Source of the DNA: a virus
Virus record (IMG/VR): IMGVR_UViG_3300022602_002721
Span: 7,688-71,687 of that record
DNA: 64,000 bases
Direction: 5' to 3' (one strand)
A program made the translations under genes and the position numbers. Under the pieces are notes generated by a model that saw only the letters and a list, made by a program, of their open reading frames with translations, ran no database searches and was not told where the DNA came from. Position 1 is the first letter of the stretch. Every line of letters begins with the position of its first letter. This document shows positions 1 to 64,000 of the stretch, piece after piece.

Positions 1-369
1 AACAATTCGTCCCCATTTGCGTTTAATCATGCTAGGTAGTGCGGCCTGACTAAGTCTAAACGGAGCATATAGGTTCACTTGCTGTACTTTGATAAAGTCT
101 AATGGATCAACTTCACAAAAATTATCAATGATATTAATGCCAGCGTTGTTAACTAGTACAGTAAGCCTGCGATTCATAATATCTTCGCAGAGCATATCAA
201 TGCTTTCAAGATTGGTAAAATCACAACTGATGTATTCGTCTAGGTAATCAGGACAGTCTTTTTCATTAGTGCCTGTGCCTATTACATAATAGCCTTCTGC
301 TTTATATTTCCTTGCTACTGATTCGCCAATGCCTCTAGTGGCACCAGTTACTAAAACTCTGTTATCCAT
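1..369 (-). CDS. short-chain dehydrogenase/reductase (runs off the window edge)
   Basis: Read manually: MDNRVLVTGATRGIGESVARKY..., TGxxxGIG Rossmann motif and later VNNAGI; GAGG RBS upstream. Confidence 0.85.
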   Translation of the reverse strand, partial: MDNRVLVTGATRGIGESVARKYKAEGYYVIGTGTNEKDCPDYLDEYISCDFTNLESIDMLCEDIMNRRLTVLVNNAGINIIDNFCEVDPLDFIKVQQVNLYAPFRLSQAALPSMIKRKWGRIV

Positions 370-418
370 TATTAGTCCTCTTGGATTATTTACACTCATT
401 ATATTAGCACATAAATAT

Positions 419-447
419 TTGCAAATCAAGTGATTAGAGTGTATAAT
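419..447 (+). promoter_or_regulatory. sigma70-type promoter
   Basis: TTGCAA-17bp-TATAAT ahead of the sugar-biosynthesis operon. Confidence 0.65.
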
Positions 448-473
448 CATACTATAACTATAAGAGGTCATTC

Positions 474-2252
474 TTGAAAGTAAACGATTACATAGCCAAG
501 CGATTAAACGAAGTTGGCATTACCAAAGTATACGGGCTAGTAGGCGGAAGCACAGCAGGATTAAATGATGGTTTTATCAATAATCCAAACATTGAATTTA
601 TTGCATTCCATCACGAACAAGGCGCAGGACATGCGGCCGTTGGTTCAGCAAGAACAAATAACAAACTAAGTGTATGCAACGTCACAGCAGGTTGTGGGGT
701 TACAAATGCTACTACTAGTTTGCTCAACGCTTACGAAGAAAGTGCTCCTGTATTATTCCTTAGTGGTAATACAGCAATGGCCAATCAAGCCAAGTACATT
801 AATCGTAATAAAAATATCCATATTAGAAAATATGGCATCCAAGACCTTGATGCTATTCGCACAGTTGAACACATTAGTAAGTATGCTGTTGCTATTGAAC
901 GTGCAGAAGATGTACCTTACGAATTAGACAAGGCTATTGATATTGCCTTATCTGGTCGCCCGGGCCCTGTATGGATTGACGTTCCAGGTAATTTACAATC
1001 CGCAGAAATTCCAGAAGGATATAAGCAATACGTCCCAGAAGATCTTAATCGTAGTTTTGCTTATCAACCATACCTTGATGCACTAGAAGTAATTTATAAA
1101 TCAAAGCGTCCTTTGATCGTTGCAGGTAACGGTATTAATTTAGGTAATGCTAGAAGCCAACTTAGAGAATTTGTTGACTTACATCAAATTCCTTTTATTA
1201 CTACATTCCTATCACGTGACCTAATTGAATATGAGCATCCTCAGAACCTAGGTATGATGGGTATTAAAGGTGCCCGTGCCGCAAACTTTGCTATGCAGAA
1301 CGCAGACTGTTTGATCATTTTAGGCTGTTCAATGAACGTAACACATATTGGTTACGATTCAAAATCATTTAGTCCTGCAAGTACAAAAATTATGATTGAC
1401 ATTGATGTCAATGAACTTGGTAAGGACATATTCAAAGTTGATATGCCAATCAACGGTGATGTTAAAGACTTCTTCCATACAGCAAAGTCATATCCTAATG
1501 ACTATGTTGCTACAGACTGGGCAGAAAAATGTCAATACTGGAAAGCTAAATGGCCTATCTATAATCCAGAAGTACATCGTCCAGACACAGGCGGAGTGAA
1601 CTTGTACGAAATCGTAGAAAGCATTAATCGCAATATGCAACCAAATGATTGTTTTATTGTTGATGCTGGTCAACCTTGTTACATTCTAAGCACTAACGGC
1701 AAGTACAAAGAAAACTGTCGCTATATGGCACAGGCCGCACAAGGTGATATGGGCTATGCTATTCCTGCATCAGTAGGTGCGTACTTCGCTGATCCAACAA
1801 TGAATATTACTATTGTTATCGGTGAAGGTAGCTTCTATACTAATATGCAAGAGTTGGCGGTGATCCGTCAGCATCGTATTCCTGTAAAAATATTTGTTAT
1901 CAACAATGACGGTTACATGAGTATTAAACAAACACAAGACAAGTTCTTTGGTGGACGCCAATGGGGTGTAAGTAGCTCTACTGGAGTATTCTTTGCTGAT
2001 ATAGCCAAGGTAGCAGATTCATTTGAAATACCTTACATGAAGATTACTAATAATGAAGACCTTGATAGATATATGGCACCACTAATGTCATATAAAGATG
2101 GTCCTCAGATCGTAGAATTCGTAAGCCAGAATACACTTGATGTATTACCAGCACAGGCAATCAAACCAGACGGTACCCAAGGAGGCTTGCACGATATGGC
2201 TCCGTTCCTTCCTGCTGAAGAACTTGCTAGCGAGATGATAGTTAAGATATGA
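474..2252 (+). CDS. thiamine-diphosphate-dependent enzyme, acetolactate-synthase-like
   Basis: HHEQGAGHAA catalytic Glu region; GEGSF...NNDGY TPP motif; 592 aa; TTG start. Confidence 0.9.
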   Translation: MKVNDYIAKRLNEVGITKVYGLVGGSTAGLNDGFINNPNIEFIAFHHEQGAGHAAVGSARTNNKLSVCNVTAGCGVTNATTSLLNAYEESAPVLFLSGNTAMANQAKYINRNKNIHIRKYGIQDLDAIRTVEHISKYAVAIERAEDVPYELDKAIDIALSGRPGPVWIDVPGNLQSAEIPEGYKQYVPEDLNRSFAYQPYLDALEVIYKSKRPLIVAGNGINLGNARSQLREFVDLHQIPFITTFLSRDLIEYEHPQNLGMMGIKGARAANFAMQNADCLIILGCSMNVTHIGYDSKSFSPASTKIMIDIDVNELGKDIFKVDMPINGDVKDFFHTAKSYPNDYVATDWAEKCQYWKAKWPIYNPEVHRPDTGGVNLYEIVESINRNMQPNDCFIVDAGQPCYILSTNGKYKENCRYMAQAAQGDMGYAIPASVGAYFADPTMNITIVIGEGSFYTNMQELAVIRQHRIPVKIFVINNDGYMSIKQTQDKFFGGRQWGVSSSTGVFFADIAKVADSFEIPYMKITNNEDLDRYMAPLMSYKDGPQIVEFVSQNTLDVLPAQAIKPDGTQGGLHDMAPFLPAEELASEMIVKI

Positions 2253-3052
2253 AGATAGCTGTTATAGGTGCTAATGGATTTGTTGGACGTAATCTAGTTA
2301 CGTTCTTAGGAAAACAACACACAGTTGTTCCTGTAACTAGGTCTACACTAGACCTTTTAGATCCTATTGCTGTAACAGAGTATCTAAAAGAACAGCGATT
2401 TGATATCGTTATAAATGCCGCGGCATCAATGACGGATAATCAAGCACTAGCAGATGCTAGAAATAATCTCGGACTGTTCATGAACTTTTATGAAAACTCA
2501 GACTTATTCTTAAAGTTCATTAACCTAGCATCTGGTGCAGAATATGATCGCGAACTTGATATCGATCAAGCGCCAGAAGGATTGATATTCAGTCGTATGC
2601 CCAAAGACAGTTATGGTTGGGGACAAAATATTAAGAGCCGCTTATGTCAAGATCGTCATAACTTTTATACCATACGCATCTTTAATTGTTTTGGTAAAGG
2701 TGAAGCTGCTACTCGCATATTCCCACGTTACTTAAATCGTGGAAATGATCGCTTTGAAATATCTAACGACAGATATTTTGATTACTTTACGATTGAAGAC
2801 CTATGTACAGTTGTTGCCCATTGTATAGATAATAATTGGCTAGTTAGAGATGTTAATGCTGTATATCCAAACAAGTTTAAGATAAGTGAAGTGTTAGCTC
2901 AGTTCTGTGACCTAAATGACATTGAGCCTAATTTCACAGTTGTGTCTACTAGTAAGAATAATTATACTGGTAGCGGTGATAATTTACAGTCACTAGGAAT
3001 CAAGTTAAGCGGATTAGACGCTGGCCTAGTTAGATATTTAGATAAGGAATGA
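2249..3052 (+). CDS. NAD-dependent epimerase/dehydratase/reductase
   Basis: GANGFVG motif, YxxxxxxK-like region; ATGA overlap with the upstream gene. Confidence 0.85.
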   Translation: MKIAVIGANGFVGRNLVTFLGKQHTVVPVTRSTLDLLDPIAVTEYLKEQRFDIVINAAASMTDNQALADARNNLGLFMNFYENSDLFLKFINLASGAEYDRELDIDQAPEGLIFSRMPKDSYGWGQNIKSRLCQDRHNFYTIRIFNCFGKGEAATRIFPRYLNRGNDRFEISNDRYFDYFTIEDLCTVVAHCIDNNWLVRDVNAVYPNKFKISEVLAQFCDLNDIEPNFTVVSTSKNNYTGSGDNLQSLGIKLSGLDAGLVRYLDKE

Positions 3053-3053
3053 A

Positions 3054-3929
3054 ATGACAGTTTTTGATTGTTGTATGTTTTTCAACGAAAACGATCTTTA
3101 TGAGATTCGTTTAAAAACACATTGGGACTTTGTAGATAAGTTTATTGTTGTTGAAGCTGGACAAACACATACAGGTGATGATAAGCCTTTTAATTTTGAT
3201 CAAGAACGGTTTAAACCATACGCTGAAAAATTAGTGTATGTTAAGTTCGATGATTTCCAAGAAGAAATTAATAAGTTTCCAGAGTTACTAGATGACGACT
3301 GTGTTCGTGATCGCGGAGTTGGCATGGAAACAGATGATTGGATACGTGATCACTTCCAAGCAAACTATCTTTATAAAGTAATGACAGACTTAGGTGCTCA
3401 AGATAACGACCTGGTGTATATTAGTTGCTTAGACGAAATTATCAAACCAGAAGCGTTTGAAGAAGCAAAGACAAGATTTCAAGGTACAGAACTATATCAA
3501 GACCTACGTCCAATCTTTGGATTCCATTACAATCTATTTGTTTACAAATTCAATCTATTACACAAACGCTGGCAGGATCATGTTGCTGGTATGATTACAG
3601 AATTTGGAAACTTTAAGAAGATATTACCTACTACTATCCGCGATCGTGGCATGTCAACACATCCACATATACAGAATGGCGGATATCATTTTACTTTCTT
3701 AGATGACACAGAAGGTGAAAAAGTTCTAGCCAAACAAAAAGCATGGGCGCACAGCCGTGATAGATACCCTGGCCAAAAAGTCAAATACGATAATATAACC
3801 ATTGAAGAAGCTCTTGAGCGTATGTTCAATGATTATCCGCATACTATTGTTCCTATCACAGCAGAAACACATCCTAAGTGCGTAGTAGAAAATTTAGATC
3901 AATATCAGAAATTTATATATAAGAGTTAA
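3054..3929 (+). CDS. glycosyltransferase family 17-like
   Basis: N-terminus VFDCCMFFNENDLYEIRL...VDKFIVVEA..THTG..KP, plus SCLDEI and GGYHFTF. Confidence 0.8.
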   Translation: MTVFDCCMFFNENDLYEIRLKTHWDFVDKFIVVEAGQTHTGDDKPFNFDQERFKPYAEKLVYVKFDDFQEEINKFPELLDDDCVRDRGVGMETDDWIRDHFQANYLYKVMTDLGAQDNDLVYISCLDEIIKPEAFEEAKTRFQGTELYQDLRPIFGFHYNLFVYKFNLLHKRWQDHVAGMITEFGNFKKILPTTIRDRGMSTHPHIQNGGYHFTFLDDTEGEKVLAKQKAWAHSRDRYPGQKVKYDNITIEEALERMFNDYPHTIVPITAETHPKCVVENLDQYQKFIYKS

Positions 3930-3930
3930 T

Positions 3931-4872
3931 ATGAAAAAGATAGTATATGTTACAGGTTGTTTAGGGTTTATTGGAAGTCACGTTACTCGTCAGTGCCTTG
4001 ACTTAGGATGGTATGTTATTGGTGTAGACAAATGTACCTATGCTAGCAACCAACAGTTCTTACCAGAGTTTGAAGCATATCCAAACTTTAAATTCATCAA
4101 CAAAGACATTAACGACTTAGACAAGTTATACGATTGCGACTATGTTATTAACACAGCCGCAGAAACTCACGTAGATAATTCAATCGCATCAAGCGATGTA
4201 TTCCTAAAATCAAATGTAAACGGCGTCCATCACTTGTTGAAACTGATGCGTGAAAAGTCAAATTTCAATATGCCTGTTCTATTACACTTCTCAACAGATG
4301 AAGTTTATGGCGATATTGAAGAAGGCGCACATACAGAAGAAGATTTACTAAAGCCAAGTAACCCATACTCAGCAACTAAAGCGGCTGCAGATATGTTAGT
4401 ATTAGCTTGGGCACGTACTTACAAAGTGCCATACATCATGATCCGTCCAACTAACAACTACGGTATTGGTCAGTATGTAGAGAAACTAGTACCAAAGACT
4501 GTTAAGTATCTAAGCATTGGACGTAAGATTGATCTGCATGATAAGGGTCGTCCCCGCCGTACTTGGTTACATGCTAGCGATACAGCAAATGCTGTGATTA
4601 CTATTATTAATGCAGGAGTAGTAAATGAGATTTACAATATCTCTGGCAACTATGAAACTGATAACTTAACAGTGGTAACCAAAATCCTCAACCTAATGGG
4701 CCTAACAGAGCCAGTTGAAAACTATACAATAGACCTAGTACGTCCTGGACAGGATGTCCGCTATGCTATTGATGACAGCAAACTTAAAGCACTTGGATGG
4801 TCATGCCGAGCTGACTTCGACACAGAACTTGCAAAAATTGTAGACTACTATAAAACCAACTTTGTTTGGTAA
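3931..4872 (+). CDS. rmlB: dTDP-glucose 4,6-dehydratase
   Basis: VTGCLGFIG, AAETHVDNS, STDEVYG, PSNPYSATKA, RPGQDVRY. Confidence 0.9.
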   Translation: MKKIVYVTGCLGFIGSHVTRQCLDLGWYVIGVDKCTYASNQQFLPEFEAYPNFKFINKDINDLDKLYDCDYVINTAAETHVDNSIASSDVFLKSNVNGVHHLLKLMREKSNFNMPVLLHFSTDEVYGDIEEGAHTEEDLLKPSNPYSATKAAADMLVLAWARTYKVPYIMIRPTNNYGIGQYVEKLVPKTVKYLSIGRKIDLHDKGRPRRTWLHASDTANAVITIINAGVVNEIYNISGNYETDNLTVVTKILNLMGLTEPVENYTIDLVRPGQDVRYAIDDSKLKALGWSCRADFDTELAKIVDYYKTNFVW

Positions 4873-4934
4873 TTAAGTATGTAGTTTAAATTAGTTATCT
4901 ACCCAGTAAATACCTGTACACAACAGGAGCGAAC

Positions 4935-5216
4935 ATGGGTGATATTTTTAAAATAATTGGCGATCTTGGCATGCCAGTTGCCGCCGCACTAGCTGGCGGA
5001 TACTTCGTTTATCTCACAATCAAACTATTACTTCAAGGGGTTCTCGGGTCTATCAACGGCATGAAGGGCATTATTATTGCTCTTGATAATCGTGTAAAGA
5101 CTATGAACCACGATGTTGTACGTATTGATACCATTGTCTCAAATGCACTAGGTTTGAGACCAGATGTAGATCGTATTGCCCGTGCTGATGGAAAAACAGA
5201 TGCAAGAAGAGATTAA
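4935..5216 (+). CDS. small membrane protein (N-terminal TM plus coiled coil), paralogue of 5704-6045
   Basis: AGGAG RBS; hydrophobic residues 10-35; shared IALxxRxxxxxxDxxR motif. Confidence 0.7.
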   Translation: MGDIFKIIGDLGMPVAAALAGGYFVYLTIKLLLQGVLGSINGMKGIIIALDNRVKTMNHDVVRIDTIVSNALGLRPDVDRIARADGKTDARRD

Positions 5217-5367
5217 CCAAATTGAACTAGCTATGCTAGATGAAGATGTAATGCAATTACATAACATCGCAAGACACATTGAAAAGTATATTGGCAGAGG
5301 TGCGTTAAGTGAAGATGTACGGAACGCCGCAGATAAACTACACGAACTAATTAACAAAAGACACTAA
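5200..5367 (+). CDS. hypothetical protein
   Basis: ORF filling the operon gap; ATG at 5200 preferred over 5176. Confidence 0.55.
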   Translation: MQEEINQIELAMLDEDVMQLHNIARHIEKYIGRGALSEDVRNAADKLHELINKRH

Positions 5368-5589
5368 ATGTTACATTTTGATTATACTTGGGATATATAC
5401 CCAAACTATATTATATTAGATGACGAACTTAACACAGATCGACTAGGCTGGAAAGCAGGCGATTTATTTGAGTTCGTAAATGTCAACGGTAAACAAATGC
5501 TTAAAAAAGTAGATCCGTTGGTTAAATTTTTACACCAAGGAGCAACAGCACGTGAACAAATGGGACGCATGGTGGAACAGTCTACCTAA
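5368..5589 (+). CDS. hypothetical protein (AbrB/MazE-like loop-hinge fold possible)
   Basis: LGWKAGDLFEF motif; abuts the upstream stop. Confidence 0.6.
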   Translation: MLHFDYTWDIYPNYIILDDELNTDRLGWKAGDLFEFVNVNGKQMLKKVDPLVKFLHQGATAREQMGRMVEQST

Positions 5590-5704
5590 ACATACACAAG
5601 AATACTTAAACAATCAGCCTCTATGGCATGATAAAGACGTTGCTCTGTTTGTAAGCATAGCATTAGTTGTAGGATTTTTCTTTGGTTACATCTGGAGCAA
5701 ATAA
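5552..5704 (+). CDS. 50-aa membrane protein (not in ORF track)
   Basis: AGGAG then GTG; MNKWDAWWNSLPKHTQEYL...C-terminal TM; TAATG coupling to the next gene. Confidence 0.65.
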   Translation: MNKWDAWWNSLPKHTQEYLNNQPLWHDKDVALFVSIALVVGFFFGYIWSK

Positions 5705-6045
5705 TGGATATTGTAGAATTAGTTAATAAGTACGGCTTTCCGATCGTTATGGCCGTAGGTATGGGATTTATTATTAAGTATGTATGGACATGGGCCACTA
5801 CTGAAGTTAAGCCTGTGATCAGTGAAGCAAACACAGTTCTTATTGCTCTTATTGATCGTATCCGTATGTTAGATAACGATTTAATTCGCCTAAATCAAAA
5901 GGTTAATACTGTACTACACCTACGTGGTAAAACAATTGAACATGAGCGTGTAGAAGCAGAAAGAGATATTAATCAAAAAATACACACTAAAGTAGATAAA
6001 AATACCACATCCGAAGAACAAGAGGCAGCTGGTGGTAACGGCTAA
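5704..6045 (+). CDS. small membrane protein (holin-like topology), paralogue of 4935-5216
   Basis: MDIVELVNKYGFPIVMAVGMGFII TM start followed by coiled coil. Confidence 0.7.
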   Translation: MDIVELVNKYGFPIVMAVGMGFIIKYVWTWATTEVKPVISEANTVLIALIDRIRMLDNDLIRLNQKVNTVLHLRGKTIEHERVEAERDINQKIHTKVDKNTTSEEQEAAGGNG

Positions 6046-6053
6046 GTATATTA

Positions 6054-6758
6054 ATGAATATACTATTATCTACCCTAGTGATGGTTCAAATCACTATCGC
6101 ATGTGTTACCTTATATCTACATCGTAGCCAAGCACACCGCGCTGTAACTTTCCACCCTATTATATCACATTTTATGCGTTGCTGGCTTTGGCTAACGACT
6201 GGCATGAATACTCGTGAATGGGTAGCGGTGCATCGTAAACATCATCAGGCAAGTGATACAGAAACGGATCCTCATAGCCCGCGAATATATGGCATATGGC
6301 GTGTGTTATTTGGTGGCGCATTATTATATGTTAAAGCAAAGCAAGATCCAGAAGTAATGAAATTAGGCGTTGGCACACCAGATGATTGGATTGAGCGTCG
6401 AGTTTATACACCGCACCCATTTGGGGGCATAGTAATTATGTTGGTCATAGACCTTGTTCTTTTCGGACCCATAGGACTAATAGTATGGGGCGTACAAATG
6501 CTATGGATTCCATTTTGGGCTGCGGGTGTAATTAACGGACTAGCACACTGGGTCGGGTATCGTAACTATGATGTAAAAGATACTAGTCGTAACTTATGGC
6601 CATTAGGTATATGGATTGGCGGAGAAGAACTACACAACAATCATCACGGTGAAGGTGCTAGTGCTAAGTTTAGCAAGAAATGGTGGGAGTTTGATATTGG
6701 TTGGTTTTATATTAAAGTTCTAACAATGCTAGGTCTAGCAAAAGTTAGAAGTTCATAG
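6054..6758 (+). CDS. membrane fatty-acid (delta-9-type) desaturase
   Basis: Three His boxes HRSQAH, HRKHH, HNNHH; WWEFDIGW C-terminal motif. Confidence 0.92.
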   Translation: MNILLSTLVMVQITIACVTLYLHRSQAHRAVTFHPIISHFMRCWLWLTTGMNTREWVAVHRKHHQASDTETDPHSPRIYGIWRVLFGGALLYVKAKQDPEVMKLGVGTPDDWIERRVYTPHPFGGIVIMLVIDLVLFGPIGLIVWGVQMLWIPFWAAGVINGLAHWVGYRNYDVKDTSRNLWPLGIWIGGEELHNNHHGEGASAKFSKKWWEFDIGWFYIKVLTMLGLAKVRSS

Positions 6759-7476
6759 CAAGATAATCTGCTTCAGGAATACGTGTATGCGTATTTTTAC
6801 TATTCAATAGGACAACAATGCGTTGTCCTATTTTTGTATTCAACATCATTACAATACATCCACCTGCAGCATGTATATAACCTGTTTTACTAACAATAAA
6901 GTTTTGAGAAGCAACTAGTGGATTTGTGTTTCTAAAAACAAATAAACGTTTTTTCTTTTTAATTGTACCTCTGGCTGTATGTGCCGCTTCTACAATTTCT
7001 GGATAATTTTTTGCCGCTAGTACGATTTGAATAAGCTCGTTAGCTGTACTCACATTCATCATATTAAGACCTGATGGATCTACATAACGAGTATTTGTGA
7101 GACCTAACAAGTGTGCCTTCCAATTCATAGCAGATATACAGCTACTACGCCCTGTAGGATAATTTTCACAAAGTATTTCTGCAGCATGATTGTCTGATTT
7201 TACTAACATTAACTGTATTAGCTCACGTCTAGTAAAATTATTGATACGCTCATCTAGATCTTGATGTGCATCTAGTACGACCATTGCGGTCATTAGTTTA
7301 GTAATGCTGGCTATGCTACGTTGCTCATCGGCATTCTTACTTTCAATAACTCTTCCAGACTCATCGGCCACCAACCAGGAACTTGCGGTGATAGACATAG
7401 GTTTGGCATCGGCATAGACTTCTCGCCAATTAAAAAGTAAGGAGCATAATACAACTGTAAAAACGAGTATACGCAT
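6745..7476 (-). CDS. peptidase S11 D-Ala-D-Ala carboxy/endopeptidase (PBP7-like)
   Basis: Signal peptide; SITK, SDN and KTG catalytic motifs. Confidence 0.92.
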   Translation of the reverse strand: MRILVFTVVLCSLLFNWREVYADAKPMSITASSWLVADESGRVIESKNADEQRSIASITKLMTAMVVLDAHQDLDERINNFTRRELIQLMLVKSDNHAAEILCENYPTGRSSCISAMNWKAHLLGLTNTRYVDPSGLNMMNVSTANELIQIVLAAKNYPEIVEAAHTARGTIKKKKRLFVFRNTNPLVASQNFIVSKTGYIHAAGGCIVMMLNTKIGQRIVVLLNSKNTHTRIPEADYLAMNF

Positions 7477-7482
7477 AAGTCT

Positions 7483-7511
7483 ATTGTAGCAGCTAAAAAT
7501 GGATTTGTCAA
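7483..7511 (-). promoter_or_regulatory. sigma70-type promoter
   Basis: TTGACA-17bp-TACAAT immediately before the S11 peptidase ATG. Confidence 0.75.
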
Positions 7512-7512
7512 A

Positions 7513-9555
7513 TTACTTTTCATGAGCTATGAATTCTCCCTGCCAGTTATCTGGTAGGTCTTGTTGTTTCATAAAGTCGCAACGTTCAATCCATATCTTG
7601 TAGTACTTGTCCATCTGTCCGCCAAAGTTACCAATTAGCTTTTTACACATAGCGGCCGCTTCGTCAAACTTTTTCTGTTTGTACAAGGCATGCATCAATT
7701 CGTGTTGTACTTTATCTTTGGTATAATCAGCACCTTTAGTACGTAGTGCTGTGTAAATTAAATCTGCTACAGTTTTACCTTTTGGTTGTAAGTTATCTAA
7801 TAGCAAGTAAAAGAAGTTATCTTTGGTACGGTTGTAAGTTTCAGCACCAATGATACATAGCACACCATAAGCCTTACAACGAGCTTCTAAACGAGCAGCG
7901 GTTGAAACCATATCACCTAAGATGTCATAGCTGTGTCGTTCTGTTGAACCCATCTCACCGATAAATCCAATACCTGAATTACAGCCCCAGCCCATAGCGG
8001 CAGGAGGTAATCCTTGTGCTTCCATTATCTTAGTATACTCGTCTACCTTGTCTAGCATCTCTAAACCTACTTTAACGATAGTGTGAGCGTGGTTAGGATC
8101 TTCAATAGGAGCACCGTGTATGTGCATTGACGCATCGCCTACGTACTTGATAATCATACCCTTGTTATCTAGCATTGGCTGACTGATAGCATCCATATAA
8201 CCGTTCATGTACTTGCCTAGGCCAGCGACGTCATCGCCATAGTGTTCGCCAATAGGTGTAAAGCCACGCAGGTCACTGAACATAACTGATACGTCTTTAC
8301 GTACACCACGCTTGATTAGGTCTGGATCTTTTTGTAATAGCTCTACAACTTCTTTACTACAGTAACCTGCAAACTGTTTCTTAATTGCTTGTTTCTGTAA
8401 GAACTCGCTTATAAACTTAACACCATAAGCGTGAAGCATGACCAAAACAAGACCGCCGACCGGAAGAGTCGCATCCACGAGTTGGAGGCCACTGCTATAT
8501 GCGTATCCACATAAAGGAATAATAGAGCCAATGATAACAACACCCGATACAATACCAACATAAGTCCACCTTGTTAAAAATAATAATACGAGACCTGCTA
8601 CCAATAGTCCCAATATCTCTGCACCATCTGCCCAGTCAGGACGTTGTATAACCACACCGTTCATCATAGTTCCCACAGTTGCGGCAACTACATCCTGTGG
8701 CCATACTGCACCCTTGCTAGTTGGAATAGGATTACCTATACCTGCGGCAGTTGTTCCTAGGATAACAACAGCACCCTCTAGATCTTTAGGCAAATCGATT
8801 AGGCTAACTTGTTTGTTTTGTTGACTCCAGTCAATCCATATCCTACCCAAGCTGTCCGTGCTTATAGCTCCAAACTTGGGGATACGCATTTTCTCAACAC
8901 CATTTTCGTTGAGCTTGACTTGAAAAGTTGAATCGCCGGCCGCAACTCTGAGTGTCTCTAGAGCTATGCTCGGATATAATTTTCCATCGATAGTGGCTAT
9001 TAATGGTAGACGGCGATTCACCCCGTCAATCTCTGGCAGTGTGTTAGTTGTTCCAATACCCGCAGCTGGATTTTCTAACGCAGGTATGTTAGCGATCAAT
9101 CCGGGATATTGAAGTATAGTATCTAAATAGTTTGCCCCTATTACAGCAGATCCTGGCTGTCTAGGTGTATTCTTTGTTTTCTGCGAAGGAGTATTTGCTA
9201 GGACTACAGGGTACTTACTTAGAGCTTGACCCAGCGTAGTATCTCCACCAGAGCGATCTTGTTCGGGCATGAGTATATCAAATACAACAAGTCCCGCTCC
9301 CCTCTTATATAGATCTCGTATAATTTTGGCATATTCAGCTCTCGGTAAAGGCCATTGACCGTATTTGTCTAGTGTTGCTTCATCAATATTTACAGTTACG
9401 ATATTATTGAATGTAGGTGCCTTGGATGTAATAAGTGTGTCAAAATAACGTAGTCTTACGCTTTCAACAAATGAGGGATCTGCGATTCGTATGCCCACTA
9501 CCAACGCTAGAGTTAATAGAGCAGTCCATGGGCTCAAAAGGATTTTTTTCAGCAT
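7513..9555 (-). CDS. CHASE2-domain class III adenylate cyclase
   Basis: CHASE2 (IVTVNIDE..L..YGQWPLPRA), three TM helices, catalytic FSDLRGFT, KYVGD, YDILGDMVSTAARLE. Confidence 0.93.
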   Translation of the reverse strand: MLKKILLSPWTALLTLALVVGIRIADPSFVESVRLRYFDTLITSKAPTFNNIVTVNIDEATLDKYGQWPLPRAEYAKIIRDLYKRGAGLVVFDILMPEQDRSGGDTTLGQALSKYPVVLANTPSQKTKNTPRQPGSAVIGANYLDTILQYPGLIANIPALENPAAGIGTTNTLPEIDGVNRRLPLIATIDGKLYPSIALETLRVAAGDSTFQVKLNENGVEKMRIPKFGAISTDSLGRIWIDWSQQNKQVSLIDLPKDLEGAVVILGTTAAGIGNPIPTSKGAVWPQDVVAATVGTMMNGVVIQRPDWADGAEILGLLVAGLVLLFLTRWTYVGIVSGVVIIGSIIPLCGYAYSSGLQLVDATLPVGGLVLVMLHAYGVKFISEFLQKQAIKKQFAGYCSKEVVELLQKDPDLIKRGVRKDVSVMFSDLRGFTPIGEHYGDDVAGLGKYMNGYMDAISQPMLDNKGMIIKYVGDASMHIHGAPIEDPNHAHTIVKVGLEMLDKVDEYTKIMEAQGLPPAAMGWGCNSGIGFIGEMGSTERHSYDILGDMVSTAARLEARCKAYGVLCIIGAETYNRTKDNFFYLLLDNLQPKGKTVADLIYTALRTKGADYTKDKVQHELMHALYKQKKFDEAAAMCKKLIGNFGGQMDKYYKIWIERCDFMKQQDLPDNWQGEFIAHEK

Positions 9556-9570
9556 GAAATATTTATACTG

Positions 9571-10212
9571 TTAATTACGTATGTAACTGTAGTTACCGCA
9601 GGCACCGCTTACACAGCTAATACTCATGCTTCCGCTGTTTGGTTGTGTGGGATTAGTCTGTTGTACGGTTACATTAGCACCTGTAGTTCCATTCATATTG
9701 AGTACAAAGGATTTATCCGCACCAACACCGCCATTTTGTGTAGCGTTTATAACATTAGCATTATTACCTGTACCAGCACCGCCGATAACACTGAAAGAAT
9801 TATTTGAGGCGCCAGTTTGAGAAATAGATATTGAATTGGCCGACCCTGTGTAATTTTGTACAGTCGCACTATGCTGACCGTTACCATCTTGATTAATAGT
9901 TACAGAGTTGCTGTAGCCATTGGTAAGTTCTACGTTTGCTGTTTTAGAACCTATTCCTTGCTGTGTGATACTGATACTGCTATTATCAACACTTCCATTC
10001 GCTCCAGTTTTAATTGTAGCAGATTGGCCATTTCCGTCCTGGTTAACTTTAAAATTATTATTGGTTCCTATTTGTTCAATGTATATTGAATTAGACATAG
10101 GCGCTAATACAACTGTACCAGGGATAACATAATTTGGATTGAGGGCCTGTGCATGTAGTTTACCACAGTTGGCCAATCCGGCGACAAGAAATAAAGCAAC
10201 GATTAATTTCAT
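9571..10212 (-). CDS. secreted curlin-repeat protein (CsgB-like minor subunit candidate)
   Basis: Signal peptide; repeated N-x-x-x-I-x-Q-x-G units (NSIYIEQIG, NSVTINQDG, NSISISQTG). Confidence 0.75.
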   Translation of the reverse strand: MKLIVALFLVAGLANCGKLHAQALNPNYVIPGTVVLAPMSNSIYIEQIGTNNNFKVNQDGNGQSATIKTGANGSVDNSSISITQQGIGSKTANVELTNGYSNSVTINQDGNGQHSATVQNYTGSANSISISQTGASNNSFSVIGGAGTGNNANVINATQNGGVGADKSFVLNMNGTTGANVTVQQTNPTQPNSGSMSISCVSGACGNYSYIRN

Positions 10213-11336
10213 TTTTGTGTCACAGTGATGTAGGTATTGCCGCCTGCATTAACACGATTCTTAGTTATTGATGAACCTTGTGTTTCAATGATTAAAGAGT
10301 TTTGATGTTTAGGAACCATAACACTTTCTACATCACTGCCGTTGTCTTTAGTTAGCGTTACAGTATCTACAGTTTTTACAACAGTGATACGCATGGCCTT
10401 ATTGTAATCTGGTAATATTGGATCAGCTTGTAGTACGTTTCCTAATAAGGCCTGTGTCTCTGCTTGTAACTGTTCACTTAAAATATTAAAAATGTTTTCA
10501 AGGAAATATTGTTGTAACAAGGGTCTGGTTAAGGGATCATCACCCCAAGGATTATCACTGGCTAATTCGCTCTTTAAAAAATCTTGTTTAAGAAAGTCCT
10601 GCTGTAACATATTACCTGCTTGTATAACGATGGTACTTTTGCTGACTTCTTTTTCTTTAGATAATTCTTTAGGAGGACTTAGTATTAACAAGTTGTTAAT
10701 TGTATCTGAGTTAAGACTTAATATTGCCGGTTTCATTGGCATACTTCCGCGAGTGGCAACCTTAGTACCTTCAAACGGCCTAGTAAGACTAACCATCCCT
10801 GCATCATTTATAACATCAATAGCACCAGTCTTACAATCTCGATCTATGTCAACCCAACCTTTAGGGCAACTGGGCAACAAGATAATAGTTGATTCGCCTA
10901 GTTCATCCACAGTAGCAGTAAAATCAGTACCGCGAACAGCAATGGTAGCACTAGGAGTGTTAAGAGCCACCTTGCTAGGATTGTTATGAGCAATCGCACC
11001 TGAGGCATAGCGAACAGTTCCACCAGCCATGTTAAGAGCCAGCTTGCCAGCTGACGGTTTTTTAGGGTCGTATACGAAATCATCGATGACCAGTTTGGAG
11101 TTTTCATTGACTTCTACCTTAGTGTCGTCTTGGAATGTGATTCCAACTTTACCTTTGGTCGTGTTGACTAGGTCGTTCATCTCGACCCCCGTCCCCTTCG
11201 CTACTGTCAGTGCTTTGCCCGATCGTTGTATCGAACCCGGAGTATTGATCTGTTCTGTTACAGTCCCCACCGCGGCGCTTGCATTCAACGATGTATTCAG
11301 CAAGAGTACGGATAATATGACCTTCCATGATTTCAT
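10209..11336 (-). CDS. periplasmic FecR-domain protein
   Basis: Signal peptide from MKSWKV; ITFQDDTKVEVNENS and TPSATIAVRGTDF FecR motifs. Confidence 0.85.
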   Translation of the reverse strand: MKSWKVILSVLLLNTSLNASAAVGTVTEQINTPGSIQRSGKALTVAKGTGVEMNDLVNTTKGKVGITFQDDTKVEVNENSKLVIDDFVYDPKKPSAGKLALNMAGGTVRYASGAIAHNNPSKVALNTPSATIAVRGTDFTATVDELGESTIILLPSCPKGWVDIDRDCKTGAIDVINDAGMVSLTRPFEGTKVATRGSMPMKPAILSLNSDTINNLLILSPPKELSKEKEVSKSTIVIQAGNMLQQDFLKQDFLKSELASDNPWGDDPLTRPLLQQYFLENIFNILSEQLQAETQALLGNVLQADPILPDYNKAMRITVVKTVDTVTLTKDNGSDVESVMVPKHQNSLIIETQGSSITKNRVNAGGNTYITVTQK

Positions 11337-11509
11337 TTGTCCCCCCACTCGAACCAATAGTGTTTTTGCAGTTCACGCATCATAGCATCTGCGTCTACGC
11401 CATTTGTTTTGGCAGCAAGTTCTACAAAATCTGCCCAACGGTAACGGGCAGCATCGGCTTGCCCATTACACCATTGTTGGTACATACTTTGAAGAAATCT
11501 ACTGTCCAT
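11333..11509 (-). CDS. 58-aa hypothetical protein inside the curli operon (not in ORF track)
   Basis: MDSRFLQSMYQQWCNG...HYWFEWGDK; fills the gap exactly, ATGA overlap with the FecR gene. Confidence 0.7.
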   Translation of the reverse strand: MDSRFLQSMYQQWCNGQADAARYRWADFVELAAKTNGVDADAMMRELQKHYWFEWGDK

Positions 11510-11510
11510 A

Positions 11511-12545
11511 TTAGCGTGATTTTTGGACTATACTAAACGTGTTTCCACTACCACTACCGCCTGCATTACTCTTGATATCGATCATGCCTGCAACACCGCC
11601 TGTACTTGATTGGGTAATATTCAATAAGTTACCACTGCCATTCATGGCTACTGTAGTAGTATCATTAGCACCAGACTGAGTGATACTTAAACCGTTATTA
11701 GTACCTGTTAAATTGATGCTTGCTGTTTCACTTGTACCAACTTGTCCGACATTAACTATGTTATTGCCTCCAGTAATAGTGATACCAACTTTACCGTTAT
11801 CACTTGTTGTTCCACCTGTGACAATGCTATCTAAACCAAGTAAATTGGCATAGGTGGAATCAGTAGGAGCAGCAGGAGTGTTGGTATTAAGACCTGTACC
11901 CATGCCCTGATACGCATTAAGAGTATTGCCGCCACCGCCAGTGATATTAACTGTCTGTTGGTTGTTTGAACCATTAGTTACGCTGTTAAATGTATTGCTG
12001 TTAGAATTGGCATTACTTTGACCAATATTAGCAACTGTGGTATTAGATACGCCTAGTACATTAACAGCCGCTCTATTGCTGCTACCTACGATATCAAGAC
12101 CAATATTGTTGCTATCGCTTCCGCCGCTTGTACCGGCGCTATTGCTGTCAATGTTAGCAAAGTTATTACTACCAACAGCACTATAGACAAAGTTGTTGCC
12201 GTTAGTATTGGTAAATCTCGCATCATTGTTAGCATTTGTATTACCGGAACTGGAAATAGTTCTAACATCTAATTGTAACGCATTATTAGCACCAACCTGA
12301 TTGATGTTAATAGTCTGACCATCACCGTACATAGTTGCACGATTCTGGTCTCCGGGGGCACCAGTCAATCCACCGATCTTGTTACCTGCACCATCTTGGT
12401 TAATTGTGATTGAGCTGTTACTACCTGTCTGATCAATATAGATACTATTGTCAGCTGCCATACCCGATGTTGCCATCGCAGACAACATTAGAATTGTAAG
12501 TAATTTTCTCGACAACTTACCAACGCCTTTTATACTTTCATTCAT
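11511..12545 (-). CDS. secreted curlin-repeat protein (CsgA-like major subunit candidate)
   Basis: Signal peptide; Asn/Gly/Ser-rich, many N-x-x-x-I-x-Q-x-G-x-x-N repeats. Confidence 0.8.
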   Translation of the reverse strand: MNESIKGVGKLSRKLLTILMLSAMATSGMAADNSIYIDQTGSNSSITINQDGAGNKIGGLTGAPGDQNRATMYGDGQTININQVGANNALQLDVRTISSSGNTNANNDARFTNTNGNNFVYSAVGSNNFANIDSNSAGTSGGSDSNNIGLDIVGSSNRAAVNVLGVSNTTVANIGQSNANSNSNTFNSVTNGSNNQQTVNITGGGGNTLNAYQGMGTGLNTNTPAAPTDSTYANLLGLDSIVTGGTTSDNGKVGITITGGNNIVNVGQVGTSETASINLTGTNNGLSITQSGANDTTTVAMNGSGNLLNITQSSTGGVAGMIDIKSNAGGSGSGNTFSIVQKSR

Positions 12546-12613
12546 ACATCTCAGAATTGAGTTTCAACGTAGTGTTCTACCCCAATTCATCTCCTTGGCC
12601 GTAGCCGTTAGTG

Positions 12614-13777
12614 TTATTTTTTATTATTTCCTTGTGATACTTCCGTTAAATCGCTCTCTCGGACATACCCTCCATGCCCGTACTCATCTTTCGCAAACCA
12701 CCATCCATTTTCTTTTTTCTTAACTGCTAGTTTAGTACCTTGTGTTAGTTGCCAACGTTTTGTTGAACCCTCGTCAGCGTGTGCATATAAAAATGCTAAA
12801 TTTTTAAGATACTTGACTTCTTCTTGAGGTAGTGGATCATTCTTAGCTTCTGTCTTAATTTCTTCTTTTTTAACTTCTGCTGTAATTTCTTCTTTTTTAA
12901 CTTCTACTTCTTTTATTTCAGCCTTCGGTGTTACTGTGACTGGTTGAGGTAGAGTCGGAGTCATTACCACAGGTGGAGCTTTTCTAAATTCCCATACTCC
13001 TTTACTTTCACCTTCCTTAATTAATTCAACTACCGCTGCTTCAATAGTTGTTTTAACCGCCAGTGTCCCTGGCTCATTTATAGTCAATCCAGTTTCAGCT
13101 TCAAACGCCTGTGTACCATCACTAAAGAATTTCAACATGGCAAAACTATCTGCTGTTGAGTAAACCGTTTTAGTAACATGAACTGCCGCCACCACCTTGC
13201 CTGTGTTAACACTAATCGCTCTCAAGCTAACTGTTACGATATCTTTAGAGTATTGTGTTTGTGGACCGATACCTAACCAACGGTATGCTGCGCCTCCGCT
13301 TTCACTTGAACTGTCATAACCAATAATACCCCCTTCCATAATGATCCCTGCAAATTGCAAAGGCATTAACGGAGTTGAGTCCTTTCCTTCATAGGCGTCA
13401 CGCATCTGTTTAATGATGGTGCGCTCTTTAACCAAATTATCAATACCCACACGTTCAACAACGTCAAACCATTGCCCGTGTCCTACATCCTGAAGTGCCT
13501 TGATAAGAAACACTTCTGCACCCTGTGTAACAGCCATACTAAAACTTGCTACACCTGTTTGAGTTTTACGCTGTCCAGTTTTATCAGCGAACCCGTATAC
13601 CGCAACAGATACTCGTCTTGCATTAGCAGGAGCGGGAATAGTATCAAATTCTTTCTGCATTTTGTTTATAGCTAGTTCTGGAGTATGCTCAATGCCAGCA
13701 AGCTGTCCACCTTTCTGCATTATGGCGCAGCCAGGCAACAATAGAGTCAGCAATAATAAACATATTATTCTTTTCAT
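12614..13777 (-). CDS. csgG: curli secretion pore lipoprotein CsgG with C-terminal SH3b-like domain
   Basis: Lipobox LPGC; VAVYGFADKTGQRK, AVTQGAEVFLIKAL, WFDVVERVG...KERTII, EGGIIGYD. Confidence 0.92.
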   Translation of the reverse strand: MKRIICLLLLTLLLPGCAIMQKGGQLAGIEHTPELAINKMQKEFDTIPAPANARRVSVAVYGFADKTGQRKTQTGVASFSMAVTQGAEVFLIKALQDVGHGQWFDVVERVGIDNLVKERTIIKQMRDAYEGKDSTPLMPLQFAGIIMEGGIIGYDSSSESGGAAYRWLGIGPQTQYSKDIVTVSLRAISVNTGKVVAAVHVTKTVYSTADSFAMLKFFSDGTQAFEAETGLTINEPGTLAVKTTIEAAVVELIKEGESKGVWEFRKAPPVVMTPTLPQPVTVTPKAEIKEVEVKKEEITAEVKKEEIKTEAKNDPLPQEEVKYLKNLAFLYAHADEGSTKRWQLTQGTKLAVKKKENGWWFAKDEYGHGGYVRESDLTEVSQGNNKK

Positions 13778-13778
13778 A

Positions 13779-14228
13779 TTAATGGGTAAACGTAAAAGTT
13801 CCTAATGGCACAGAAACATTGGTTATATTGCCTAGGTTATCTGTAATTTGTAAATTAATAGCGCCGCCGCTATTTTGCCAAAATATTGTATTACCTTGGA
13901 AGTTCATACTTCCGCTGGTAGCTGCACCTGGTGCAAACATTGCCGTAGCCAAGTTTTGACTTATCTGTGCATAGATTCTTGATTCTAAGTTGGTCAAGAA
14001 TTGATTAATTGGTTGGTTAGCTTGATCAGCTTTGGCCTGTTGCTGTGCCTGCAATAGGGCCTGTTCTATAGCCTGTTTACGTGTGTATTCTTCGTTCTGT
14101 ATGGTCAACACATAAGTGCCATACCCATTGCCGTTGAAAGCTGGACTTTTAAAAGTAAAGTCGTTTAGAGGTGCGGCTGTCGCGATAAGTGGCAATAGTA
14201 GTGTTATTGCCAGTAGTTTGTATTTCAT
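13779..14228 (-). CDS. csgF: curli assembly protein CsgF
   Basis: Signal peptide then FTFKSPAFNGNG; F...LESRIYAQIS; directly upstream of csgG. Confidence 0.85.
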   Translation of the reverse strand: MKYKLLAITLLLPLIATAAPLNDFTFKSPAFNGNGYGTYVLTIQNEEYTRKQAIEQALLQAQQQAKADQANQPINQFLTNLESRIYAQISQNLATAMFAPGAATSGSMNFQGNTIFWQNSGGAINLQITDNLGNITNVSVPLGTFTFTH

Positions 14229-14232
14229 TACT

Positions 14233-14274
14233 GAGCTCCCAAGTTCCTGTGTTATTATTTACAGGTGGGAGCTC
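14233..14274 (-). promoter_or_regulatory. RBS-sequestering hairpin enclosing a late promoter
   Basis: GAGCTCCCA-CCTGT-AAATAATAAC-ACAGG-AACT-TGGGAGCTC, 4 nt before the csgF ATG. Confidence 0.65.
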
Positions 14275-14307
14275 GAGAATTTTGTATGTAGTTAAGTTTG
14301 CTCTAGA

Positions 14308-15648
14308 TTAAGAAAACTTGGGAGGATTTGTAGGAGGAACTTTAGGTTCTGCAGCTGGTTTTGCAGTCTTAATTATCAGTTCAGGGAACTTTTGTCTTAC
14401 TAACGCTGGAATCTTTTTATGATTAGTTTTTTGGTTAGCTAACTGTTCAATATACTGAGATACTTGTTGTTGTAATGCAGGATCTCTTAAATCTAAATTT
14501 CGTGGCCAACGTTGTTGTGCTTGACGAATCATCATTTCTGCGGTTTGACCGTAGAATGCTTTTAACGATGCTGGAGTTATCTTTTTAGGAGGTTCAACTC
14601 CTGCGATAGGTTCTCTACGCAAATTAACGCTAGGTGCAATTAATTTTCCACCCCATCCTGCATTTGGGTGAGATATTGAAAATGTTACAGTATCTACGTC
14701 ATTGTATAATTCTTCAGGATCATCAAAATATCTTAATTCTTGATTTTCAAAATTAATAAGCATCATAGCATCAAACTTCTTTGATTGATCTTTCTTTTGT
14801 TTGTATGCACTATAAGATGCTGTTAGATAACCTTTTCTAATTGGAGTAATTGAATCGTGATCTACGCTAATTGTTTTGATAGCTTGTTTTAAAGGAGTTG
14901 TATTAGCCCAAGGCTGGCCTTTAAAAATATAATCTGCTAATTCATCTGCTAGGCCAGATAAAGATTGAGCATTTAAAGTACCCTGTTGCTGTGCAGCGAC
15001 TACACCCTTAACCAATTTAGTAGCATCAACAGCTCTTGTTACATCCATGTTTGGCAAATACTTTTGTAGGATTACGCCTACTTTTTGATGCTGGAACATA
15101 CTAGTATCACCTACAGTTCCAGACCCTGCTTTTACTTCAATGATTTGATCATCAATCTTTAGATCCCCAGGACCAAAAACAGAGATTTTTGGGCTCATAA
15201 TAGCCAACGCAAATTCACCTGGACCCTTTTTGGCTTTGCCGCCCAAGTCCTTCATTTCGTTAAACATTTCAAATAAAAACTTTAACGGAACTTTATCAGT
15301 AGGAACTAGTAAGTCTGAGAAGTGGTGGCGAGCGCCGTCTAGCATTTTATCAACATCTATATACCCAGCATGTAGCCCGGATACAAAGTTCATTTTTTCA
15401 TCAAATGTTCCAGGAGCATTGATAATAGCGTTAGCAATATCAGTATGAAATCTTCTAATATCTACGTCTGGTAACTGTTCTAATTCACCAGTTAGGCGTT
15501 TAGTAATACTACCGCTGTTTAAGGTAGTATAAATCTTATTCAAAAGGTTTTCGTCGTTAGACTGATCAATACCTTTTTTTACTTTATTTTTTAGTAAAGT
15601 TAACGAATGGTTACCAATTTTTTCAGAAATGAAGTCAAATGCTCGCAT
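14308..15648 (-). CDS. hypothetical protein, possible PD-(D/E)xK nuclease fold; probable virion-internal protein
   Basis: GPGEFAL...GDLKID..IEVKAG; N-terminus MRAFDFISE; late motif upstream. Confidence 0.55.
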   Translation of the reverse strand: MRAFDFISEKIGNHSLTLLKNKVKKGIDQSNDENLLNKIYTTLNSGSITKRLTGELEQLPDVDIRRFHTDIANAIINAPGTFDEKMNFVSGLHAGYIDVDKMLDGARHHFSDLLVPTDKVPLKFLFEMFNEMKDLGGKAKKGPGEFALAIMSPKISVFGPGDLKIDDQIIEVKAGSGTVGDTSMFQHQKVGVILQKYLPNMDVTRAVDATKLVKGVVAAQQQGTLNAQSLSGLADELADYIFKGQPWANTTPLKQAIKTISVDHDSITPIRKGYLTASYSAYKQKKDQSKKFDAMMLINFENQELRYFDDPEELYNDVDTVTFSISHPNAGWGGKLIAPSVNLRREPIAGVEPPKKITPASLKAFYGQTAEMMIRQAQQRWPRNLDLRDPALQQQVSQYIEQLANQKTNHKKIPALVRQKFPELIIKTAKPAAEPKVPPTNPPKFS

Positions 15649-15658
15649 AATAAACTAT

Positions 15659-16324
15659 TTAGTGAATTTCCGGAAATAGGTTATTTGCTACGAAATCAAA
15701 TGCTTCTTGCTCTGTAAAGCCTAAATGCTGTAGGCTAGCGGGTGTACGTGGATTTTGCTTTTGATAGTGACAATAGCGATTCTGTGCCATTTCGTAGGTA
15801 GCAACATCCTGCTGATCTTTGCCTACATTAGCTAGATAAAAATCCAAGTTTTCTAGTCCTAATTTAATAAAAGCATCTAGTTCTTCTTCTCCTACAGCGC
15901 CAATAGCAACCATAGCAGGGCTGAATATTGCTTTGCCCCAATCGGGTAGTTCTCTAGGTTTATTCCACTCTAGTCCAGCAACTTTGGCTTTGTACCAAAG
16001 ATACATGAAACTTGTGGGATCTCCACTGATACTAAAATCATGGAACGCACCACTTACTTTTGTAGGTCCACAAACAATATCAAAGCCAAAAATAGGGCTA
16101 GGATCATTAGTGTGGGGGAATACAGTAACATGAAGTAGATAAAGTTTTTTAGTTTCTCTCGCATCTACAATACTAATATGAGCTCTGCGATAACGCATAG
16201 AGCTATATTCCTTATCAGCTAGTATATCTGTCCTTTGGACTTTTCCTAATGCGCCTGTAGTAACAAACCGTTTGTTTATTTCTTCAGCACAGGCTTGTAC
16301 ACGTTCAAATAAGTTCTGCGTCAT
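15659..16324 (-). CDS. ferredoxin-dependent bilin reductase (PcyA/PcyX family)
   Basis: RRAHI, LHVTVFP....PIFGFDIV, AFHDFS, RELPDWG.IFS, QNRYC..QKQNPRT; overlaps the heme oxygenase stop. Confidence 0.88.
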   Translation of the reverse strand: MTQNLFERVQACAEEINKRFVTTGALGKVQRTDILADKEYSSMRYRRAHISIVDARETKKLYLLHVTVFPHTNDPSPIFGFDIVCGPTKVSGAFHDFSISGDPTSFMYLWYKAKVAGLEWNKPRELPDWGKAIFSPAMVAIGAVGEEELDAFIKLGLENLDFYLANVGKDQQDVATYEMAQNRYCHYQKQNPRTPASLQHLGFTEQEAFDFVANNLFPEIH

Positions 16325-16835
16325 AGGTGTGCATAATTTTAATGGCCCAGTCAAAGGCTTTATTTGCTTCGTCACCTAAGTCATCACTTAGTTTACTACG
16401 AATTGCTACTTTTAATCCATCCACATCTTTAAACTCTAGATTGCGGTGTGGAACATAATCTAGGATCTTTTTAATCATCTGCCCGCCAAACAGGTCACCC
16501 ATGTGCCATACGTACAAGTGAGCGGCAACTAGCCCTTCTGGCAAGTCTAGGATATAGCGATGATAGTCAATCGTTTCTTGACGGAACTTTGGAAAGTTTC
16601 CATCCAACATTTCTTTAGCATCTAGATATAGAGCATGAGCACGGTCAATGCCTGGAAGATCATCTAGTAAGCCTTCTGCACGAGCTTTAGTTTCAATAGC
16701 ACCATACCATAGCATTTTGTTGTATGAGTAGTCTGCCCAAATTTCTTTAGGAATCTTGCCGCGGATAGTTGCGGCCATAAACGGTGTATGTTCCGCTTCT
16801 GTGTGTTTGTCTTTGGTAATTTCTTTTAGGCTCAT
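16305..16835 (-). CDS. heme oxygenase
   Basis: LKEITKDKHTEAE proximal His; AHLYVWHMGDLFGGQMI distal helix; EANKAF. Confidence 0.92.
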   Translation of the reverse strand: MSLKEITKDKHTEAEHTPFMAATIRGKIPKEIWADYSYNKMLWYGAIETKARAEGLLDDLPGIDRAHALYLDAKEMLDGNFPKFRQETIDYHRYILDLPEGLVAAHLYVWHMGDLFGGQMIKKILDYVPHRNLEFKDVDGLKVAIRSKLSDDLGDEANKAFDWAIKIMHTYDAELI

Positions 16836-17134
16836 TCTGCCTCCACTTTAATAACTAATGGGAAACCTTCTTTACGTGCCATGTCAGTTGCTTCTAGGCA
16901 CTTTTGTTCTGCGATTTCATAACTGTAGATACCTGCGATAGCAGATCCTTCTTCGTGGACCTTTAACATAACGGTAGCAGAATCCATTTCGTTAAAACGG
17001 AACACCTTCATCAGCATGGCAATAACAAACTCCATGGGTGTTACGTTGTCGTTATAAATTACAACTTTATATCTGGTAGGTTCAGCAATTTCTGTATTAG
17101 TCTTTTGTCTGACCTTAGTTAATGTTTCCGCCAT
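16832..17134 (-). CDS. clpS: Clp protease adaptor ClpS
   Basis: YKVVIYNDNVTPMEFV...MLKVHEEG...YEIAE...FPL. Confidence 0.95.
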   Translation of the reverse strand: MAETLTKVRQKTNTEIAEPTRYKVVIYNDNVTPMEFVIAMLMKVFRFNEMDSATVMLKVHEEGSAIAGIYSYEIAEQKCLEATDMARKEGFPLVIKVEAE

Positions 17135-17163
17135 TATGTGTCCTATTGTTCTGTGTTATTTAA

Positions 17164-17184
17164 AATGGGGGACGGAGCCCCCAT
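17164..17184 (-). terminator. intrinsic terminator after hsp20
   Basis: ATGGGGG/CCCCCAT stem followed by a T run on the minus strand. Confidence 0.55.
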
Positions 17185-17189
17185 ACTGA

Positions 17190-17630
17190 TTAAGAAGACT
17201 GAATATCAATCTTTCTTGGCTTTTTCTCTTCTGGAACATTACGTTCTAGTTTAATGATTAAAAGACCATCTTTGATTTCAGCACTTGCTACTTCAATAAA
17301 TTGACCTAGCGTAAAGTACTTTTCAAAGTTACGAGCAGCTAGACCTTTGTAAAGGTATTCTGCGGTATCAGCTTCTTCAAATTTTGTACCCTTAATTTGA
17401 AGCTCTTGATTCTCTAAGACCACGTCAATCTCATCGCGACGGAATCCTGCTACGGCCAATTGGACTTCGTAGTGATCTTCGTCACGCTTAATTACATTGT
17501 GTGGTGGGTAGTTGTTTTGGATTTGTCCAGCAAGTCTATGTTCAAAATCATTGAACATCGTGTCAAATCCTACAAGTGCTCTGTTTAATGACTGTAGAGC
17601 ATTAGTGTCAAATCGTACTAATTGATTCAT
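17190..17630 (-). CDS. small heat-shock protein Hsp20 (IbpA-like)
   Basis: NYPPHNVIK, LAVAGF, YLYKGLAARNF, GLLIIKLER..PEEKKPRKIDI. Confidence 0.95.
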   Translation of the reverse strand: MNQLVRFDTNALQSLNRALVGFDTMFNDFEHRLAGQIQNNYPPHNVIKRDEDHYEVQLAVAGFRRDEIDVVLENQELQIKGTKFEEADTAEYLYKGLAARNFEKYFTLGQFIEVASAEIKDGLLIIKLERNVPEEKKPRKIDIQSS

Positions 17631-17684
17631 AGTTTTCTCCTTTGTTAAGCAAGAATCATGTAAAACCCTATCGGCGTCTTACAT
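17631..17684 (-). ncRNA. ROSE-like RNA thermometer in the hsp20 leader
   Basis: 5-prime hairpin plus UUCUU(G)CUU-AACA-AAGGAGAA: UUGCU with bulged G pairing the SD. Confidence 0.7.
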
Positions 17685-17689
17685 ATATA

Positions 17690-17718
17690 TTTATACACGA
17701 TTTTTTGGCATTTGTCAA
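17690..17718 (-). promoter_or_regulatory. sigma70-type promoter overlapping the late motif TATAAATA
   Basis: TTGACA-17bp-TATAAA(TA). Confidence 0.7.
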
Positions 17719-17719
17719 A

Positions 17720-17956
17720 TTATGACCACTTTAATGTCCAAAAAGTCTTAAACTGCTCTGCATCTTTCCTACGATTAAAATACCACATGTCATAGGACAT
17801 GCGCCTTACGTGCTTTTGGTTAGCCAGCTGTTCTGCTGTCCAATCAATGCTTTGCCCCCAACGATCAGCATTAAACGTAGCATCAGTGTCTTCAGTTATA
17901 TCTACTAAATGAAAACACCAGCTACGATTACGCTTATAGATATTAACCTGTAACAC
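17720..17956 (-). CDS. hypothetical protein, member of the local F..D...F.L.W family
   Basis: C-terminus WYFNRRKDAEQFKTFWTLKWS; GTG start near 17956 inferred. Confidence 0.6.
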   Translation of the reverse strand: MLQVNIYKRNRSWCFHLVDITEDTDATFNADRWGQSIDWTAEQLANQKHVRRMSYDMWYFNRRKDAEQFKTFWTLKWS

Positions 17957-18440
17957 CGAGAGTCTGTTCCAACCAAACTTTACAAGCAGGCCATTCTTTA
18001 TAGATATGCGCCCGTCCACCTGCACGTTCCCATTCTTCACAGTTACTACGGCGATCGTCAATTAGAATATCGCTCTCTTTGCAGTGCATAAACTTTTGGT
18101 GACTGTAAGGTCCTAGGAATACGGGAATATCTGGAAAATACTCTTGTCCCCAAAATACCTTGTCCTGTACGGCCCAGGGCATATCATTACCGTGCGGAAT
18201 AGCACTTAAGAAGTAAAGTCCTGTTCCTGTATCCTTACAGTAGTTTCTGCACCAATCAACTAGATCGTAAGCACCCTCTTTAAGTTCAAGTTTGCTGTAC
18301 ATACGTTGATCATCTTTAAGACGACTCCATTCCTGATCGGGTAACATAGTACCTTCTTCCCACTTTGGTCGCTTGAGTAGTTTACGGGCATAGCCCATCC
18401 AGTCTGCAACCACATCGTCCATATCTAAATAAATGTTCAC
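17943..18440 (-). CDS. HAD-family 5'(3')-deoxyribonucleotidase
   Basis: IYLDMDDVVAD, FLSA, DK..W, ILIDDR. Confidence 0.88.
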   Translation of the reverse strand: MNIYLDMDDVVADWMGYARKLLKRPKWEEGTMLPDQEWSRLKDDQRMYSKLELKEGAYDLVDWCRNYCKDTGTGLYFLSAIPHGNDMPWAVQDKVFWGQEYFPDIPVFLGPYSHQKFMHCKESDILIDDRRSNCEEWERAGGRAHIYKEWPACKVWLEQTLGVTG

Positions 18441-18757
18441 ATTGTATCCTTTAACACATCAAAATCATCACCGTACTGATAATGTACTCCTCCGGGACCA
18501 ACCCGTTCCCTACGATATACAGTAGCACCCTTCCAATACCATTTACCTTTTATACGTTTAGGAAACAGTTTAATTGTATAGGGTTCCCATGCTCCCCACG
18601 TAAGGTTAGATTTCATCTTACGTACCTGTTCTAGCAAATCCTGAGAGTCCTTACGCAGATCATCCATCTGTTTATTCATGTCTGTAATCATCTGATTATA
18701 TTCTTTATTCAGATCCTGATAAACCTTATTTGGGTCAAAGTATGCCATTAAGTCCAC
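18437..18757 (-). CDS. hypothetical protein
   Basis: Overlap-coupled ORF in operon. Confidence 0.65.
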   Translation of the reverse strand: MDLMAYFDPNKVYQDLNKEYNQMITDMNKQMDDLRKDSQDLLEQVRKMKSNLTWGAWEPYTIKLFPKRIKGKWYWKGATVYRRERVGPGGVHYQYGDDFDVLKDTM

Positions 18758-19062
18758 CTCAATACAAACATTGTAAAGTCTTTTTCATTTTCAAACAAGA
18801 AGTCCCTGCCATTTCTTTCATAAGAACCTTGGCAATTTTCTTCTAACCAAATTGTAATATCAATAGCATGTTTGTTATCGATAAGTGTAGGAAGGATTAA
18901 TCTTTTCCAACCCATGCCCTGCAGCATACCCCAAAGGATTTCTCGATCTATTTCCTCGGCTATTTCTTTGGCTTTGGATTCTATTATTTCTTGTTCTAAC
19001 ATAACTGTTTGTTCATCCACCCACTTGCCCATTGCGGCTAATACTTTTGGACTATACTTCAT
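18748..19062 (-). CDS. hypothetical protein, F..D...F.L.W family
   Basis: WLEENC...FLFENEKDFTMFVLRWT. Confidence 0.7.
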   Translation of the reverse strand: MKYSPKVLAAMGKWVDEQTVMLEQEIIESKAKEIAEEIDREILWGMLQGMGWKRLILPTLIDNKHAIDITIWLEENCQGSYERNGRDFLFENEKDFTMFVLRWT

Positions 19063-19298
19063 GACCACCTCAATGCAAATATTACAGCATCAGCACTATT
19101 TTCAAAACGAAAAGCAAATCCTTCAGTGCTTTTCCACCCATGCACATGATACCTTCCAGAGCTAGCGTGTTCATCGCACCACTCATATATCTTTTGTGGA
19201 GGCTTAAATTCAGGAGTGTGAATGATCTTATTCCAAGTTATAACAACCTCAGTCCAATCTGGAGGCGGCCATGCTTGGAATTGTATCACTGTCCCCAC
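19059..19298 (-). CDS. hypothetical protein, F..D...F.L.W family
   Basis: WCDEH...FRFENSADAVIFALRWS. Confidence 0.7.
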   Translation of the reverse strand: MGTVIQFQAWPPPDWTEVVITWNKIIHTPEFKPPQKIYEWCDEHASSGRYHVHGWKSTEGFAFRFENSADAVIFALRWS

Positions 19299-19462
19299 CG
19301 CAACAAAAACATCATATGGTCTCCTGCGGATTCAAAATACAGCGACCCGCTTTTATAAAACCAGCGATCTGGAAAATTTTCATTCAACCAATCTATTACA
19401 TGTACAGGAATTAGACTTGCTATCTCAACTACATGATAATCATGATCTAATTTAAGTTCCAT
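19286..19462 (-). CDS. 58-aa hypothetical protein, F..D...F.L.W family (not in ORF track)
   Basis: MELKLDHDY...WLNENF...LYFESAGDHMMFLLRWGQ; TAATG coupling. Confidence 0.7.
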   Translation of the reverse strand: MELKLDHDYHVVEIASLIPVHVIDWLNENFPDRWFYKSGSLYFESAGDHMMFLLRWGQ

Positions 19463-19671
19463 TACGAAAACCTCATTGCCATAATCATAGCGTCATATGG
19501 ATCGAAGAAATTAAATTCCATCCAATCTGATGTAAGTTCAGTTGTAAACTTTTCACCAGGAAGCCCAAAACGTTCTATCGCCCACGCACAAGCATCGTTC
19601 CAATTTTCATTATTGTCCTTTAATTCCCAAGTAAGGCGAACAACATTTGGTGGAGCGATCGTTGCTTTCAT
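19462..19671 (-). CDS. hypothetical protein, F..D...F.L.W family
   Basis: WAIERFG...FNFFDPYDAMIMAMRFS. Confidence 0.7.
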   Translation of the reverse strand: MKATIAPPNVVRLTWELKDNNENWNDACAWAIERFGLPGEKFTTELTSDWMEFNFFDPYDAMIMAMRFS

Positions 19672-19976
19672 TTCCAGAGCTTTAGCAAATTAACAAATTC
19701 TGGCCACTCATTATCATGACGTGGAGCAAGTACAATAGCTAGTTCAGCATTGTCCATGCGGCTTTCAGTTACAATCTCAATTCCTTCAAGTTCTTTAAGC
19801 ATAGCAAACTCTGCATCAGTTACAGCACAAGTTACTTTTTTAAAGCTCTTGCTTAACCACTCTTTCATAGAAGCACGTTCTTGGTACTTAAGATAGCACA
19901 TAAGGCCGGCATGTGCTGCGGCATTCATTGCCATACCAACAGGAGTATCCTGCTTAATACAAATATACATTTTCAT
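19668..19976 (-). CDS. peptidyl-tRNA hydrolase type 2 (Pth2)-like
   Basis: KMYICI...G....AAHA, WL..SFKKV..V, P......LKL; the Asp-region motif is divergent. Confidence 0.7.
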   Translation of the reverse strand: MKMYICIKQDTPVGMAMNAAAHAGLMCYLKYQERASMKEWLSKSFKKVTCAVTDAEFAMLKELEGIEIVTESRMDNAELAIVLAPRHDNEWPEFVNLLKLWK

Positions 19977-20179
19977 TCTTTACCGTCCACTTTATCTAAA
20001 GTTTGTTTAGCATACCACCCCATACGACCTTCAGCATCCATACGTTGAATATCTTCTAGGGCTACCCGCATTATTTCATTCTTTTCTTGTAAGGCGTACA
20101 TTTGATTCCGCAAGTTGCCAGCCTGGAGCCACGACAGCAACATGCTGGCAAATCTTGCAAGGATCAAATGCCATTCCAT
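19973..20179 (-). CDS. hypothetical protein
   Basis: Overlap-coupled ORF. Confidence 0.6.
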   Translation of the reverse strand: MEWHLILARFASMLLSWLQAGNLRNQMYALQEKNEIMRVALEDIQRMDAEGRMGWYAKQTLDKVDGKE

Positions 20180-21009
20180 CAGACCTCAAAGTAGAAGCCA
20201 GGGTCAAACGCATCGGCTTGTTCTTCCCAACCTGCGTACCCACGTGGGTTACTTAACACACGAGTACCTTCAATCATGTAATCTACAGGATCGTGCATGT
20301 GTCCATGTACCCAATATTTGATCTGTGGATGATCCATAATGAACTCTGTCAAGTTACTCATATAACCAAAGTTCATGTGGAAGTCATCTTTGTACTTTTC
20401 GTTAATGCTCAAAGGACTTGGGGCATGATGGCTAACCACAACTACCTTATCATCCTTGTGCTCATCAAGAAAGTCTTTCAACTTGCCCACAGTTTCACGG
20501 AACACATCTGCAACATACGCAGGATTAAACTTGTTGGTGTAATAAGCATCGCCGTACATTGTTTGTACTTTGATACTATCACCGTGTTTAATCACTGAGA
20601 AGTCTGCCATGCTTTGTTTCACAACCTGCATAGTCATAGGATCCTTCTTGTTCATGTCTGTCCAAAAAGTTCCGCCAAAGAAATGCACGTCATCAATCGT
20701 GATACCTTCTGCTTCTAAGAAGTGTACGTTAGCTGGCAACTCTCGTCTCAAGCGAGGGAATGTATCTTCATAGCCGTTATGATAATGTTCGTGATTACCA
20801 CAAACATAGATAACATGACGGTACTTAGGCATTTCCTCATTAAGGAACCTACGATAGCGATCTGCCAAAAATACATTTTGTTTAGCATTATCTGCTTTGC
20901 GTAGATGACCTGCTTCCATGATGTCGCCAGCCATAATCAACACATCGCCACCGGGCATAACAATGTCCTCAAAGTTGATGTGCATATCGCTGACTAAATT
21001 AATCTTCAT
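20179..21009 (-). CDS. calcineurin-like metallophosphoesterase
   Basis: SDMH, AGDI, GNHEHY, SHHAP, HGHMH, NPRGY. Confidence 0.92.
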   Translation of the reverse strand: MKINLVSDMHINFEDIVMPGGDVLIMAGDIMEAGHLRKADNAKQNVFLADRYRRFLNEEMPKYRHVIYVCGNHEHYHNGYEDTFPRLRRELPANVHFLEAEGITIDDVHFFGGTFWTDMNKKDPMTMQVVKQSMADFSVIKHGDSIKVQTMYGDAYYTNKFNPAYVADVFRETVGKLKDFLDEHKDDKVVVVSHHAPSPLSINEKYKDDFHMNFGYMSNLTEFIMDHPQIKYWVHGHMHDPVDYMIEGTRVLSNPRGYAGWEEQADAFDPGFYFEV

Positions 21010-21425
21010 TGTGCTTCCTTGTCTAAATCTACATTAGTAAGTCCTGCTATTACCTGAAATTGATCCCAGGCTTTTTTAGCAGTAGGATTCGATTCTAATT
21101 CACTGCTTGGTAGTACTGTTTCTAACCAAATATATGGCATACGGCGAGGATGAGCACCAAACTTACGTGGCTGATGCATCTTACCTGTACTGTATAGTTC
21201 AATGCTGATATCTCGAAACTTTTGTTCGTCCTCATCTGCATAGTTGACCCATTCTGGATTGCTCCAAGGACTGTATCCGTGATACCCGTCCCAAATGCCC
21301 GCCCATTCTTCATCAACGTTTGGGTTAAAATCTGTACGAGTAATAATAACAAGTACATCGTTGATGTCTACAACGCCGTCTACGATATCGCGAACGCAAC
21401 GGCTATAACTTAGTCCAATTTTCAT
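21006..21425 (-). CDS. hypothetical protein
   Basis: Start MKIGLS with AGGA RBS. Confidence 0.7.
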   Translation of the reverse strand: MKIGLSYSRCVRDIVDGVVDINDVLVIITRTDFNPNVDEEWAGIWDGYHGYSPWSNPEWVNYADEDEQKFRDISIELYSTGKMHQPRKFGAHPRRMPYIWLETVLPSSELESNPTAKKAWDQFQVIAGLTNVDLDKEAQ

Positions 21426-21453
21426 AGTAGTATTTTCCTGGAGAATATAACTT

Positions 21454-21482
21454 ATTATAAGCTCAGATGGTAAAAATGTCAA
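21454..21482 (-). promoter_or_regulatory. consensus sigma70 promoter
   Basis: TTGACA-17bp-TATAAT heading the 21425-17720 operon. Confidence 0.85.
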
Positions 21483-21505
21483 TATGTGCGTAGATAAATA
21501 TTACT

Positions 21506-22717
21506 ATGATTAAGCCAAAAACACAAGATGCGATAGCCAAAAGCCTAGAGAAACTACGCTCAGACGGCAACTACAGAGTGTTTACAGACATACTAAGACA
21601 GCGTGGAGATTTTCCAAAAGCCATTTGGTATGGACGTTACAACATTAAACAAATTACCAATTGGTGCTCAAATGACTATTTGGGCATGGGCCAACACAAA
21701 GTAGTATTAGATGCTATGCACACCGTACTAGATACAGCAGGCGCCGGGTCTGGCGGTACTCGTAACATTAGCGGTACAACACACTATCACGTGGCATTAG
21801 AGCGTGAGCTTGCTACCCTACACGATAAAACAGCCGCACTTACTTTTACCAGCGGATATGTAGCTAACCAAAGTACGCTAAGTGTGCTAGGTAAAGTTTT
21901 ACCAAACGTACATTATATCAGTGATGCCCATAATCATAATTCAATGATCGTTGGAATTAAGTCTAGCCAAACGCCTCGTACTGTTTGGCGACATAACGAT
22001 CTAAAACATCTTAAAGAAATACTTCAAAGTTTGGACAGTGACGTTCAACCTATCATCGCTATGGAAGGTGTTTACTCCATGGATGGCGATAAAGGATTAA
22101 TCAGTGATGTATGCGAAATCGCTCGCATGTACGGCGCAATGGTCTATGTTGACGAAGTTCATGCTGTTGGGCTATATGGTGCTCGAGGTGCAGGTGTAGC
22201 TGAAGAACAGTTCTGTGTAGACGGTGTGGATGTAATACAAGGCACACTAGCCAAAGCATTTGGTGTGCAAGGCGGTTATATCGCTGCAGGCCGTGATCTA
22301 GTTGATATGATCCGTAGCTATGCACAGGGCTTAATCTTTAGTACATCGATGGCTCCTGTGCTGTGTGCTGGTGCATTAGCCAGTGTTAAGTATGTACAAG
22401 ACCATCCAGAGCTACGCACAAAGATTATGACTGTTGCAGAAATGACCAGACAGCATTTAAAAGCTGCTGGCTTAGAAGTTAACCCACTATCAGAAGGCGG
22501 ACATATTGTTCCTGTAATGGTACGTGATGCTAAGAAGTGTAAAGCGATCTCAGATTGGTTGCTAGAGCAATACGGGATTTACCTTCAGCCAATAAATTCT
22601 CCAACGGTCTCCTGGGGCACTGAAAGATTACGGGCCTGCCCAACTCCTAATCATACAGAAGCAGATATATACTTGTTGGCCGAAGCATTAAAAGATGCTT
22701 TTGAAAAATATAAATAA
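21506..22717 (+). CDS. hemA: 5-aminolevulinate synthase (Shemin/C4 pathway)
   Basis: WCSNDYLGM, GAGSGGTRNISGT, DEVHAVGLYG, GTLAKAFG (PLP Lys), IN.PTV..GTERLR. Confidence 0.95.
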   Translation: MIKPKTQDAIAKSLEKLRSDGNYRVFTDILRQRGDFPKAIWYGRYNIKQITNWCSNDYLGMGQHKVVLDAMHTVLDTAGAGSGGTRNISGTTHYHVALERELATLHDKTAALTFTSGYVANQSTLSVLGKVLPNVHYISDAHNHNSMIVGIKSSQTPRTVWRHNDLKHLKEILQSLDSDVQPIIAMEGVYSMDGDKGLISDVCEIARMYGAMVYVDEVHAVGLYGARGAGVAEEQFCVDGVDVIQGTLAKAFGVQGGYIAAGRDLVDMIRSYAQGLIFSTSMAPVLCAGALASVKYVQDHPELRTKIMTVAEMTRQHLKAAGLEVNPLSEGGHIVPVMVRDAKKCKAISDWLLEQYGIYLQPINSPTVSWGTERLRACPTPNHTEADIYLLAEALKDAFEKYK

Positions 22718-22772
22718 AGGTGTAGTTCGCGGAATTGGCGTTATCATTTTACAAATTGCAAGGAGGCATTCA

Positions 22773-23201
22773 ATGTCATTGGCAATCAAAATTAAAAAAG
22801 CATTATGGTTTACAGCAGGTATACTATTCTTAGGAGTAGCATACTTAGGAACGTTTGTTCCAGGATTACCTTGGTCAACACCTGCACTATTAGCCGCATG
22901 GTGTTTTAGTAAGAGTAGCGAAAAGTTTCACAACTACATGTTGAATCATAAGTTGTTTGGACCAGTCATCCGTAATTGGAGTGAAGGTCGTGTGTTTCCA
23001 ACTATTGCAAAATGGTTAATGTTTGCCAGTATGGATTTTAGTTTGATCTTAATCTATTGGCGCACAGGCAATTGGAAACTGTGTTTAGGCCTAGGCATAT
23101 TCTTTGCCCTAATCATTCTTTGGGCAAGTAGACTACCTGGTAGTAGAGCTGAAGCGGAACGCAGAAAGGCCGCTGGTGAAAAACTAGGTTGGTTTAAGTA
23201 A
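22773..23201 (+). CDS. YbaN/DUF454 inner-membrane protein
   Basis: G..G.FVPGLPWSTPALLAAWCFSKSS.KFH..ML.H.LFGP.IRNW; AGGAGG RBS before ATG 22773. Confidence 0.85.
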   Translation: MSLAIKIKKALWFTAGILFLGVAYLGTFVPGLPWSTPALLAAWCFSKSSEKFHNYMLNHKLFGPVIRNWSEGRVFPTIAKWLMFASMDFSLILIYWRTGNWKLCLGLGIFFALIILWASRLPGSRAEAERRKAAGEKLGWFK

Positions 23202-23327
23202 TCAACGTCTTTTAGCACACTTAGCCGCAGGACGGCGAGGTTGTTTAGGAGTCATCAAATCCCGCAAACGCTCAAGTTCTTTTTGGCGCTTGCGGTTTTT
23301 TACGGACTCAGTTATCTTCTTAAGCAC
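23202..23327 (-). CDS. 41-aa basic peptide (not in ORF track)
   Basis: GTG start overlapping the upstream stop; MLKKITESVKNRKRQKELERLR...AKRR. Confidence 0.4.
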   Translation of the reverse strand: MLKKITESVKNRKRQKELERLRDLMTPKQPRRPAAKCAKRR

Positions 23328-23850
23328 TCTTACCTAGTTTACGATATACAGTCTGTACACCTTTGGCTTGACGAATAGCATCGAACAAGGCATTGTGTTG
23401 CTGTTCTTTATCTACAGTCATTTCTGGATCTTCTAAGTCAAACAATGTGCGTGTATCACGACAGCGCCAGAATTCCCAAGCGATAGGTTTTCCAATTTGA
23501 CGATAGATATCTTCAAGGATGATGATGTCAAACACAGCACCATGTGACCAAATCTTATCACAACCCCAAGCAAACTTGTGGAATGCCGCCATACCATCAA
23601 CTACACTAATACGACCATCCGAGCTAAAAGCTTCTTCCATTACCTTAGGATCTTGCTTTGCCCACCAATCTAGTGTGTTAGGATCAATTTCGCGATTGAG
23701 TTTATCTTGGTCATCTAGATCAAACTTTAGATAAAGCTCATCGTAAATCTCATCAGTAAACGGATCGAATTGAACAGCACCCAAAGTTAGCACTACAGCA
23801 CGTGGAGTAACGGCCATAGTTTCTAAGTCTACCATCACATGTTTTGCCAT
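23320..23850 (-). CDS. DEDDh 3'-5' exonuclease
   Basis: VMVDLET, WSHGAVFDI, RDTRT, HNALFDA. Confidence 0.9.
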   Translation of the reverse strand: MAKHVMVDLETMAVTPRAVVLTLGAVQFDPFTDEIYDELYLKFDLDDQDKLNREIDPNTLDWWAKQDPKVMEEAFSSDGRISVVDGMAAFHKFAWGCDKIWSHGAVFDIIILEDIYRQIGKPIAWEFWRCRDTRTLFDLEDPEMTVDKEQQHNALFDAIRQAKGVQTVYRKLGKSA

Positions 23851-24008
23851 TACTTCTCTTTTCTAAATAAGTTTTTAATTGACTGAAGTAAATTATAATA
23901 TCGTTTTTGGTAAAGGTCAAGGTTTATTAGTGGTTCGCGATGCGGACAACGACCCTGACGCCAATCACAATTTGGTTTAATTTCGTTACCGCAATGATCG
24001 CAAGCCAT
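23850..24008 (-). CDS. 52-aa Cys-rich protein (not in ORF track); contains an internal sigma70 promoter
   Basis: MACDHCG...CDWRQGRCPH; TAATG coupling at both ends; TTGACC-17bp-TATAAT inside. Confidence 0.65.
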   Translation of the reverse strand: MACDHCGNEIKPNCDWRQGRCPHREPLINLDLYQKRYYNLLQSIKNLFRKEK

Positions 24009-24511
24009 TATTCGTCCACAAAGTCAATTACGTTGCCGTCAGCATCTGCACAGATAATACGCACAGTTTCGCCGTCTTCGTTTTTAATTTCAATTGGACC
24101 CCAGATCCACCATTCAGTGTCACCTTGGTACCAAGGATCTTCTTCACGTTCTTCTAATTCGTACGGACTATTTTCTTCAAGGAATTCGCGGAGTTCTTCT
24201 TCTGCGTCCTCATCAAGCCCTTCAATTTCTACATCGTACCAGCAACCGCCATCAAACATTTCAACAAGCTCAACGCTTTCGATGTTGTTGACTTCGCAGT
24301 CTAGCATATTGATGCTATCCTTTTTGCCGTCACCGCCAGGTACTTCTGTAAACTCAAACTCAGGTGGATTGTCGTCTGTAGTTTCTACAGTCCATTCGCC
24401 GTAGCGAAAACCGTTAACTACAGTTACCTTACCGTCACCGTTGCTTTGGTTGTATGTTTCAACTTCTTGACAAGATTTTTTGTAATAGGTACTAACAGTC
24501 CACTGAGCCAT
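24008..24511 (-). CDS. acidic hypothetical protein
   Basis: AAGGAG RBS before MAQWTV. Confidence 0.75.
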   Translation of the reverse strand: MAQWTVSTYYKKSCQEVETYNQSNGDGKVTVVNGFRYGEWTVETTDDNPPEFEFTEVPGGDGKKDSINMLDCEVNNIESVELVEMFDGGCWYDVEIEGLDEDAEEELREFLEENSPYELEEREEDPWYQGDTEWWIWGPIEIKNEDGETVRIICADADGNVIDFVDE

Positions 24512-24521
24512 GAGTTTCTCC

Positions 24522-24716
24522 TTAGTTGTCAATAGGCATTGAATTCCACTCTTTGACTACAGCAAGCATTTCATCTTCTGTATTGCAAAGAATCTTAGCG
24601 GTCTTCCATTCGCTGTCGTCATCACGACCGCCTACTTCAACCATCCAACCGTTATCGTAACGGTTAATGTTGATATTTTCATTTACTTTTGCAAGTTTAC
24701 CTAATTGTTTAGCCAT
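24522..24716 (-). CDS. hypothetical protein
   Basis: AAGGAG RBS; sigma70 promoter TTGACT-17bp-TATAAT at 24743-24771. Confidence 0.75.
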   Translation of the reverse strand: MAKQLGKLAKVNENININRYDNGWMVEVGGRDDDSEWKTAKILCNTEDEMLAVVKEWNSMPIDN

Positions 24717-24775
24717 CCGACTTCTCCTTGTTTGATAGTAATATTATACTATCAGGTTAGGATAAAGTCAAATGA

Positions 24776-25021
24776 TTAATAGAGTTTTGGTGGAAGTTGT
24801 TGTGAACGTAGTTGCTTGCGCCAACGTGCTTTTGCGGCACCTTTTTTACGCTTGCGTTCTGTGGTTGGTTTTTCGTATTGCTGACGTTTAAGTACTTCCA
24901 TAAGAAGTCCAGAATCGTCCACTTTCTTTTTAAATTTACGAAGTGCAGAGTTGAAGTTGTCCCCAACTTCTACACGTAAACCAGTTAGATTTTTAGTTTG
25001 ATTGTTGTAATTCTTTGCCAT
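24776..25021 (-). CDS. rpsU: 30S ribosomal protein bS21
   Basis: FNSALRKFKKKV...G...EV.KRQ.YEKPTTERKRKK.AA..R. Confidence 0.93.
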   Translation of the reverse strand: MAKNYNNQTKNLTGLRVEVGDNFNSALRKFKKKVDDSGLLMEVLKRQQYEKPTTERKRKKGAAKARWRKQLRSQQLPPKLY

Positions 25022-26246
25022 TATCTTTATCAAAAATTAGTACCGCTTTGCCTCCTTCGGCTGTATCTTTACTTATCACTATTGTAGTCAAACCACGCTC
25101 CGCTAGGTCCACACTTTCAAACTGATATTGCATTAACATCTTTTCAATAATCTGTTTTAGGCCACGAGCGTTAGTTTTTTGTTCTTTAGCACGTTCAGCA
25201 ATAACACGTAATGCGTCATCTTCAAACTTTAGTTCAATACCATCTAGTTTAAAGATATATTGGTATTGTTTAACGATACTGTTTTTTGGTTCCTTAAGAA
25301 TACTAACCAACTCATCAACAGTAAGTTCGTTTACGTTAACGGTTAAACCAAAACGTCCAATAAACTCTGGTATAAGTCCATAGGTAATAAGATCCTTGGT
25401 ACTAAAGTTTTCGTAGTGGTTTGTATCTTCTGATTTGCTAACAACTTTGCTGTTAAATCCAATTGAACTCTTTTCGGATCTAGCACTAATAACCTTGTCT
25501 ATGCCCACAAACGCACCACCACAAATAAACAAGATATTTGAAGTATCGATTTCAATCATATCACCCTTAGGGTGTTTACGCTTACTACCTGAGGGTACAC
25601 GTACTACAGAGCCTTCAATAATCTTTAATAGTGCTTGCTGTACACCTTCGCCGCTTACGTCACGGGTAATACTAACATTTTCACCTTTGCGGGCGATCTT
25701 GTCAATTTCATCAATATAAACAATGCCGTGTTCTGCTTTTTTGATATCGTCATCTGCAACACTTAACAAACGAGTCAAGATGCTTTCTACGTCATCACCT
25801 ACATAACCTGCTTCAGTAAGTCCTGTAGCATCACATACAGCGAATGGCAAATCCAAGAACTCTGCAATCTTTTTGGCCATCATAGTTTTACCACAGCCTG
25901 TAGGGCCTAGCATAAGCACGTTAGTTTTTTCTAACTTGATATCTTTGCTTGGACTATTGATACGCTTGTAGTGTTGTGATACTCCAACTGATAAAGCGAT
26001 TTTAGCCTGATCCTGTCCAATTACATATTGATCAAGATAGTCTTTAATCTTAGTTGGATTAAACTTTTGTTTTTCTTCTGCTTCAGGAAAGTCTTTTACT
26101 TTTTCTTCATGCAGGATATTAGAGCATAGATCGATACATTCATTACAAATGCCAATGTTATCGCCCCCTACAATTAACTTTTCAACATCCTCTTTGCTCT
26201 TACCGCAAAAACTACAGGAATGTAAATCTTTATCACTTGACATCAA
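24993..26246 (-). CDS. clpX: ATP-dependent Clp protease ATPase subunit ClpX
   Basis: CSFC..C..C zinc finger, [40 protein letters not shown] loop. Confidence 0.97.
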
Positions 26247-26625
26247 ATGCCCTTTCTAGAAATTGTTCAATACTTAAAACACGGTTATTATTAACGTGGC
26301 TTATAAGAGAAGCCAAACTTTCGTTCTTGGTCATATAGTATACGTTTGGGCGACTAGCAATATAGCTGGCCATAATATTAATTATAGCATGTTCGCAGTC
26401 AAGGTTCAAGAATTTGGCATCCGCTCTGTTAGTCGCATACAATAACCAACTAGGATTATTCTCGCCTTGGTAGTAGTAAAAATTTACATCTGGATAGCTA
26501 GGTTGGCTAGCTAACCAGTTGCTGGTTTTTTCTTGATCTTCAGTAGTCATGCCCAAGAACAAGACACTGAAGTTTGAGTTTTCGTATATGTCTGGTGGTG
26601 TTATTAAAGTTATTTTACTTGACAT
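26233..26625 (-). CDS. hypothetical protein
   Basis: Overlap-coupled ORF. Confidence 0.7.
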   Translation of the reverse strand: MSSKITLITPPDIYENSNFSVLFLGMTTEDQEKTSNWLASQPSYPDVNFYYYQGENNPSWLLYATNRADAKFLNLDCEHAIINIMASYIASRPNVYYMTKNESLASLISHVNNNRVLSIEQFLERAFDVK

Positions 26626-27976
26626 CTTTTCGCTTTTTAGCTTCTTCTAGATATTCTTCTTCTGTTATAGTCTTGTTAGCGATCTTAGTCCAAACATTAC
26701 TTTCTGCTTGTTCTTCATTTTGAATGTAGGTAGCATCTGAAATATAGTCACCAGGTCTTTCGTCCATAGTAATTTCTTGTGTACCTGCAGAATCTTCAAT
26801 TATTATTCCATGCGGAGTATGTGTAATCTCTACAGGAATAACTTCCTCATCTTGGACATCCTCAAGAAAGCTGTAGTTAATTGGAGCCGGTGGAGTAGTA
26901 TCTAATGTTTTAGCAACAGCTTTACCTTTGGCAAAGAATTCTTTTACATCATCGCTTTCTTCTTCAAATGTCTTGCTAGGTTTAGCTTTTGGATAAAACT
27001 TGATTACTTCTTCTTTAGGGAAGTCGATCGGGTTACTGGTATTGGTCATATGGATTGGTTCTGGCCAGTCCATCACTGGTTCCTCAATTTCGTATTCTTC
27101 AAGAGGAACTTGATATTCAAATGACGGGCCTGTTTGTACCCATTCTCCAGTGTCAGCATCTCGCACACCTTCAAACTCTGTTTTAGTTTGAACAGGCTCA
27201 GCTACAGGTTCTTCTTCCTTTTTCTTTGCCCATTCAAAACTATATTGGCTAGCAAGCAACAATACAATCGCTAAAGGATCTAGAACGATAACGATTAATA
27301 CAGTTACCCAATTAACAGCACGTTCTAATAGATTAGCATCTGGGTTAGAGCCAAACAAGAAACTTGCGATGTATTTTATCGGCCCAACTTCCGCTTCAAC
27401 TTTGCGTACTTCAGCACGAATAGGTGCGGCTTCGTCGTTAAGTTGACTAATGATTTTCTGGTTGGTTTCAATGTCTTTGGCAAGACTAATGCGGTCGCGT
27501 TGCTGACTTTTACGTATAGCATTGGATTTGTCCGCACCTTTTTCGTCCTGGGATCGTGCCATAACTTGATCCACAGCATCATCCATCTGTTTAAGTTGCT
27601 TGCGGTCACTTTCAATATTTTCTTTTGCGGTTTTAATTTTCTCATCATAAATTGCTATTTTACTTTGAACATCACCACTTACTAGTGTTTGGTCTGAGTG
27701 TGCTTTTGATAAGAACCCAAACACACCAGTTGATGTGATTAACATCAAAACTACAATCGCAGGTACAGCATAATACTTAAGAAGCCCTGTTGGACGACTC
27801 CAGTTTTGTTTAAGCCATACAGTGATAGCCAACTTACCAAACTCAATAACAACACCCATGCAAATGATAGGTACGATTGATGCAGGATAAATGGCCATCA
27901 AACCAGCTACTGAATAGTAGATGGCTACGACACTGATTAATAAACCTGATATAAGAGTTAGATAAGCTGTCAGCAT
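26615..27976 (-). CDS. multi-TM coiled-coil membrane protein with acidic tail
   Basis: Three N-terminal TMs, coiled coil, EVGPIKY, fourth TM, Glu-rich C-terminus. Confidence 0.75.
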   Translation of the reverse strand: MLTAYLTLISGLLISVVAIYYSVAGLMAIYPASIVPIICMGVVIEFGKLAITVWLKQNWSRPTGLLKYYAVPAIVVLMLITSTGVFGFLSKAHSDQTLVSGDVQSKIAIYDEKIKTAKENIESDRKQLKQMDDAVDQVMARSQDEKGADKSNAIRKSQQRDRISLAKDIETNQKIISQLNDEAAPIRAEVRKVEAEVGPIKYIASFLFGSNPDANLLERAVNWVTVLIVIVLDPLAIVLLLASQYSFEWAKKKEEEPVAEPVQTKTEFEGVRDADTGEWVQTGPSFEYQVPLEEYEIEEPVMDWPEPIHMTNTSNPIDFPKEEVIKFYPKAKPSKTFEEESDDVKEFFAKGKAVAKTLDTTPPAPINYSFLEDVQDEEVIPVEITHTPHGIIIEDSAGTQEITMDERPGDYISDATYIQNEEQAESNVWTKIANKTITEEEYLEEAKKRKDVK

Positions 27977-27982
27977 AAGTTT

Positions 27983-28426
27983 CTATTTATAGTTAAATTC
28001 CCACCTAGGATTATCATCGCTACGGCATGCTTCTTCTTGCCATTCTTTGACATTCCCACCTTTAGATACCTGTGATTGGTATGTACGGCAATAACCATTG
28101 CTGGTCTGATATCCATACACTACTCGCATACGACCAGAAACATCTGCGTTACGATCGCTGTACCATTCTACAGTTTGACCCATTGGAACATTTTCCAACA
28201 TGATCATAAGACTACGTTGATACACCTGCTTGTCCTGCCGGTCCAACAAGCCACCATTCCAGTGTGCGTAATTAACTATAAAGTCAATAAACCCGCTTAC
28301 TGGTCTTAGTGGACCTGTTACACTATCACCTGCGTTCAGAGGATCTGCAAACGCAAGTGTAGGTACTAGCAAACTAGTTATAAGTGTAGTTTGGAAGAAT
28401 TTCCCAAGCACCGTTAAACTTTTCAC
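27983..28426 (-). CDS. secreted protein with 17-kDa surface-antigen-like domain
   Basis: Signal peptide; G.TVEW...SG.......YCRTYQ.....ACR...W. Confidence 0.65.
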   Translation of the reverse strand: MKSLTVLGKFFQTTLITSLLVPTLAFADPLNAGDSVTGPLRPVSGFIDFIVNYAHWNGGLLDRQDKQVYQRSLMIMLENVPMGQTVEWYSDRNADVSGRMRVVYGYQTSNGYCRTYQSQVSKGGNVKEWQEEACRSDDNPRWEFNYK

Positions 28427-28733
28427 AAGCCATTCCTCTTTGTTGTACAGGTAAGTTGTTTAGGGTTACCCAATAAGTATACTCTTTACAGTTACTAGCA
28501 ATACCAGCCTGCTTGATTACAACACGTTCAACTGGATCATCGTTACACTTAACTAGTGTTTCGCTTGATACTCGACTTCCATCCTTAGAACGTATTTCTT
28601 GGCTAGTATGACAGTACTGACGAGCCGTCATTTGTGTTGGAGCAGAACTACAACCTGTTAGTGCCGCGATCATAATGAATAACAAAATGATCACAGCCCA
28701 CATTAGTTCTTTCACTCTATAGGGATGCATCAT
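28374..28733 (-). CDS. lipoprotein
   Basis: Lipobox LTGC; four further Cys. Confidence 0.7.
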   Translation of the reverse strand: MMHPYRVKELMWAVIILLFIMIAALTGCSSAPTQMTARQYCHTSQEIRSKDGSRVSSETLVKCNDDPVERVVIKQAGIASNCKEYTYWVTLNNLPVQQRGMACEKFNGAWEILPNYTYN

Positions 28734-29206
28734 TGCACCTTTGACTTTGCTTCAGCAATCAGCTGGTCGAAAGTAGCCTTAGGCATCTTTAGACGAACAA
28801 AGGTATAGTGATGACCATCCATTGTAAAGTGTCCAACATCACGTTGTACATGTTCACGGATAGCTGTGTCAGTTACAGAATACTTAATTACAGTATGTGT
28901 AGACTTTTTGTCATCAACAAACTTAATTTCAGTTTCTGAGTTTACTTTACCATTAATACGTTTGGCAAAGTTGTTCATAGCGATAGCATACATCTGCTCT
29001 TCTGCGGCTTGAGCGTAAACGCTTTCACCTGCACCACAAGCATACGCATACTCTTTTTCCCACCAGAACCAACCTTCAGTACCTGATTGGGCGCAATCTT
29101 TATACCAGCTAGGTTCTGCATAAGTCTTGCGGTCTTCAACTTCTTTCATGCCAGCACAAGCGGTAAGCAGAGCAATGATAGGAATAAGCAATAGTGCCTT
29201 TTTCAT
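28730..29206 (-). CDS. lipoprotein (LPP20-like)
   Basis: Lipobox LTAC; P.W...G.G.S....A...A...A. Confidence 0.7.
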   Translation of the reverse strand: MKKALLLIPIIALLTACAGMKEVEDRKTYAEPSWYKDCAQSGTEGWFWWEKEYAYACGAGESVYAQAAEEQMYAIAMNNFAKRINGKVNSETEIKFVDDKKSTHTVIKYSVTDTAIREHVQRDVGHFTMDGHHYTFVRLKMPKATFDQLIAEAKSKVQ

Positions 29207-29328
29207 TTTGCGGCCTCCTTACTAAGTTCTTGTACCTTAGAAACACCGTTATCAAAAATTTTGGCGATACCTTGAAACCCTACGGTAACAATTAGAATAC
29301 CAAAAATAACTCCTACAATAAATTTCAT
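29203..29328 (-). CDS. 41-aa membrane peptide (not in ORF track)
   Basis: AGGAGG RBS; MKFIVGVIFGILIVTVGFQGIAK...; promoter TTGACA-17bp-TATAAT at 29357-29385. Confidence 0.7.
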   Translation of the reverse strand: MKFIVGVIFGILIVTVGFQGIAKIFDNGVSKVQELSKEAAK

Positions 29329-29402
29329 ACTACCTCCTGTGTGTGACTGTGTTAATATTATAACTTGATTTTACCATGATGTCAATCATTGATATTACCA
29401 AA

Positions 29403-29795
29403 TTATCTCCGCATCTTAGAAATATCAACTGCTTCTTGATCGGAAAAAATTGGAACAGCATTAGACTTGTGCATAGTACCAATACCTTTGATTTTATCTC
29501 CAGTATATACCTTGTCTGGTGCTTTAAGGCACGGACCAGCGGTAAACGGTAAACTAGCATGATGCTCAGTCTGTCTGCGATATGGTTCGCTTTTTGGATC
29601 TGGCTTCCATACCTCAGAACTCAAAGCACGTTTGCGTTTACGTTCTTCCTGTTCAATGCCGTGTCGTTTGAGCATTTCTTTCCACGAACGTTCTGCTTCT
29701 TCAGCTTTGCGTTTGTGTTCAGCACTTGCCCATTTCTTTGGACCTTTTTTCTTGCCCGTAGTGCTGAGCCACGGACCTTCAAGATGCATAGTCAT
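29403..29795 (-). CDS. conserved T4-like-phage hypothetical basic protein
   Basis: C-terminal YTG..IKGIGTMHKSNAVPIF....A.DISKMRR. Confidence 0.75.
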   Translation of the reverse strand: MTMHLEGPWLSTTGKKKGPKKWASAEHKRKAEEAERSWKEMLKRHGIEQEERKRKRALSSEVWKPDPKSEPYRRQTEHHASLPFTAGPCLKAPDKVYTGDKIKGIGTMHKSNAVPIFSDQEAVDISKMRR

Positions 29796-29799
29796 AAGA

Positions 29800-30129
29800 T
29801 TACGCTGTTACAGTAACATCACTTGTAGAAGGAACTGTTACAGTCTCTGTAGCCAAATCTAGACCAGTTTGGAATTTCTTTGGAAGACCTGTAAAGCGAG
29901 CGATAGTGCCATCTGGCATGATCTTAAATGAACCAGCTACTACCCAAATCTGTTCACCTGTGGCTGTAATACCTGCCAATTTACGTACAACACCGTTCAT
30001 AATACCTTGGCTAGTAATCTTGCCAATGTTCCAGTGATACGTGCTTTTATTACCGGACCAAATTTGCTCATCGCCACTATTGGCCTTGCAAAACTTCTTA
30101 ACTGCTAAAATTGTTGAATCTACATTCAT
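29800..30129 (-). CDS. hypothetical protein
   Basis: AGGAG RBS; promoter TTGCGT-17bp-TATAAT upstream. Confidence 0.75.
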   Translation of the reverse strand: MNVDSTILAVKKFCKANSGDEQIWSGNKSTYHWNIGKITSQGIMNGVVRKLAGITATGEQIWVVAGSFKIMPDGTIARFTGLPKKFQTGLDLATETVTVPSTSDVTVTA

Positions 30130-30264
30130 GGTACTTCTCCTGTGTGTTTAGGTTGTTGCTACAACTACAGTTACTATTATACGGCAAAACCTATTCAAAC
30201 GCAAGAATTTTTTTTACCAAAACAGATCTGGGTAAATAAGTGAACTGATCCAATAGGAGATTAT

Positions 30265-30540
30265 ATGGCAGATATCGATCCAAATGTTACAGCGGCATTA
30301 GCCACTATGACTACCCTAACAACTAGTACTGATGCTACAGTAGCCAGCATCGCTACACAGGCTTTGGCCATTGCCCAAGAAAGACAAAATGGCACAATTA
30401 CAGCTGAAGAGGGTGCGGCCCAAATGGTTGCACTACGCCAAGAAAACGAAGCAGATATGGCTGTGGTTGCTGATGAAGACCAAATTACTTTGGAACAAGC
30501 ATTGGCATTCCTGTGCGGTGTATTTCCAATGATGCAATAA
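30265..30540 (+). CDS. acidic Ala/Thr-rich hypothetical protein (late)
   Basis: TAAATA motif, AGGAG RBS, terminator downstream. Confidence 0.75.
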   Translation: MADIDPNVTAALATMTTLTTSTDATVASIATQALAIAQERQNGTITAEEGAAQMVALRQENEADMAVVADEDQITLEQALAFLCGVFPMMQ

Positions 30541-30561
30541 TTGGTAAAACTTTAGCCAAAG

Positions 30562-30588
30562 AAAAAGCCCTAATTGCTAGGGCTTTTT
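30562..30588. terminator. bidirectional intrinsic terminator
   Basis: AAAAAGCCCTA-ATTGC-TAGGGCTTTTT between convergent genes. Confidence 0.85.
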
Positions 30589-30598
30589 TGTTTTTGAA

Positions 30599-30670
30599 TT
30601 AACGATTCATTACATACATTGTAACTTCAAAACCGTAACGCATTTCTGTTGCTTCTGGTTTGGTCCACAT
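30599..30670 (-). CDS. pqqA: pyrroloquinoline quinone precursor peptide PqqA (not in ORF track)
   Basis: MWTKPEATEMRYGFEVTMYVMNR; W..P and E-x3-Y core; AAGGAG RBS, extended -10 TGTG-TATAAT, own terminator. Confidence 0.92.
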   Translation of the reverse strand: MWTKPEATEMRYGFEVTMYVMNR

Positions 30671-30778
30671 AGTAATTCTCCTTTGTTAACAAAATTAAGT
30701 ACTCTATTGCTTTAGTACTTATATCTATTATACACAGGAAACCCCACGTTTTACATAGTGAAAATCATTAAATGACTA

Positions 30779-31285
30779 TCAGCTATTCAACACCTTGGCA
30801 ACACTATTCATTACAGCGGCAATACGTCCAATGTCACGAAGTTGTTCTACTGTGTATCCTTCCTTCTTCAATGTTTCGTAGTGCGCCTTGACGCAGAAAT
30901 GACACTTGCCAACAATACTTGCGGCAAGACTGAACGCTTCAAAGTTGCTCTTTGTAGTTCCGCCATGACTTGCGATTGCGTTCATGCGTAACTGTGCTGG
31001 CAAACCTTTTAGCTGTTCATCATCAGCCATTTCAACGTAAGGATACCAAATGTTGTTTTGGGCCATGAGGCTTGCGGCAGTCATCGCTGACTCTGCGTGT
31101 ACTGGCGCATCTGCTAATAGGATACTTAATACCTTACCGTTACCAGTTGCGGCCAATGCGGCTACAGCACAACCCCTGGCCACATCTGTATCTAAGGTAC
31201 TACGCAAAAGGACAGCGTCAAGATTTAACTTGGTGTCCTTTGCGTAGCCTGGCAACGCTTCTTTGATAGTGTCGTTGAATGCCAT
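30779..31285 (-). CDS. ahpD: alkyl hydroperoxide reductase AhpD
   Basis: LP.YAKD.KLNL, MAQNN..Y, LRMN, E...LAAS...KCHFCVKAH. Confidence 0.93.
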   Translation of the reverse strand: MAFNDTIKEALPGYAKDTKLNLDAVLLRSTLDTDVARGCAVAALAATGNGKVLSILLADAPVHAESAMTAASLMAQNNIWYPYVEMADDEQLKGLPAQLRMNAIASHGGTTKSNFEAFSLAASIVGKCHFCVKAHYETLKKEGYTVEQLRDIGRIAAVMNSVAKVLNS

Positions 31286-31824
31286 TATAGTGTCTCTCCG
31301 CCTACTGTACGGTTACATGCACATAGCTCGCCTGTTTGAAGAGCATCAAGGATACGCAAAGTTTCTTCTGGGCTACGGCCAACATTCAAATTGTTTACTG
31401 TAACATGTTGGATAACATTGTCTGGATCAACGATGAATGTAGCACGAAGTGCCGCACCTGCTGGAGCATAGAATACTCCCAACTGCTCGATCAATGATAA
31501 CTCACCACGCTGTGTGTCTGCAAATTGATTGTGACGAATGTTCTTTAAATCTGGATGTGCATTTTGCCATGCTAGTTTACAAAACTCGTTATCTGTGCTA
31601 CCTGTTAGTAGAACAGCATCACGATCGTCAAAGTCTGCGGCCAATTTATCATAAGCAACAATTTCTGTAGGGCAAACAAATGTAAAGTCCTTTGGGTAGT
31701 AAACGATTACTTTCCACTTGCCAGCAAAGCTCTCATCTGTAATGTCAAAGAACGCATCTTCTGGCTGACCAAACTTAACGCCTGTTACAGCAAATTTTTC
31801 TAATTTATGTCCAACTGTTTTCAT
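31285..31824 (-). CDS. ahpC: 2-Cys peroxiredoxin AhpC
   Basis: YPKDFTFVCPTE, RATFIVDP, VGR...E.LR.LDALQ..ELC. Confidence 0.96.
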   Translation of the reverse strand: MKTVGHKLEKFAVTGVKFGQPEDAFFDITDESFAGKWKVIVYYPKDFTFVCPTEIVAYDKLAADFDDRDAVLLTGSTDNEFCKLAWQNAHPDLKNIRHNQFADTQRGELSLIEQLGVFYAPAGAALRATFIVDPDNVIQHVTVNNLNVGRSPEETLRILDALQTGELCACNRTVGGETL

Positions 31825-31879
31825 AATATCTCCTTGTGTGTGTTCGAAAACTAAAACTCAGTATTTCTACTAATGTTTT

Positions 31880-31965
31880 ATTGTAATAGTATTTAATAAT
31901 AAGATCAACCGTTTTAATTGATTTTTTCAATAATTATTTTAATAACGCTTATTAGAAAAATCAAT
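31880..31965 (-). promoter_or_regulatory. ahpCD promoter with LysR/OxyR-like boxes
   Basis: TTGATC-17bp-TACAAT (31880-31908); ATTG-N7-CAAT (31917-31931) and ATTA-N7-CAAT (31951-31965) upstream of the -35. Confidence 0.55.
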
Positions 31966-31970
31966 AACGA

Positions 31971-32546
31971 TCAGCTGTATTCATATGGTGTGCTAGGGTG
32001 CCCATAATCCACAGGAATGTTATCACTCTTAACATTGTCGTAATTTTGGTAGTAGCTTTCATTTGGTTTAAGTATCCTAAAGTCTTTAGTATATTTCAAA
32101 CTAGCCAAAGTTACTTCGGACTTGTTTAACAAATCACATACCACGTACGAAGTGCTACATGCCGCACTGATATACTTAAATGGGCTATGCTTGTATTCAT
32201 TTTGAATTAGTCCTTTATGTATAGGTGAGTGAGGCAAGAACATGATACGAGTAATACCTAACTTTTGGTTACGTAATCGTAATTTGTCTAAAAATGTTAA
32301 TTCGGTGAGTGTAGCTTCGTTGTCGTCACTAACTCTTAATAAAGCGTTCTTGACTTTGATGCTACCTTTTGTGTGATTGTTATCAGGCGTTTCCTTAGTA
32401 CTCCAAGGTAGCTGACAATCCACATGATTTACATACAATGTTTCCCCATGAAATTTTAAGACCCACATAGGAATGGTCTGATCTTCTAAGTGTTTTTTAT
32501 TAAAATGGAAGACGATATCGCGGCATGCGTACTCTATCTATTTCAT
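31971..32546 (-). CDS. hypothetical protein with an in-frame amber (TAG) at codon 3
   Basis: AAGGA-N7-ATG AAA TAG ATA GAG TAC...; 23 further open codons lead in frame into the 165-aa ORF at 32468. Confidence 0.7.
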
Positions 32547-32562
32547 TTTGTTTTCCTTTAGT

Positions 32563-32630
32563 TAAGTGCAGGGCTTCCACCTACTTCCACCTCGTTTTAA
32601 AGTCCGCGTGTCCAGGACTTTTTATTTATA
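32563..32630 (-). promoter_or_regulatory. late promoter TATAAATA and structured leader
   Basis: TATAAATA at 32623-32630; AAAGTCC/GGACTTT hairpin; AGGTGGAAG twice. Confidence 0.55.
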
Positions 32631-32847
32631 CTGGTACTTCGATCAGTTGAAAAATTCGCCAATCTCTACGATCGGCTCGCTTTTCTTTCTTATCCTGCTC
32701 TTGTACATACTTCAAGAAGTTTTGAGCTTGCTCCATAGTACCATAGAAGTGTTCATTGCCATAAGCATAGCAACCTACTGAGCCGCTTTCGCCTTCCCAG
32801 TAGTGTCCTACAGCATAGTTGAATTGTTTAGATTGTTTCTTTGGCAT
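32626..32847 (-). CDS. hypothetical protein
   Basis: Start MPKKQSKQ just downstream of the tRNA CCA; the longer ORF-track start runs through the tRNA. Confidence 0.6.
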   Translation of the reverse strand: MPKKQSKQFNYAVGHYWEGESGSVGCYAYGNEHFYGTMEQAQNFLKYVQEQDKKEKRADRRDWRIFQLIEVPV

Positions 32848-32860
32848 GTGATACTTCAAT

Positions 32861-32937
32861 TGGTGCGTTGGATGGGAATCGAACCCACTACATGATGATT
32901 TAGAGTCACCTGCCCTTACCTTACGGGCTACCAACGC
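32861..32937 (-). tRNA. amber suppressor tRNA, anticodon CUA
   Basis: GCGTTGG-TA-GCCC-GTAAGGTAA-GGGC-A-GGTGA-CTCTAAA-TCATC-ATGTA-GTGGG-TTCGATT-CCCAT-CCAACGC-A-CCA: complete cloverleaf with encoded CCA. Confidence 0.93.
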
Positions 32938-32944
32938 AGTTTAA

Positions 32945-33328
32945 TTAAATTGACTTGTACAATGCTGTACTTGCTGTAAAGGCATGTTTCCATTGCCATT
33001 CGTCAAGTACCAATTGATTGAAGATTTGTTCTTCCAACTCAATTACATCATCGATGCTAAGTTCCAACATGCGGATAGCACGAGTGTAACTATCCTCATA
33101 GCTTACTGGGCGACTAGGCATAGCACGAATTTTAGCAATTTGTTCAAGGTCGCCTGTCTTAGCAAGTTCAACATGCTCTTTGGCTACTTTGATTGCGGCC
33201 TTTTTATAGTCCTTAACTGATTCGTCAAATTCTTTAACGTGCTTGATTTTGTTCTTGTTTACAATCTCTAGCAATTCTGCTTTGTTTACTTTTACTGATC
33301 TCATAACATTCCTTGTTTCGTCTCTCAT
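32945..33328 (-). CDS. hypothetical protein
   Basis: GAGG RBS; P.SY...Y.RAI.MLE....IEL....F..LVLDEW.W. Confidence 0.75.
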   Translation of the reverse strand: MRDETRNVMRSVKVNKAELLEIVNKNKIKHVKEFDESVKDYKKAAIKVAKEHVELAKTGDLEQIAKIRAMPSRPVSYEDSYTRAIRMLELSIDDVIELEEQIFNQLVLDEWQWKHAFTASTALYKSI

Positions 33329-33337
33329 AGATCCCTC

Positions 33338-34429
33338 TTAAAACGCATCGTAGTAAGAGTAAGACCGCTCTTGTACCTTGCTCAACACAAGTTGAACACC
33401 ATCTGGGTTAGCGAACACAAACTTACCTGCCTGGCTATCAATTTTCTTGATGTCGGCAGGATTAAACTTAATAGTGCTCCAATCCCAATCAAAGTCGCCG
33501 TCCTCATCCTTTGTATCATCGTATTCCTTGATGTGGACTTGTACTTGTCCTTGAAGCGGGTTACCGCTCCATTCACTACGTTCCAGATCATCTGCCTTAA
33601 CTTCTTCACCGTCTTTGATAACCTTCATAGTGAACTTGTTACCAGAATCAAATTCTGGCTTAACGTTCAACATACGCAGAGCATCTTGAGGTTCTTCATC
33701 GTAGCGATTCATTTCTTCAACAGTTGCTTTCAACATGTCGAAGTTAAATTGATTGAACAAGCTAGCAATTTGGCACAACTTTTCAGCATGATGCAAAAGT
33801 GTTGATTTCAAATTGTCGTTACAGTATTCCATGATAAAGTTAGTATCAAGGCCCTTGTAATCAATCATATAGAACAAGCGACCAGGACGGTTACGCATGT
33901 GTTGGTCGATGCGCCACTTGTCATTACAAGTCAATACAAACAGCTTCTTGCTAGGGAATACACCGTCCAACAGAGTAAGAGCTTGTTCTTGACTATCGCT
34001 ATCGTAGACCTTTTCAAACTCGTCAAACAGAACCATGCAAGGTTGTTCGATCATTTGCATAAAGGCATTGAACTTGTCGCCAACCCAAGGAGCATTGATA
34101 ACAATGCAAGGAATACCCAAACGCTTTGCGCCTTCGATGGCCAAATTCTTAGCAAGCAGACTCTTACCAGAACCTTTTTCTCCTGCCAACATAACACCGG
34201 TAGACGCTGTACGATCCATGAAGGTATTCAAGATACGATCAGTGTTCTTGTCCAAGTCGCCGTAACGCTTGCCTTTAATTTCAAATGACTCAATGTGTTC
34301 AAGGTAAAGAGGACCATCCATTGGCATCTCTTTAACCACGTAATTACCCGCAGGCAACTTTTCGTGGAGATCCATCGCTTCTTTAGTAGAAACTCGGAAA
34401 GTGTTACCTGACTTCAAAAAGTATGACAT
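33338..34429 (-). CDS. AAA+ ATPase
   Basis: GEKGSGKS Walker A, VLFDEFEK Walker B, NRPGR; promoter TAGACA-17bp-TATAAT upstream. Confidence 0.9.
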   Translation of the reverse strand: MSYFLKSGNTFRVSTKEAMDLHEKLPAGNYVVKEMPMDGPLYLEHIESFEIKGKRYGDLDKNTDRILNTFMDRTASTGVMLAGEKGSGKSLLAKNLAIEGAKRLGIPCIVINAPWVGDKFNAFMQMIEQPCMVLFDEFEKVYDSDSQEQALTLLDGVFPSKKLFVLTCNDKWRIDQHMRNRPGRLFYMIDYKGLDTNFIMEYCNDNLKSTLLHHAEKLCQIASLFNQFNFDMLKATVEEMNRYDEEPQDALRMLNVKPEFDSGNKFTMKVIKDGEEVKADDLERSEWSGNPLQGQVQVHIKEYDDTKDEDGDFDWDWSTIKFNPADIKKIDSQAGKFVFANPDGVQLVLSKVQERSYSYYDAF

Positions 34430-34506
34430 TGTTTAAATCTTTCAGTGTAGTGTGTTAATGTGTTTATTATACAGTGGTAGACAGTTTGTGTCTACCACTA
34501 TATGGG

Positions 34507-35904
34507 TCAGCTGTTACTATTTTGGCGAACTTCGTCAAAAGTAATTTCTTTAACAAGTTTACCATCACGGTATACTTCTTCAAGCATTTCAGTAAATGGA
34601 CCAAAGCCCTTGTCAAACCAACCCTTTGGCTGATCAACTGCGCTTACCCATTCGTTGCCGCCCTTCCAAAGTGATACACGACCTGCTTTAGATTTCTTAC
34701 CACTATCAGTAATTGGATCTTTTTGTACATCAATCCATTCACCATTAATGCAAGCACTGGAGCATTTCATCGCAAACTTTTGAGTATCGCGATCTAGTTG
34801 TTGCAACAATGCACCACCCATACCAAATGCGATGTTATCTGCACTCCAACCATATGCTTGGAAGCTACCAAGTATATTACGGATAGTACGTTCGTTTACA
34901 CCGTCACCTTGGATAAGGCGAACGTTGTTAAGGACTTTATAGCCTTTGTCGTTAGTAGTATATCCAAACTTGTCGCCAAGTATCTGGACTAGTTTACGAC
35001 ACACGACATCGGGATCACCGCTGTCAGGACGTATAACAATAGTAGCGCCACTAGCAACCACTTGCTCTTTGAGTTCTTCTCCCCAAAGACGACTAGCGGC
35101 ATTATAAACATCATAGCTATCAGATACAACAGCAACGATACTGCCAGGTTTGGCGAATTGAGTGAGCATATTTCTGTAAGCATCTACTTCACCGTCACGG
35201 CCCCAGCTAGTAATTGTGCTATGCTCTGCGGCAGGGATTGAGAAGCCAGCAATCCCAGCGTTATAGTACTCACGAGCAAACAACAGACCGGTAACAGTAT
35301 CGGTGCCCATGAAATTAACGAGGTGTGCCGCCCCTCCAATTCCAGCACTTTCCATGCTAGAGACACCACGAGCACCAAAATCGTGCAACTTAAAATCAAT
35401 AGTAGTAGGATCACCTGTTTTCTCCAAATAGTCTAAGATAATTTTCTTAATTGTTTTGCTTTGAGTAGCAACTGTAGTAGGATACCAAATTGCACGAAGC
35501 AAGGCTGTTTCCAACCATGTAGTTAACCAGAAACATTCTGGATCTGTGTTTTCAATTGTTGCCAAAACGTTCTTAACAGGAACTACTGTACCTTCAGGTA
35601 CTGCCCTGATAACCACAGGCAAGTAACCGCCGTGTGTATCAAGAATGTACTGCCAACCTTCTTTGTTAAAAGGTTCACCGTGCGCTGTCCAAATTTCATT
35701 TGCGATATCGATATCAGCTTGTGTAATTGGATCGAGCAAGTACTCTTTGATAAAAGCCTGTAGTCCGAAGAATACAGTTTCGTCATAGCGTCCGCCACGT
35801 GATTCAATGTAACTATAAACACCTGTGGTGCCCATAGGATATTGTTTGAACATACTAGCTTTGTAGCTGTCTGTGTTGAGAATGATGTTTTTTGCGAGTT
35901 TCAT
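34507..35904 (-). CDS. nadV: nicotinamide phosphoribosyltransferase
   Basis: TDSYK.S...QYP, LHDFGARG, PAAEHS, VSDSYD, IRPDSGDP, QGDG, FGMGG. Confidence 0.95.
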   Translation of the reverse strand: MKLAKNIILNTDSYKASMFKQYPMGTTGVYSYIESRGGRYDETVFFGLQAFIKEYLLDPITQADIDIANEIWTAHGEPFNKEGWQYILDTHGGYLPVVIRAVPEGTVVPVKNVLATIENTDPECFWLTTWLETALLRAIWYPTTVATQSKTIKKIILDYLEKTGDPTTIDFKLHDFGARGVSSMESAGIGGAAHLVNFMGTDTVTGLLFAREYYNAGIAGFSIPAAEHSTITSWGRDGEVDAYRNMLTQFAKPGSIVAVVSDSYDVYNAASRLWGEELKEQVVASGATIVIRPDSGDPDVVCRKLVQILGDKFGYTTNDKGYKVLNNVRLIQGDGVNERTIRNILGSFQAYGWSADNIAFGMGGALLQQLDRDTQKFAMKCSSACINGEWIDVQKDPITDSGKKSKAGRVSLWKGGNEWVSAVDQPKGWFDKGFGPFTEMLEEVYRDGKLVKEITFDEVRQNSNS

Positions 35905-35927
35905 TTTAAGTTCCTTAAAAGTTAAAA

Positions 35928-35950
35928 GCCTTTGCGTCTATCGCTTAGGC
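35928..35950 (-). promoter_or_regulatory. GAUAGAC hairpin, copy before nadV
   Basis: GCCT-AA-GCG-ATAGA-CGC-AA-AGGC ending 23 nt before the ATG. Confidence 0.6.
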
Positions 35951-36970
35951 ACCTACGAAGTGTTGTAGGATTTCGTAGTGGTCTTCAAAGCAGTCTTCCG
36001 ACTTCACTTCAGCTATAGGCACCCACCGAGCCTTTTCAGCGTCATCACTTCCTTTTACCTTAGGTAGTTCGCCGTCTGGTAATTGAATGTGAAACGCATG
36101 AGTAATAATGCGACCACGTGGACTACGGTCAATCGCATCAAAAACCTTACTGCGTACAATGCTACCTTTCAATACAGGAGCAGGTACTTTAATCTGTGTT
36201 TCTTCACGTAGTTCACGCAACATAGCATCTTCTACTGTGCGGTCTGTAGTAGCGTTTACATAACCTCCTGGCAATGCCCAAAGGCCTCGTCCTGGCTCTG
36301 CTCTACGCTTAATCAACAACACGTGACCTGATTGGATAACAACAGCATCTGCTGTGCTAAAGATTGGAGGATACTTTAGGCCAGCGTATTGCTTTTTGTA
36401 TTCAACTACAAATTCACGCTCACGAATTACTTGTTCGTATTCTGGGGTATCCTTAAATTTATCAAGGAAGTCGTATGTAGTTTGTGGTACTACACCTTTA
36501 ATAAACTTCATGTTGACATCACGCTTGAAGTATAGTTCACGGATGTCTGTAGCGTCTAAAGGCTCAAGCAATTCTACTTCTTCAAATCCCCATTGTGGGA
36601 ACATGTCTAAGTAGAATGAGCTAGGATCTTTACGGTGTCCAATAATACCAATCTTGTCGCCTGGCTTGGTGTGTTTGGCAACCAATGCCTGTACACGAAC
36701 AGCCCACGCTTGGTCGTTGTAAATGGTATCTGGGTTAGGTTCGATGCTAACAGTAAGTACTCCGCCATAACCACGAGTAGCTTCGTAAATCATATCACGA
36801 CGTTCCTGGAACGTAAACGGGTTCTTGTAAGTGCGTGGCTGATTAGCAGAGCCGCAGATAAAAACTAATTTGTCAGCGTGTGCTGTAGCACGTTGCGCCA
36901 ATAGTAAATGGGCATTATGAAATGGTTGAAAACGTCCAATGAGGACTAGGGTGTCATATTTCTTAGGCAT
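35945..36970 (-). CDS. bifunctional NMN adenylyltransferase / Nudix ADP-ribose pyrophosphatase (NadM-Nudix, NatV-like)
   Basis: GRFQPFHNAH, KNPFT..ER, Nudix box LPGG...RELREET; AAGGA RBS before MPKKY. Confidence 0.95.
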   Translation of the reverse strand: MPKKYDTLVLIGRFQPFHNAHLLLAQRATAHADKLVFICGSANQPRTYKNPFTFQERRDMIYEATRGYGGVLTVSIEPNPDTIYNDQAWAVRVQALVAKHTKPGDKIGIIGHRKDPSSFYLDMFPQWGFEEVELLEPLDATDIRELYFKRDVNMKFIKGVVPQTTYDFLDKFKDTPEYEQVIREREFVVEYKKQYAGLKYPPIFSTADAVVIQSGHVLLIKRRAEPGRGLWALPGGYVNATTDRTVEDAMLRELREETQIKVPAPVLKGSIVRSKVFDAIDRSPRGRIITHAFHIQLPDGELPKVKGSDDAEKARWVPIAEVKSEDCFEDHYEILQHFVGA

Positions 36971-36994
36971 ACAAAAATCCTTTGTATAGTTTGT

Positions 36995-37017
36995 TGCGCT
37001 GGGTCTATCCCGTTGCA
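36995..37017 (-). promoter_or_regulatory. GAUAGAC hairpin, copy before NMNAT-Nudix
   Basis: TGC-AAC-GGG-ATAGA-CCC-AGC-GCA ending 24 nt before the ATG; sigma70 promoter TTGACC-17bp-TACACT upstream. Confidence 0.6.
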
Positions 37018-37075
37018 TGATTTTATTTATGTATATAGTGTAACACCATATACAATTTAGGTCAACTACTTTTGG

Positions 37076-38068
37076 TTATTCTACCAAATTATCTTTGAAT
37101 ATTTGCCAAGCCCGTTCCCAGGTCCAACGTAAACTGCCTTTATACACACGATCTCTATCCAATTGTAAACAAGCATCTACAGCAGATTTTAGATCTTCAT
37201 TCATGAATCCTGTAACACCCTGTTCTATAACATCTTCTGGGCCTTGGCACGGGTAAGAAGCTACAGGAGTTCCGCAGGCCATTGCTTCAATCATAACAAT
37301 GCCAAATGTTTCCCATTGGCTAGGGAACACAAATACTTCTGCATTGGCATAATAACGTGCTAGATCTACTCCTGTCTTAAATCCTGTAAAATGTACGTCA
37401 GGATACTTTTTCTTATAAGTTTCTAGCATAGGTCCATCACCGACCATGATTTTTAAATAGCCAGGGTAATCTAATTCAAAGAATTGTTCAAGATTTTTTT
37501 CTTTGCTCACACGGCTAACGCACAATAGATATTTGCTAGGTAAATCTTCTCTAAGATCGGGAGTAAAGATTGAACGGTCAACACCACGTGTCCAAGGAAT
37601 AACTTCTGTATCAAAACCGTGAGCTTGTAATTCAGCGACCATGCTGTCTGTAGTGGTTAGAACTTTGCCGCTATGTTTATGGAACCAGCGAACAAACCGC
37701 CAAGTTAAAGATTCAGGAATACCAAAAAGTTTTTTAAGACCTTCAGGGAATTTAGTATGATAAGCAGTATTGTACTTCCTACCAACCAGTGAAAGATATT
37801 TTCTACTCCACAGACCAATAGGACCCTCTGTGGCGATATGGATATGATCCGGACTGAGCGCCGCAATCTTCTTGCCCACCGCCCTGGGATAGCTAATCTT
37901 AACTTCAGAGTAGCCAGGGCAATCAATGTAGCTGAAGCTCCTGGGATCAAGGTAAACAACGTTATAACCGTCCAGAACCGCACATGCTTCAATGTTCTTG
38001 TAAGTAGTGACAACGCCATTTATCTGGTCCGGTAAATTATCTGTTATTATCAGTATTGTCTTTGTCAT
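37076..38068 (-). CDS. GT4 glycosyltransferase (Agt-like glycolipid synthase)
   Basis: ITD...QINGVVTT, HIATEGPIG, YHTKFPE, RVSKEKN, ETFGIVMIEAMACGTPV. Confidence 0.88.
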   Translation of the reverse strand: MTKTILIITDNLPDQINGVVTTYKNIEACAVLDGYNVVYLDPRSFSYIDCPGYSEVKISYPRAVGKKIAALSPDHIHIATEGPIGLWSRKYLSLVGRKYNTAYHTKFPEGLKKLFGIPESLTWRFVRWFHKHSGKVLTTTDSMVAELQAHGFDTEVIPWTRGVDRSIFTPDLREDLPSKYLLCVSRVSKEKNLEQFFELDYPGYLKIMVGDGPMLETYKKKYPDVHFTGFKTGVDLARYYANAEVFVFPSQWETFGIVMIEAMACGTPVASYPCQGPEDVIEQGVTGFMNEDLKSAVDACLQLDRDRVYKGSLRWTWERAWQIFKDNLVE

Positions 38069-38816
38069 TCGCCTGCATCCATGTTACTATTTCCCAACGA
38101 CCATCGTGATGTTCTACTAAGGCTGTCATTGACTCGACCCAATCACCATCATTCATATAAGTGATGCCATCAATGTCCTTAATTTCAGCGTGATGGATGT
38201 GTCCACAGATAACACCATCAAAACCACGCTTACGACAATAGCGAACAAGATTAAGCTCAAACTGAAACATAAAGTCAGCGGCCTTCTTAACCTTATGCTT
38301 GAGAAACTTAGATAAGCTCCAATAACCAAACCCCATACGGTGACGGAGCCAATTGAACTTACTGTTAACAGAGAGTACAAAGTCATACAGTCTATCCCCT
38401 AAAAATGATAACCACGGTGCTAGTCTAGTGATACCATCAAATAGGTCACCGTGTGTAACCAAGTAATGTTTTCCATCTATACCTATGTGTTCAGTTTGGT
38501 TCGCTACTTCAATTAAGCCAAAGCCAATACCATACGGCATTAGGGGTCTTAAGAATTCATCATGATTGCCAGCGATATAAACAACACGGGTGCCACGTTT
38601 GGCATGTCCCATAATACGTCTAACCACATTAGTATGTGATTGTTTCCATCGCCACTTGTTTTGTTGTATGCGCCATGCGTCAATTATGTCCCCTACCATG
38701 TAGAGTGTTTCGCATGTGTTGTGTTTGAGAAAGTTATTGAGTTGTTCCGCTTTACAATCGCGGGTCCCAAGATGTACGTCTGAAATAAAAATGCTGCGAT
38801 AAGTTTTGAGCGTCAT
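38037..38816 (-). CDS. metallophosphoesterase, PlcP/LpxH2-like
   Basis: FISDVHLG, VGDIIDAW, GNHDEFLR, HGD.FD, CGHIH, NDGDWVES.TALVE. Confidence 0.88.
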   Translation of the reverse strand: MTLKTYRSIFISDVHLGTRDCKAEQLNNFLKHNTCETLYMVGDIIDAWRIQQNKWRWKQSHTNVVRRIMGHAKRGTRVVYIAGNHDEFLRPLMPYGIGFGLIEVANQTEHIGIDGKHYLVTHGDLFDGITRLAPWLSFLGDRLYDFVLSVNSKFNWLRHRMGFGYWSLSKFLKHKVKKAADFMFQFELNLVRYCRKRGFDGVICGHIHHAEIKDIDGITYMNDGDWVESMTALVEHHDGRWEIVTWMQANDKDNTDNNR

Positions 38817-38867
38817 GCCCATATTTATCGCAGCATAGTGATACTAAGATTAAAGTTTTGTTACGAC

Positions 38868-39026
38868 TTAGATCCTTACCACGGTCCATTTAGTATCAAA
38901 TGGTTTGCCTTCGGCGCGGTGCTTTAGTATCTTACGGAATTCTTCTTTGCGAAGTTCCATAATTGCATCTTCATCGTGTCGGAAGCAAGCCTTATACAAC
39001 TTACGAACTAATTTCGCTTGTTTCAT
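38868..39026 (-). CDS. 52-aa hypothetical protein (not in ORF track)
   Basis: AGGAGG RBS; [14 protein letters not shown]...KWTVVRI. Confidence 0.65.
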
Positions 39027-39050
39027 AGTCTTGTCCTCCTTGAAAAATAT

Positions 39051-39911
39051 TTATGCAAAAATTTCTAATGCTGTACCACATTCTGCACAGAACTTGCTTG
39101 TGGCTTTGTTCTGTTTCCCGCATGTAACACATTTTGGTTTGGCTTTAACAGTAACAGCCTTTTCAACAGGTTTGTTATGTCCTAGGTCACCAACAATCTT
39201 TAATACGATATTATGTACTGTAGATTCTAATGCACCTACTGTAGTGCTTTGGAAACTCTGTGTACTTTTGCTACCCGGAACAGTAATACCGACATCGTTA
39301 AATAAGCAATCCATCGTAGCCATACCATCATGGGCACTAGCAGATGTTTGGATATTGTTTATAGCACAATAATCGTTCACAGCACTGGTTGCCTGTGCCT
39401 TAACACTTTCACCTTTGCTAAAGTCTGCGCCACGTAGTACGCCACCTACATTAAATGAAGTAGTTGATCCAGAGGCTGTGATATTACTATACTTAACATC
39501 GTTCCAAAACTGTTGTTTTTGCCAATCAGGTAATTGATTAACTTGGAACACAGGGCGTGGTAGTTCAAACTGATATTCAACACGGATAAGACCGTCTTCT
39601 AATTTGATACCACGTGGACCATCTTCAATAGCCTGTGTACGTTCGATGAACTTAAACTTGTTACCTTCAGAGAGATTGCCGTTTTTAATCCAACGCTCTA
39701 AGTCGACACTACGACCCGGGTCTATGACCAATCCGCCAGGAACAGCATTCTCTCCGTCGATAAACACATTTACGACAGCACGTACAGTATTGAGATTTTT
39801 GAGTAAGATGCTATATTCGCTAGCAAATGGAATATAGACTGTATCCTTAAATTCACGAAGGATCTTGCCTTTTGACTTAATAGAGGCGACTAGTTTTTGA
39901 TTATACATCAT
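39051..39911 (-). CDS. hypothetical protein with C-terminal double zinc ribbon
   Basis: CVTCG...FCAECGT; AAGGA RBS. Confidence 0.8.
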   Translation of the reverse strand: MMYNQKLVASIKSKGKILREFKDTVYIPFASEYSILLKNLNTVRAVVNVFIDGENAVPGGLVIDPGRSVDLERWIKNGNLSEGNKFKFIERTQAIEDGPRGIKLEDGLIRVEYQFELPRPVFQVNQLPDWQKQQFWNDVKYSNITASGSTTSFNVGGVLRGADFSKGESVKAQATSAVNDYCAINNIQTSASAHDGMATMDCLFNDVGITVPGSKSTQSFQSTTVGALESTVHNIVLKIVGDLGHNKPVEKAVTVKAKPKCVTCGKQNKATSKFCAECGTALEIFA

Positions 39912-39998
39912 GGTTCTTCCTTTTTAAGGTACACACTCTAAGTACCTAGTTATTAAAGAGTGTTAGTTGTAGCACCATGCTACAAATTTATTTATATG

Positions 39999-40283
39999 CT
40001 AGCGTACAATGCCAAAAATTTCACTTTCAACTAGCATGAATAATTCTTCACCGTCAACTTTTACAGGAAGCCCTGCACCTTTGGTAAAGACGATTTCATC
40101 ACCTGATTTAACTGTAGTTTCAACAAACTTGTTGCCAACTTGTTTACCAGGACCTACAGCAACTACTGTACCTTGGTTTGTCTTTTCTAATGCAGATGGT
40201 GCAAATACAATACCGCTTTCTGTTTCTTTTGCAGCGGCTTCACGTCTTACTAGGACTCTGTCATGTAACGGTAAAAAACTCAT
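39999..40283 (-). CDS. groS: co-chaperonin GroES
   Basis: PLHDRVLV, T.SGIV, G.VVAVGPG, VK.GD, ESEI.GIV; ends in TAG. Confidence 0.95.
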   Translation of the reverse strand: MSFLPLHDRVLVRREAAAKETESGIVFAPSALEKTNQGTVVAVGPGKQVGNKFVETTVKSGDEIVFTKGAGLPVKVDGEELFMLVESEIFGIVR

Positions 40284-40362
40284 ATTATTCCTTTAACAAG
40301 ATTAATAAAATTCAAATGTTCTGCACACTTGACACAAATTGCATTGTAACGTGGTCCGCCAG

Positions 40363-40596
40363 TTACACTGATAGCCCACCAGAGTTGGGGCCACTACCCA
40401 TCGCAGCCACAGCCGCACTTGTTGGCATGTCCAAATCAAGTTCATGAAACTCAAGATCGGGATCTGCGGCACTCAGTGCTTGCTTACGAGCATCACGATC
40501 TGCCTCACTTGCAAATGCCTCGCACGGAGTATAAAAGGTGTTCCATTCTCCACGAGTGCCGTTGTGATCATAAAACAAGATATAGACTTTAGACAT
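40363..40596 (-). CDS. hypothetical protein
   Basis: AAGGA RBS. Confidence 0.65.
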   Translation of the reverse strand: MSKVYILFYDHNGTRGEWNTFYTPCEAFASEADRDARKQALSAADPDLEFHELDLDMPTSAAVAAMGSGPNSGGLSV

Positions 40597-40607
40597 TTCA
40601 GTTTCCT

Positions 40608-40760
40608 TTAGTCTGCTAATTTAATATTTAAAACTACTAGTGCGCCATTAATAGCGGCCCATACATAATCGCCTTTGGCCAAATTATCCAAGCAGGCCAA
40701 CGCACACCAACCTGCGATAAAAAAACTTATTTCTCTTTGATGATATTTAAACCAGTTCAT
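40608..40760 (-). CDS. 50-aa two-TM membrane protein (not in ORF track)
   Basis: MNWFKYHQREISFFIAGWCAL...; ATGA overlap. Confidence 0.6.
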   Translation of the reverse strand: MNWFKYHQREISFFIAGWCALACLDNLAKGDYVWAAINGALVVLNIKLAD

Positions 40761-41227
40761 TCTTCTTCCTCGTAAAGTTGACTTTGGAAAAAAGTCAGTT
40801 GATCAATCATTTGCTGGCAACCAGCCTTGTTCATGGTGATTTCTGTATAACCCATGTTAAACGAAACACGGTTGTTATCAGTTAATCCCAAACGATAATA
40901 AATTTTTGCAGGTTTTTCTTTTTCAGGTGCAGGTGTAGGTTCTGGATCTACAAGTTTAGGTTTTGGAAATTCTACCAATTTAGGATCCTTTTTCTTAAAA
41001 AAATCAAACATAGTATTCTCTTTCATGTTAAGCCGGCGAGCCAGCGGATTACATACTAACGGTAAAGCAATTATACACAACCATCCAAATTGAATCAACT
41101 CAATTGGCGCAAATTTTTCAACAAAAATTGAATACATTGCCACATTAAAGTAAATGGCACTACAGTAAAAGAGCCAATATCCACCGCTAGGTTGCCAGAT
41201 AATCTTTTTAACTATTTGCCAATTCAT
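40757..41227 (-). CDS. hypothetical membrane protein
   Basis: Two N-terminal TMs; possible internal start MFDFFKK. Confidence 0.65.
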   Translation of the reverse strand: MNWQIVKKIIWQPSGGYWLFYCSAIYFNVAMYSIFVEKFAPIELIQFGWLCIIALPLVCNPLARRLNMKENTMFDFFKKKDPKLVEFPKPKLVDPEPTPAPEKEKPAKIYYRLGLTDNNRVSFNMGYTEITMNKAGCQQMIDQLTFFQSQLYEEEE

Positions 41228-41328
41228 GCTATCGCCAACATAAAGATAATGACTGCCGCAATAGGATGGCCAAACAATAAGGCCATCATTGCGAGTATAG
41301 TTCCAAAGAATGTCTTATCGCTTGACAT
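41224..41328 (-). CDS. 34-aa hydrophobic peptide (not in ORF track)
   Basis: MSSDKTFFGTILAMMALLFGHPIAAVIIFMLAIA; fills the gap, ATGA overlap. Confidence 0.55.
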   Translation of the reverse strand: MSSDKTFFGTILAMMALLFGHPIAAVIIFMLAIA

Positions 41329-41329
41329 A

Positions 41330-41779
41330 TTACTTGTCTAACGGATAAGTCATTACGATAACACGTGGTTCAATGTACTGTGGTTCGACCTTCTTGTTAT
41401 GAGGGTTTAAACAAAGTACCCAAGTACCATCTGCACTCGCAGGAGTATACAAGCCGTTTGGATCAGCCAACGATGGGTTGGTGTATTGTGTAGCATATGG
41501 CAAGCCATAGCCAACGCTATCGCACAGCTTAGTGAGTTGATTGTTCATACCAACGAGGTAAGTGTATGTAGGTTGCATCTTATCACGCAACTCCAACACA
41601 TCCTTCATCATACGCTTTTCAGCGAAGTTAGTGATAGCTGGCATACCAATACTTTGAGCCATAATCTTAAGTGACTTCTCTTGGTTGTCACGTTCAATTT
41701 GCTGGCTGTTACGGTAATCCTTGCCATCGCAACCTGCTAGCAAAGCAATAAGTGAAACTACAAATAGAATCTTTTTCAT
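41330..41779 (-). CDS. lipoprotein, tandem paralogue
   Basis: Lipobox LAGC; GMPAITNFAEKRMMKD, SVGYGLPYATQYTNP, ADPNGLY.PASADGTWVLC. Confidence 0.85.
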   Translation of the reverse strand: MKKILFVVSLIALLAGCDGKDYRNSQQIERDNQEKSLKIMAQSIGMPAITNFAEKRMMKDVLELRDKMQPTYTYLVGMNNQLTKLCDSVGYGLPYATQYTNPSLADPNGLYTPASADGTWVLCLNPHNKKVEPQYIEPRVIVMTYPLDK

Positions 41780-41780
41780 A

Positions 41781-42263
41781 TTATTCGCCTAATGGAATTG
41801 GTGAAACGATTACACGTGGTTCAATGTAAACTGGTTTTGGTTTACCACTCTTAGTGTCCACACACAATACCCAAGTACCATCTGCTGATGCTGGTGAGTA
41901 CAATCCATTTGGATCTGCTTGTGGAATAGTACCATAGCCGTGAGCATCACTGAATGTGCGTTGTGGGTTAGTGTACTGTGTAGCATATGGCAAGCCGTAG
42001 CCAACTGAATTACACACCTTATGCAATTTACCGTTCATATCAGCGATGTAGGTTGTAGTAGCTACGTTTTGATCACGCAACTCTAGAATATCTTTCATCA
42101 TACGCTTTTCAGCAAAGTTAGTGATAGCTGGCATACCAACTTGTTGAACAGCTTGAAGACTCATTTCTTCCTGCTTCTTACGTTCAATTTGAGTTGAGTT
42201 AGGAGCCTGATCACATGCGGCCAATGCAAATACAAAGGGCAATACCAATAGAAACTTTTTCAT
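41781..42263 (-). CDS. lipoprotein, tandem paralogue
   Basis: Lipobox LAAC; same motifs as 41330-41779. Confidence 0.85.
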   Translation of the reverse strand: MKKFLLVLPFVFALAACDQAPNSTQIERKKQEEMSLQAVQQVGMPAITNFAEKRMMKDILELRDQNVATTTYIADMNGKLHKVCNSVGYGLPYATQYTNPQRTFSDAHGYGTIPQADPNGLYSPASADGTWVLCVDTKSGKPKPVYIEPRVIVSPIPLGE

Positions 42264-42409
42264 TTACAATCCTTAATTGAGTTTTGTTGAATTTGTTGTT
42301 CGGCTACGGTCTTATGTTGCCAAAATAAAGTATCATGTCCGTTGTTGTACAAGTAAGCTTCACAGATCACATACACGGACAAGAAGATCCAAAAGCCGAA
42401 CCATTCCAT
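42260..42409 (-). CDS. 49-aa membrane peptide (not in ORF track)
   Basis: MEWFGFWIFLSVYVICEAYLY...; ATGA overlap. Confidence 0.55.
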   Translation of the reverse strand: MEWFGFWIFLSVYVICEAYLYNNGHDTLFWQHKTVAEQQIQQNSIKDCK

Positions 42410-42411
42410 TT

Positions 42412-42738
42412 TCATTTCCCTGCTTTCAAGTCGTTATAAAAGTTACGAAGGTTAGGTGGAAGTTTATCTTCTGGATAAACTGAAAAGCGATGCAACACAA
42501 TAGCACGGAGTGACTGTTTGCCTTCTGGAGTAGCGTTAATGTACTCTAGTTGCAGGTTTTCCAAATCACGTACCATACCTTCATTGTACTGTTCACTTTC
42601 GTGATAAACAGCATTATCTACAGCACGATACTTTGGTGCAAAGAAACTATAACTGGCCAGACCAAACAAGTTAAGTCCAAAACATACCGCCAGGAACAAT
42701 ACCAACGCACCAATACCTGCCAAAATTGCCTTAAACAT
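42412..42738 (-). CDS. membrane-anchored hypothetical protein
   Basis: N-terminal TM; AAGGA RBS. Confidence 0.75.
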   Translation of the reverse strand: MFKAILAGIGALVLFLAVCFGLNLFGLASYSFFAPKYRAVDNAVYHESEQYNEGMVRDLENLQLEYINATPEGKQSLRAIVLHRFSVYPEDKLPPNLRNFYNDLKAGK

Positions 42739-42765
42739 ACTTACTTCCTTTCTTTGGGTTAAAAA

Positions 42766-43017
42766 TCATGCTCCGTAGAGCTTCTTACGTTTGTCAAGAT
42801 TTTCTTGACAGGTTATACAAGTTTTACATCCTGAAACAGCAATCCTGCGAGCTTCGGGAATTTCTTCACCGCACTCTTCACAATGCGTTAGACTTGGACC
42901 TTTTCCAATTTTCTTACGCACCTCAGCAATAGCGTTCATATGTAAATGGATAGAATGAAGCTGAGCCATTTCGGCTTCTTCTTCATTGTCATAGGTAAAA
43001 TCGTCTTTTTCATTCAT
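42766..43017 (-). CDS. DksA/TraR C4 zinc-finger protein
   Basis: CEECGEEIPEARR.A..GC..CI.CQ; promoter TTGACG-17bp-TATAAT just upstream. Confidence 0.9.
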   Translation of the reverse strand: MNEKDDFTYDNEEEAEMAQLHSIHLHMNAIAEVRKKIGKGPSLTHCEECGEEIPEARRIAVSGCKTCITCQENLDKRKKLYGA

Positions 43018-43038
43018 GTGTATATTATACATAAAAGA

Positions 43039-43060
43039 AAAGGGCCCGTCAAGGCCCTTT
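43039..43060 (-). terminator. intrinsic terminator
   Basis: AAAGGGCC-loop-GGCCCTTT followed by T run; overlaps the next -35. Confidence 0.7.
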
Positions 43061-43080
43061 GGTAAAGATTCTAAATTAAA

Positions 43081-43542
43081 TTAGAAACTATACTTAGCAC
43101 CGACCAAAACTGTGTTGCCTTGGAATTTCTTCGCGGCGTCATCAGTAGCTTGGAAACGATAATCCACAGTTGCGGTTACTTTGGTTGTAACTGGAAGGCT
43201 TGCACCTAAACCAACTACGCCTGCATAACGATCGCTTGAATTCAATGTGCCATTATCGATATATGCTACACCAGCTTTGGCTGTGAAAGTAGCTGTACCA
43301 AACTTAGCAAAGTCATAACCACCTAGTAGGTTGAACTTGTTGGTGTTGCCTTTGACTTCACGTAGTGCTTCTGCTGCTACACTCCATGGGCCAAAATGTT
43401 CGCCAACTGTAAGACCGGCTGTACCATGGTTGGCTCCACCGTTCAAAAAGTCTGTACCACCTACTACACCAACTTCAACTGCTTGAGCTGTAGTTGCTAC
43501 TGCGGCTAATGCCAATAATGTTGCTAATGCAATTTTCTTCAT
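43081..43542 (-). CDS. small outer-membrane beta-barrel protein (OmpA-TM/Ail-like)
   Basis: Signal peptide; amphipathic strands; C-terminal VGAKYSF BAM signal. Confidence 0.85.
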   Translation of the reverse strand: MKKIALATLLALAAVATTAQAVEVGVVGGTDFLNGGANHGTAGLTVGEHFGPWSVAAEALREVKGNTNKFNLLGGYDFAKFGTATFTAKAGVAYIDNGTLNSSDRYAGVVGLGASLPVTTKVTATVDYRFQATDDAAKKFQGNTVLVGAKYSF

Positions 43543-43632
43543 GTTTTAACTTCCTTTTTAATATAGTGACTATAATCACTCATATAGTATATATCCAGGA
43601 TACTACTGATGTCAAGTAAATTTGGGTCAAAG

Positions 43633-43655
43633 AAAAAGCACCCGAAGGTGCTTTT
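43633..43655 (-). terminator. terminator of the tmRNA gene
   Basis: AAAAAGCACC-CGAA-GGTGCTTTTT. Confidence 0.8.
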
Positions 43656-43656
43656 T

Positions 43657-43938
43657 GGTATTTTCTGTTACGAGGTATTTCCTACCCTAGTCAGCTGTTA
43701 AGCTGCCAATGCGTAAACGTTGTCGTTTGCGTTTATAGGTTTTGCTTGATTTACAGTCATCGCCTACTGTGTTGCCGTCTTCACTATCTCACCATGTCGA
43801 AACCAGGTCATCCCCATCAAAAACACATTCTGTTACATGTCACCGTTTCGCGCCTACGGTCGAATATGTTTTTGGTGGAGATGGGCGGAATCGAACCGCC
43901 GTCCACAGCGCCTTTGATCCAAAGGAATTACAACAATT
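43657..43938 (-). ncRNA. ssrA: circularly permuted (two-piece) tmRNA
   Basis: Acceptor piece ends GGCGG-TTCGATT-CCGCC-CATCTCC-A-CCA (43873); 57-nt intervening hairpin; coding piece starts GGGGATG (43815), G3:U70 pair; tag ANDNVYALAA* at 43730-43698. Outer ends approximate. Confidence 0.92.
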
Positions 43939-43944
43939 ACTGCT

Positions 43945-43973
43945 ATTATACATTTATTTTAATAGTCTGTCAA
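43945..43973 (-). promoter_or_regulatory. consensus sigma70 promoter of the tmRNA
   Basis: TTGACA-17bp-TATAAT. Confidence 0.88.
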
Positions 43974-44072
43974 CTATGAGAGATCCATTCGCTTATCCAT
44001 GTCTCTCGCAATACGATGAGCCTCTCACGCACCCAAATTACTACGTAATTATACAGCGAACAGCACTTGTAT

Positions 44073-45101
44073 TTAATACAATTGGAGTCCGGGACCCTTC
44101 CACACATCGTTGTATAAAGAGCCAACGTGATCCCCTGCACTAGCAGGACGATTGCCTGTAGGGCCACCAGTACCGCTTAGGCGATAAATGCCCTGACCTA
44201 CAAAGCTGATATGTACCCAATTTTGGATATAGGGTTTGCCGTTAGCTACAGCATCACGGTATTCTATTAGTATTTGATCGTAAGGTAAATTATCACGCAT
44301 CCATTGAGCACGTTGATAAGTTAATGGGCGGGCACGATCAGCAAATATAACATCTGCAGCCTGTCCATTACCGTGTTGTGCTTGTCCAGCCCCTTCACGG
44401 AATGTGTTTGTAACTCTAAAGTCAGGATACTGATCGCGAAGTGGATCTAGTACGTTTTGGGCTAGCAAAGATAAGTTACAAACGATTTCATCTATCCTCC
44501 AACCTTTGTTTGCTGTTGGGCGATGTCCATTAAACTGTATCAGCTGTCCATCTGTCCATTTTCGTAACAAATTATCTAGAGTGAAATATTTGCTGACACG
44601 CAGATCCAAAGGAAACGTAGACATGCTGTGTATCTGGCCACAGTTTTGTATAGCACCTTGTAGTGTAGAACCGGGTTTATTATCAACTGCGGTTGACTGT
44701 GCTGATTCTGTTCTTTGTACGATACCAGGATCTAGATGTCCTTTGGCTACTTGTTGTTTTAAGAATGTTATCGCTGTGCCGTGTGTTTTTGGATCAGCAC
44801 TTTCAAGTTCGTCATTTTGAACGATAATCACATCAGCATGAACATCAGCATTGCCAACGAATACATCTTGGCTAGCATGGCCAACCGCTTGTCCTCTAGC
44901 TGTTCTTGCACCTTCCATGGCCATACGTTTATTGTTTACATATACGTTAGTTTGGCTTGAAGTAATAACATCACCGTTTTTAAGAGTGCTTCCTTCAGTA
45001 GCTGATGGAAAGTTATCTAGGTAAACGTTTGTAGAGCCTGCACTGATTAATGCACCTGCTTTGTCTTTGTTTACTCTCGCGGCTGAATAATCTGCGGCCA
45101 T
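44073..45101 (-). CDS. PAAR-like spike-tip domain fused to a peptidase M15 (Zn) domain
   Basis: Three GS..V.(V/L)(N/D) repeats; SKYFTL, VLDPLR, QH.NGQAAD, WVHISF. Confidence 0.8.
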   Translation of the reverse strand: MAADYSAARVNKDKAGALISAGSTNVYLDNFPSATEGSTLKNGDVITSSQTNVYVNNKRMAMEGARTARGQAVGHASQDVFVGNADVHADVIIVQNDELESADPKTHGTAITFLKQQVAKGHLDPGIVQRTESAQSTAVDNKPGSTLQGAIQNCGQIHSMSTFPLDLRVSKYFTLDNLLRKWTDGQLIQFNGHRPTANKGWRIDEIVCNLSLLAQNVLDPLRDQYPDFRVTNTFREGAGQAQHGNGQAADVIFADRARPLTYQRAQWMRDNLPYDQILIEYRDAVANGKPYIQNWVHISFVGQGIYRLSGTGGPTGNRPASAGDHVGSLYNDVWKGPGLQLY

Positions 45102-45102
45102 A

Positions 45103-45777
45103 TTATTTCTCCGGAGTCGCTGTTTGCGAAGATGTTTTCTTTAACGCGGTATATACGCTCGATGGAAGGATCGCTTTTTCAATTACATCAACAGCATTAC
45201 TAAACCACGATGCTATAGTTTTGTATATAGAAGTGTCTGCGATCGCACTACCTGCGCCAGTTATCACTGAATTAATTGATCCTGTTATCGCACCTTCTAC
45301 TTTAGCTATACCGGAATGCAGAGTGCCTTCTGAAATAGCATTTCGTTGTTGTATAAATGTTGATGGTACTGTAGGTTTCTCATCACTTAGTGCTAGGGTA
45401 AATTCATTAGTCTTTACTGTAGTTGCGGTTTTCATTGCAAGCAGTTGATTGGTATATTGTATTGCTGATGTGTATGCTATTACAGCTACTTGAAGATCTT
45501 GACAGGCCTTGGTCAACATCTTAGCACGAACAGTAATACCAGCTGTAAAGTCAGTACAATTTGCGATGGTGTTATTAATTGCCCATAGAGAATTTGGCTT
45601 ACCTGGACCTCCACAAATTAATAAAGTATTTGCATTAATTTGGCCAACAATGGCTGTACTAGCTTTTGCAATCTGAGCAGCGATATCTGTTGTTACTGTA
45701 AACGTTTCAGGAAAGGGTTGACCAGTCCATCCAGGAGGTGGATTCCAAACAAAAGTCTGAATCTGGCCGTATGCCAT
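45103..45777 (-). CDS. Ala/Thr-rich helical protein, tandem paralogue, probably structural
   Basis: Shares NSL.AINN..AN, KTN.F, TS.YKTIA.W, ILP.SV.TAL.KTSSQTATP with 45779-46435. Confidence 0.8.
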   Translation of the reverse strand: MAYGQIQTFVWNPPPGWTGQPFPETFTVTTDIAAQIAKASTAIVGQINANTLLICGGPGKPNSLWAINNTIANCTDFTAGITVRAKMLTKACQDLQVAVIAYTSAIQYTNQLLAMKTATTVKTNEFTLALSDEKPTVPSTFIQQRNAISEGTLHSGIAKVEGAITGSINSVITGAGSAIADTSIYKTIASWFSNAVDVIEKAILPSSVYTALKKTSSQTATPEK

Positions 45778-45778
45778 G

Positions 45779-46435
45779 TTATTTGCTCGGAGTTGCTGTC
45801 TGAGAAGACGTTTTACCTAATGCTGTTTGCACACTAGGTGGTAAGATTGACACTACTGATTCTTTTGCTGTTTCTAACCAACCTGCAATAGTTTTGTATA
45901 CAGAAGTAGCAGCAATCATATCGCCAGTAGTTGCTGCAGTAGCGGCGACCTGCGTAGTGATCGCACCAGTTACAACCGCTGTTTCAGTTAAGGTAATGCT
46001 GTCTTTAACATTTTCTATAATTTGATCTTTTATAGGAGGTTCTACCGGAACTGGTTGTCCTGTACGTTCAAGAGCTTCTTTAGTTGCCTGTACTTGGAAG
46101 TTATTAGTTTTGATCTGGTTAGCTACCAAAGTAGCTTGCAAACTATTTTGTACAGCTAATGCCGAAGTCATTGCCATTAGTGAAGCGTCAAGATCTTTTA
46201 GTGCTTTTGAAAGAGATTTAGCAACGTCACTAGCATCGCCTGTATTACCTGTGATGTTTGCTAGAGAATTATTAATTGCGTACAGTGAATTCTGAATTTC
46301 AGGTCCACCAGTAATAGCTGTTGTTTGAGCGGCAAGAGCGGCGGTAATTGCAGTACTCATTGCGGTGATGGCCGCAGCTGCATCATCAGTTATTGTTGCG
46401 GTTCCTGGTCCTGTTAGTGTTACTTCACTTGGCAT
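45779..46435 (-). CDS. Ala/Thr-rich helical protein, tandem paralogue, probably structural
   Basis: Late motif TAAATA and AAGGAG RBS; paralogue of the downstream gene. Confidence 0.8.
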   Translation of the reverse strand: MPSEVTLTGPGTATITDDAAAAITAMSTAITAALAAQTTAITGGPEIQNSLYAINNSLANITGNTGDASDVAKSLSKALKDLDASLMAMTSALAVQNSLQATLVANQIKTNNFQVQATKEALERTGQPVPVEPPIKDQIIENVKDSITLTETAVVTGAITTQVAATAATTGDMIAATSVYKTIAGWLETAKESVVSILPPSVQTALGKTSSQTATPSK

Positions 46436-46456
46436 AATAATTCTCCTTTATGCTAT

Positions 46457-46753
46457 TTAAGCTGAGGCAAGAGCTATACCGCTAGTTTGAGAAAGATAGC
46501 TATCGCTCATTTCTTTAATAGTATTAGCAATTACCATAACTTTATCTTTCGGTAGTTTGATAGGTTTTGAATCACTAACAGTAAACAACCATGGTTGCAT
46601 CACTAGACCTTTAGCACTTACAGCTAAAGTTAGGGGTCTATCTAAACTGTAATGTGTATCAGTTTCTGCAACTAGTTTTCCAATTAGTTCTTCGCTGGTC
46701 AGTAGTTTTAAAGTAACTACATCACCAATATCTGGGCCTTTTTCAATTAACAT
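46457..46753 (-). CDS. hypothetical protein, Sm-like fold possible
   Basis: GDVVTLKL..SEELIGKL...L.RP...PWLF. Confidence 0.65.
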   Translation of the reverse strand: MLIEKGPDIGDVVTLKLLTSEELIGKLVAETDTHYSLDRPLTLAVSAKGLVMQPWLFTVSDSKPIKLPKDKVMVIANTIKEMSDSYLSQTSGIALASA

Positions 46754-46764
46754 ATTTTTCCTTT

Positions 46765-47445
46765 TTATTTTACTAAATCATTTACCATTGGGAACACCGT
46801 AGCGATTACTTTAGCACAGGCCTTAGCAACTTCCTGGTGTTCTTTTTGGGTACCGTTCGCTGAACGTAATTCTATAAAGTGTACCCAAGAACGAAGTGTT
46901 CCGTTCATATAAATTCTGCTTTCAATTAAGCCTTCTGGTAGCACAGCACGAGCTTGCTCTTTTGCTATACCACGACTGATAGCCCACTCGTAGATTTCTC
47001 TTGATTTAGCAACGAGATCTCTTTGTAGGTTTTCCCACTGATATGCGATCTGGCGGTGCATGTCGTCTTCAAGGTCGAGGTCTCTTGAGTTTTGTCTGTT
47101 GGTTGTGTCTTGCAAGCGAGCTTCTCTTGTAACGAAGTTAAGATCTTTCGTTGGGTCAGCATAGCGTTGAGAAAATTCTTGGAAGCTAAAACTTCTGTGT
47201 CTAAGGATTTGTCTTGCGATATCTCTTGTTGTGGTAATTTCGATACAGGCTGAGACCATTTCAAGAGGTGACCAGTGCTGGTGCTTGATAAGGTACTTGA
47301 TAAGTTTTTCTGATGTTTCAGTGTTAAGTTGATTGCTTGGATTGGACACACGGGCGCAATACGCAATGAGTTCCTGTGCATCATCGATGCCCAAATTTGT
47401 AAATTCTTCTGTTGGTTGGCTGTAACTGAGTAATCGAACATTCAT
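46765..47445 (-). CDS. thyX: flavin-dependent thymidylate synthase
   Basis: HWSPLE, QILRHRSFSFQEFSQRY, KEQARAVLP, TQKEH. Confidence 0.96.
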   Translation of the reverse strand: MNVRLLSYSQPTEEFTNLGIDDAQELIAYCARVSNPSNQLNTETSEKLIKYLIKHQHWSPLEMVSACIEITTTRDIARQILRHRSFSFQEFSQRYADPTKDLNFVTREARLQDTTNRQNSRDLDLEDDMHRQIAYQWENLQRDLVAKSREIYEWAISRGIAKEQARAVLPEGLIESRIYMNGTLRSWVHFIELRSANGTQKEHQEVAKACAKVIATVFPMVNDLVK

Positions 47446-47446
47446 A

Positions 47447-47650
47447 TTATTTCTTTCTTAGGTGATTGGTTATTTGAGTTATTTCGGATTTGTGGCGAGC
47501 ATTTTCTCTTTCAAGATACTGCACCTTTTCTTTTAATTCAACATTTTGCGTGTTTAATCTGCCAAGCTCGTCTTCAAGCATTTTTAACTTTTGTGCAACA
47601 GCATCTGGCTTATTAACAACTACTGTGTCTTTATACTGATCCATCTTCAT
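47447..47650 (-). CDS. coiled-coil hypothetical protein
   Basis: Heptad pattern; operon context. Confidence 0.6.
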   Translation of the reverse strand: MKMDQYKDTVVVNKPDAVAQKLKMLEDELGRLNTQNVELKEKVQYLERENARHKSEITQITNHLRKK

Positions 47651-48107
47651 CCTTTGAAGGAAGCTCGCATAGGGCTTCTAAAGTTTTGTAGTGAGCGTAG
47701 GCTTTTTGTAGTGCTTCAAAATGTTCTAATTTCTTAGGATCAGGCACAAGTATAGCAAGACGCTTTTCCATGGTCTTCATCCAGTCAGCTAGACTTTTTC
47801 CCTGCACTTTGATATCACCATCAAATGTTGCATCACCTGTAACTTGTAGTGAAGGATGACTAGTATCCCAAGTGTTGTAACTTGAACCACCACTGCTTAT
47901 AGTAACATTACCGTAATTGTAATTACTGCCAAGTACGGTACTATAATAATTACTGGCTGTACTAGATATAGTGATATTGTTCATATCGATACTGTAGTCT
48001 TGGACAGCATAGCCACCGGCAGTTACATCAATAGTGTAAGGACCGCCACTGGCTGAGTAATCAAATTCACTTACTGGTAAGGTAACTTTTGAGTTCGGTA
48101 AATCCAC
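47631..48107 (-). CDS. hypothetical protein
   Basis: Ser/Thr-rich N-terminus; L.V.GDA.F.GDI...G.SL......EKRLAIL.P. Confidence 0.65.
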   Translation of the reverse strand: MDLPNSKVTLPVSEFDYSASGGPYTIDVTAGGYAVQDYSIDMNNITISSTASNYYSTVLGSNYNYGNVTISSGGSSYNTWDTSHPSLQVTGDATFDGDIKVQGKSLADWMKTMEKRLAILVPDPKKLEHFEALQKAYAHYKTLEALCELPSKDEDGSV

Positions 48108-48294
48108 CTATTAACTCCTCGTTTAAAAATATCTGAGGAACTGTACGTGCTGTTGGAACAGCTTCTAATAGATCCTCTTTGGTATATCCGTCACCAATTT
48201 TCTTTTCTTCAAATACGATACCTTTCTGCTTTAGCAAGGCTTTTGCCTGCTCGCAATAAGGACAATTATATTTGCTCCATACGACTGCTTTCAT
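48067..48294 (-). CDS. glutaredoxin
   Basis: CPYC, RTVPQIF, IGGFTEL; AAGGA RBS before MKAVVW. Confidence 0.95.
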   Translation of the reverse strand: MKAVVWSKYNCPYCEQAKALLKQKGIVFEEKKIGDGYTKEDLLEAVPTARTVPQIFLNEELIGGFTELKSYLTSK

Positions 48295-48304
48295 TTTTGT
48301 TTCC

Positions 48305-49405
48305 TTATAGATCTGGTAATTCTTCAAACGTTACAGCATCACTCATCACACCAATAACATAGTTGGTGCTTTCATTTTCTTGTAACGCAGTTTGTTTCTT
48401 GTTAATATTCACATGTTTATTAAACCATGGAATAGGACTAGACTTCGGATGCTCGCCGTGATACTTGATACCGATTTCTTTTAAGCGAGTAAATGCTGTG
48501 TAGTCTACAAAGTCTTTAAGAATAGTAGCATTAAGTCCAATAACTGGTCCTAGTTTGAATAGATATTCGGCCCATGCTTTTTCTTCTTCAATCACATCCA
48601 TGTACATTTGATACACTTCTGCTTCACACTCTTCTTTGGCTTTGATAAAACGCTCATCATCTTTGACCACGTTATTGATTAGCCAAGCAGTCCACTCAGT
48701 GTGTAGTAGTTCATCCTGTAGGATCAAACTAATAATATTCCCATTCCCAATGTAAATTTTATTCTCAACCATTGCTAGGCTAGTGGCAAATGATACCATA
48801 AAGCGAAGTGCTTCTAATGCGTAACTTGCGTGGAGTGCTAGGTAGATAGCCTTAATATGATCGTGTTCGCTAACTTCGCTATTACATTCTTTCTTACAAT
48901 TTAATTGATGTAGGTCCTCGTAGTACTTGCCTATGTTAGCAGCCATTTCTACGATTTCTTTGGTGTCGTGGATCTTGTTAAACTCTTCCTTAGGCACACC
49001 GTAGACATTACGAATAATGTGTGAATAGCTCTTGCTGTGAATATTGGTTTCAAAGAAACTCCAGTTGCTGACTAGGGCTTCGAGCTCTGGAATTGAGATT
49101 ACAGGACTAAACACTTGATTAGGAGCGCGACCTTGGATACTGTCTAGTGCTGTTTGACGCAACAGATTACTAGTGAAGATGTGTTTAACAGCATCGCTAG
49201 CATCCTTATGATCCATCTTATCTTTAGTCAAACTAATTTCTTCTGGAACCCAAAAGAAGCCACGAGCCAGTTCTTCAAACTTAGCGATCTTAGGATATTT
49301 TACTTCTTCAAACCGTTGTACTGTAACTGGACCTTCTGGATCCAAGAACATCTTTCTTTTAAGGTAGTTAGTCTGACGACTAATGTCGTATTGTGCTTTG
49401 CTCAT
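48305..49405 (-). CDS. nrdB: class Ia ribonucleotide reductase beta subunit
   Basis: FFWVPEEI, LDSIQGR, ETNIHSKSY (radical Tyr), LEALRF.VSF, DELLH. Confidence 0.96.
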   Translation of the reverse strand: MSKAQYDISRQTNYLKRKMFLDPEGPVTVQRFEEVKYPKIAKFEELARGFFWVPEEISLTKDKMDHKDASDAVKHIFTSNLLRQTALDSIQGRAPNQVFSPVISIPELEALVSNWSFFETNIHSKSYSHIIRNVYGVPKEEFNKIHDTKEIVEMAANIGKYYEDLHQLNCKKECNSEVSEHDHIKAIYLALHASYALEALRFMVSFATSLAMVENKIYIGNGNIISLILQDELLHTEWTAWLINNVVKDDERFIKAKEECEAEVYQMYMDVIEEEKAWAEYLFKLGPVIGLNATILKDFVDYTAFTRLKEIGIKYHGEHPKSSPIPWFNKHVNINKKQTALQENESTNYVIGVMSDAVTFEELPDL

Positions 49406-49417
49406 ATTGTTCTTATT

Positions 49418-51745
49418 TTAAAGTTTACAGGCTACGCAGTCTTCTTCGTCTGCGTATATAGTTATAGGTTCTCCATTAAGGATAGGCAAACTTTGAGTCG
49501 ATGTTACGCTGACTTTAGATCCTACCTTATTAATAAGGCTGTAATAGATGGTTTTCAATCCCCATTTGTAAGCCAACATTAAGTTTTTGGCAATTAACGT
49601 TCCTGGGATTTTACCACCATCAAAAAATGCTGGATTATAGAATGTATTAGTTGATAGACTTTGATCTATGTATGCGGCTAATACGGCCGCTGTTTTTAAA
49701 TATGCCGCACAATCTTGCTGTTCCCACATTAGTTGGTAACGATTTTTTAAACGGCGATATTCTGGTACAACCTGTACAAATGAACCTGCTTTAGATTCTT
49801 TGACACTGATCAGTTCCATTGGCATTTCAATACCGTTAGTACTGTTTAATACTACCGAACTAGATTCAACTGGAGCAACAGCCATTAGAGTAGCATTACG
49901 GATACCAAACTCTTTTAGTTTTGCTCTTAGTCCTTCCCAATCCATGCTAGGAGTAAAGTCAGTTAATTCATCTACACCTTTACTGCGGCGTTCCCAAGGA
50001 AACACTCCCTTACCGTAGTAAGTGTATTGGCTACGCTGACATGGGCCTCTTTCTTGGGCAAGTTCAACACTTGCTTCAGTAAGGAAGTATGCTTGATGTT
50101 CCATCCAACGCTTGACTTCTGCTAGAGCATCTGCATCACCGTATTTTAAACTACGTTTAGCATGCCAGTAGGCCAAGTTGGTAATGCCAACACCTAACGG
50201 TTCAAAATCTGTATTTGCCAGTTTGCTTTGAATACTTAAGAAATCTTGGTAGCCTAGTAAATTACTTAACGAGCGAACCAGTACACGACACGCTTTACGC
50301 ATCTGTTGTGGGTTATTAAATGCTCCCCAATTAATTGAACCCAGCGTACATAGGGCAATACGTCCCTCTGGATCTTCTATACGCTGGAAAGGCCTCGTGG
50401 GCAATAGGATTTCTTGGCACAAATTACTTTGGTAGATAGGATCTACAGTAGTATCAAACGGCCCTTGGTTAATAACATTATCAATGTTTACTAGATAGAT
50501 ACGGCCAGTGTCAGTACGTTCTTTAAGGATACCGTTTTTGAATATCTCATCTGCTGATAGCACTTTCTTTTTAATGTTCTTATCTTGCTCATACTGTGTG
50601 TATAGTCTTTCAAATTCTGCAGAGTCGCGATAGTACGCTTCGTATAAGTCTGGAACTTCGTGCGGATCAAATAGTGTGATGTTCTGATTGTTCTTATAAC
50701 GATTCCAAAACATCTTGTTAACAACTACTGAGTAATCCATTTGACGTACACGAGTTTCTTCAGTACCTTGATTGTTCTTTAGTACAATGAAGTCTTCAAA
50801 CTGTGCATGCCAGATAGGTAGTGTAACTGTGCATGACGCATTACGGATGCCACCTTGACTGCATGAACGTAAGTCAGCAAACCATTTTTTCAAGAATGGT
50901 AGTAAGCCTGTGTGTTTGATTTCGCCATTTCTAATTGGGGCGCCGAGTGGTCGTATACGGCCGATCTCTAATCCTATGCCAGCACGTTTGCTAGCATACT
51001 TGGCCATCATTTCTCCTGCGGCAAATATTGAGTCAAGAGTATCATCACTGGAAATGAGAACACAACTGGAAAACTGCTTTGTGGGAGTGCCAAGACCAGC
51101 GAGGACAGGTGTGGCAAGAGTGAAGTGCCCGTCACTTGCACATTCATAATATTCTTTAACATATTTTAATCTCTTATCTTTTGGTTCGCTATGGAAAGCG
51201 GTAGCGGCCGCAACAGCATAACGTACTTGCGGAGTTTCATAAATCTGCCCAGTGGCACGATTCTGTACTAGATATTTTTCTGCCAACTGTGCGATAGCCG
51301 CATAAGTGTATTCTTCGTCTTTGGCATGATCAAGGAATAGATCAATGATGTCCCATTCTTCTTTGGTATACCAATCTAATAGTTCTGGAGTGTACATACC
51401 AACTTCAACATTTCGCTTGACTATGTCATACAATGCAGGAGGGGTATACTGTCCGTAGACACTCTTACGAAGCATAGACACTTTCTGTCGTCCAGCAACG
51501 TATTGATAGTTTGTGTGATTTATTTCTGGATTTTCTGTTTCATCGATCAAGTCTACCATCGCCTTTAATAGTAGTTCATCGATTGTTTCGGTGGTCATGC
51601 CATCGTGTAATTCAATTTGTGCTTTGATCTCAATCATCGACGGGCTAACCCCATCAATGCCTTTGCAGTCAAACGCTACTTGTCTCTGTATCTTGCTAAT
51701 GTCTAGAGGAACTCTTTCCCCGTTACGCTTAACGACTGTAATCAT
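49418..51745 (-). CDS. nrdA: class Ia ribonucleotide reductase alpha subunit
   Basis: ATP cone VVKRNG, FSSCVL, CSQGGIR, SNLCQEI, C-terminal CVAC; no intein seen. Confidence 0.97.
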   Translation of the reverse strand: MITVVKRNGERVPLDISKIQRQVAFDCKGIDGVSPSMIEIKAQIELHDGMTTETIDELLLKAMVDLIDETENPEINHTNYQYVAGRQKVSMLRKSVYGQYTPPALYDIVKRNVEVGMYTPELLDWYTKEEWDIIDLFLDHAKDEEYTYAAIAQLAEKYLVQNRATGQIYETPQVRYAVAAATAFHSEPKDKRLKYVKEYYECASDGHFTLATPVLAGLGTPTKQFSSCVLISSDDTLDSIFAAGEMMAKYASKRAGIGLEIGRIRPLGAPIRNGEIKHTGLLPFLKKWFADLRSCSQGGIRNASCTVTLPIWHAQFEDFIVLKNNQGTEETRVRQMDYSVVVNKMFWNRYKNNQNITLFDPHEVPDLYEAYYRDSAEFERLYTQYEQDKNIKKKVLSADEIFKNGILKERTDTGRIYLVNIDNVINQGPFDTTVDPIYQSNLCQEILLPTRPFQRIEDPEGRIALCTLGSINWGAFNNPQQMRKACRVLVRSLSNLLGYQDFLSIQSKLANTDFEPLGVGITNLAYWHAKRSLKYGDADALAEVKRWMEHQAYFLTEASVELAQERGPCQRSQYTYYGKGVFPWERRSKGVDELTDFTPSMDWEGLRAKLKEFGIRNATLMAVAPVESSSVVLNSTNGIEMPMELISVKESKAGSFVQVVPEYRRLKNRYQLMWEQQDCAAYLKTAAVLAAYIDQSLSTNTFYNPAFFDGGKIPGTLIAKNLMLAYKWGLKTIYYSLINKVGSKVSVTSTQSLPILNGEPITIYADEEDCVACKL

Positions 51746-51787
51746 TGTTCACCTGTATTTTCTTTTTATTATTGCTGGAGTTGATAT

Positions 51788-52222
51788 TTACCTTGGACGC
51801 TTTAACTCGACTAGATTTTCAAGTCTGTATAAACTAGGTACAGAATCAACTACAGTTGGGCGGTAGTCGTCAAAATTTAACACCCAAGTATTATCAATAT
51901 AGACTACATTGTACAGTCTATTTTGTTTACTGTCTACTAGAGTTTTGATTTCGACTAGGCTATTTTTATATCGCTCAGTTAGCAAGAGTGTGTAGCCCAT
52001 CATCACAGCCTTGGTAAAATCGTCATATTGGTTTTGGACTATGATTTCCCAAGGAGTTGGCCAGCTCGCTGGATAGAATGGGTCGACTGATTTATTAAAT
52101 GGAACGAACGGAACTTTAAACCAAAAGTCTACGCAGGTTTGTAAAGGTTCATTGCTTAGGTCAATAGCCTTACGCAATTCTGACCAGGCTGTTAACCGAT
52201 CGTCAGTATCAAGATCAAACAT
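51788..52222 (-). CDS. hypothetical protein
   Basis: WPTPWEII motif; follows the tail-fibre gene. Confidence 0.75.
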   Translation of the reverse strand: MFDLDTDDRLTAWSELRKAIDLSNEPLQTCVDFWFKVPFVPFNKSVDPFYPASWPTPWEIIVQNQYDDFTKAVMMGYTLLLTERYKNSLVEIKTLVDSKQNRLYNVVYIDNTWVLNFDDYRPTVVDSVPSLYRLENLVELKRPR

Positions 52223-52225
52223 CTT

Positions 52226-53839
52226 TTATACTTGTCTTATTGTGTATGTAAAACTCAAATTACCTTGGGTAGATTCGTAATTGTTTGCAAGTATTTTAAA
52301 TGCGTTTAGTCCTGTTAATACAGCCGTTGAGAAAACTACATTACCATCGTTTGGTCCGCTGTAGGTAAATGTATCTTTAATATTTGATGCTGTGCCAATT
52401 AGAGTTACTTCCAAGGTGCCCTTTCTAACTACACTTTCATATGGTTTAATCAATGTGTAGTCTAGTTCAATTATAATACTTGCTGCACCACCGGTATCAG
52501 CAAAAGTATAATTGTATATAGGATATGTTAACACACTATTAGTACCGTTGTAAACATCAACGGTTAAAGGTAAATTTGATGTTAGTGATAATGGACCGCT
52601 AACAGCAGGTTGGTAATAAGTTACTGTGTTTGCTACAGTTACAGCATTATCATAAGTGATACGTTCAAAGTAATCATTTTTACTGTAGCAACCTAATGCT
52701 TTAAAAGTAATAACATCGTATACTTGGCTGGCTTCGCCTAGGATTCCATTTCCGCCGTAACCTACTAGTGTATAGTAATTGTTATTGCTGACAATGTTAT
52801 TAAGCACGGCAGTAGTAGTACTCAATGAGCCTACTGACAATCCTTGCTGATTAATATTAACAAACGTATTTTCTGTAATCAATACATCGCGTGGACCGTA
52901 ATTAGTAGAAGTAGTTACTGTATTAATAAACGACATGCCGCGGTTTAGTGTATCAAAAAGATTATTATGGATAGTTACATCAATGATATCGTAGTTGCTG
53001 ACAATGGCTGTGTTTAGATTATAAAAACGGCAATCTTTAATTGTAATGTCTGATGATTTCAAAGCACCGATGCCGCGAATGTCAATAGCGTTTGCGGCAG
53101 TACTTGTGTTAGCTGAACTGATAAATTCTACATCATGGATAGAACTATGATTGACACAGTCCAAACGTAGCATAGTATCAGCACCTTGGGTAGGAGATTT
53201 GATAGTTAGTCCGCCTAATACGATATTAGACAATGTGTTGTTGTAAGCACCAACAAATGGAAATACATCTCTTACTAGATCTTTGCTGGCGATAAATGTT
53301 GTTTGGAACGCAGCCTGAGTTGAAGTGTTGCTAACGATTGTTTTATTTTTGCCGGCACCTCTAATAGTTGTATTAGGTGGCAAGTATAAGGTACCGTGGG
53401 TGATATATGTACCTTCAGAAAAATCTAATACCTTTGCGTTTCTTGAAGTCCAATCAATCGCTTGTTGGATTGAACCTGTATCATCTGTAACACCGTCACC
53501 TTTGGCGCCAAAATCACGCACACTAACAACATCATCTAATTTTGCTTGTAGACTACGCTGTATAGGATTATTAGGGTCAATGTAATTTGTTTGTGGAGGA
53601 CTTAGTTCGCTTTCGCCATATGTATAAATGGCTTTTGAAATTAGGAATAAGTTATCGTTTTCTGTAAGTATGCGTGTATTACCAACAGCAGGCGCACCTT
53701 CTGATACTGCTCCGTTACCAATGTATAATTCTTGTTGATCGATGCTCCAACCAAATTCTCCACTGGATAGTTGTGGGAAGGTTGTTTGTGCTGTTTGGCC
53801 CCTACGGACCTGCATTTTACTGATTTGAATAACCGCCAT
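52226..53839 (-). CDS. tail fibre/spike with pectate-lyase-like beta-helix
   Basis: QVRRG...L..GEFGW..D...LYIGNG N-terminal domain; VSVRDFGAKGDGVTDDT..IQ.AID. Confidence 0.85.
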   Translation of the reverse strand: MAVIQISKMQVRRGQTAQTTFPQLSSGEFGWSIDQQELYIGNGAVSEGAPAVGNTRILTENDNLFLISKAIYTYGESELSPPQTNYIDPNNPIQRSLQAKLDDVVSVRDFGAKGDGVTDDTGSIQQAIDWTSRNAKVLDFSEGTYITHGTLYLPPNTTIRGAGKNKTIVSNTSTQAAFQTTFIASKDLVRDVFPFVGAYNNTLSNIVLGGLTIKSPTQGADTMLRLDCVNHSSIHDVEFISSANTSTAANAIDIRGIGALKSSDITIKDCRFYNLNTAIVSNYDIIDVTIHNNLFDTLNRGMSFINTVTTSTNYGPRDVLITENTFVNINQQGLSVGSLSTTTAVLNNIVSNNNYYTLVGYGGNGILGEASQVYDVITFKALGCYSKNDYFERITYDNAVTVANTVTYYQPAVSGPLSLTSNLPLTVDVYNGTNSVLTYPIYNYTFADTGGAASIIIELDYTLIKPYESVVRKGTLEVTLIGTASNIKDTFTYSGPNDGNVVFSTAVLTGLNAFKILANNYESTQGNLSFTYTIRQV

Positions 53840-53892
53840 GAAAATATCCTCGTTGTACGGATATTTATCTTAATAAAGCAGTTGTTCGATCT

Positions 53893-54603
53893 CTACATTT
53901 TTGTAGTATAGTATTCTTCTACTTTAGATAGCCACATATCCTGATATTTGTTAAAATCAGCGGGCCAAAGATCAAATTGCTGATATACTAGATCCTTAGA
54001 ACACATGAAAATATGTCCTTCACGCATGTCTGTGCCATATACTTCATTATGTGCTAATATATAGGCAACTAACTGTAAGTAGTAATCTTCTACCCATTCT
54101 GCTTTCTTGGGCTTGTTTGTTTGCTTGTAGTCAGCGATACAGGGATTATCTTTATAAACAGCAACTAAGTCAGTAGTACCTGAATATAGTCCTGGAAAGT
54201 ACAAGCTCTGCTCCATCGCCCATACTTCGTTGATATCCTTTATACCGTTAGCAATAATAACGTCAGCCATTTGATGTGCTTGATCGTGTACTAGATTACC
54301 GCCCGGTTGGCGTGGTAGTCCTGCTAAGAATCGTTCAAGATTACCGTGCATACTAGTGCCGCGATTAGCAGCTTCTGTGGTAATTTGCTGTGCTTTAGCG
54401 TGTCCAACACGATCTCGCCATTCATTAATAGCTGTCATGTCTTTGGTAGCACTTAAGATTGTAGTAACGCTAGGTAGTGTTTCTCCATCTGGAGTTTGAT
54501 AAACACGTTTACGAGTTACTGGATCATTTACTTGTTTACAGTTTTTATACTGGAAACGTTCTACGAATGGTGGCGGTTCTATTGTTATTGTTGTAGTATC
54601 CAT
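53893..54603 (-). CDS. PD-(D/E)xK exonuclease (Cas4/AddB-like)
   Basis: PSVTTIL, RGTSMH, YSGTTD, IADYKQ, YYLQLVAY. Confidence 0.9.
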   Translation of the reverse strand: MDTTTITIEPPPFVERFQYKNCKQVNDPVTRKRVYQTPDGETLPSVTTILSATKDMTAINEWRDRVGHAKAQQITTEAANRGTSMHGNLERFLAGLPRQPGGNLVHDQAHQMADVIIANGIKDINEVWAMEQSLYFPGLYSGTTDLVAVYKDNPCIADYKQTNKPKKAEWVEDYYLQLVAYILAHNEVYGTDMREGHIFMCSKDLVYQQFDLWPADFNKYQDMWLSKVEEYYTTKM

Positions 54604-54631
54604 TCCACATTATACTACTAATTTAGATTTA

Positions 54632-54976
54632 TTACAAGCCTTTTGACACAACATTATGTGCCATTTGGTCTATGGATTTACCGCTACGGGGATTTGAGCC
54701 GACTGAAGGATCTTGTTCTGGAGTACCAACATCAGTTTTTAAAACAATGCCTTCTGGAGTAACGTCTTGGATAACATCGTCACCGATCTTATCTTTAATT
54801 TTAGTTACTATGTCTTGATTTACTTCACCGTATCCTTGTGAAGACAACATACCATTTAGTACTGTCCAGGATACTGTTGATGGTGCTTGCTTGGTGTTGG
54901 CGCGACCTTGTAATACTTTTAAAATATTAGCAAGGTCGTCCTGAAATTGATTTCCTGCAACTTCAAATAATCTCAT
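54632..54976 (-). CDS. hypothetical protein, probable virion-internal
   Basis: N-terminus MRLFE; late operon. Confidence 0.7.
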   Translation of the reverse strand: MRLFEVAGNQFQDDLANILKVLQGRANTKQAPSTVSWTVLNGMLSSQGYGEVNQDIVTKIKDKIGDDVIQDVTPEGIVLKTDVGTPEQDPSVGSNPRSGKSIDQMAHNVVSKGL

Positions 54977-56286
54977 TATGAACCAAGAATAGCCATTAAG
55001 CGATTTCCACGCTCAATTGATTCACGCTTAATGCGTCCTGTTGTTTCTGGACCACCTGCGGCTGCATCGCTAGCGGCAAATTCATCTTCGCCACCGATGT
55101 TCATGTTGTCATCTTCTGCTGGAGCAGGTAATTCTAAATTACCATCTGACATGTTATCCATGCCTGGCTCTTGACCCATTGGCTCTTCAGCTGGAGCTTC
55201 GCCTGCTAGTACAGCAACAGCATTGTTGATTTCTTCACGTGCTGTAGTTAATGCAGATAGTGCGCCTTCCAATGCTGTGGCAACAGATGCTTTGAATGCT
55301 TCTGCTTCTTGCATACCAAAGTTAGCACGGATGTTGTCTGCCAATTCAATCATTGACTTAGTTTGGTAGTTACCAACACGTTGCATCCATGATGTAAAGT
55401 CGTTAACCATATCAGCTGCGGCTGTAATGGATTTAGCTTTACCTTCTTCGTCTTCAGCGATGTAGTAAGCAATACCTTCAGAAATATATTTCTGATAAGC
55501 ACGATGGATTAATTCACTCTTGCTTTCTTTGATTTTCTTGCCGCCGTGTACTGGACATGCTTTCTTGCCCTTAGTATCGCAACAGCATTGGCTTTCTTTA
55601 ACGCCAGCTTTTTTCTTGTCAGCAACTGCTTTCTTGAAAGTTTCTTTCTTGTTGCCATCTTTGTCAAAGTCTAAGAAATCTGGTTTGGCTTTCTTAGCTT
55701 CCATTGTTTTTTTGTTCATTGTGGTTTCCTCTGTACCTTCTTTAGCTTTTTTGCTTATTACATCGCGACGATGTTTTAGGTACTTGTCTGATTTATTGAC
55801 CTTACCATCATTGTTTACATCATCATCTTCTTGGCCTACTGGATCTAGACCTTCTTTTGTGTTTTTCATTGCCTTGCTCAACTGTTTAGTACCCTTGTCA
55901 GCCTTGTTAAATTCTTTAGCAACGCTTTGTTTGATACCTACCTTCTTGGCAAACTTAGGATCATGAGCGGCAGCAGCCATTGTACGTGCTTGCTTTTGGC
56001 TTACACTCTTTTCAGCTAACATCTTGCTTTCGCCTAGCATTTCTTTGATCTTAGTATTCAACACACCCAACATGTATTTGTCTTTTTGATATGTTTCGTT
56101 AGTTAACAGATCATTGAAGCTGGCTTGAGCTTCTGTACTATGTACTTTTGTACGTAATAGGTTACGATAGTTTTCTAAGTCTTCACGTGTGTACTTGTCA
56201 AAGTTAACTCTGACATTGAATTTCTTGAACATGCTTTCATTAAGAGCATGTGCAGATAGTGGTGTATTTAGGTCTAGGGTTCTCAT
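54976..56286 (-). CDS. charged low-complexity late protein (prohead core/scaffold candidate)
   Basis: Lys-rich middle, acidic tail, repeated (L/V/I)xES, DxDxDG-like loops. Confidence 0.65.
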
Positions 56287-56322
56287 AATTTTGTTTCCAA
56301 AAATGCTAATTCTTTAATCTAT

Positions 56323-56790
56323 TTATCTCAGATTACACAACTTAGTAAAGCGCGAGACTATGCTACGTTTGTAATACAGTTTCTGTTGATGTGCTATTTC
56401 TGCTTTAGAAAGGCTTAGATCTTGACGATCAACATCGTGTTGTTTTGCGGCTCTTTCTGCTAGATATTTGGCAGATTGTTCGTCAAATGACTTAAATCCG
56501 TACCATTTATCGTTGTTTATTAGGTCATGATCTGGCCAACGTCCTAAAGCTAGGTCATTGGCTATGAGTATGGCTGTTTGTGCTAAATTTACTGGACCAG
56601 CAATAACATGGTTTCGTGAATCTTTAATTTGATAAGCGTTGTCTACTTTTACAATAGTGTAAGCACCAATGCGAGTATCACCGTTAGCGTCAAGGCTAGG
56701 TACTACAACACCTTTCTTCTTAAACTCTTGTTTAATAGATTTGGTAAGTGTTGCTATATTATCAAAGATTTGTTTTTTGTTTGTGGGCAT
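56323..56790 (-). CDS. hypothetical protein
   Basis: Operon context. Confidence 0.7.
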   Translation of the reverse strand: MPTNKKQIFDNIATLTKSIKQEFKKKGVVVPSLDANGDTRIGAYTIVKVDNAYQIKDSRNHVIAGPVNLAQTAILIANDLALGRWPDHDLINNDKWYGFKSFDEQSAKYLAERAAKQHDVDRQDLSLSKAEIAHQQKLYYKRSIVSRFTKLCNLR

Positions 56791-56983
56791 CTTTTTTTAA
56801 CACAATATACTGGTCATCATTACTTATTTCATATACGCCCTTGCGTACTAGATTGCGAGCGATGACTTCGTCTCTGTCGTAGAGATTCTTAATAGGAATT
56901 TCGTTTTCGTGATGATTAACGAAAGACTTTTCTTCGTTTGTTAAAATGATTGATGGAGCTCCTACGATTTGATGGATTTTCAT
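56762..56983 (-). CDS. hypothetical protein
   Basis: Operon context; MKIHQI start. Confidence 0.7.
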   Translation of the reverse strand: MKIHQIVGAPSIILTNEEKSFVNHHENEIPIKNLYDRDEVIARNLVRKGVYEISNDDQYIVLKKDAHKQKTNL

Positions 56984-56984
56984 A

Positions 56985-57578
56985 TTAGAATGCCGCGTTA
57001 GGAGCTTGCCCTTGCTGACCTTGTGCTTGCTGGTTAGCCTGTTGCATTTGATCTTGTTGTTGCTGTTGTACTTGTTGTACAGCCAATTGAGCTTGGCGTT
57101 GTTTTTCTTTAGTTTGGCTCTTATCTAGTAACTGTTTAAATTGCTGTAGGATCTGCGGATCTCTAACTAGATGTGCCATTGAGGGTGATAACTGTGTAGT
57201 AGCATCTTTATCTGGACCTGTTAATTTTTGTCCAGTGTCTGCTTTGGTTAATGCTTGTGTTACTTTATTAACATTCAATCCAGGAACTTGCGATTTAATG
57301 GTAGTAAGATTTTTTTGTATATCTTTTTGTTCTTGATCTGCATTGGCTGCTTTTAGGTTTTGTTGTCCTGGTGCTTTGCCAACTTGCTGAGCTACTTTGC
57401 CTGCGGCATTACCTGCGGCGCGGCCTACAGTTGCAGCACTTCTTCCTACAGCACTTGCTCCTCTAGCTAGTCCACCACCTACAGCAACAGCGCCACGTGC
57501 TAATGCACCAGCGGCACCTGCTAGTGCAGGTAAAAACTCGTCAAGGCGGTCTTCTTGAACTAACTCTCGAATCTTCAT
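56985..57578 (-). CDS. Ala/Gly/Gln-rich protein, probable virion-internal
   Basis: MKIRELVQE...LDE then a Gly/Ala zipper. Confidence 0.75.
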   Translation of the reverse strand: MKIRELVQEDRLDEFLPALAGAAGALARGAVAVGGGLARGASAVGRSAATVGRAAGNAAGKVAQQVGKAPGQQNLKAANADQEQKDIQKNLTTIKSQVPGLNVNKVTQALTKADTGQKLTGPDKDATTQLSPSMAHLVRDPQILQQFKQLLDKSQTKEKQRQAQLAVQQVQQQQQDQMQQANQQAQGQQGQAPNAAF

Positions 57579-57579
57579 A

Positions 57580-57822
57580 CTAATGTACTTTCGTCATTAC
57601 TACAGCAAGGGTTGATAGTATACCAACGATAACAGTACCTGCTGTACCTATTAATACTTTAACCATACTTAGATGGCTCTTTTCAATAGTATCTTGTAGT
57701 GTAGTAATTTTTGATTCAACGCTGCTTAGGCGTTGATCTAATTGTCCGTAACGTAATGCACACAAATCAACATGTGCTTCAAGGCTTGTTTTTTCTAAAT
57801 CAGTTGTCGGGGATGTCGACAT
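57580..57822 (-). CDS. coiled-coil protein with C-terminal TM
   Basis: EK.SLEAHVDLCA.RY..L..RL; hydrophobic tail; GGAG RBS. Confidence 0.75.
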   Translation of the reverse strand: MSTSPTTDLEKTSLEAHVDLCALRYGQLDQRLSSVESKITTLQDTIEKSHLSMVKVLIGTAGTVIVGILSTLAVVMTKVH

Positions 57823-57879
57823 ATTATTTCTCCAAATAAGTTTTCTCTAATCTTACTATGCTTACTGTGCCTAATATGC

Positions 57880-58293
57880 CTATAATGCCTTAACAACAGT
57901 ATTTGTTATTTTTGGGTCTAATAACTCAAAGACTGCTTGTTGTATATTTATTGTTTCTGTTAATTTTACAATAACAGGAATCTTGTCTAAATCAATGCGT
58001 AGTAGGCCTACACGGTCGGCTTTTTCAAGGAAAGCATTTTGTCTGTCTGTTCTAAATTGAAAAGTCCATACACGATGTTTGCCTTTGTATTCACTACCAA
58101 AGCCCATGCCTTTGACATCAACAACTTCACTTGACGGGTCTTTATCATAAAGCATAATGGCTCGCATACCAATACACTGAGTAAGAGTAGTCCAATTACG
58201 GAATTGGTCTAGCTCAATCTGTGTTCCTTGATTGATACGTCTAACATCTGTATTAGTGATGTCTATGAGAGTTTTAATTTCTATGATGTCCAT
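57880..58293 (-). CDS. hypothetical protein
   Basis: AGGT RBS before MDIIEIKTL; late motif upstream. Confidence 0.75.
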   Translation of the reverse strand: MDIIEIKTLIDITNTDVRRINQGTQIELDQFRNWTTLTQCIGMRAIMLYDKDPSSEVVDVKGMGFGSEYKGKHRVWTFQFRTDRQNAFLEKADRVGLLRIDLDKIPVIVKLTETINIQQAVFELLDPKITNTVVKAL

Positions 58294-58326
58294 TATATAC
58301 CTATATAATGTATTTATGGTCAAAAG

Positions 58327-58351
58327 AAAAGGGAGTTAAAAACTCCCTCTT
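58327..58351 (-). terminator. intrinsic terminator
   Basis: AGGGAGTT-TTT-AACTCCCT followed by TTTCTTTT on the minus strand. Confidence 0.7.
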
Positions 58352-58368
58352 CCAGTCTAATAAAACTA

Positions 58369-58776
58369 TTAGATGTTGCTGTATGGAGCAACTGTACCAG
58401 CTGTGAAGCCCACACCTGATAGAATAACTTCAGTAACTGTACATGTGTTACCAGAAGCAGCATAGATAGCGCCAGCTAAATCAACAGCTGAACCATCGGC
58501 AGCATAACCAGTTGCGTCATCACGACCGTATAGTGTGTCGCCATCAACAGCGATTGTGAAACCAGCTGATGTTGGTGTACCAACGATAGTGATAGAAGCT
58601 AATTGCTCTGCACCACGAACAGCATTTTCAAATACGCTGTTTGATACATAGTTTGTGTAACCAGTTGAAGCATCTGTATAGAAGCCTGCGCCTGCTACTG
58701 TGAAGTAACGTGTTTGGTAACCATAAAAGCTACCTGGTTTTACGTAACCATTTTTTCTTGTGATTCCTAATGACAT
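58369..58776 (-). CDS. probable highly expressed structural (decoration-like) protein
   Basis: Own late motif, leader hairpin TACTCCG/CGGAGTA, AAGGAG RBS, terminator; Gly/Ala/Thr-rich. Confidence 0.65.
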   Translation of the reverse strand: MSLGITRKNGYVKPGSFYGYQTRYFTVAGAGFYTDASTGYTNYVSNSVFENAVRGAEQLASITIVGTPTSAGFTIAVDGDTLYGRDDATGYAADGSAVDLAGAIYAASGNTCTVTEVILSGVGFTAGTVAPYSNI

Positions 58777-58858
58777 AATTTTCTCCTTTATCTCGATATG
58801 TCTACTCCGCTCCGGAGTATTTGGTATGAGTATTTATCCGAGTAAGGAAAAACCAGCT

Positions 58859-59158
58859 CTAATCGTCAGATTTTTGATCGCCTTCGATGATTATCAGGCT
58901 GTTTTTAGTGTCTTTTGAGTCACGTAGCTTGCGGATACCACGTGTAAATTTAGCAGGGTCTGCACCCTTGATTGAATTAAGGAAGCGGCGCTCTAACTCG
59001 TAGGCCATCTCTGGATCAAAGTTTTCTCGTATAAGGCTTAACAAATTAATAGCACTATTAATAACGTGTACAGCACGGCTTTCAATTACCGTTTCTGTAT
59101 CCTTTTTAACAGCAATATCGTTAAGTTCTTCTAATAAGCTACGGGTGAGTCTTTTCAC
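58859..59158 (-). CDS. hypothetical protein
   Basis: GTG start, AAGGA RBS, late motif. Confidence 0.75.
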   Translation of the reverse strand: MKRLTRSLLEELNDIAVKKDTETVIESRAVHVINSAINLLSLIRENFDPEMAYELERRFLNSIKGADPAKFTRGIRKLRDSKDTKNSLIIIEGDQKSDD

Positions 59159-59312
59159 TATAGTTTCCTTTAAGTTTATTTATTGCTCCTGTAATCAATT
59201 ATACATTTTATTTTGGTAATATACAATGTTGACTTTAATCTCGTTGTAATATATAGTGACTAAATACTCAGTAGAAACCATGAGTCTACATACACATACA
59301 GGAAAACACAAA

Positions 59313-59468
59313 ATGTTTAAAAAATTATTATCATGGCTTAATCCTAGCCAACAATCCGCATTAGAAGCATTTATCAACAGCAAACGTCCAACCAATGCCG
59401 CTGAAGTAGAGTATTGGACACATCAATACGAACAAGGTAACGGTATGTATTGGGGGCGCGGTCTATGA
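59313..59468 (+). CDS. DUF3563-like small protein
   Basis: LE.FI.S..P..AAEVEYW...YE; ACAGGA RBS; promoter TTGACT-17bp-TATAGT at 59229-59257. Confidence 0.6.
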   Translation: MFKKLLSWLNPSQQSALEAFINSKRPTNAAEVEYWTHQYEQGNGMYWGRGL

Positions 59469-59557
59469 AACGAGTTCTTATCAATATCTGGAACGCATTT
59501 GTTGAAGCTCGTACAGAAGCTGCAAAGGCCCGTGTCCAAGGGTATCACTGGTATTAA
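59465..59557 (+). CDS. 30-aa peptide (not in ORF track)
   Basis: MKRVLINIWNAFVEARTEAAKARVQGYHWY; ATGA overlap. Confidence 0.55.
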   Translation: MKRVLINIWNAFVEARTEAAKARVQGYHWY

Positions 59558-59560
59558 ACG

Positions 59561-60115
59561 ATGCTTACAACAGTCCGCCGTGTATTGCCACATGAGTATG
59601 GCAAGTATCGTACACATCTTAAGTCCCTGGATGCCGATTCTAAGATACTCAGGTTTGGGTATCCGATCAGCGACTCCGCTCTTGACGCACTTTGCGATAA
59701 GTTTGAAGCCGATCCTACACACAATATTCTTTTTTGTATAGAAAATAATCAGTTAGAGTTCGTAGCAATAGGACATATTGCTCTACAAGGCGAACTAGAA
59801 CTGGCTTTCTCTGTACTTAAAGAATACCAAGGACAGGGTATGGGCGATAAGCTGATGAAGCGTTGCATCCAATGGTGCCGCATACATAACAAGCTCAAAG
59901 GCTGTATGGTTTGTCTAGCCACTAACGGTGCTATCAAACACCTGTGCTTAAAGAATGGTATCCATATACATTCAGAGCATGGTGAAACACTAGCAGACAT
60001 AGAACTAGATAGCCCTAACATCAAGACATACATGAATGAACAAGTAGACAGCAATTTAGCTGTCATAGATTATCTAGGCAAGAGGTTTGCCAAACCACTT
60101 GATCTACTAAAGTGA
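59561..60115 (+). CDS. GNAT-family N-acetyltransferase
   Basis: ELAFSVLKEYQGQGMGDKLM acetyl-CoA motif; N.AI..L. Confidence 0.9.
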   Translation: MLTTVRRVLPHEYGKYRTHLKSLDADSKILRFGYPISDSALDALCDKFEADPTHNILFCIENNQLEFVAIGHIALQGELELAFSVLKEYQGQGMGDKLMKRCIQWCRIHNKLKGCMVCLATNGAIKHLCLKNGIHIHSEHGETLADIELDSPNIKTYMNEQVDSNLAVIDYLGKRFAKPLDLLK

Positions 60116-60187
60116 TATCTCTATAATAAATAAAGTAGACAACAAATTGCTGTCAACACACAAACATTAACACACAGGAGAATTAAA

Positions 60188-60394
60188 ATGTTTAATCAAA
60201 TCATCGACGCTATCCAAGATAGCAAAAAGACATTCGTTGAGACATTCGTTCAAGACGCTAAATTCAAAGCAGAACTTGTAAAACTAGTTGATGCACAGAC
60301 TAAGTTTGCTAAAGGCTCAGTACAAAGCACGTTAGATATTGCTCAAGCATTTGTTAAAAATGCAGGCGATGCAATTTACAAGAAGGCAGCTTAA
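60188..60394 (+). CDS. amphipathic helical protein (phasin-like candidate)
   Basis: AGGAG RBS; Ala/Lys/Phe amphipathic helices. Confidence 0.6.
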   Translation: MFNQIIDAIQDSKKTFVETFVQDAKFKAELVKLVDAQTKFAKGSVQSTLDIAQAFVKNAGDAIYKKAA

Positions 60395-60396
60395 TC

Positions 60397-60663
60397 ATGT
60401 CAGAGAATACACCAAAACTACCAGAAGTTAAGTTTAATAAAAACGGTTACGAAATCCGTACAGATATCCTAGCAATGGCCAAAGACCTAGTGCAAGCTGA
60501 ATATACTACTAAGTTCGCTGGTTGGGAAATGTCAGCAAAACGTGACGAGAAGACAGGTCAGATCGTTACACAAGTTGGTATGCCAGAGTTTCCAGGACTT
60601 GATAAAGTTCTTGAAGCAGCGGAAAAAATGTATGCTTTTGTAAACACAGGCGCAAAAAAATAA
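60397..60663 (+). CDS. hypothetical protein
   Basis: KNGYEIR.DIL.MAKD...VLE.A..MY.FV. Confidence 0.75.
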   Translation: MSENTPKLPEVKFNKNGYEIRTDILAMAKDLVQAEYTTKFAGWEMSAKRDEKTGQIVTQVGMPEFPGLDKVLEAAEKMYAFVNTGAKK

Positions 60664-60712
60664 TATTATTTAGGCGTAGCCAATATAAGTTTACTATACT
60701 ATACCGTAAAGC

Positions 60713-60738
60713 AGAAAGCCCCTTAATTGGGGCTTTCT
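60713..60738. terminator. bidirectional intrinsic terminator
   Basis: AGAAAGCCCC-TTAATT-GGGGCTTTCT. Confidence 0.85.
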
Positions 60739-60951
60739 CTTGAATAGTTGCTCCACTTTAATTGTAAATGGCGTTATACAATGTGGCAGGAGCCTCCTAC
60801 ACACCCGTAAAGATTAACGGTCCTAAGGGTTTGTGTATTCTATTCCGGCTAATCCACATCCAAGCATTACAAGCCCGTTAAACAGGGCTGTAAGGATTTT
60901 TTGGAGTGTCGTAACCGTCGTCTTCTGGATAGACTGGATATTCATTATTCA

Positions 60952-62076
60952 TTATACTTCTTGTGGTGCTAGACCATCTACACGTAACTGATCTGGAGTG
61001 ATCGTTGGGTGACGTGCAATTACACGCTGGATAGCGTCTTGTTCACTTGTAGCTGGAACACGAGCTTGACGTCCAGTGCTGATCAATGTTACTAGATAAG
61101 CTCTTTCTTGCCCTGGCTCTTCTTCTGGTTCTGGCTCAGGTTCTTTACCAGATGCGTATGACAATGGGAATTTTTGTTCAATATCTTTAGCAGCTTTATC
61201 TACATCATATCCGCCCCTAACGATATCTTCGCTGTTGGCTTTGATTTCAGCAGCGTGTGCTTTTAATGCCTTAATGATTTCTTTCATTAGACCTGGGAAC
61301 AACTCAGCAAACTTAGCATCGCCGCGACTGCGACTAATACTTTGGTCACCGTTGTTTAACTGATCAGTTGGGGCATGCATCTGCCATTTACCGTTTACAT
61401 CATCTGCATGTTCTTTATCAAAGATTGAAACGATAGGACCGTCATCAGCATAACGATTAAACCAAGTTAGTCCTGAGCTACTACCTGTACAGAAGCTAGC
61501 TCTAAATCCGTGTGAATTGTTAAATGTATAGCAAGCACCATAGTTCATAGGTACTGTTACTAGGAAACGCTCGTTATCAAGAATCGTAATTTCTTTCTTT
61601 TCACGTTTGTGTTTTTCAATAGTTTCTGAATCTTGGATTCTACGTAGTTCATCACGATACTCGCGATCGTTAGTGATTCGCTGTATTTGGCGTAGGCTTT
61701 TAAATTTATTAAAGTCTTGGTCTTTTTCTTTTAGACGTCCACGAATACTTAGAGCTTTCCATGCACCTAGTGCATCACCACCTTCACCGTTCATATCTTC
61801 GTAGTCAATCTGACCGTTAATATATAAACGTGTTAGCCATTCATCAAATTTACCATCTTGGCTAATATCACCGTACTGTGTGTTTGATAAACTTTTATCA
61901 AGTAATGTACTCCATAACGCTAAAATACTTTGATCATCTGGCTTTGGACCTAATCTAGCTACAGCGGCTCTAGGTAATGTAGAGTCGTGGCTCATAGCGA
62001 TTCTAATCTGCTTGATCGTTTTTGGATCTTTAATTTTAGCAGCCACGTTGGCTTCAAATAATTGTGTTATTCTCAT
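60952..62076 (-). CDS. hypothetical protein, probable virion-internal
   Basis: MRITQLFEA start; P.NYGAC......FCT motif. Confidence 0.75.
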   Translation of the reverse strand: MRITQLFEANVAAKIKDPKTIKQIRIAMSHDSTLPRAAVARLGPKPDDQSILALWSTLLDKSLSNTQYGDISQDGKFDEWLTRLYINGQIDYEDMNGEGGDALGAWKALSIRGRLKEKDQDFNKFKSLRQIQRITNDREYRDELRRIQDSETIEKHKREKKEITILDNERFLVTVPMNYGACYTFNNSHGFRASFCTGSSSGLTWFNRYADDGPIVSIFDKEHADDVNGKWQMHAPTDQLNNGDQSISRSRGDAKFAELFPGLMKEIIKALKAHAAEIKANSEDIVRGGYDVDKAAKDIEQKFPLSYASGKEPEPEPEEEPGQERAYLVTLISTGRQARVPATSEQDAIQRVIARHPTITPDQLRVDGLAPQEV

Positions 62077-62954
62077 GATGTCATTAAACTCCTTTTAAAG
62101 AAGCTTAATATTGTACCTAATTTTGCAGTATCGCCACCTGCGATATCTGCTAGTAATTTCTGAGGACCTTCTTGTCTTTCTGTACTAAGATCACCACCGT
62201 AACGTCCACGATTAATTTCTCCAGTTTCTTCTGGATAGTGATGACTTGCAGCCATTAGTATTCCTGAGTTAACAGCTTTGCCGATAATGCCTGGAATATC
62301 AGTATCGCCAGATTCAACAGCATCGATCGCATTTTCTAAACTTCTACATAGAGATAGCTTCTTTTCTGCTTTATCGTAAGAATCGTTTTTAATCATTGTT
62401 TGTGCCATACCTTTAACATCAGCTAGAGCTGCTGTCATGGCTTTGACCCACAATGGTTTGAATTTTTTAATAATTGTAGTTTTATCTACTTGGCTCGCAG
62501 GAGATGATTGATTCCAATCACGTTGTTTTTGTTTGTCTTTTACTGCAGTTGTGTTTGACCCAACGTAGTATTTGTTAAACTTACCAAGTAATGGTTTAAA
62601 GAAATCTAGGATATTTCCGCCGCGACTATCATTTAAGTGACGCAGTTCGCCTGAGGGGTCAACTGCGATAGCTTCATAACTGCCCGTAGTTCCTCCACTG
62701 GCTCTAATAGCACCTACACCCTTCTGACCAATAATAATAACCCACGCTCCTCTATAGCTACCTTTAAGATCACTCCAGGAGATTTTATCTACAGGACGAT
62801 AGCTTTGATCGTGGCTTAAACCTTGTTTACTGTGTAGGTATTTGATAACAGCATCGCCACCTGGTTGCTGTTTTACTAGATTTAGTGAAGTGCTAACCTC
62901 TGCGATATATGCTTCGCAAAGGCTAGCAAATGTCTGGTACGGAAATGTTTTCAT
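62073..62954 (-). CDS. hypothetical protein, probable virion-internal
   Basis: MKTF...YIAE start; TAAATA 5 nt before the ATG. Confidence 0.75.
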   Translation of the reverse strand: MKTFPYQTFASLCEAYIAEVSTSLNLVKQQPGGDAVIKYLHSKQGLSHDQSYRPVDKISWSDLKGSYRGAWVIIIGQKGVGAIRASGGTTGSYEAIAVDPSGELRHLNDSRGGNILDFFKPLLGKFNKYYVGSNTTAVKDKQKQRDWNQSSPASQVDKTTIIKKFKPLWVKAMTAALADVKGMAQTMIKNDSYDKAEKKLSLCRSLENAIDAVESGDTDIPGIIGKAVNSGILMAASHHYPEETGEINRGRYGGDLSTERQEGPQKLLADIAGGDTAKLGTILSFFKRSLMTS

Positions 62955-62969
62955 ACCAATATTTATTCC

Positions 62970-63803
62970 TTAGTCTGCAGAAGCGTTCGCACCACATTTA
63001 GCACGTTTAGCGTTGGTTAATGCGCCAAAATCTACAGGCCATTCTTTACCTGGTTGTAGTTCAACTGCACCTTGTGGGAAAGCATACTTAATACCAGCTT
63101 GTTGTTCAATCTGAGCGATTGGTACACGGAATTTAGTTAGGTCATTGCCCAAGTTTGGATATGGAGCAACGTGTGGGAATCCCCAACCTGCGATTTCTTT
63201 AGTAGCGTTATTGATAACAATCTTGTAGAAGCCATGTGGTACAACTACACCTTTACCAATTGTCTTATCGCCAGGACCATACAAGCCGCCCGCAATAACT
63301 GTGTAGCTCTGATTTCTCTGGACTGACCATCCGCGGACAGAAGTCTCCAACAATTTCCAAATTCCGCGATTTAAAGAACCGGCTTGTGGTGACATATTTG
63401 TCATTAAAAAACTTTCATACTCTACTTGTGGATCCCATGATAGGTCACCGTCTGGAGCCATGTGTCCTTTATCGTAGCCTGTGCCTGCATAGTCGCCCGG
63501 TACAGCACCGTTAGGCACAAATTGATTAGCGGCAAATGCGTTGGTACGTGCTACACAACCTAATGCGTTCTGTGGTAGTAATTCATACATTACATAGTTT
63601 GGTAACTTCGCAGCTGCATCGTAGCCAACTAGATATGCTTGTTGGCATAATGGTTGTAGTTGACGAGCTGTCTGTGGAAATCCGTAGGGTGCATGTGCTT
63701 GACATTGTGCCGGCGGAAATGGTTGACGTTGATTCCAAGCAAGGGCTTGTGTGCTTGTTACGGCTACTAGGGCGAAAAATAACCCTGCTAATAGTTTTTT
63801 CAT
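62970..63803 (-). CDS. exported DNA/RNA non-specific endonuclease (NucA/EndoG family)
   Basis: Signal peptide; YDKGHMAP, F.MTNMSPQ...LNRGIWK.LE, VP..FYKIV. Confidence 0.93.
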   Translation of the reverse strand: MKKLLAGLFFALVAVTSTQALAWNQRQPFPPAQCQAHAPYGFPQTARQLQPLCQQAYLVGYDAAAKLPNYVMYELLPQNALGCVARTNAFAANQFVPNGAVPGDYAGTGYDKGHMAPDGDLSWDPQVEYESFLMTNMSPQAGSLNRGIWKLLETSVRGWSVQRNQSYTVIAGGLYGPGDKTIGKGVVVPHGFYKIVINNATKEIAGWGFPHVAPYPNLGNDLTKFRVPIAQIEQQAGIKYAFPQGAVELQPGKEWPVDFGALTNAKRAKCGANASAD

Positions 63804-64000
63804 TTTTAACATCCTTTATGTTAGTATTTTATTTATCGTTATACGCAACTGCTACCAAATATCCAAACACCGCTGATAGCAGTGATTGTTATACTGACGC
63901 TTTTACAAAACAATTCCCTGCTGTGTTATCCACACAAATATAAGTTACCCACATTGTAGGATGACTACAGAGATAAAATGACGTTCCTCCAACAGCGTTG

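What the first reader, a model, noticed from the sequence alone, without database searches (positions are those of the whole stretch)
31971..32937. Amber-suppressor tRNA next to a late gene gated by an in-frame UAG at codon 3: candidate self-contained translational switch
Seen: a complete tRNA with anticodon loop CU-CUA-AA and encoded CCA (32861-32937). About 310 bp downstream on the same strand, after a TATAAATA late motif and an AAGGA RBS, the text reads ATG AAA TAG ATA GAG TAC GCA TGC... (MK*IEYACRDIVFHFNKKHLEDQTIP). It continues in frame into the 165-aa ORF, whose own ATG (32468) has no clear RBS. Elsewhere TAG ends genes (groS 39999, exonuclease 53893, desaturase 6758, 57580, 57880, 58859) and no long gene needs recoding, so the genome is not globally code 15. 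Known: some phages reassign UAG genome-wide and carry suppressor tRNAs. Inference: here UAG suppression is local. The full-length protein would be made only when the phage tRNA is intact and charged, giving a timing switch, a sensor of tRNA cleavage, or an early stage of recoding. The charged amino acid cannot be read off (G1-C72, A73, short variable loop).
Basis: partly seen in the sequence, partly recalled or inferred. Interest (0 to 1): 0.88.

Follow-up and report, generated by a model that had tools for sequence, protein, structure and literature searches.

The report
Phage gene gated by own amber tRNA
A large lake phage that otherwise uses the normal genetic code keeps a UAG stop as the third codon of one conserved gene, just downstream of its own UAG-reading tRNA, so the protein is most likely made only when that tRNA overrides the stop.

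Summary
ARAGORN and Rfam call a 77-nt tRNA with anticodon CUA and encoded CCA at 32861-32937(-). 314 nt downstream lie AAGGA, ATG, AAA, TAG, then 188 open codons.

The stop is conserved. Of 96 distinct alleles from viral contigs, 88 keep an in-frame TAG 1-8 codons after an SD-linked ATG. The 23 codons between the TAG and the first canonical ATG evolve like coding sequence and form the first strand of a confidently folded domain.

A tRNA(CUA) was found in 54 of 56 testable first-batch contigs and 64 of 79 second-batch loci. A complete 364-kb relative has no other such gene, and TAG still ends genes, so this is not code 15.

Two cultured sister phages give independent support. The same operon's PTH2 gene is gated by TGA where the phage tRNA is UCA (Atu_ph07) and by TAG where it is CUA (Phosso).

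The eight TAG-less alleles still keep the tRNA, so the protein probably works with the tRNA or with UAG decoding. Its function is unknown, and the N-domain gave no convincing match to a solved structure.

This scan found the same module before on other DNA. Four literature searches found no description. Nothing is shown experimentally.

The parts
32861..32937 (-). Amber-suppressor-type tRNA: anticodon CUA, loop CUCUAAA, acceptor G1-C72/C2-G71/G3-C70, A73, encoded CCA
   Evidence: ARAGORN; Rfam tRNA 58.4 bits; sequence. Family of 82 distinct relatives with covarying stems.
32626..32847 (-). 73-aa ORF between the tRNA and the gated gene. Function unknown. Its stop overlaps the TATAAATA motif.
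   Evidence: ORF list. tblastn finds 83-93% identical copies beside the tRNA(CUA) in some relatives, e.g. L067, L020, L074. No Pfam or PHROG hit.
32623..32630 (-). TATAAATA, a T4-type late-promoter-like motif (the consensus is recalled, not from a call)
   Evidence: Read. TATAAATA lies within 160 nt upstream of the TAG in only 10 of 88 alleles and TAAATA in 51 of 88, so it is a weak feature.
32599..32621 (-). Hairpin AAAGTCC-N9-GGACTTT, upstream of the SD. Role unknown.
   Evidence: Read; not folded with a tool. Similar G/C-rich words (GTCCCC) precede the SD in several relatives.
32554..32558 (-). Shine-Dalgarno AAGGA, 7 nt before the ATG
   Evidence: In relatives the SD keeps its spacing to the leader ATG, not to the codon after the TAG, whatever the leader length.
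32538..32546 (-). Leader ATG-AAA-TAG. The UAG at codon 3 is the gate.
   Evidence: TAG is invariant in 88 of 96 distinct alleles. The leader is 2 codons in 61, 3 in 9, 4 in 14, 9 in 2, and scored as 1 in 2 by the script. Contigs of 2 runs bridge it unchanged.
32298..32537 (-). N-terminal domain (residues 1-80 after the UAG). It is beta-rich and is the most conserved part. It includes the 23 codons that lie before the first canonical ATG (32468).
   Evidence: Alignment A2, with 31 invariant columns, all within the first 75 residues. AlphaFold2 pLDDT 96.7. Best PDB matches are VIA Z 3.4 and no Foldseek hit at E<=1e-3. Codon-position pattern.
31971..32297 (-). C-terminal domain (residues 81-188) plus the TGA stop. 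Ferredoxin-like alpha/beta fold and an acidic or aromatic tail.
   Evidence: AF2 whole-protein model, pLDDT 82.2. Weak ACT/RRM-like matches, best Z 6.0, rmsd 3.3, 75 residues aligned. Absent from the 84-110-aa family members.

Best explanation
The window carries a two-part translational module of a jumbo T4-like freshwater phage. Part one is a functional tRNA that reads UAG. Part two is a gene of a large, phage-specific, unnamed family.

Ribosomes start at a good SD/ATG, make Met-Lys, and meet UAG at codon 3. If a charged tRNA(CUA) wins against release factor 1, translation continues into a 188-residue two-domain protein. Otherwise only a dipeptide is released.

Production of the protein is therefore tied to the activity of the phage's own suppressor tRNA. 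The rest of the genome keeps the standard code.

The tRNA stays next to the gene even in the few alleles without the UAG. In other phages the same leader-stop gates a PTH2 peptidyl-tRNA-hydrolase gene in the same operon. I therefore infer that the protein acts on or with the suppressor tRNA or UAG decoding, and that the leader stop is a feed-forward or feedback sensor of read-through.

Shown here: the anatomy, the conservation, the co-occurrence and the covariation. Inferred: actual suppression, the inserted residue (Lys or Gln by default charging is my recalled guess), and the regulatory purpose.
For: (1) The tRNA is real. Among 82 distinct relatives the anticodon loop is CUCUAAA in 62 and UUCUAAA in 19. 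Pairs 1-72, 2-71 and 3-70 are nearly fixed, while pairs 4-7 and 28-30 covary. 73 of 82 have A73.

(2) All 57 first-batch loci that hold the N-terminus have the in-frame TAG. Over both batches, 88 of 96 distinct alleles have it.

(3) The SD tracks the leader ATG, while leaders vary in length and sequence: MK, MS, MA, MTQ, MSQQ and others.

(4) The 30 codons after the TAG show a coding pattern. The major-allele frequency is 0.90, 0.94 and 0.71 at codon positions 1, 2 and 3 in 80 alleles, and the TAG is invariant. These residues form strand 2-12 of a domain modelled at pLDDT 96.7.

(5) The codon after the TAG is not always start-like: ACT in 3 and GTA in 3 of 88 alleles, and AAC in Rhizobium phage RHph_I1_18.

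(6) tRNA(CUA) co-occurrence. It lies within 3 kb in 38 of 58 first-batch loci. It lies elsewhere in the record for 16 of the 18 records searched; the other 2 are cut at contig ends. L058 and L059, which ARAGORN called with an odd loop, were not searched. In the second batch it is in 64 of 79 loci, always on the gene's strand.

(7) The effect is local. The complete relative G010 (364 kb) has one convincing leader-TAG gene and no mid-gene TAG with coding sequence on both sides.

(8) None of 41 complete distinct family genes ends in TAG.

(9) Covariation. The Atu_ph07 PTH2 gene reads MIGEHF-TGA-INYEE, and its only suppressor tRNA is UCA (passage of PMC6102473). The 72%-identical Phosso orthologue reads MKY-TAG-VEEK, and that phage has tRNA(CUA). 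In both, the PTH2 profile match starts upstream of the annotated ATG. Both operons end with a protein that carries this family's N-domain.

(10) In L099 and L110 the MA*I / MK*I leader sits on a PTH2-like gene that abuts the TAG-less family gene.
Against: There is no experimental evidence of any kind. Charging of the tRNA, its expression and suppression were not observed, and no RNA run holding the stretch was listed.

8 of 96 alleles lack the TAG yet keep the tRNA. The tRNA is therefore not maintained only for this codon, and the gate is dispensable.

TAG still ends 5 of 63 ORFs of 150 or more codons in this contig and 11 of 270 in G010. A strong suppressor would extend these, and the TAG stops are not conserved between orthologues (1 of 6).

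The codon after the TAG is ATT, ATA or ATC in 82 of 88 alleles. That is also what re-initiation at a weak AUU-type start would need.

ARAGORN called no tRNA(CUA) in 15 of 79 second-batch loci. Several are cut near the gene, and at least one is an ARAGORN miss.

Many database proteins read Q at the TAG position (MKQIEYAC...). I take these for code-15 gene calls but could not see their DNA.

The protein's function is unknown, so the 'why' of the gate is inference.
Confidence: 0.8

Rival explanations
1. No suppression occurs. ATG-AAA-TAG is a two-codon mini-ORF (a start-stop-like leader). After termination, the ribosome re-initiates at the adjacent AUA/AUU codon, giving fMet-Glu-Tyr-Ala-Cys... 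The tRNA(CUA) has another job.
For: The codon after the TAG is ATT in 72, ATA in 5 and ATC in 5 of 88 alleles, all weak start codons. TAG-less relatives begin M-[ILV]-E or M-T-[VT]-E right at this point, so a protein starting here would be nearly native. The tRNA is kept even without the TAG.
Against: ACT (3), GTA (3) and AAC (RHph_I1_18) follow the TAG in other alleles, and these are not start codons. The SD is spaced for the leader ATG and lies 13 to more than 30 nt from the codon after the TAG. This reading does not explain why the stop is always TAG and never TAA or TGA in 88 alleles. It does not explain why the tRNA(CUA) is linked. It does not explain why the gate codon switches to TGA where the phage tRNA is UCA.
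Confidence: 0.08
2. The phage is at an early or partial stage of genome-wide TAG reassignment (code 15). This gene is merely the first of many recoded genes.
For: Phage suppressor tRNAs and TAG depletion are the proposed precursors of recoding (10.1101/2021.08.26.457843, abstract and passages). TAG is a rare stop here: 4 of 190 ORFs of 200 or more codons in G010 and 3 of 42 in this contig.
Against: One gene per genome. In the complete 364-kb relative there are 0 mid-gene TAGs flanked by coding sequence and 1 convincing leader-TAG. In this contig there is also 1. The same single position is kept across alleles down to about 50% protein identity and in a 171-kb Rhizobium phage. That is a stable state, not a transition. 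TAG still terminates genes.
Confidence: 0.04
3. The tRNA's main role is read-through of other UAG stops, in host genes or in some phage genes, or as a decoy for host anticodon nucleases. The gated protein is only a reporter or regulator of that state. This refines the best explanation rather than excluding it.
For: The tRNA persists next to TAG-less alleles, and L097/L098 even carry two tandem copies. A phage tmRNA lies in the window (43607-43965) and directly beside the module in several relatives. PTH2 genes share the operon in other phages.
Against: TAG stops of phage genes are not conserved between this contig and G010 (1 of 6), and their extensions look non-coding. Host targets cannot be examined, because no host genome is known.
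Confidence: 0.3
4. Artefact or pseudogene: a sequencing or assembly error, or a dead gene.
For: None beyond the presence of a stop codon.
Against: 88 independent alleles keep the TAG together with an intact, purifying-selection-like ORF. Contigs of two runs bridge the site unchanged.
Confidence: 0.01

Closest known systems
Stop-codon-recoded phages with their own suppressor tRNAs (TAG read as Gln, 'code 15'; crAss-like, Lak and others) and their 'code change modules' (10.1101/2021.08.26.457843; I read the abstract and passages)
   Same: A phage-encoded tRNA(CUA) in a host with the standard code. In-frame TAG makes expression of phage genes depend on that tRNA. The idea of recoding as a regulator of timing is shared.
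   Different: There, tens to hundreds of in-frame TAGs are spread through structural and lysis genes, and TAG is lost as a stop. Here there is one TAG per genome, always 1-8 codons after the start of one gene family (or of its operon-mate PTH2). TAG still ends genes, and the tRNA is physically linked to its client.
prfB (RF2) autoregulation through an early in-frame UGA (recalled textbook knowledge, not from a call)
   Same: An early in-frame stop makes synthesis of a translation factor report on how efficiently that very stop is decoded.
   Different: prfB needs a +1 frameshift, and its product is the release factor itself. Here the frame is unchanged, a dedicated tRNA reads the stop, and the product has no known family. 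Whether it acts on UAG decoding is untested.
Pyrrolysine- or selenocysteine-type site-specific recoding (recalled)
   Same: A dedicated stop-reading tRNA and a conserved single in-frame stop in a specific gene family, in an otherwise standard code.
   Different: No pylS, pylBCD or selA/selB-like gene was seen around the module. The tRNA is an ordinary cloverleaf with a GTTCGAWT T-loop. The stop sits in a variable leader, not at a catalytic position, and is dispensable in 8 of 96 alleles.
Orphan suppressor tRNAs of cultured jumbo phages: XacN1 (two CUA tRNAs) and Atu_ph07 (one UCA tRNA) (PMC5852040 and PMC6102473; passages read)
   Same: Standard-code jumbo phages that carry stop-reading tRNAs.
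   Different: [quoted passage not shown] The Atu_ph07 authors only noted that UGA stops are abundant in phage and host, so several genes could be targeted. Here the client is a stop at the start of a gene. In Atu_ph07 I find such a client, a TGA at codon 7 of a PTH2 gene annotated from an internal ATG. The XacN1 PTH2 gene has no gate.
Minigene or start-stop leaders and peptidyl-tRNA drop-off, such as the lambda bar minigenes (recalled)
   Same: A 2-4-codon ORF behind a strong SD. The link to peptidyl-tRNA hydrolase genes in related phages recalls the Pth dependence of minigene toxicity.
   Different: Here the stop is always the one read by the phage's own tRNA, and the frame continues into a conserved protein.

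Membership tests
Functional elongator tRNA reading UAG (amber suppressor) | Cloverleaf that scores as a tRNA | tested here: met
   Rfam RF00005 58.4 bits against a gathering score of 29; ARAGORN call. Acceptor pairs 1-7 form standard pairs in 81-82 of 82 relatives, with compensatory changes at pairs 4-7.
Functional elongator tRNA reading UAG (amber suppressor) | Anticodon CUA flanked by U33 and A37-A38 | tested here: met
   The loop is CUCUAAA in the window. In relatives it is CUCUAAA in 62 and UUCUAAA in 19 of 82.
Functional elongator tRNA reading UAG (amber suppressor) | Aminoacylated, and inserts a residue at UAG in vivo | not testable with these tools
   No isotype affinity by sequence: best mean identity to any other phage tRNA class is 0.69, against 0.72 within the family. 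The identity of the inserted residue is unknown.
Genome-wide TAG reassignment (NCBI table 15-like phage) | Many genes with in-frame TAG inside coding sequence | tested here: not met
   One case in the 71.7-kb contig. In the complete 364-kb relative there are 0 mid-gene TAGs with coding sequence on both sides and 1 convincing leader-TAG.
Genome-wide TAG reassignment (NCBI table 15-like phage) | TAG not used as a terminator | tested here: not met
   TAG ends 5 of 63 ORFs of 150 or more codons here and 11 of 270 in G010. One example is the 147-aa ORF ending at 27983, directly before the next gene's ATG.
Pyrrolysine system | tRNAPyl architecture (6-bp anticodon stem, no T-psi-C sequence; both features recalled) | tested here: not met
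   The anticodon stem has 5 or fewer standard pairs, and pair 31-39 is unpaired in 58 of 82. The T-loop is GGTTCGATTCC.
Pyrrolysine system | pylS/pylBCD genes beside the tRNA | tested here: inconclusive
   Pfam on six ORFs around the tRNA gave AAA ATPase, AhpC and CMD families, or nothing. The contig is about 20% of the genome and I made no dedicated search.
prfB-like autoregulatory stop | Early in-frame stop in the regulated gene | tested here: met
   UAG at codon 3. The leader is 2-4 codons in 84 of 88 alleles.
prfB-like autoregulatory stop | The product controls decoding of that stop | not testable with these tools
   The protein has no Pfam, PHROG, PDB-sequence or fold assignment. Only its genetic linkage to the tRNA speaks for this.
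Unnamed phage protein family (N-domain FHFNKKHLED..IPMW..STKETPDN..TKGS) | Significant sequence similarity over the N-domain | tested here: met
   A profile search of 1.84 billion representatives found 173 proteins at E<=1e-3 and 39 at E<=1e-30. There are 1425 clusters at E<=1e-5 among 5.8 billion proteins and 370 relatives in IMG/VR.

The most novel reading that the evidence does not exclude
The tRNA(CUA), the leader-UAG, the unnamed two-domain protein and (in other phages) the PTH2 hydrolase form a self-sensing circuit. Through it, jumbo and T4-like phages install and meter a controlled amber-read-through state in the infected cell. The protein is a dedicated partner of the suppressor tRNA or of UAG decoding, for instance a stabiliser, a deacylase regulator or an RF1 antagonist. 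Its synthesis reports read-through efficiency, as RF2 synthesis reports UGA termination. The nearby phage tmRNA would then deal with the ribosomes that such read-through strands on host messages.
Probability: 0.2. Interest if true: 0.9.

Novelty: new variant of a known kind. Interest (0 to 1): 0.8.

Why it matters
Published work left the suppressor tRNAs of two standard-code jumbo phages without an identified client. The XacN1 authors searched amber stops at gene ends and found none (PMC5852040, passage). The Atu_ph07 authors named no target (PMC6102473, passage).

This module shows where one client is: a stop placed 1-8 codons after the start of one conserved gene. It is a natural one-codon, tRNA-operated switch, widespread in lake and soil phages (1425 protein clusters).

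It also shows that gene callers systematically truncate or miss these genes. The ORF is unannotated in RHph_I1_18, and the PTH2 genes of Atu_ph07 and Phosso are annotated from internal ATGs.

Three cultured phages carry versions of it, so the switch can be tested directly. The unknown, extremely conserved N-domain is a candidate new player in tRNA or termination biology. A compact natural orthogonal tRNA/leader pair may also interest people who engineer genetic codes.

Tried and rejected
Family and fold searches for the gated protein gave nothing usable.
- Pfam and PHROGs: no hit.
- PDB sequence profile: best E-value 0.4.
- Foldseek against the PDB on the whole model and on the N-domain model: no match at E<=1e-3.
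- VIA-align wide: N-domain best Z 3.4; C-domain Z<=6.0, to ACT/RRM-like ferredoxin folds, which is too weak to name a family.
- ESM Atlas: best cosine 0.80, at chance level.

Complex prediction of the protein with E. coli RF1 gave no verdict (score 0.00). This counts neither for nor against binding.

tRNA identity: pairwise identity to 220 other distinct phage tRNAs showed no parent isotype.

Nucleotide search of the phage collection with 31900-33400 gave no match.

The PTH2-like gene was sought in this contig and not found, but the contig is a 20% fragment. Pfam PTH2 was absent from the near-complete relatives G010 and G004. It was present but ungated in G019 and G020. The XacN1 PTH2 gene is ungated.

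I looked for a gated gene right after the suppressor tRNAs of Atu_ph07 and Phosso and saw none. Phosso has a 1.3-kb unannotated stretch there.

Programmed read-through of TAG-terminated genes was rejected. TAG stops are not conserved between this contig and G010 (1 of 6).

RNA evidence: no RNA holder of the stretch was listed. All four runs laid are contigs, so they say nothing on transcripts.

Literature: four searches found no description of a leader-stop gated by a phage suppressor tRNA in a standard-code phage.

Rows dropped before counts:
- L056 has no N-terminus and was left out.
- L096 did not match the motif pattern.
- One search used only the 80 of 88 TAG alleles without an indel between the TAG and FHFNK.
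- Identical sequences were collapsed.

The two 'one-codon' leaders are a script artefact. The nearest ATG was chosen, and the real leader there reads MSM.
Full report
**What is there**

The window is bases 7688-71687 of a 71.7-kb IMG/VR viral contig that CheckV rates at about 20% complete. Relatives reach 330-450 kb. It is therefore a fragment of a jumbo, T4-like phage. The runs that hold the stretch are lake-water and freshwater metagenomes.

ARAGORN finds one tRNA in the window, at 32861-32937 on the minus strand, with anticodon CUA. Rfam scores it as a tRNA at 58.4 bits against a gathering score of 29. It ends in an encoded CCA, and its anticodon loop is CUCUAAA.

Downstream on the same strand come, in order:
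- a 73-aa ORF (32626-32847);
- TATAAATA (32623-32630);
- a 7-bp hairpin (32599-32621);
- AAGGA (32554-32558);
- ATG-AAA-TAG (32546-32538);
- 188 open codons ending at 31971.

The first canonical start after the TAG is ATG 32468, 23 codons in, with no SD-like motif before it.

**Is the TAG real?**

Logan contigs of two runs bridge it without a difference. No variant at 32538-32540 appears in any of the four runs laid. One of those runs may be the source sample. The comparative data below make an error untenable in any case.

**The stop is conserved and the segment after it is coding**

A scan of IMG/VR with the read-through protein returned 58 loci. All 57 that contain the N-terminus carry an in-frame TAG directly before the conserved IE[YF]AC..VFHFNKKHLEDQTIPMW. 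The TAG is preceded by an SD, an ATG and 1-8 variable codons.

A second, wider scan with a profile of distant members found 370 relatives, of which 80 loci were kept. Over both batches plus the window there are 96 distinct alleles. 88 have the TAG and 8 do not.

Among the 88:
- The script scored leader length as 2 codons in 61 alleles, 3 in 9, 4 in 14, 9 in 2 and 1 in 2. The last two are really MSM.
- The codon after the TAG is ATT in 72, ATA in 5, ATC in 5, GTA in 3 and ACT in 3.
- The fourth base is A in 85 and G in 3.

In 80 indel-free alleles the TAG is invariant. The next 30 codons have major-allele frequencies of 0.90, 0.94 and 0.71 at codon positions 1, 2 and 3, which is a coding signature.

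These residues are the most conserved part of the protein. They form the first beta-strand of an N-terminal domain that AlphaFold2 models at pLDDT 96.7. A protein starting at Met-24 would lack them. None of 41 complete distinct genes ends in TAG.

**More than chance**

In this contig the gene is the only case of SD + ATG + up to 12 codons + TAG + long ORF with a late canonical start.

Over 1.69 Mb of related loci, the pattern 'SD-ATG, up to 9 codons, stop, at least 70 open codons' occurs in 62 distinct cases with TAG. Of these, 53 are this family, 2 are a PTH2-like gene and 7 are others. The same pattern occurs 11 times with TGA and 5 times with TAA.

**The tRNA goes with the gene**

First batch:
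- ARAGORN finds a tRNA(CUA) within 3 kb on the gene's strand in 38 of 58 loci.
- In two more loci (L058 and L059) it finds a tRNA with an odd 6- or 8-nt loop that contains CUA.
- For the remaining 18 loci, I searched the whole records with a covariance model of the tRNA. 16 gave one outstanding hit each (72.6-92.5 bits; the next class is 66 bits or less).
- ARAGORN of those 16 as cta. The other 2 read CUCUAAA by eye.
- The 2 records without a hit are cut at or inside the gene.

Second batch: 64 of 79 loci have an ARAGORN-called tRNA(CUA), all on the gene's strand and mostly 130-1400 nt upstream. In 15 loci none was called. Several of these are truncated, and one (L114) is a known ARAGORN miss.

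The 82 distinct tRNAs have these properties:
- G1-C72 in 81, C2-G71 in 78 and G3-C70 in 70.
- A73 in 73.
- Covarying pairs at acceptor positions 4-7 and in the anticodon stem.
- A non-standard 31-39 pair in 58. The window's own tRNA has A-U there.

They show no affinity to any other isotype. Lys or Gln by default charging is my recalled guess.

**Local, not a code change**

I fetched the complete 364-kb relative G010. Its family gene is the only convincing leader-TAG. No TAG lies between two coding stretches in one frame, whereas 7 TAA and 1 TGA same-frame junctions do.

TAG is a rare but real terminator:

| ORF length | G010 | This contig |
|---|---|---|
| 200 or more codons | 4 of 190 | 3 of 42 |
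| 150 or more codons | 11 of 270 | 5 of 63 |

(All.) TAG stops are not conserved between orthologues: 1 of 6.

**An independent test of the logic in cultured phages**

tblastn of the phage collection finds the N-domain in three cultured phages, in four records because Atu_ph07 is held twice.

*Rhizobium phage RHph_I1_18 (171 kb).* The ORF is unannotated. It reads MSEFM-TAG-NESCREVIFHFNK... The codon after the TAG is AAC, which is not a start codon. A tRNA(cta) lies 10 nt downstream.

*Atu_ph07 and Phosso (470-490 kb).* The domain is the C-terminal part of the third gene of an operon with overlapping stops and starts. The first gene is a PTH2 peptidyl-tRNA hydrolase (73.9 and 72.9 bits against a cut-off of 23). 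In both phages the profile match begins upstream of the annotated ATG.
- In Atu_ph07 that gene reads MIGEHF-TGA-INYEE.... The phage's only suppressor tRNA has anticodon UCA (passage of PMC6102473; ARAGORN).
- In Phosso the 72%-identical orthologue reads MKY-TAG-VEEK.... That phage has a tRNA(cta). It is the only stop-reading tRNA annotated in the 47-kb stretch I listed, which holds most of its tRNAs.

Gate codon and anticodon thus change together. Suppression predicts this, and re-initiation does not. Here I tested it on named phages.

**The twist: the tRNA stays without the TAG**

The 8 TAG-less alleles come from 9 loci (L093, L094, L095, L097, L098, L099, L106, L110, L128). They start, for example, MTVEIACK, MIELACR, MTTEIACK, MVELACD, MEMVCKE and MTEIFCDE. 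All still have a tRNA(CUA) upstream on the same strand, and L097/L098 have two in tandem.

In L099 and L110 the leader cassette (MA*I, MK*I) instead heads a PTH2-like gene. The stop of that gene abuts the family gene's start.

The link between tRNA and protein is therefore older and tighter than the gate. I read this as the protein working with the tRNA or with UAG decoding, and the leader stop as a sensor that ties its synthesis to read-through. That step is inference.

**What the protein is**

It is unknown, and the family is large:
- No Pfam, PHROG or PDB-sequence match.
- The N-domain gave no convincing match to a solved structure: best VIA Z 3.4, and nothing from Foldseek.
- The C-domain is a generic ferredoxin-like fold, Z 6.0 or less.
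- 173 representatives at E<=1e-3 and 1425 clusters at E<=1e-5. Where a source names them, the name is 'hypothetical protein'.

Database entries mirror the gate. Many start at Met-24 or at a GTG or other non-ATG start nine codons after the gate. Many from short contigs read Q at the gate position (MKQIEYAC...).

**Rivals**

*Re-initiation at AUU after a mini-ORF.* This fits the ATT bias. It fails on ACT, GTA and AAC, on the SD spacing, on the exclusive use of TAG, on the tRNA linkage and on the TGA/UCA switch.

*An early stage of code 15.* The one-codon state is stable across deep divergence, which speaks against this.

*Error or pseudogene.* Excluded.

*A wider role of the tRNA* (host stops, or a decoy for nucleases). 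This remains open and is compatible with the gate. The phage tmRNA in the window, which lies next to the module in several relatives, is suggestive only.

**Comparison with what is known**

The closest published kind is stop-codon-recoded phages with suppressor tRNAs, where recoding is proposed to time late genes (10.1101/2021.08.26.457843, abstract and passages). This case differs in having one codon, in one gene, at the start, with the tRNA beside it and the standard code elsewhere.

It works like prfB autoregulation and like Pyl/Sec single-site recoding in part, but it fails defining features of each (see the membership test).

The XacN1 paper states that no target of that phage's CUA tRNAs could be found by reading through gene ends. 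The Atu_ph07 paper names no target for its UCA tRNA. A leader-positioned client is a different answer.

Four full-text searches found no description of such a module. Supplements were closed.

Within this scan the same module has been reported many times on other genomes, with the same reading. This report adds:
- the TAG-less alleles that keep the tRNA;
- the whole-genome negative scan;
- the tRNA census;
- the named-phage covariation;
- the cultured carriers.

**Verdict**

Nothing is shown experimentally. My confidence that the UAG is read by the phage tRNA to make the full protein is about 0.8. The purpose of the gate is open.

Noticed in passing
window 43607-43965 (-): Permuted (two-piece) tmRNA with tag ANDNVYALAA (ARAGORN; Rfam beta_tmRNA 176.8 bits). 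In several relatives a phage tmRNA lies directly beside the tRNA(CUA)/gated-gene module: L005, L037, L038, L040, L069, L074.
   Followed up: partly
L062:3978-4227 (Rhizobium phage RHph_I1_18, MN988519.1): Unannotated 83-codon ORF of this family, with an in-frame TAG at codon 6 followed by AAC. The annotated tRNA-Pyl(cta) starts 10 nt after its stop. This is a cultured phage in which the switch could be tested.
   Followed up: yes
L060:2932-3381 (Atu_ph07) and L061:2884-3378 (Phosso): The PTH2 peptidyl-tRNA hydrolase genes are annotated from an internal ATG. The PTH2 profile match and an SD-ATG leader lie upstream, across an in-frame TGA (Atu_ph07) or TAG (Phosso). Each stop matches that phage's suppressor tRNA.
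   Followed up: yes
L110:9625-9999 and L099:8881-9257: A PTH2-like gene headed by MK*I or MA*I abuts a TAG-less copy of the family gene. The leader cassette seems portable between genes of the operon.
   Followed up: partly
tRNA(CUA) family, 82 distinct sequences from L002-L171: Pair 31-39, next to the anticodon loop, is non-standard in 58 of 82 (C.A in 38, A.C in 13). The anticodon stem is thus effectively 4 bp. The window's own copy has A-U. Whether this affects decoding is unknown.
   Followed up: no
L058:2744-2820 and L059:1539-1615: The most divergent family members (84-aa protein) sit beside a tRNA whose anticodon loop is 6 or 8 nt long and contains CUA. ARAGORN reads a 2-nt anticodon.
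   Followed up: no
L097/L098:9322-9477: Two tandem tRNA(CUA) genes lie upstream of a TAG-less family gene in a 453-kb phage record.
   Followed up: no
L167-L169 (about 545 nt after the motif): In three loci the tRNA(CUA) lies downstream of the gated gene, as in RHph_I1_18, instead of upstream.
   Followed up: no
L198:2108-3403 (Phosso 446807-448102): A 1.3-kb unannotated, G+C-rich stretch directly after the tRNA(cta). It has no convincing ORF even with TAG read through, and may be a structured RNA.
   Followed up: no
window 32626-32847 (-): The 73-aa ORF between the tRNA and the gated gene is conserved (83-93% identity) next to the tRNA(CUA) in some relatives but absent from most. It has no family assignment.
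   Followed up: partly
proteins P0152-P0183: Many public protein records of this family read Q exactly at the gate position (MKQIEYAC, MTKQ.., MAQ..). All come from short contigs and are probably code-15 gene calls. Long contigs give records truncated to Met-24 or to a GTG or other non-ATG start nine codons after the gate.
   Followed up: partly
window 30779-31824 (-): An AhpC-type peroxiredoxin and an AhpD/CMD-family gene overlap directly downstream of the gated gene (Pfam).
   Followed up: no
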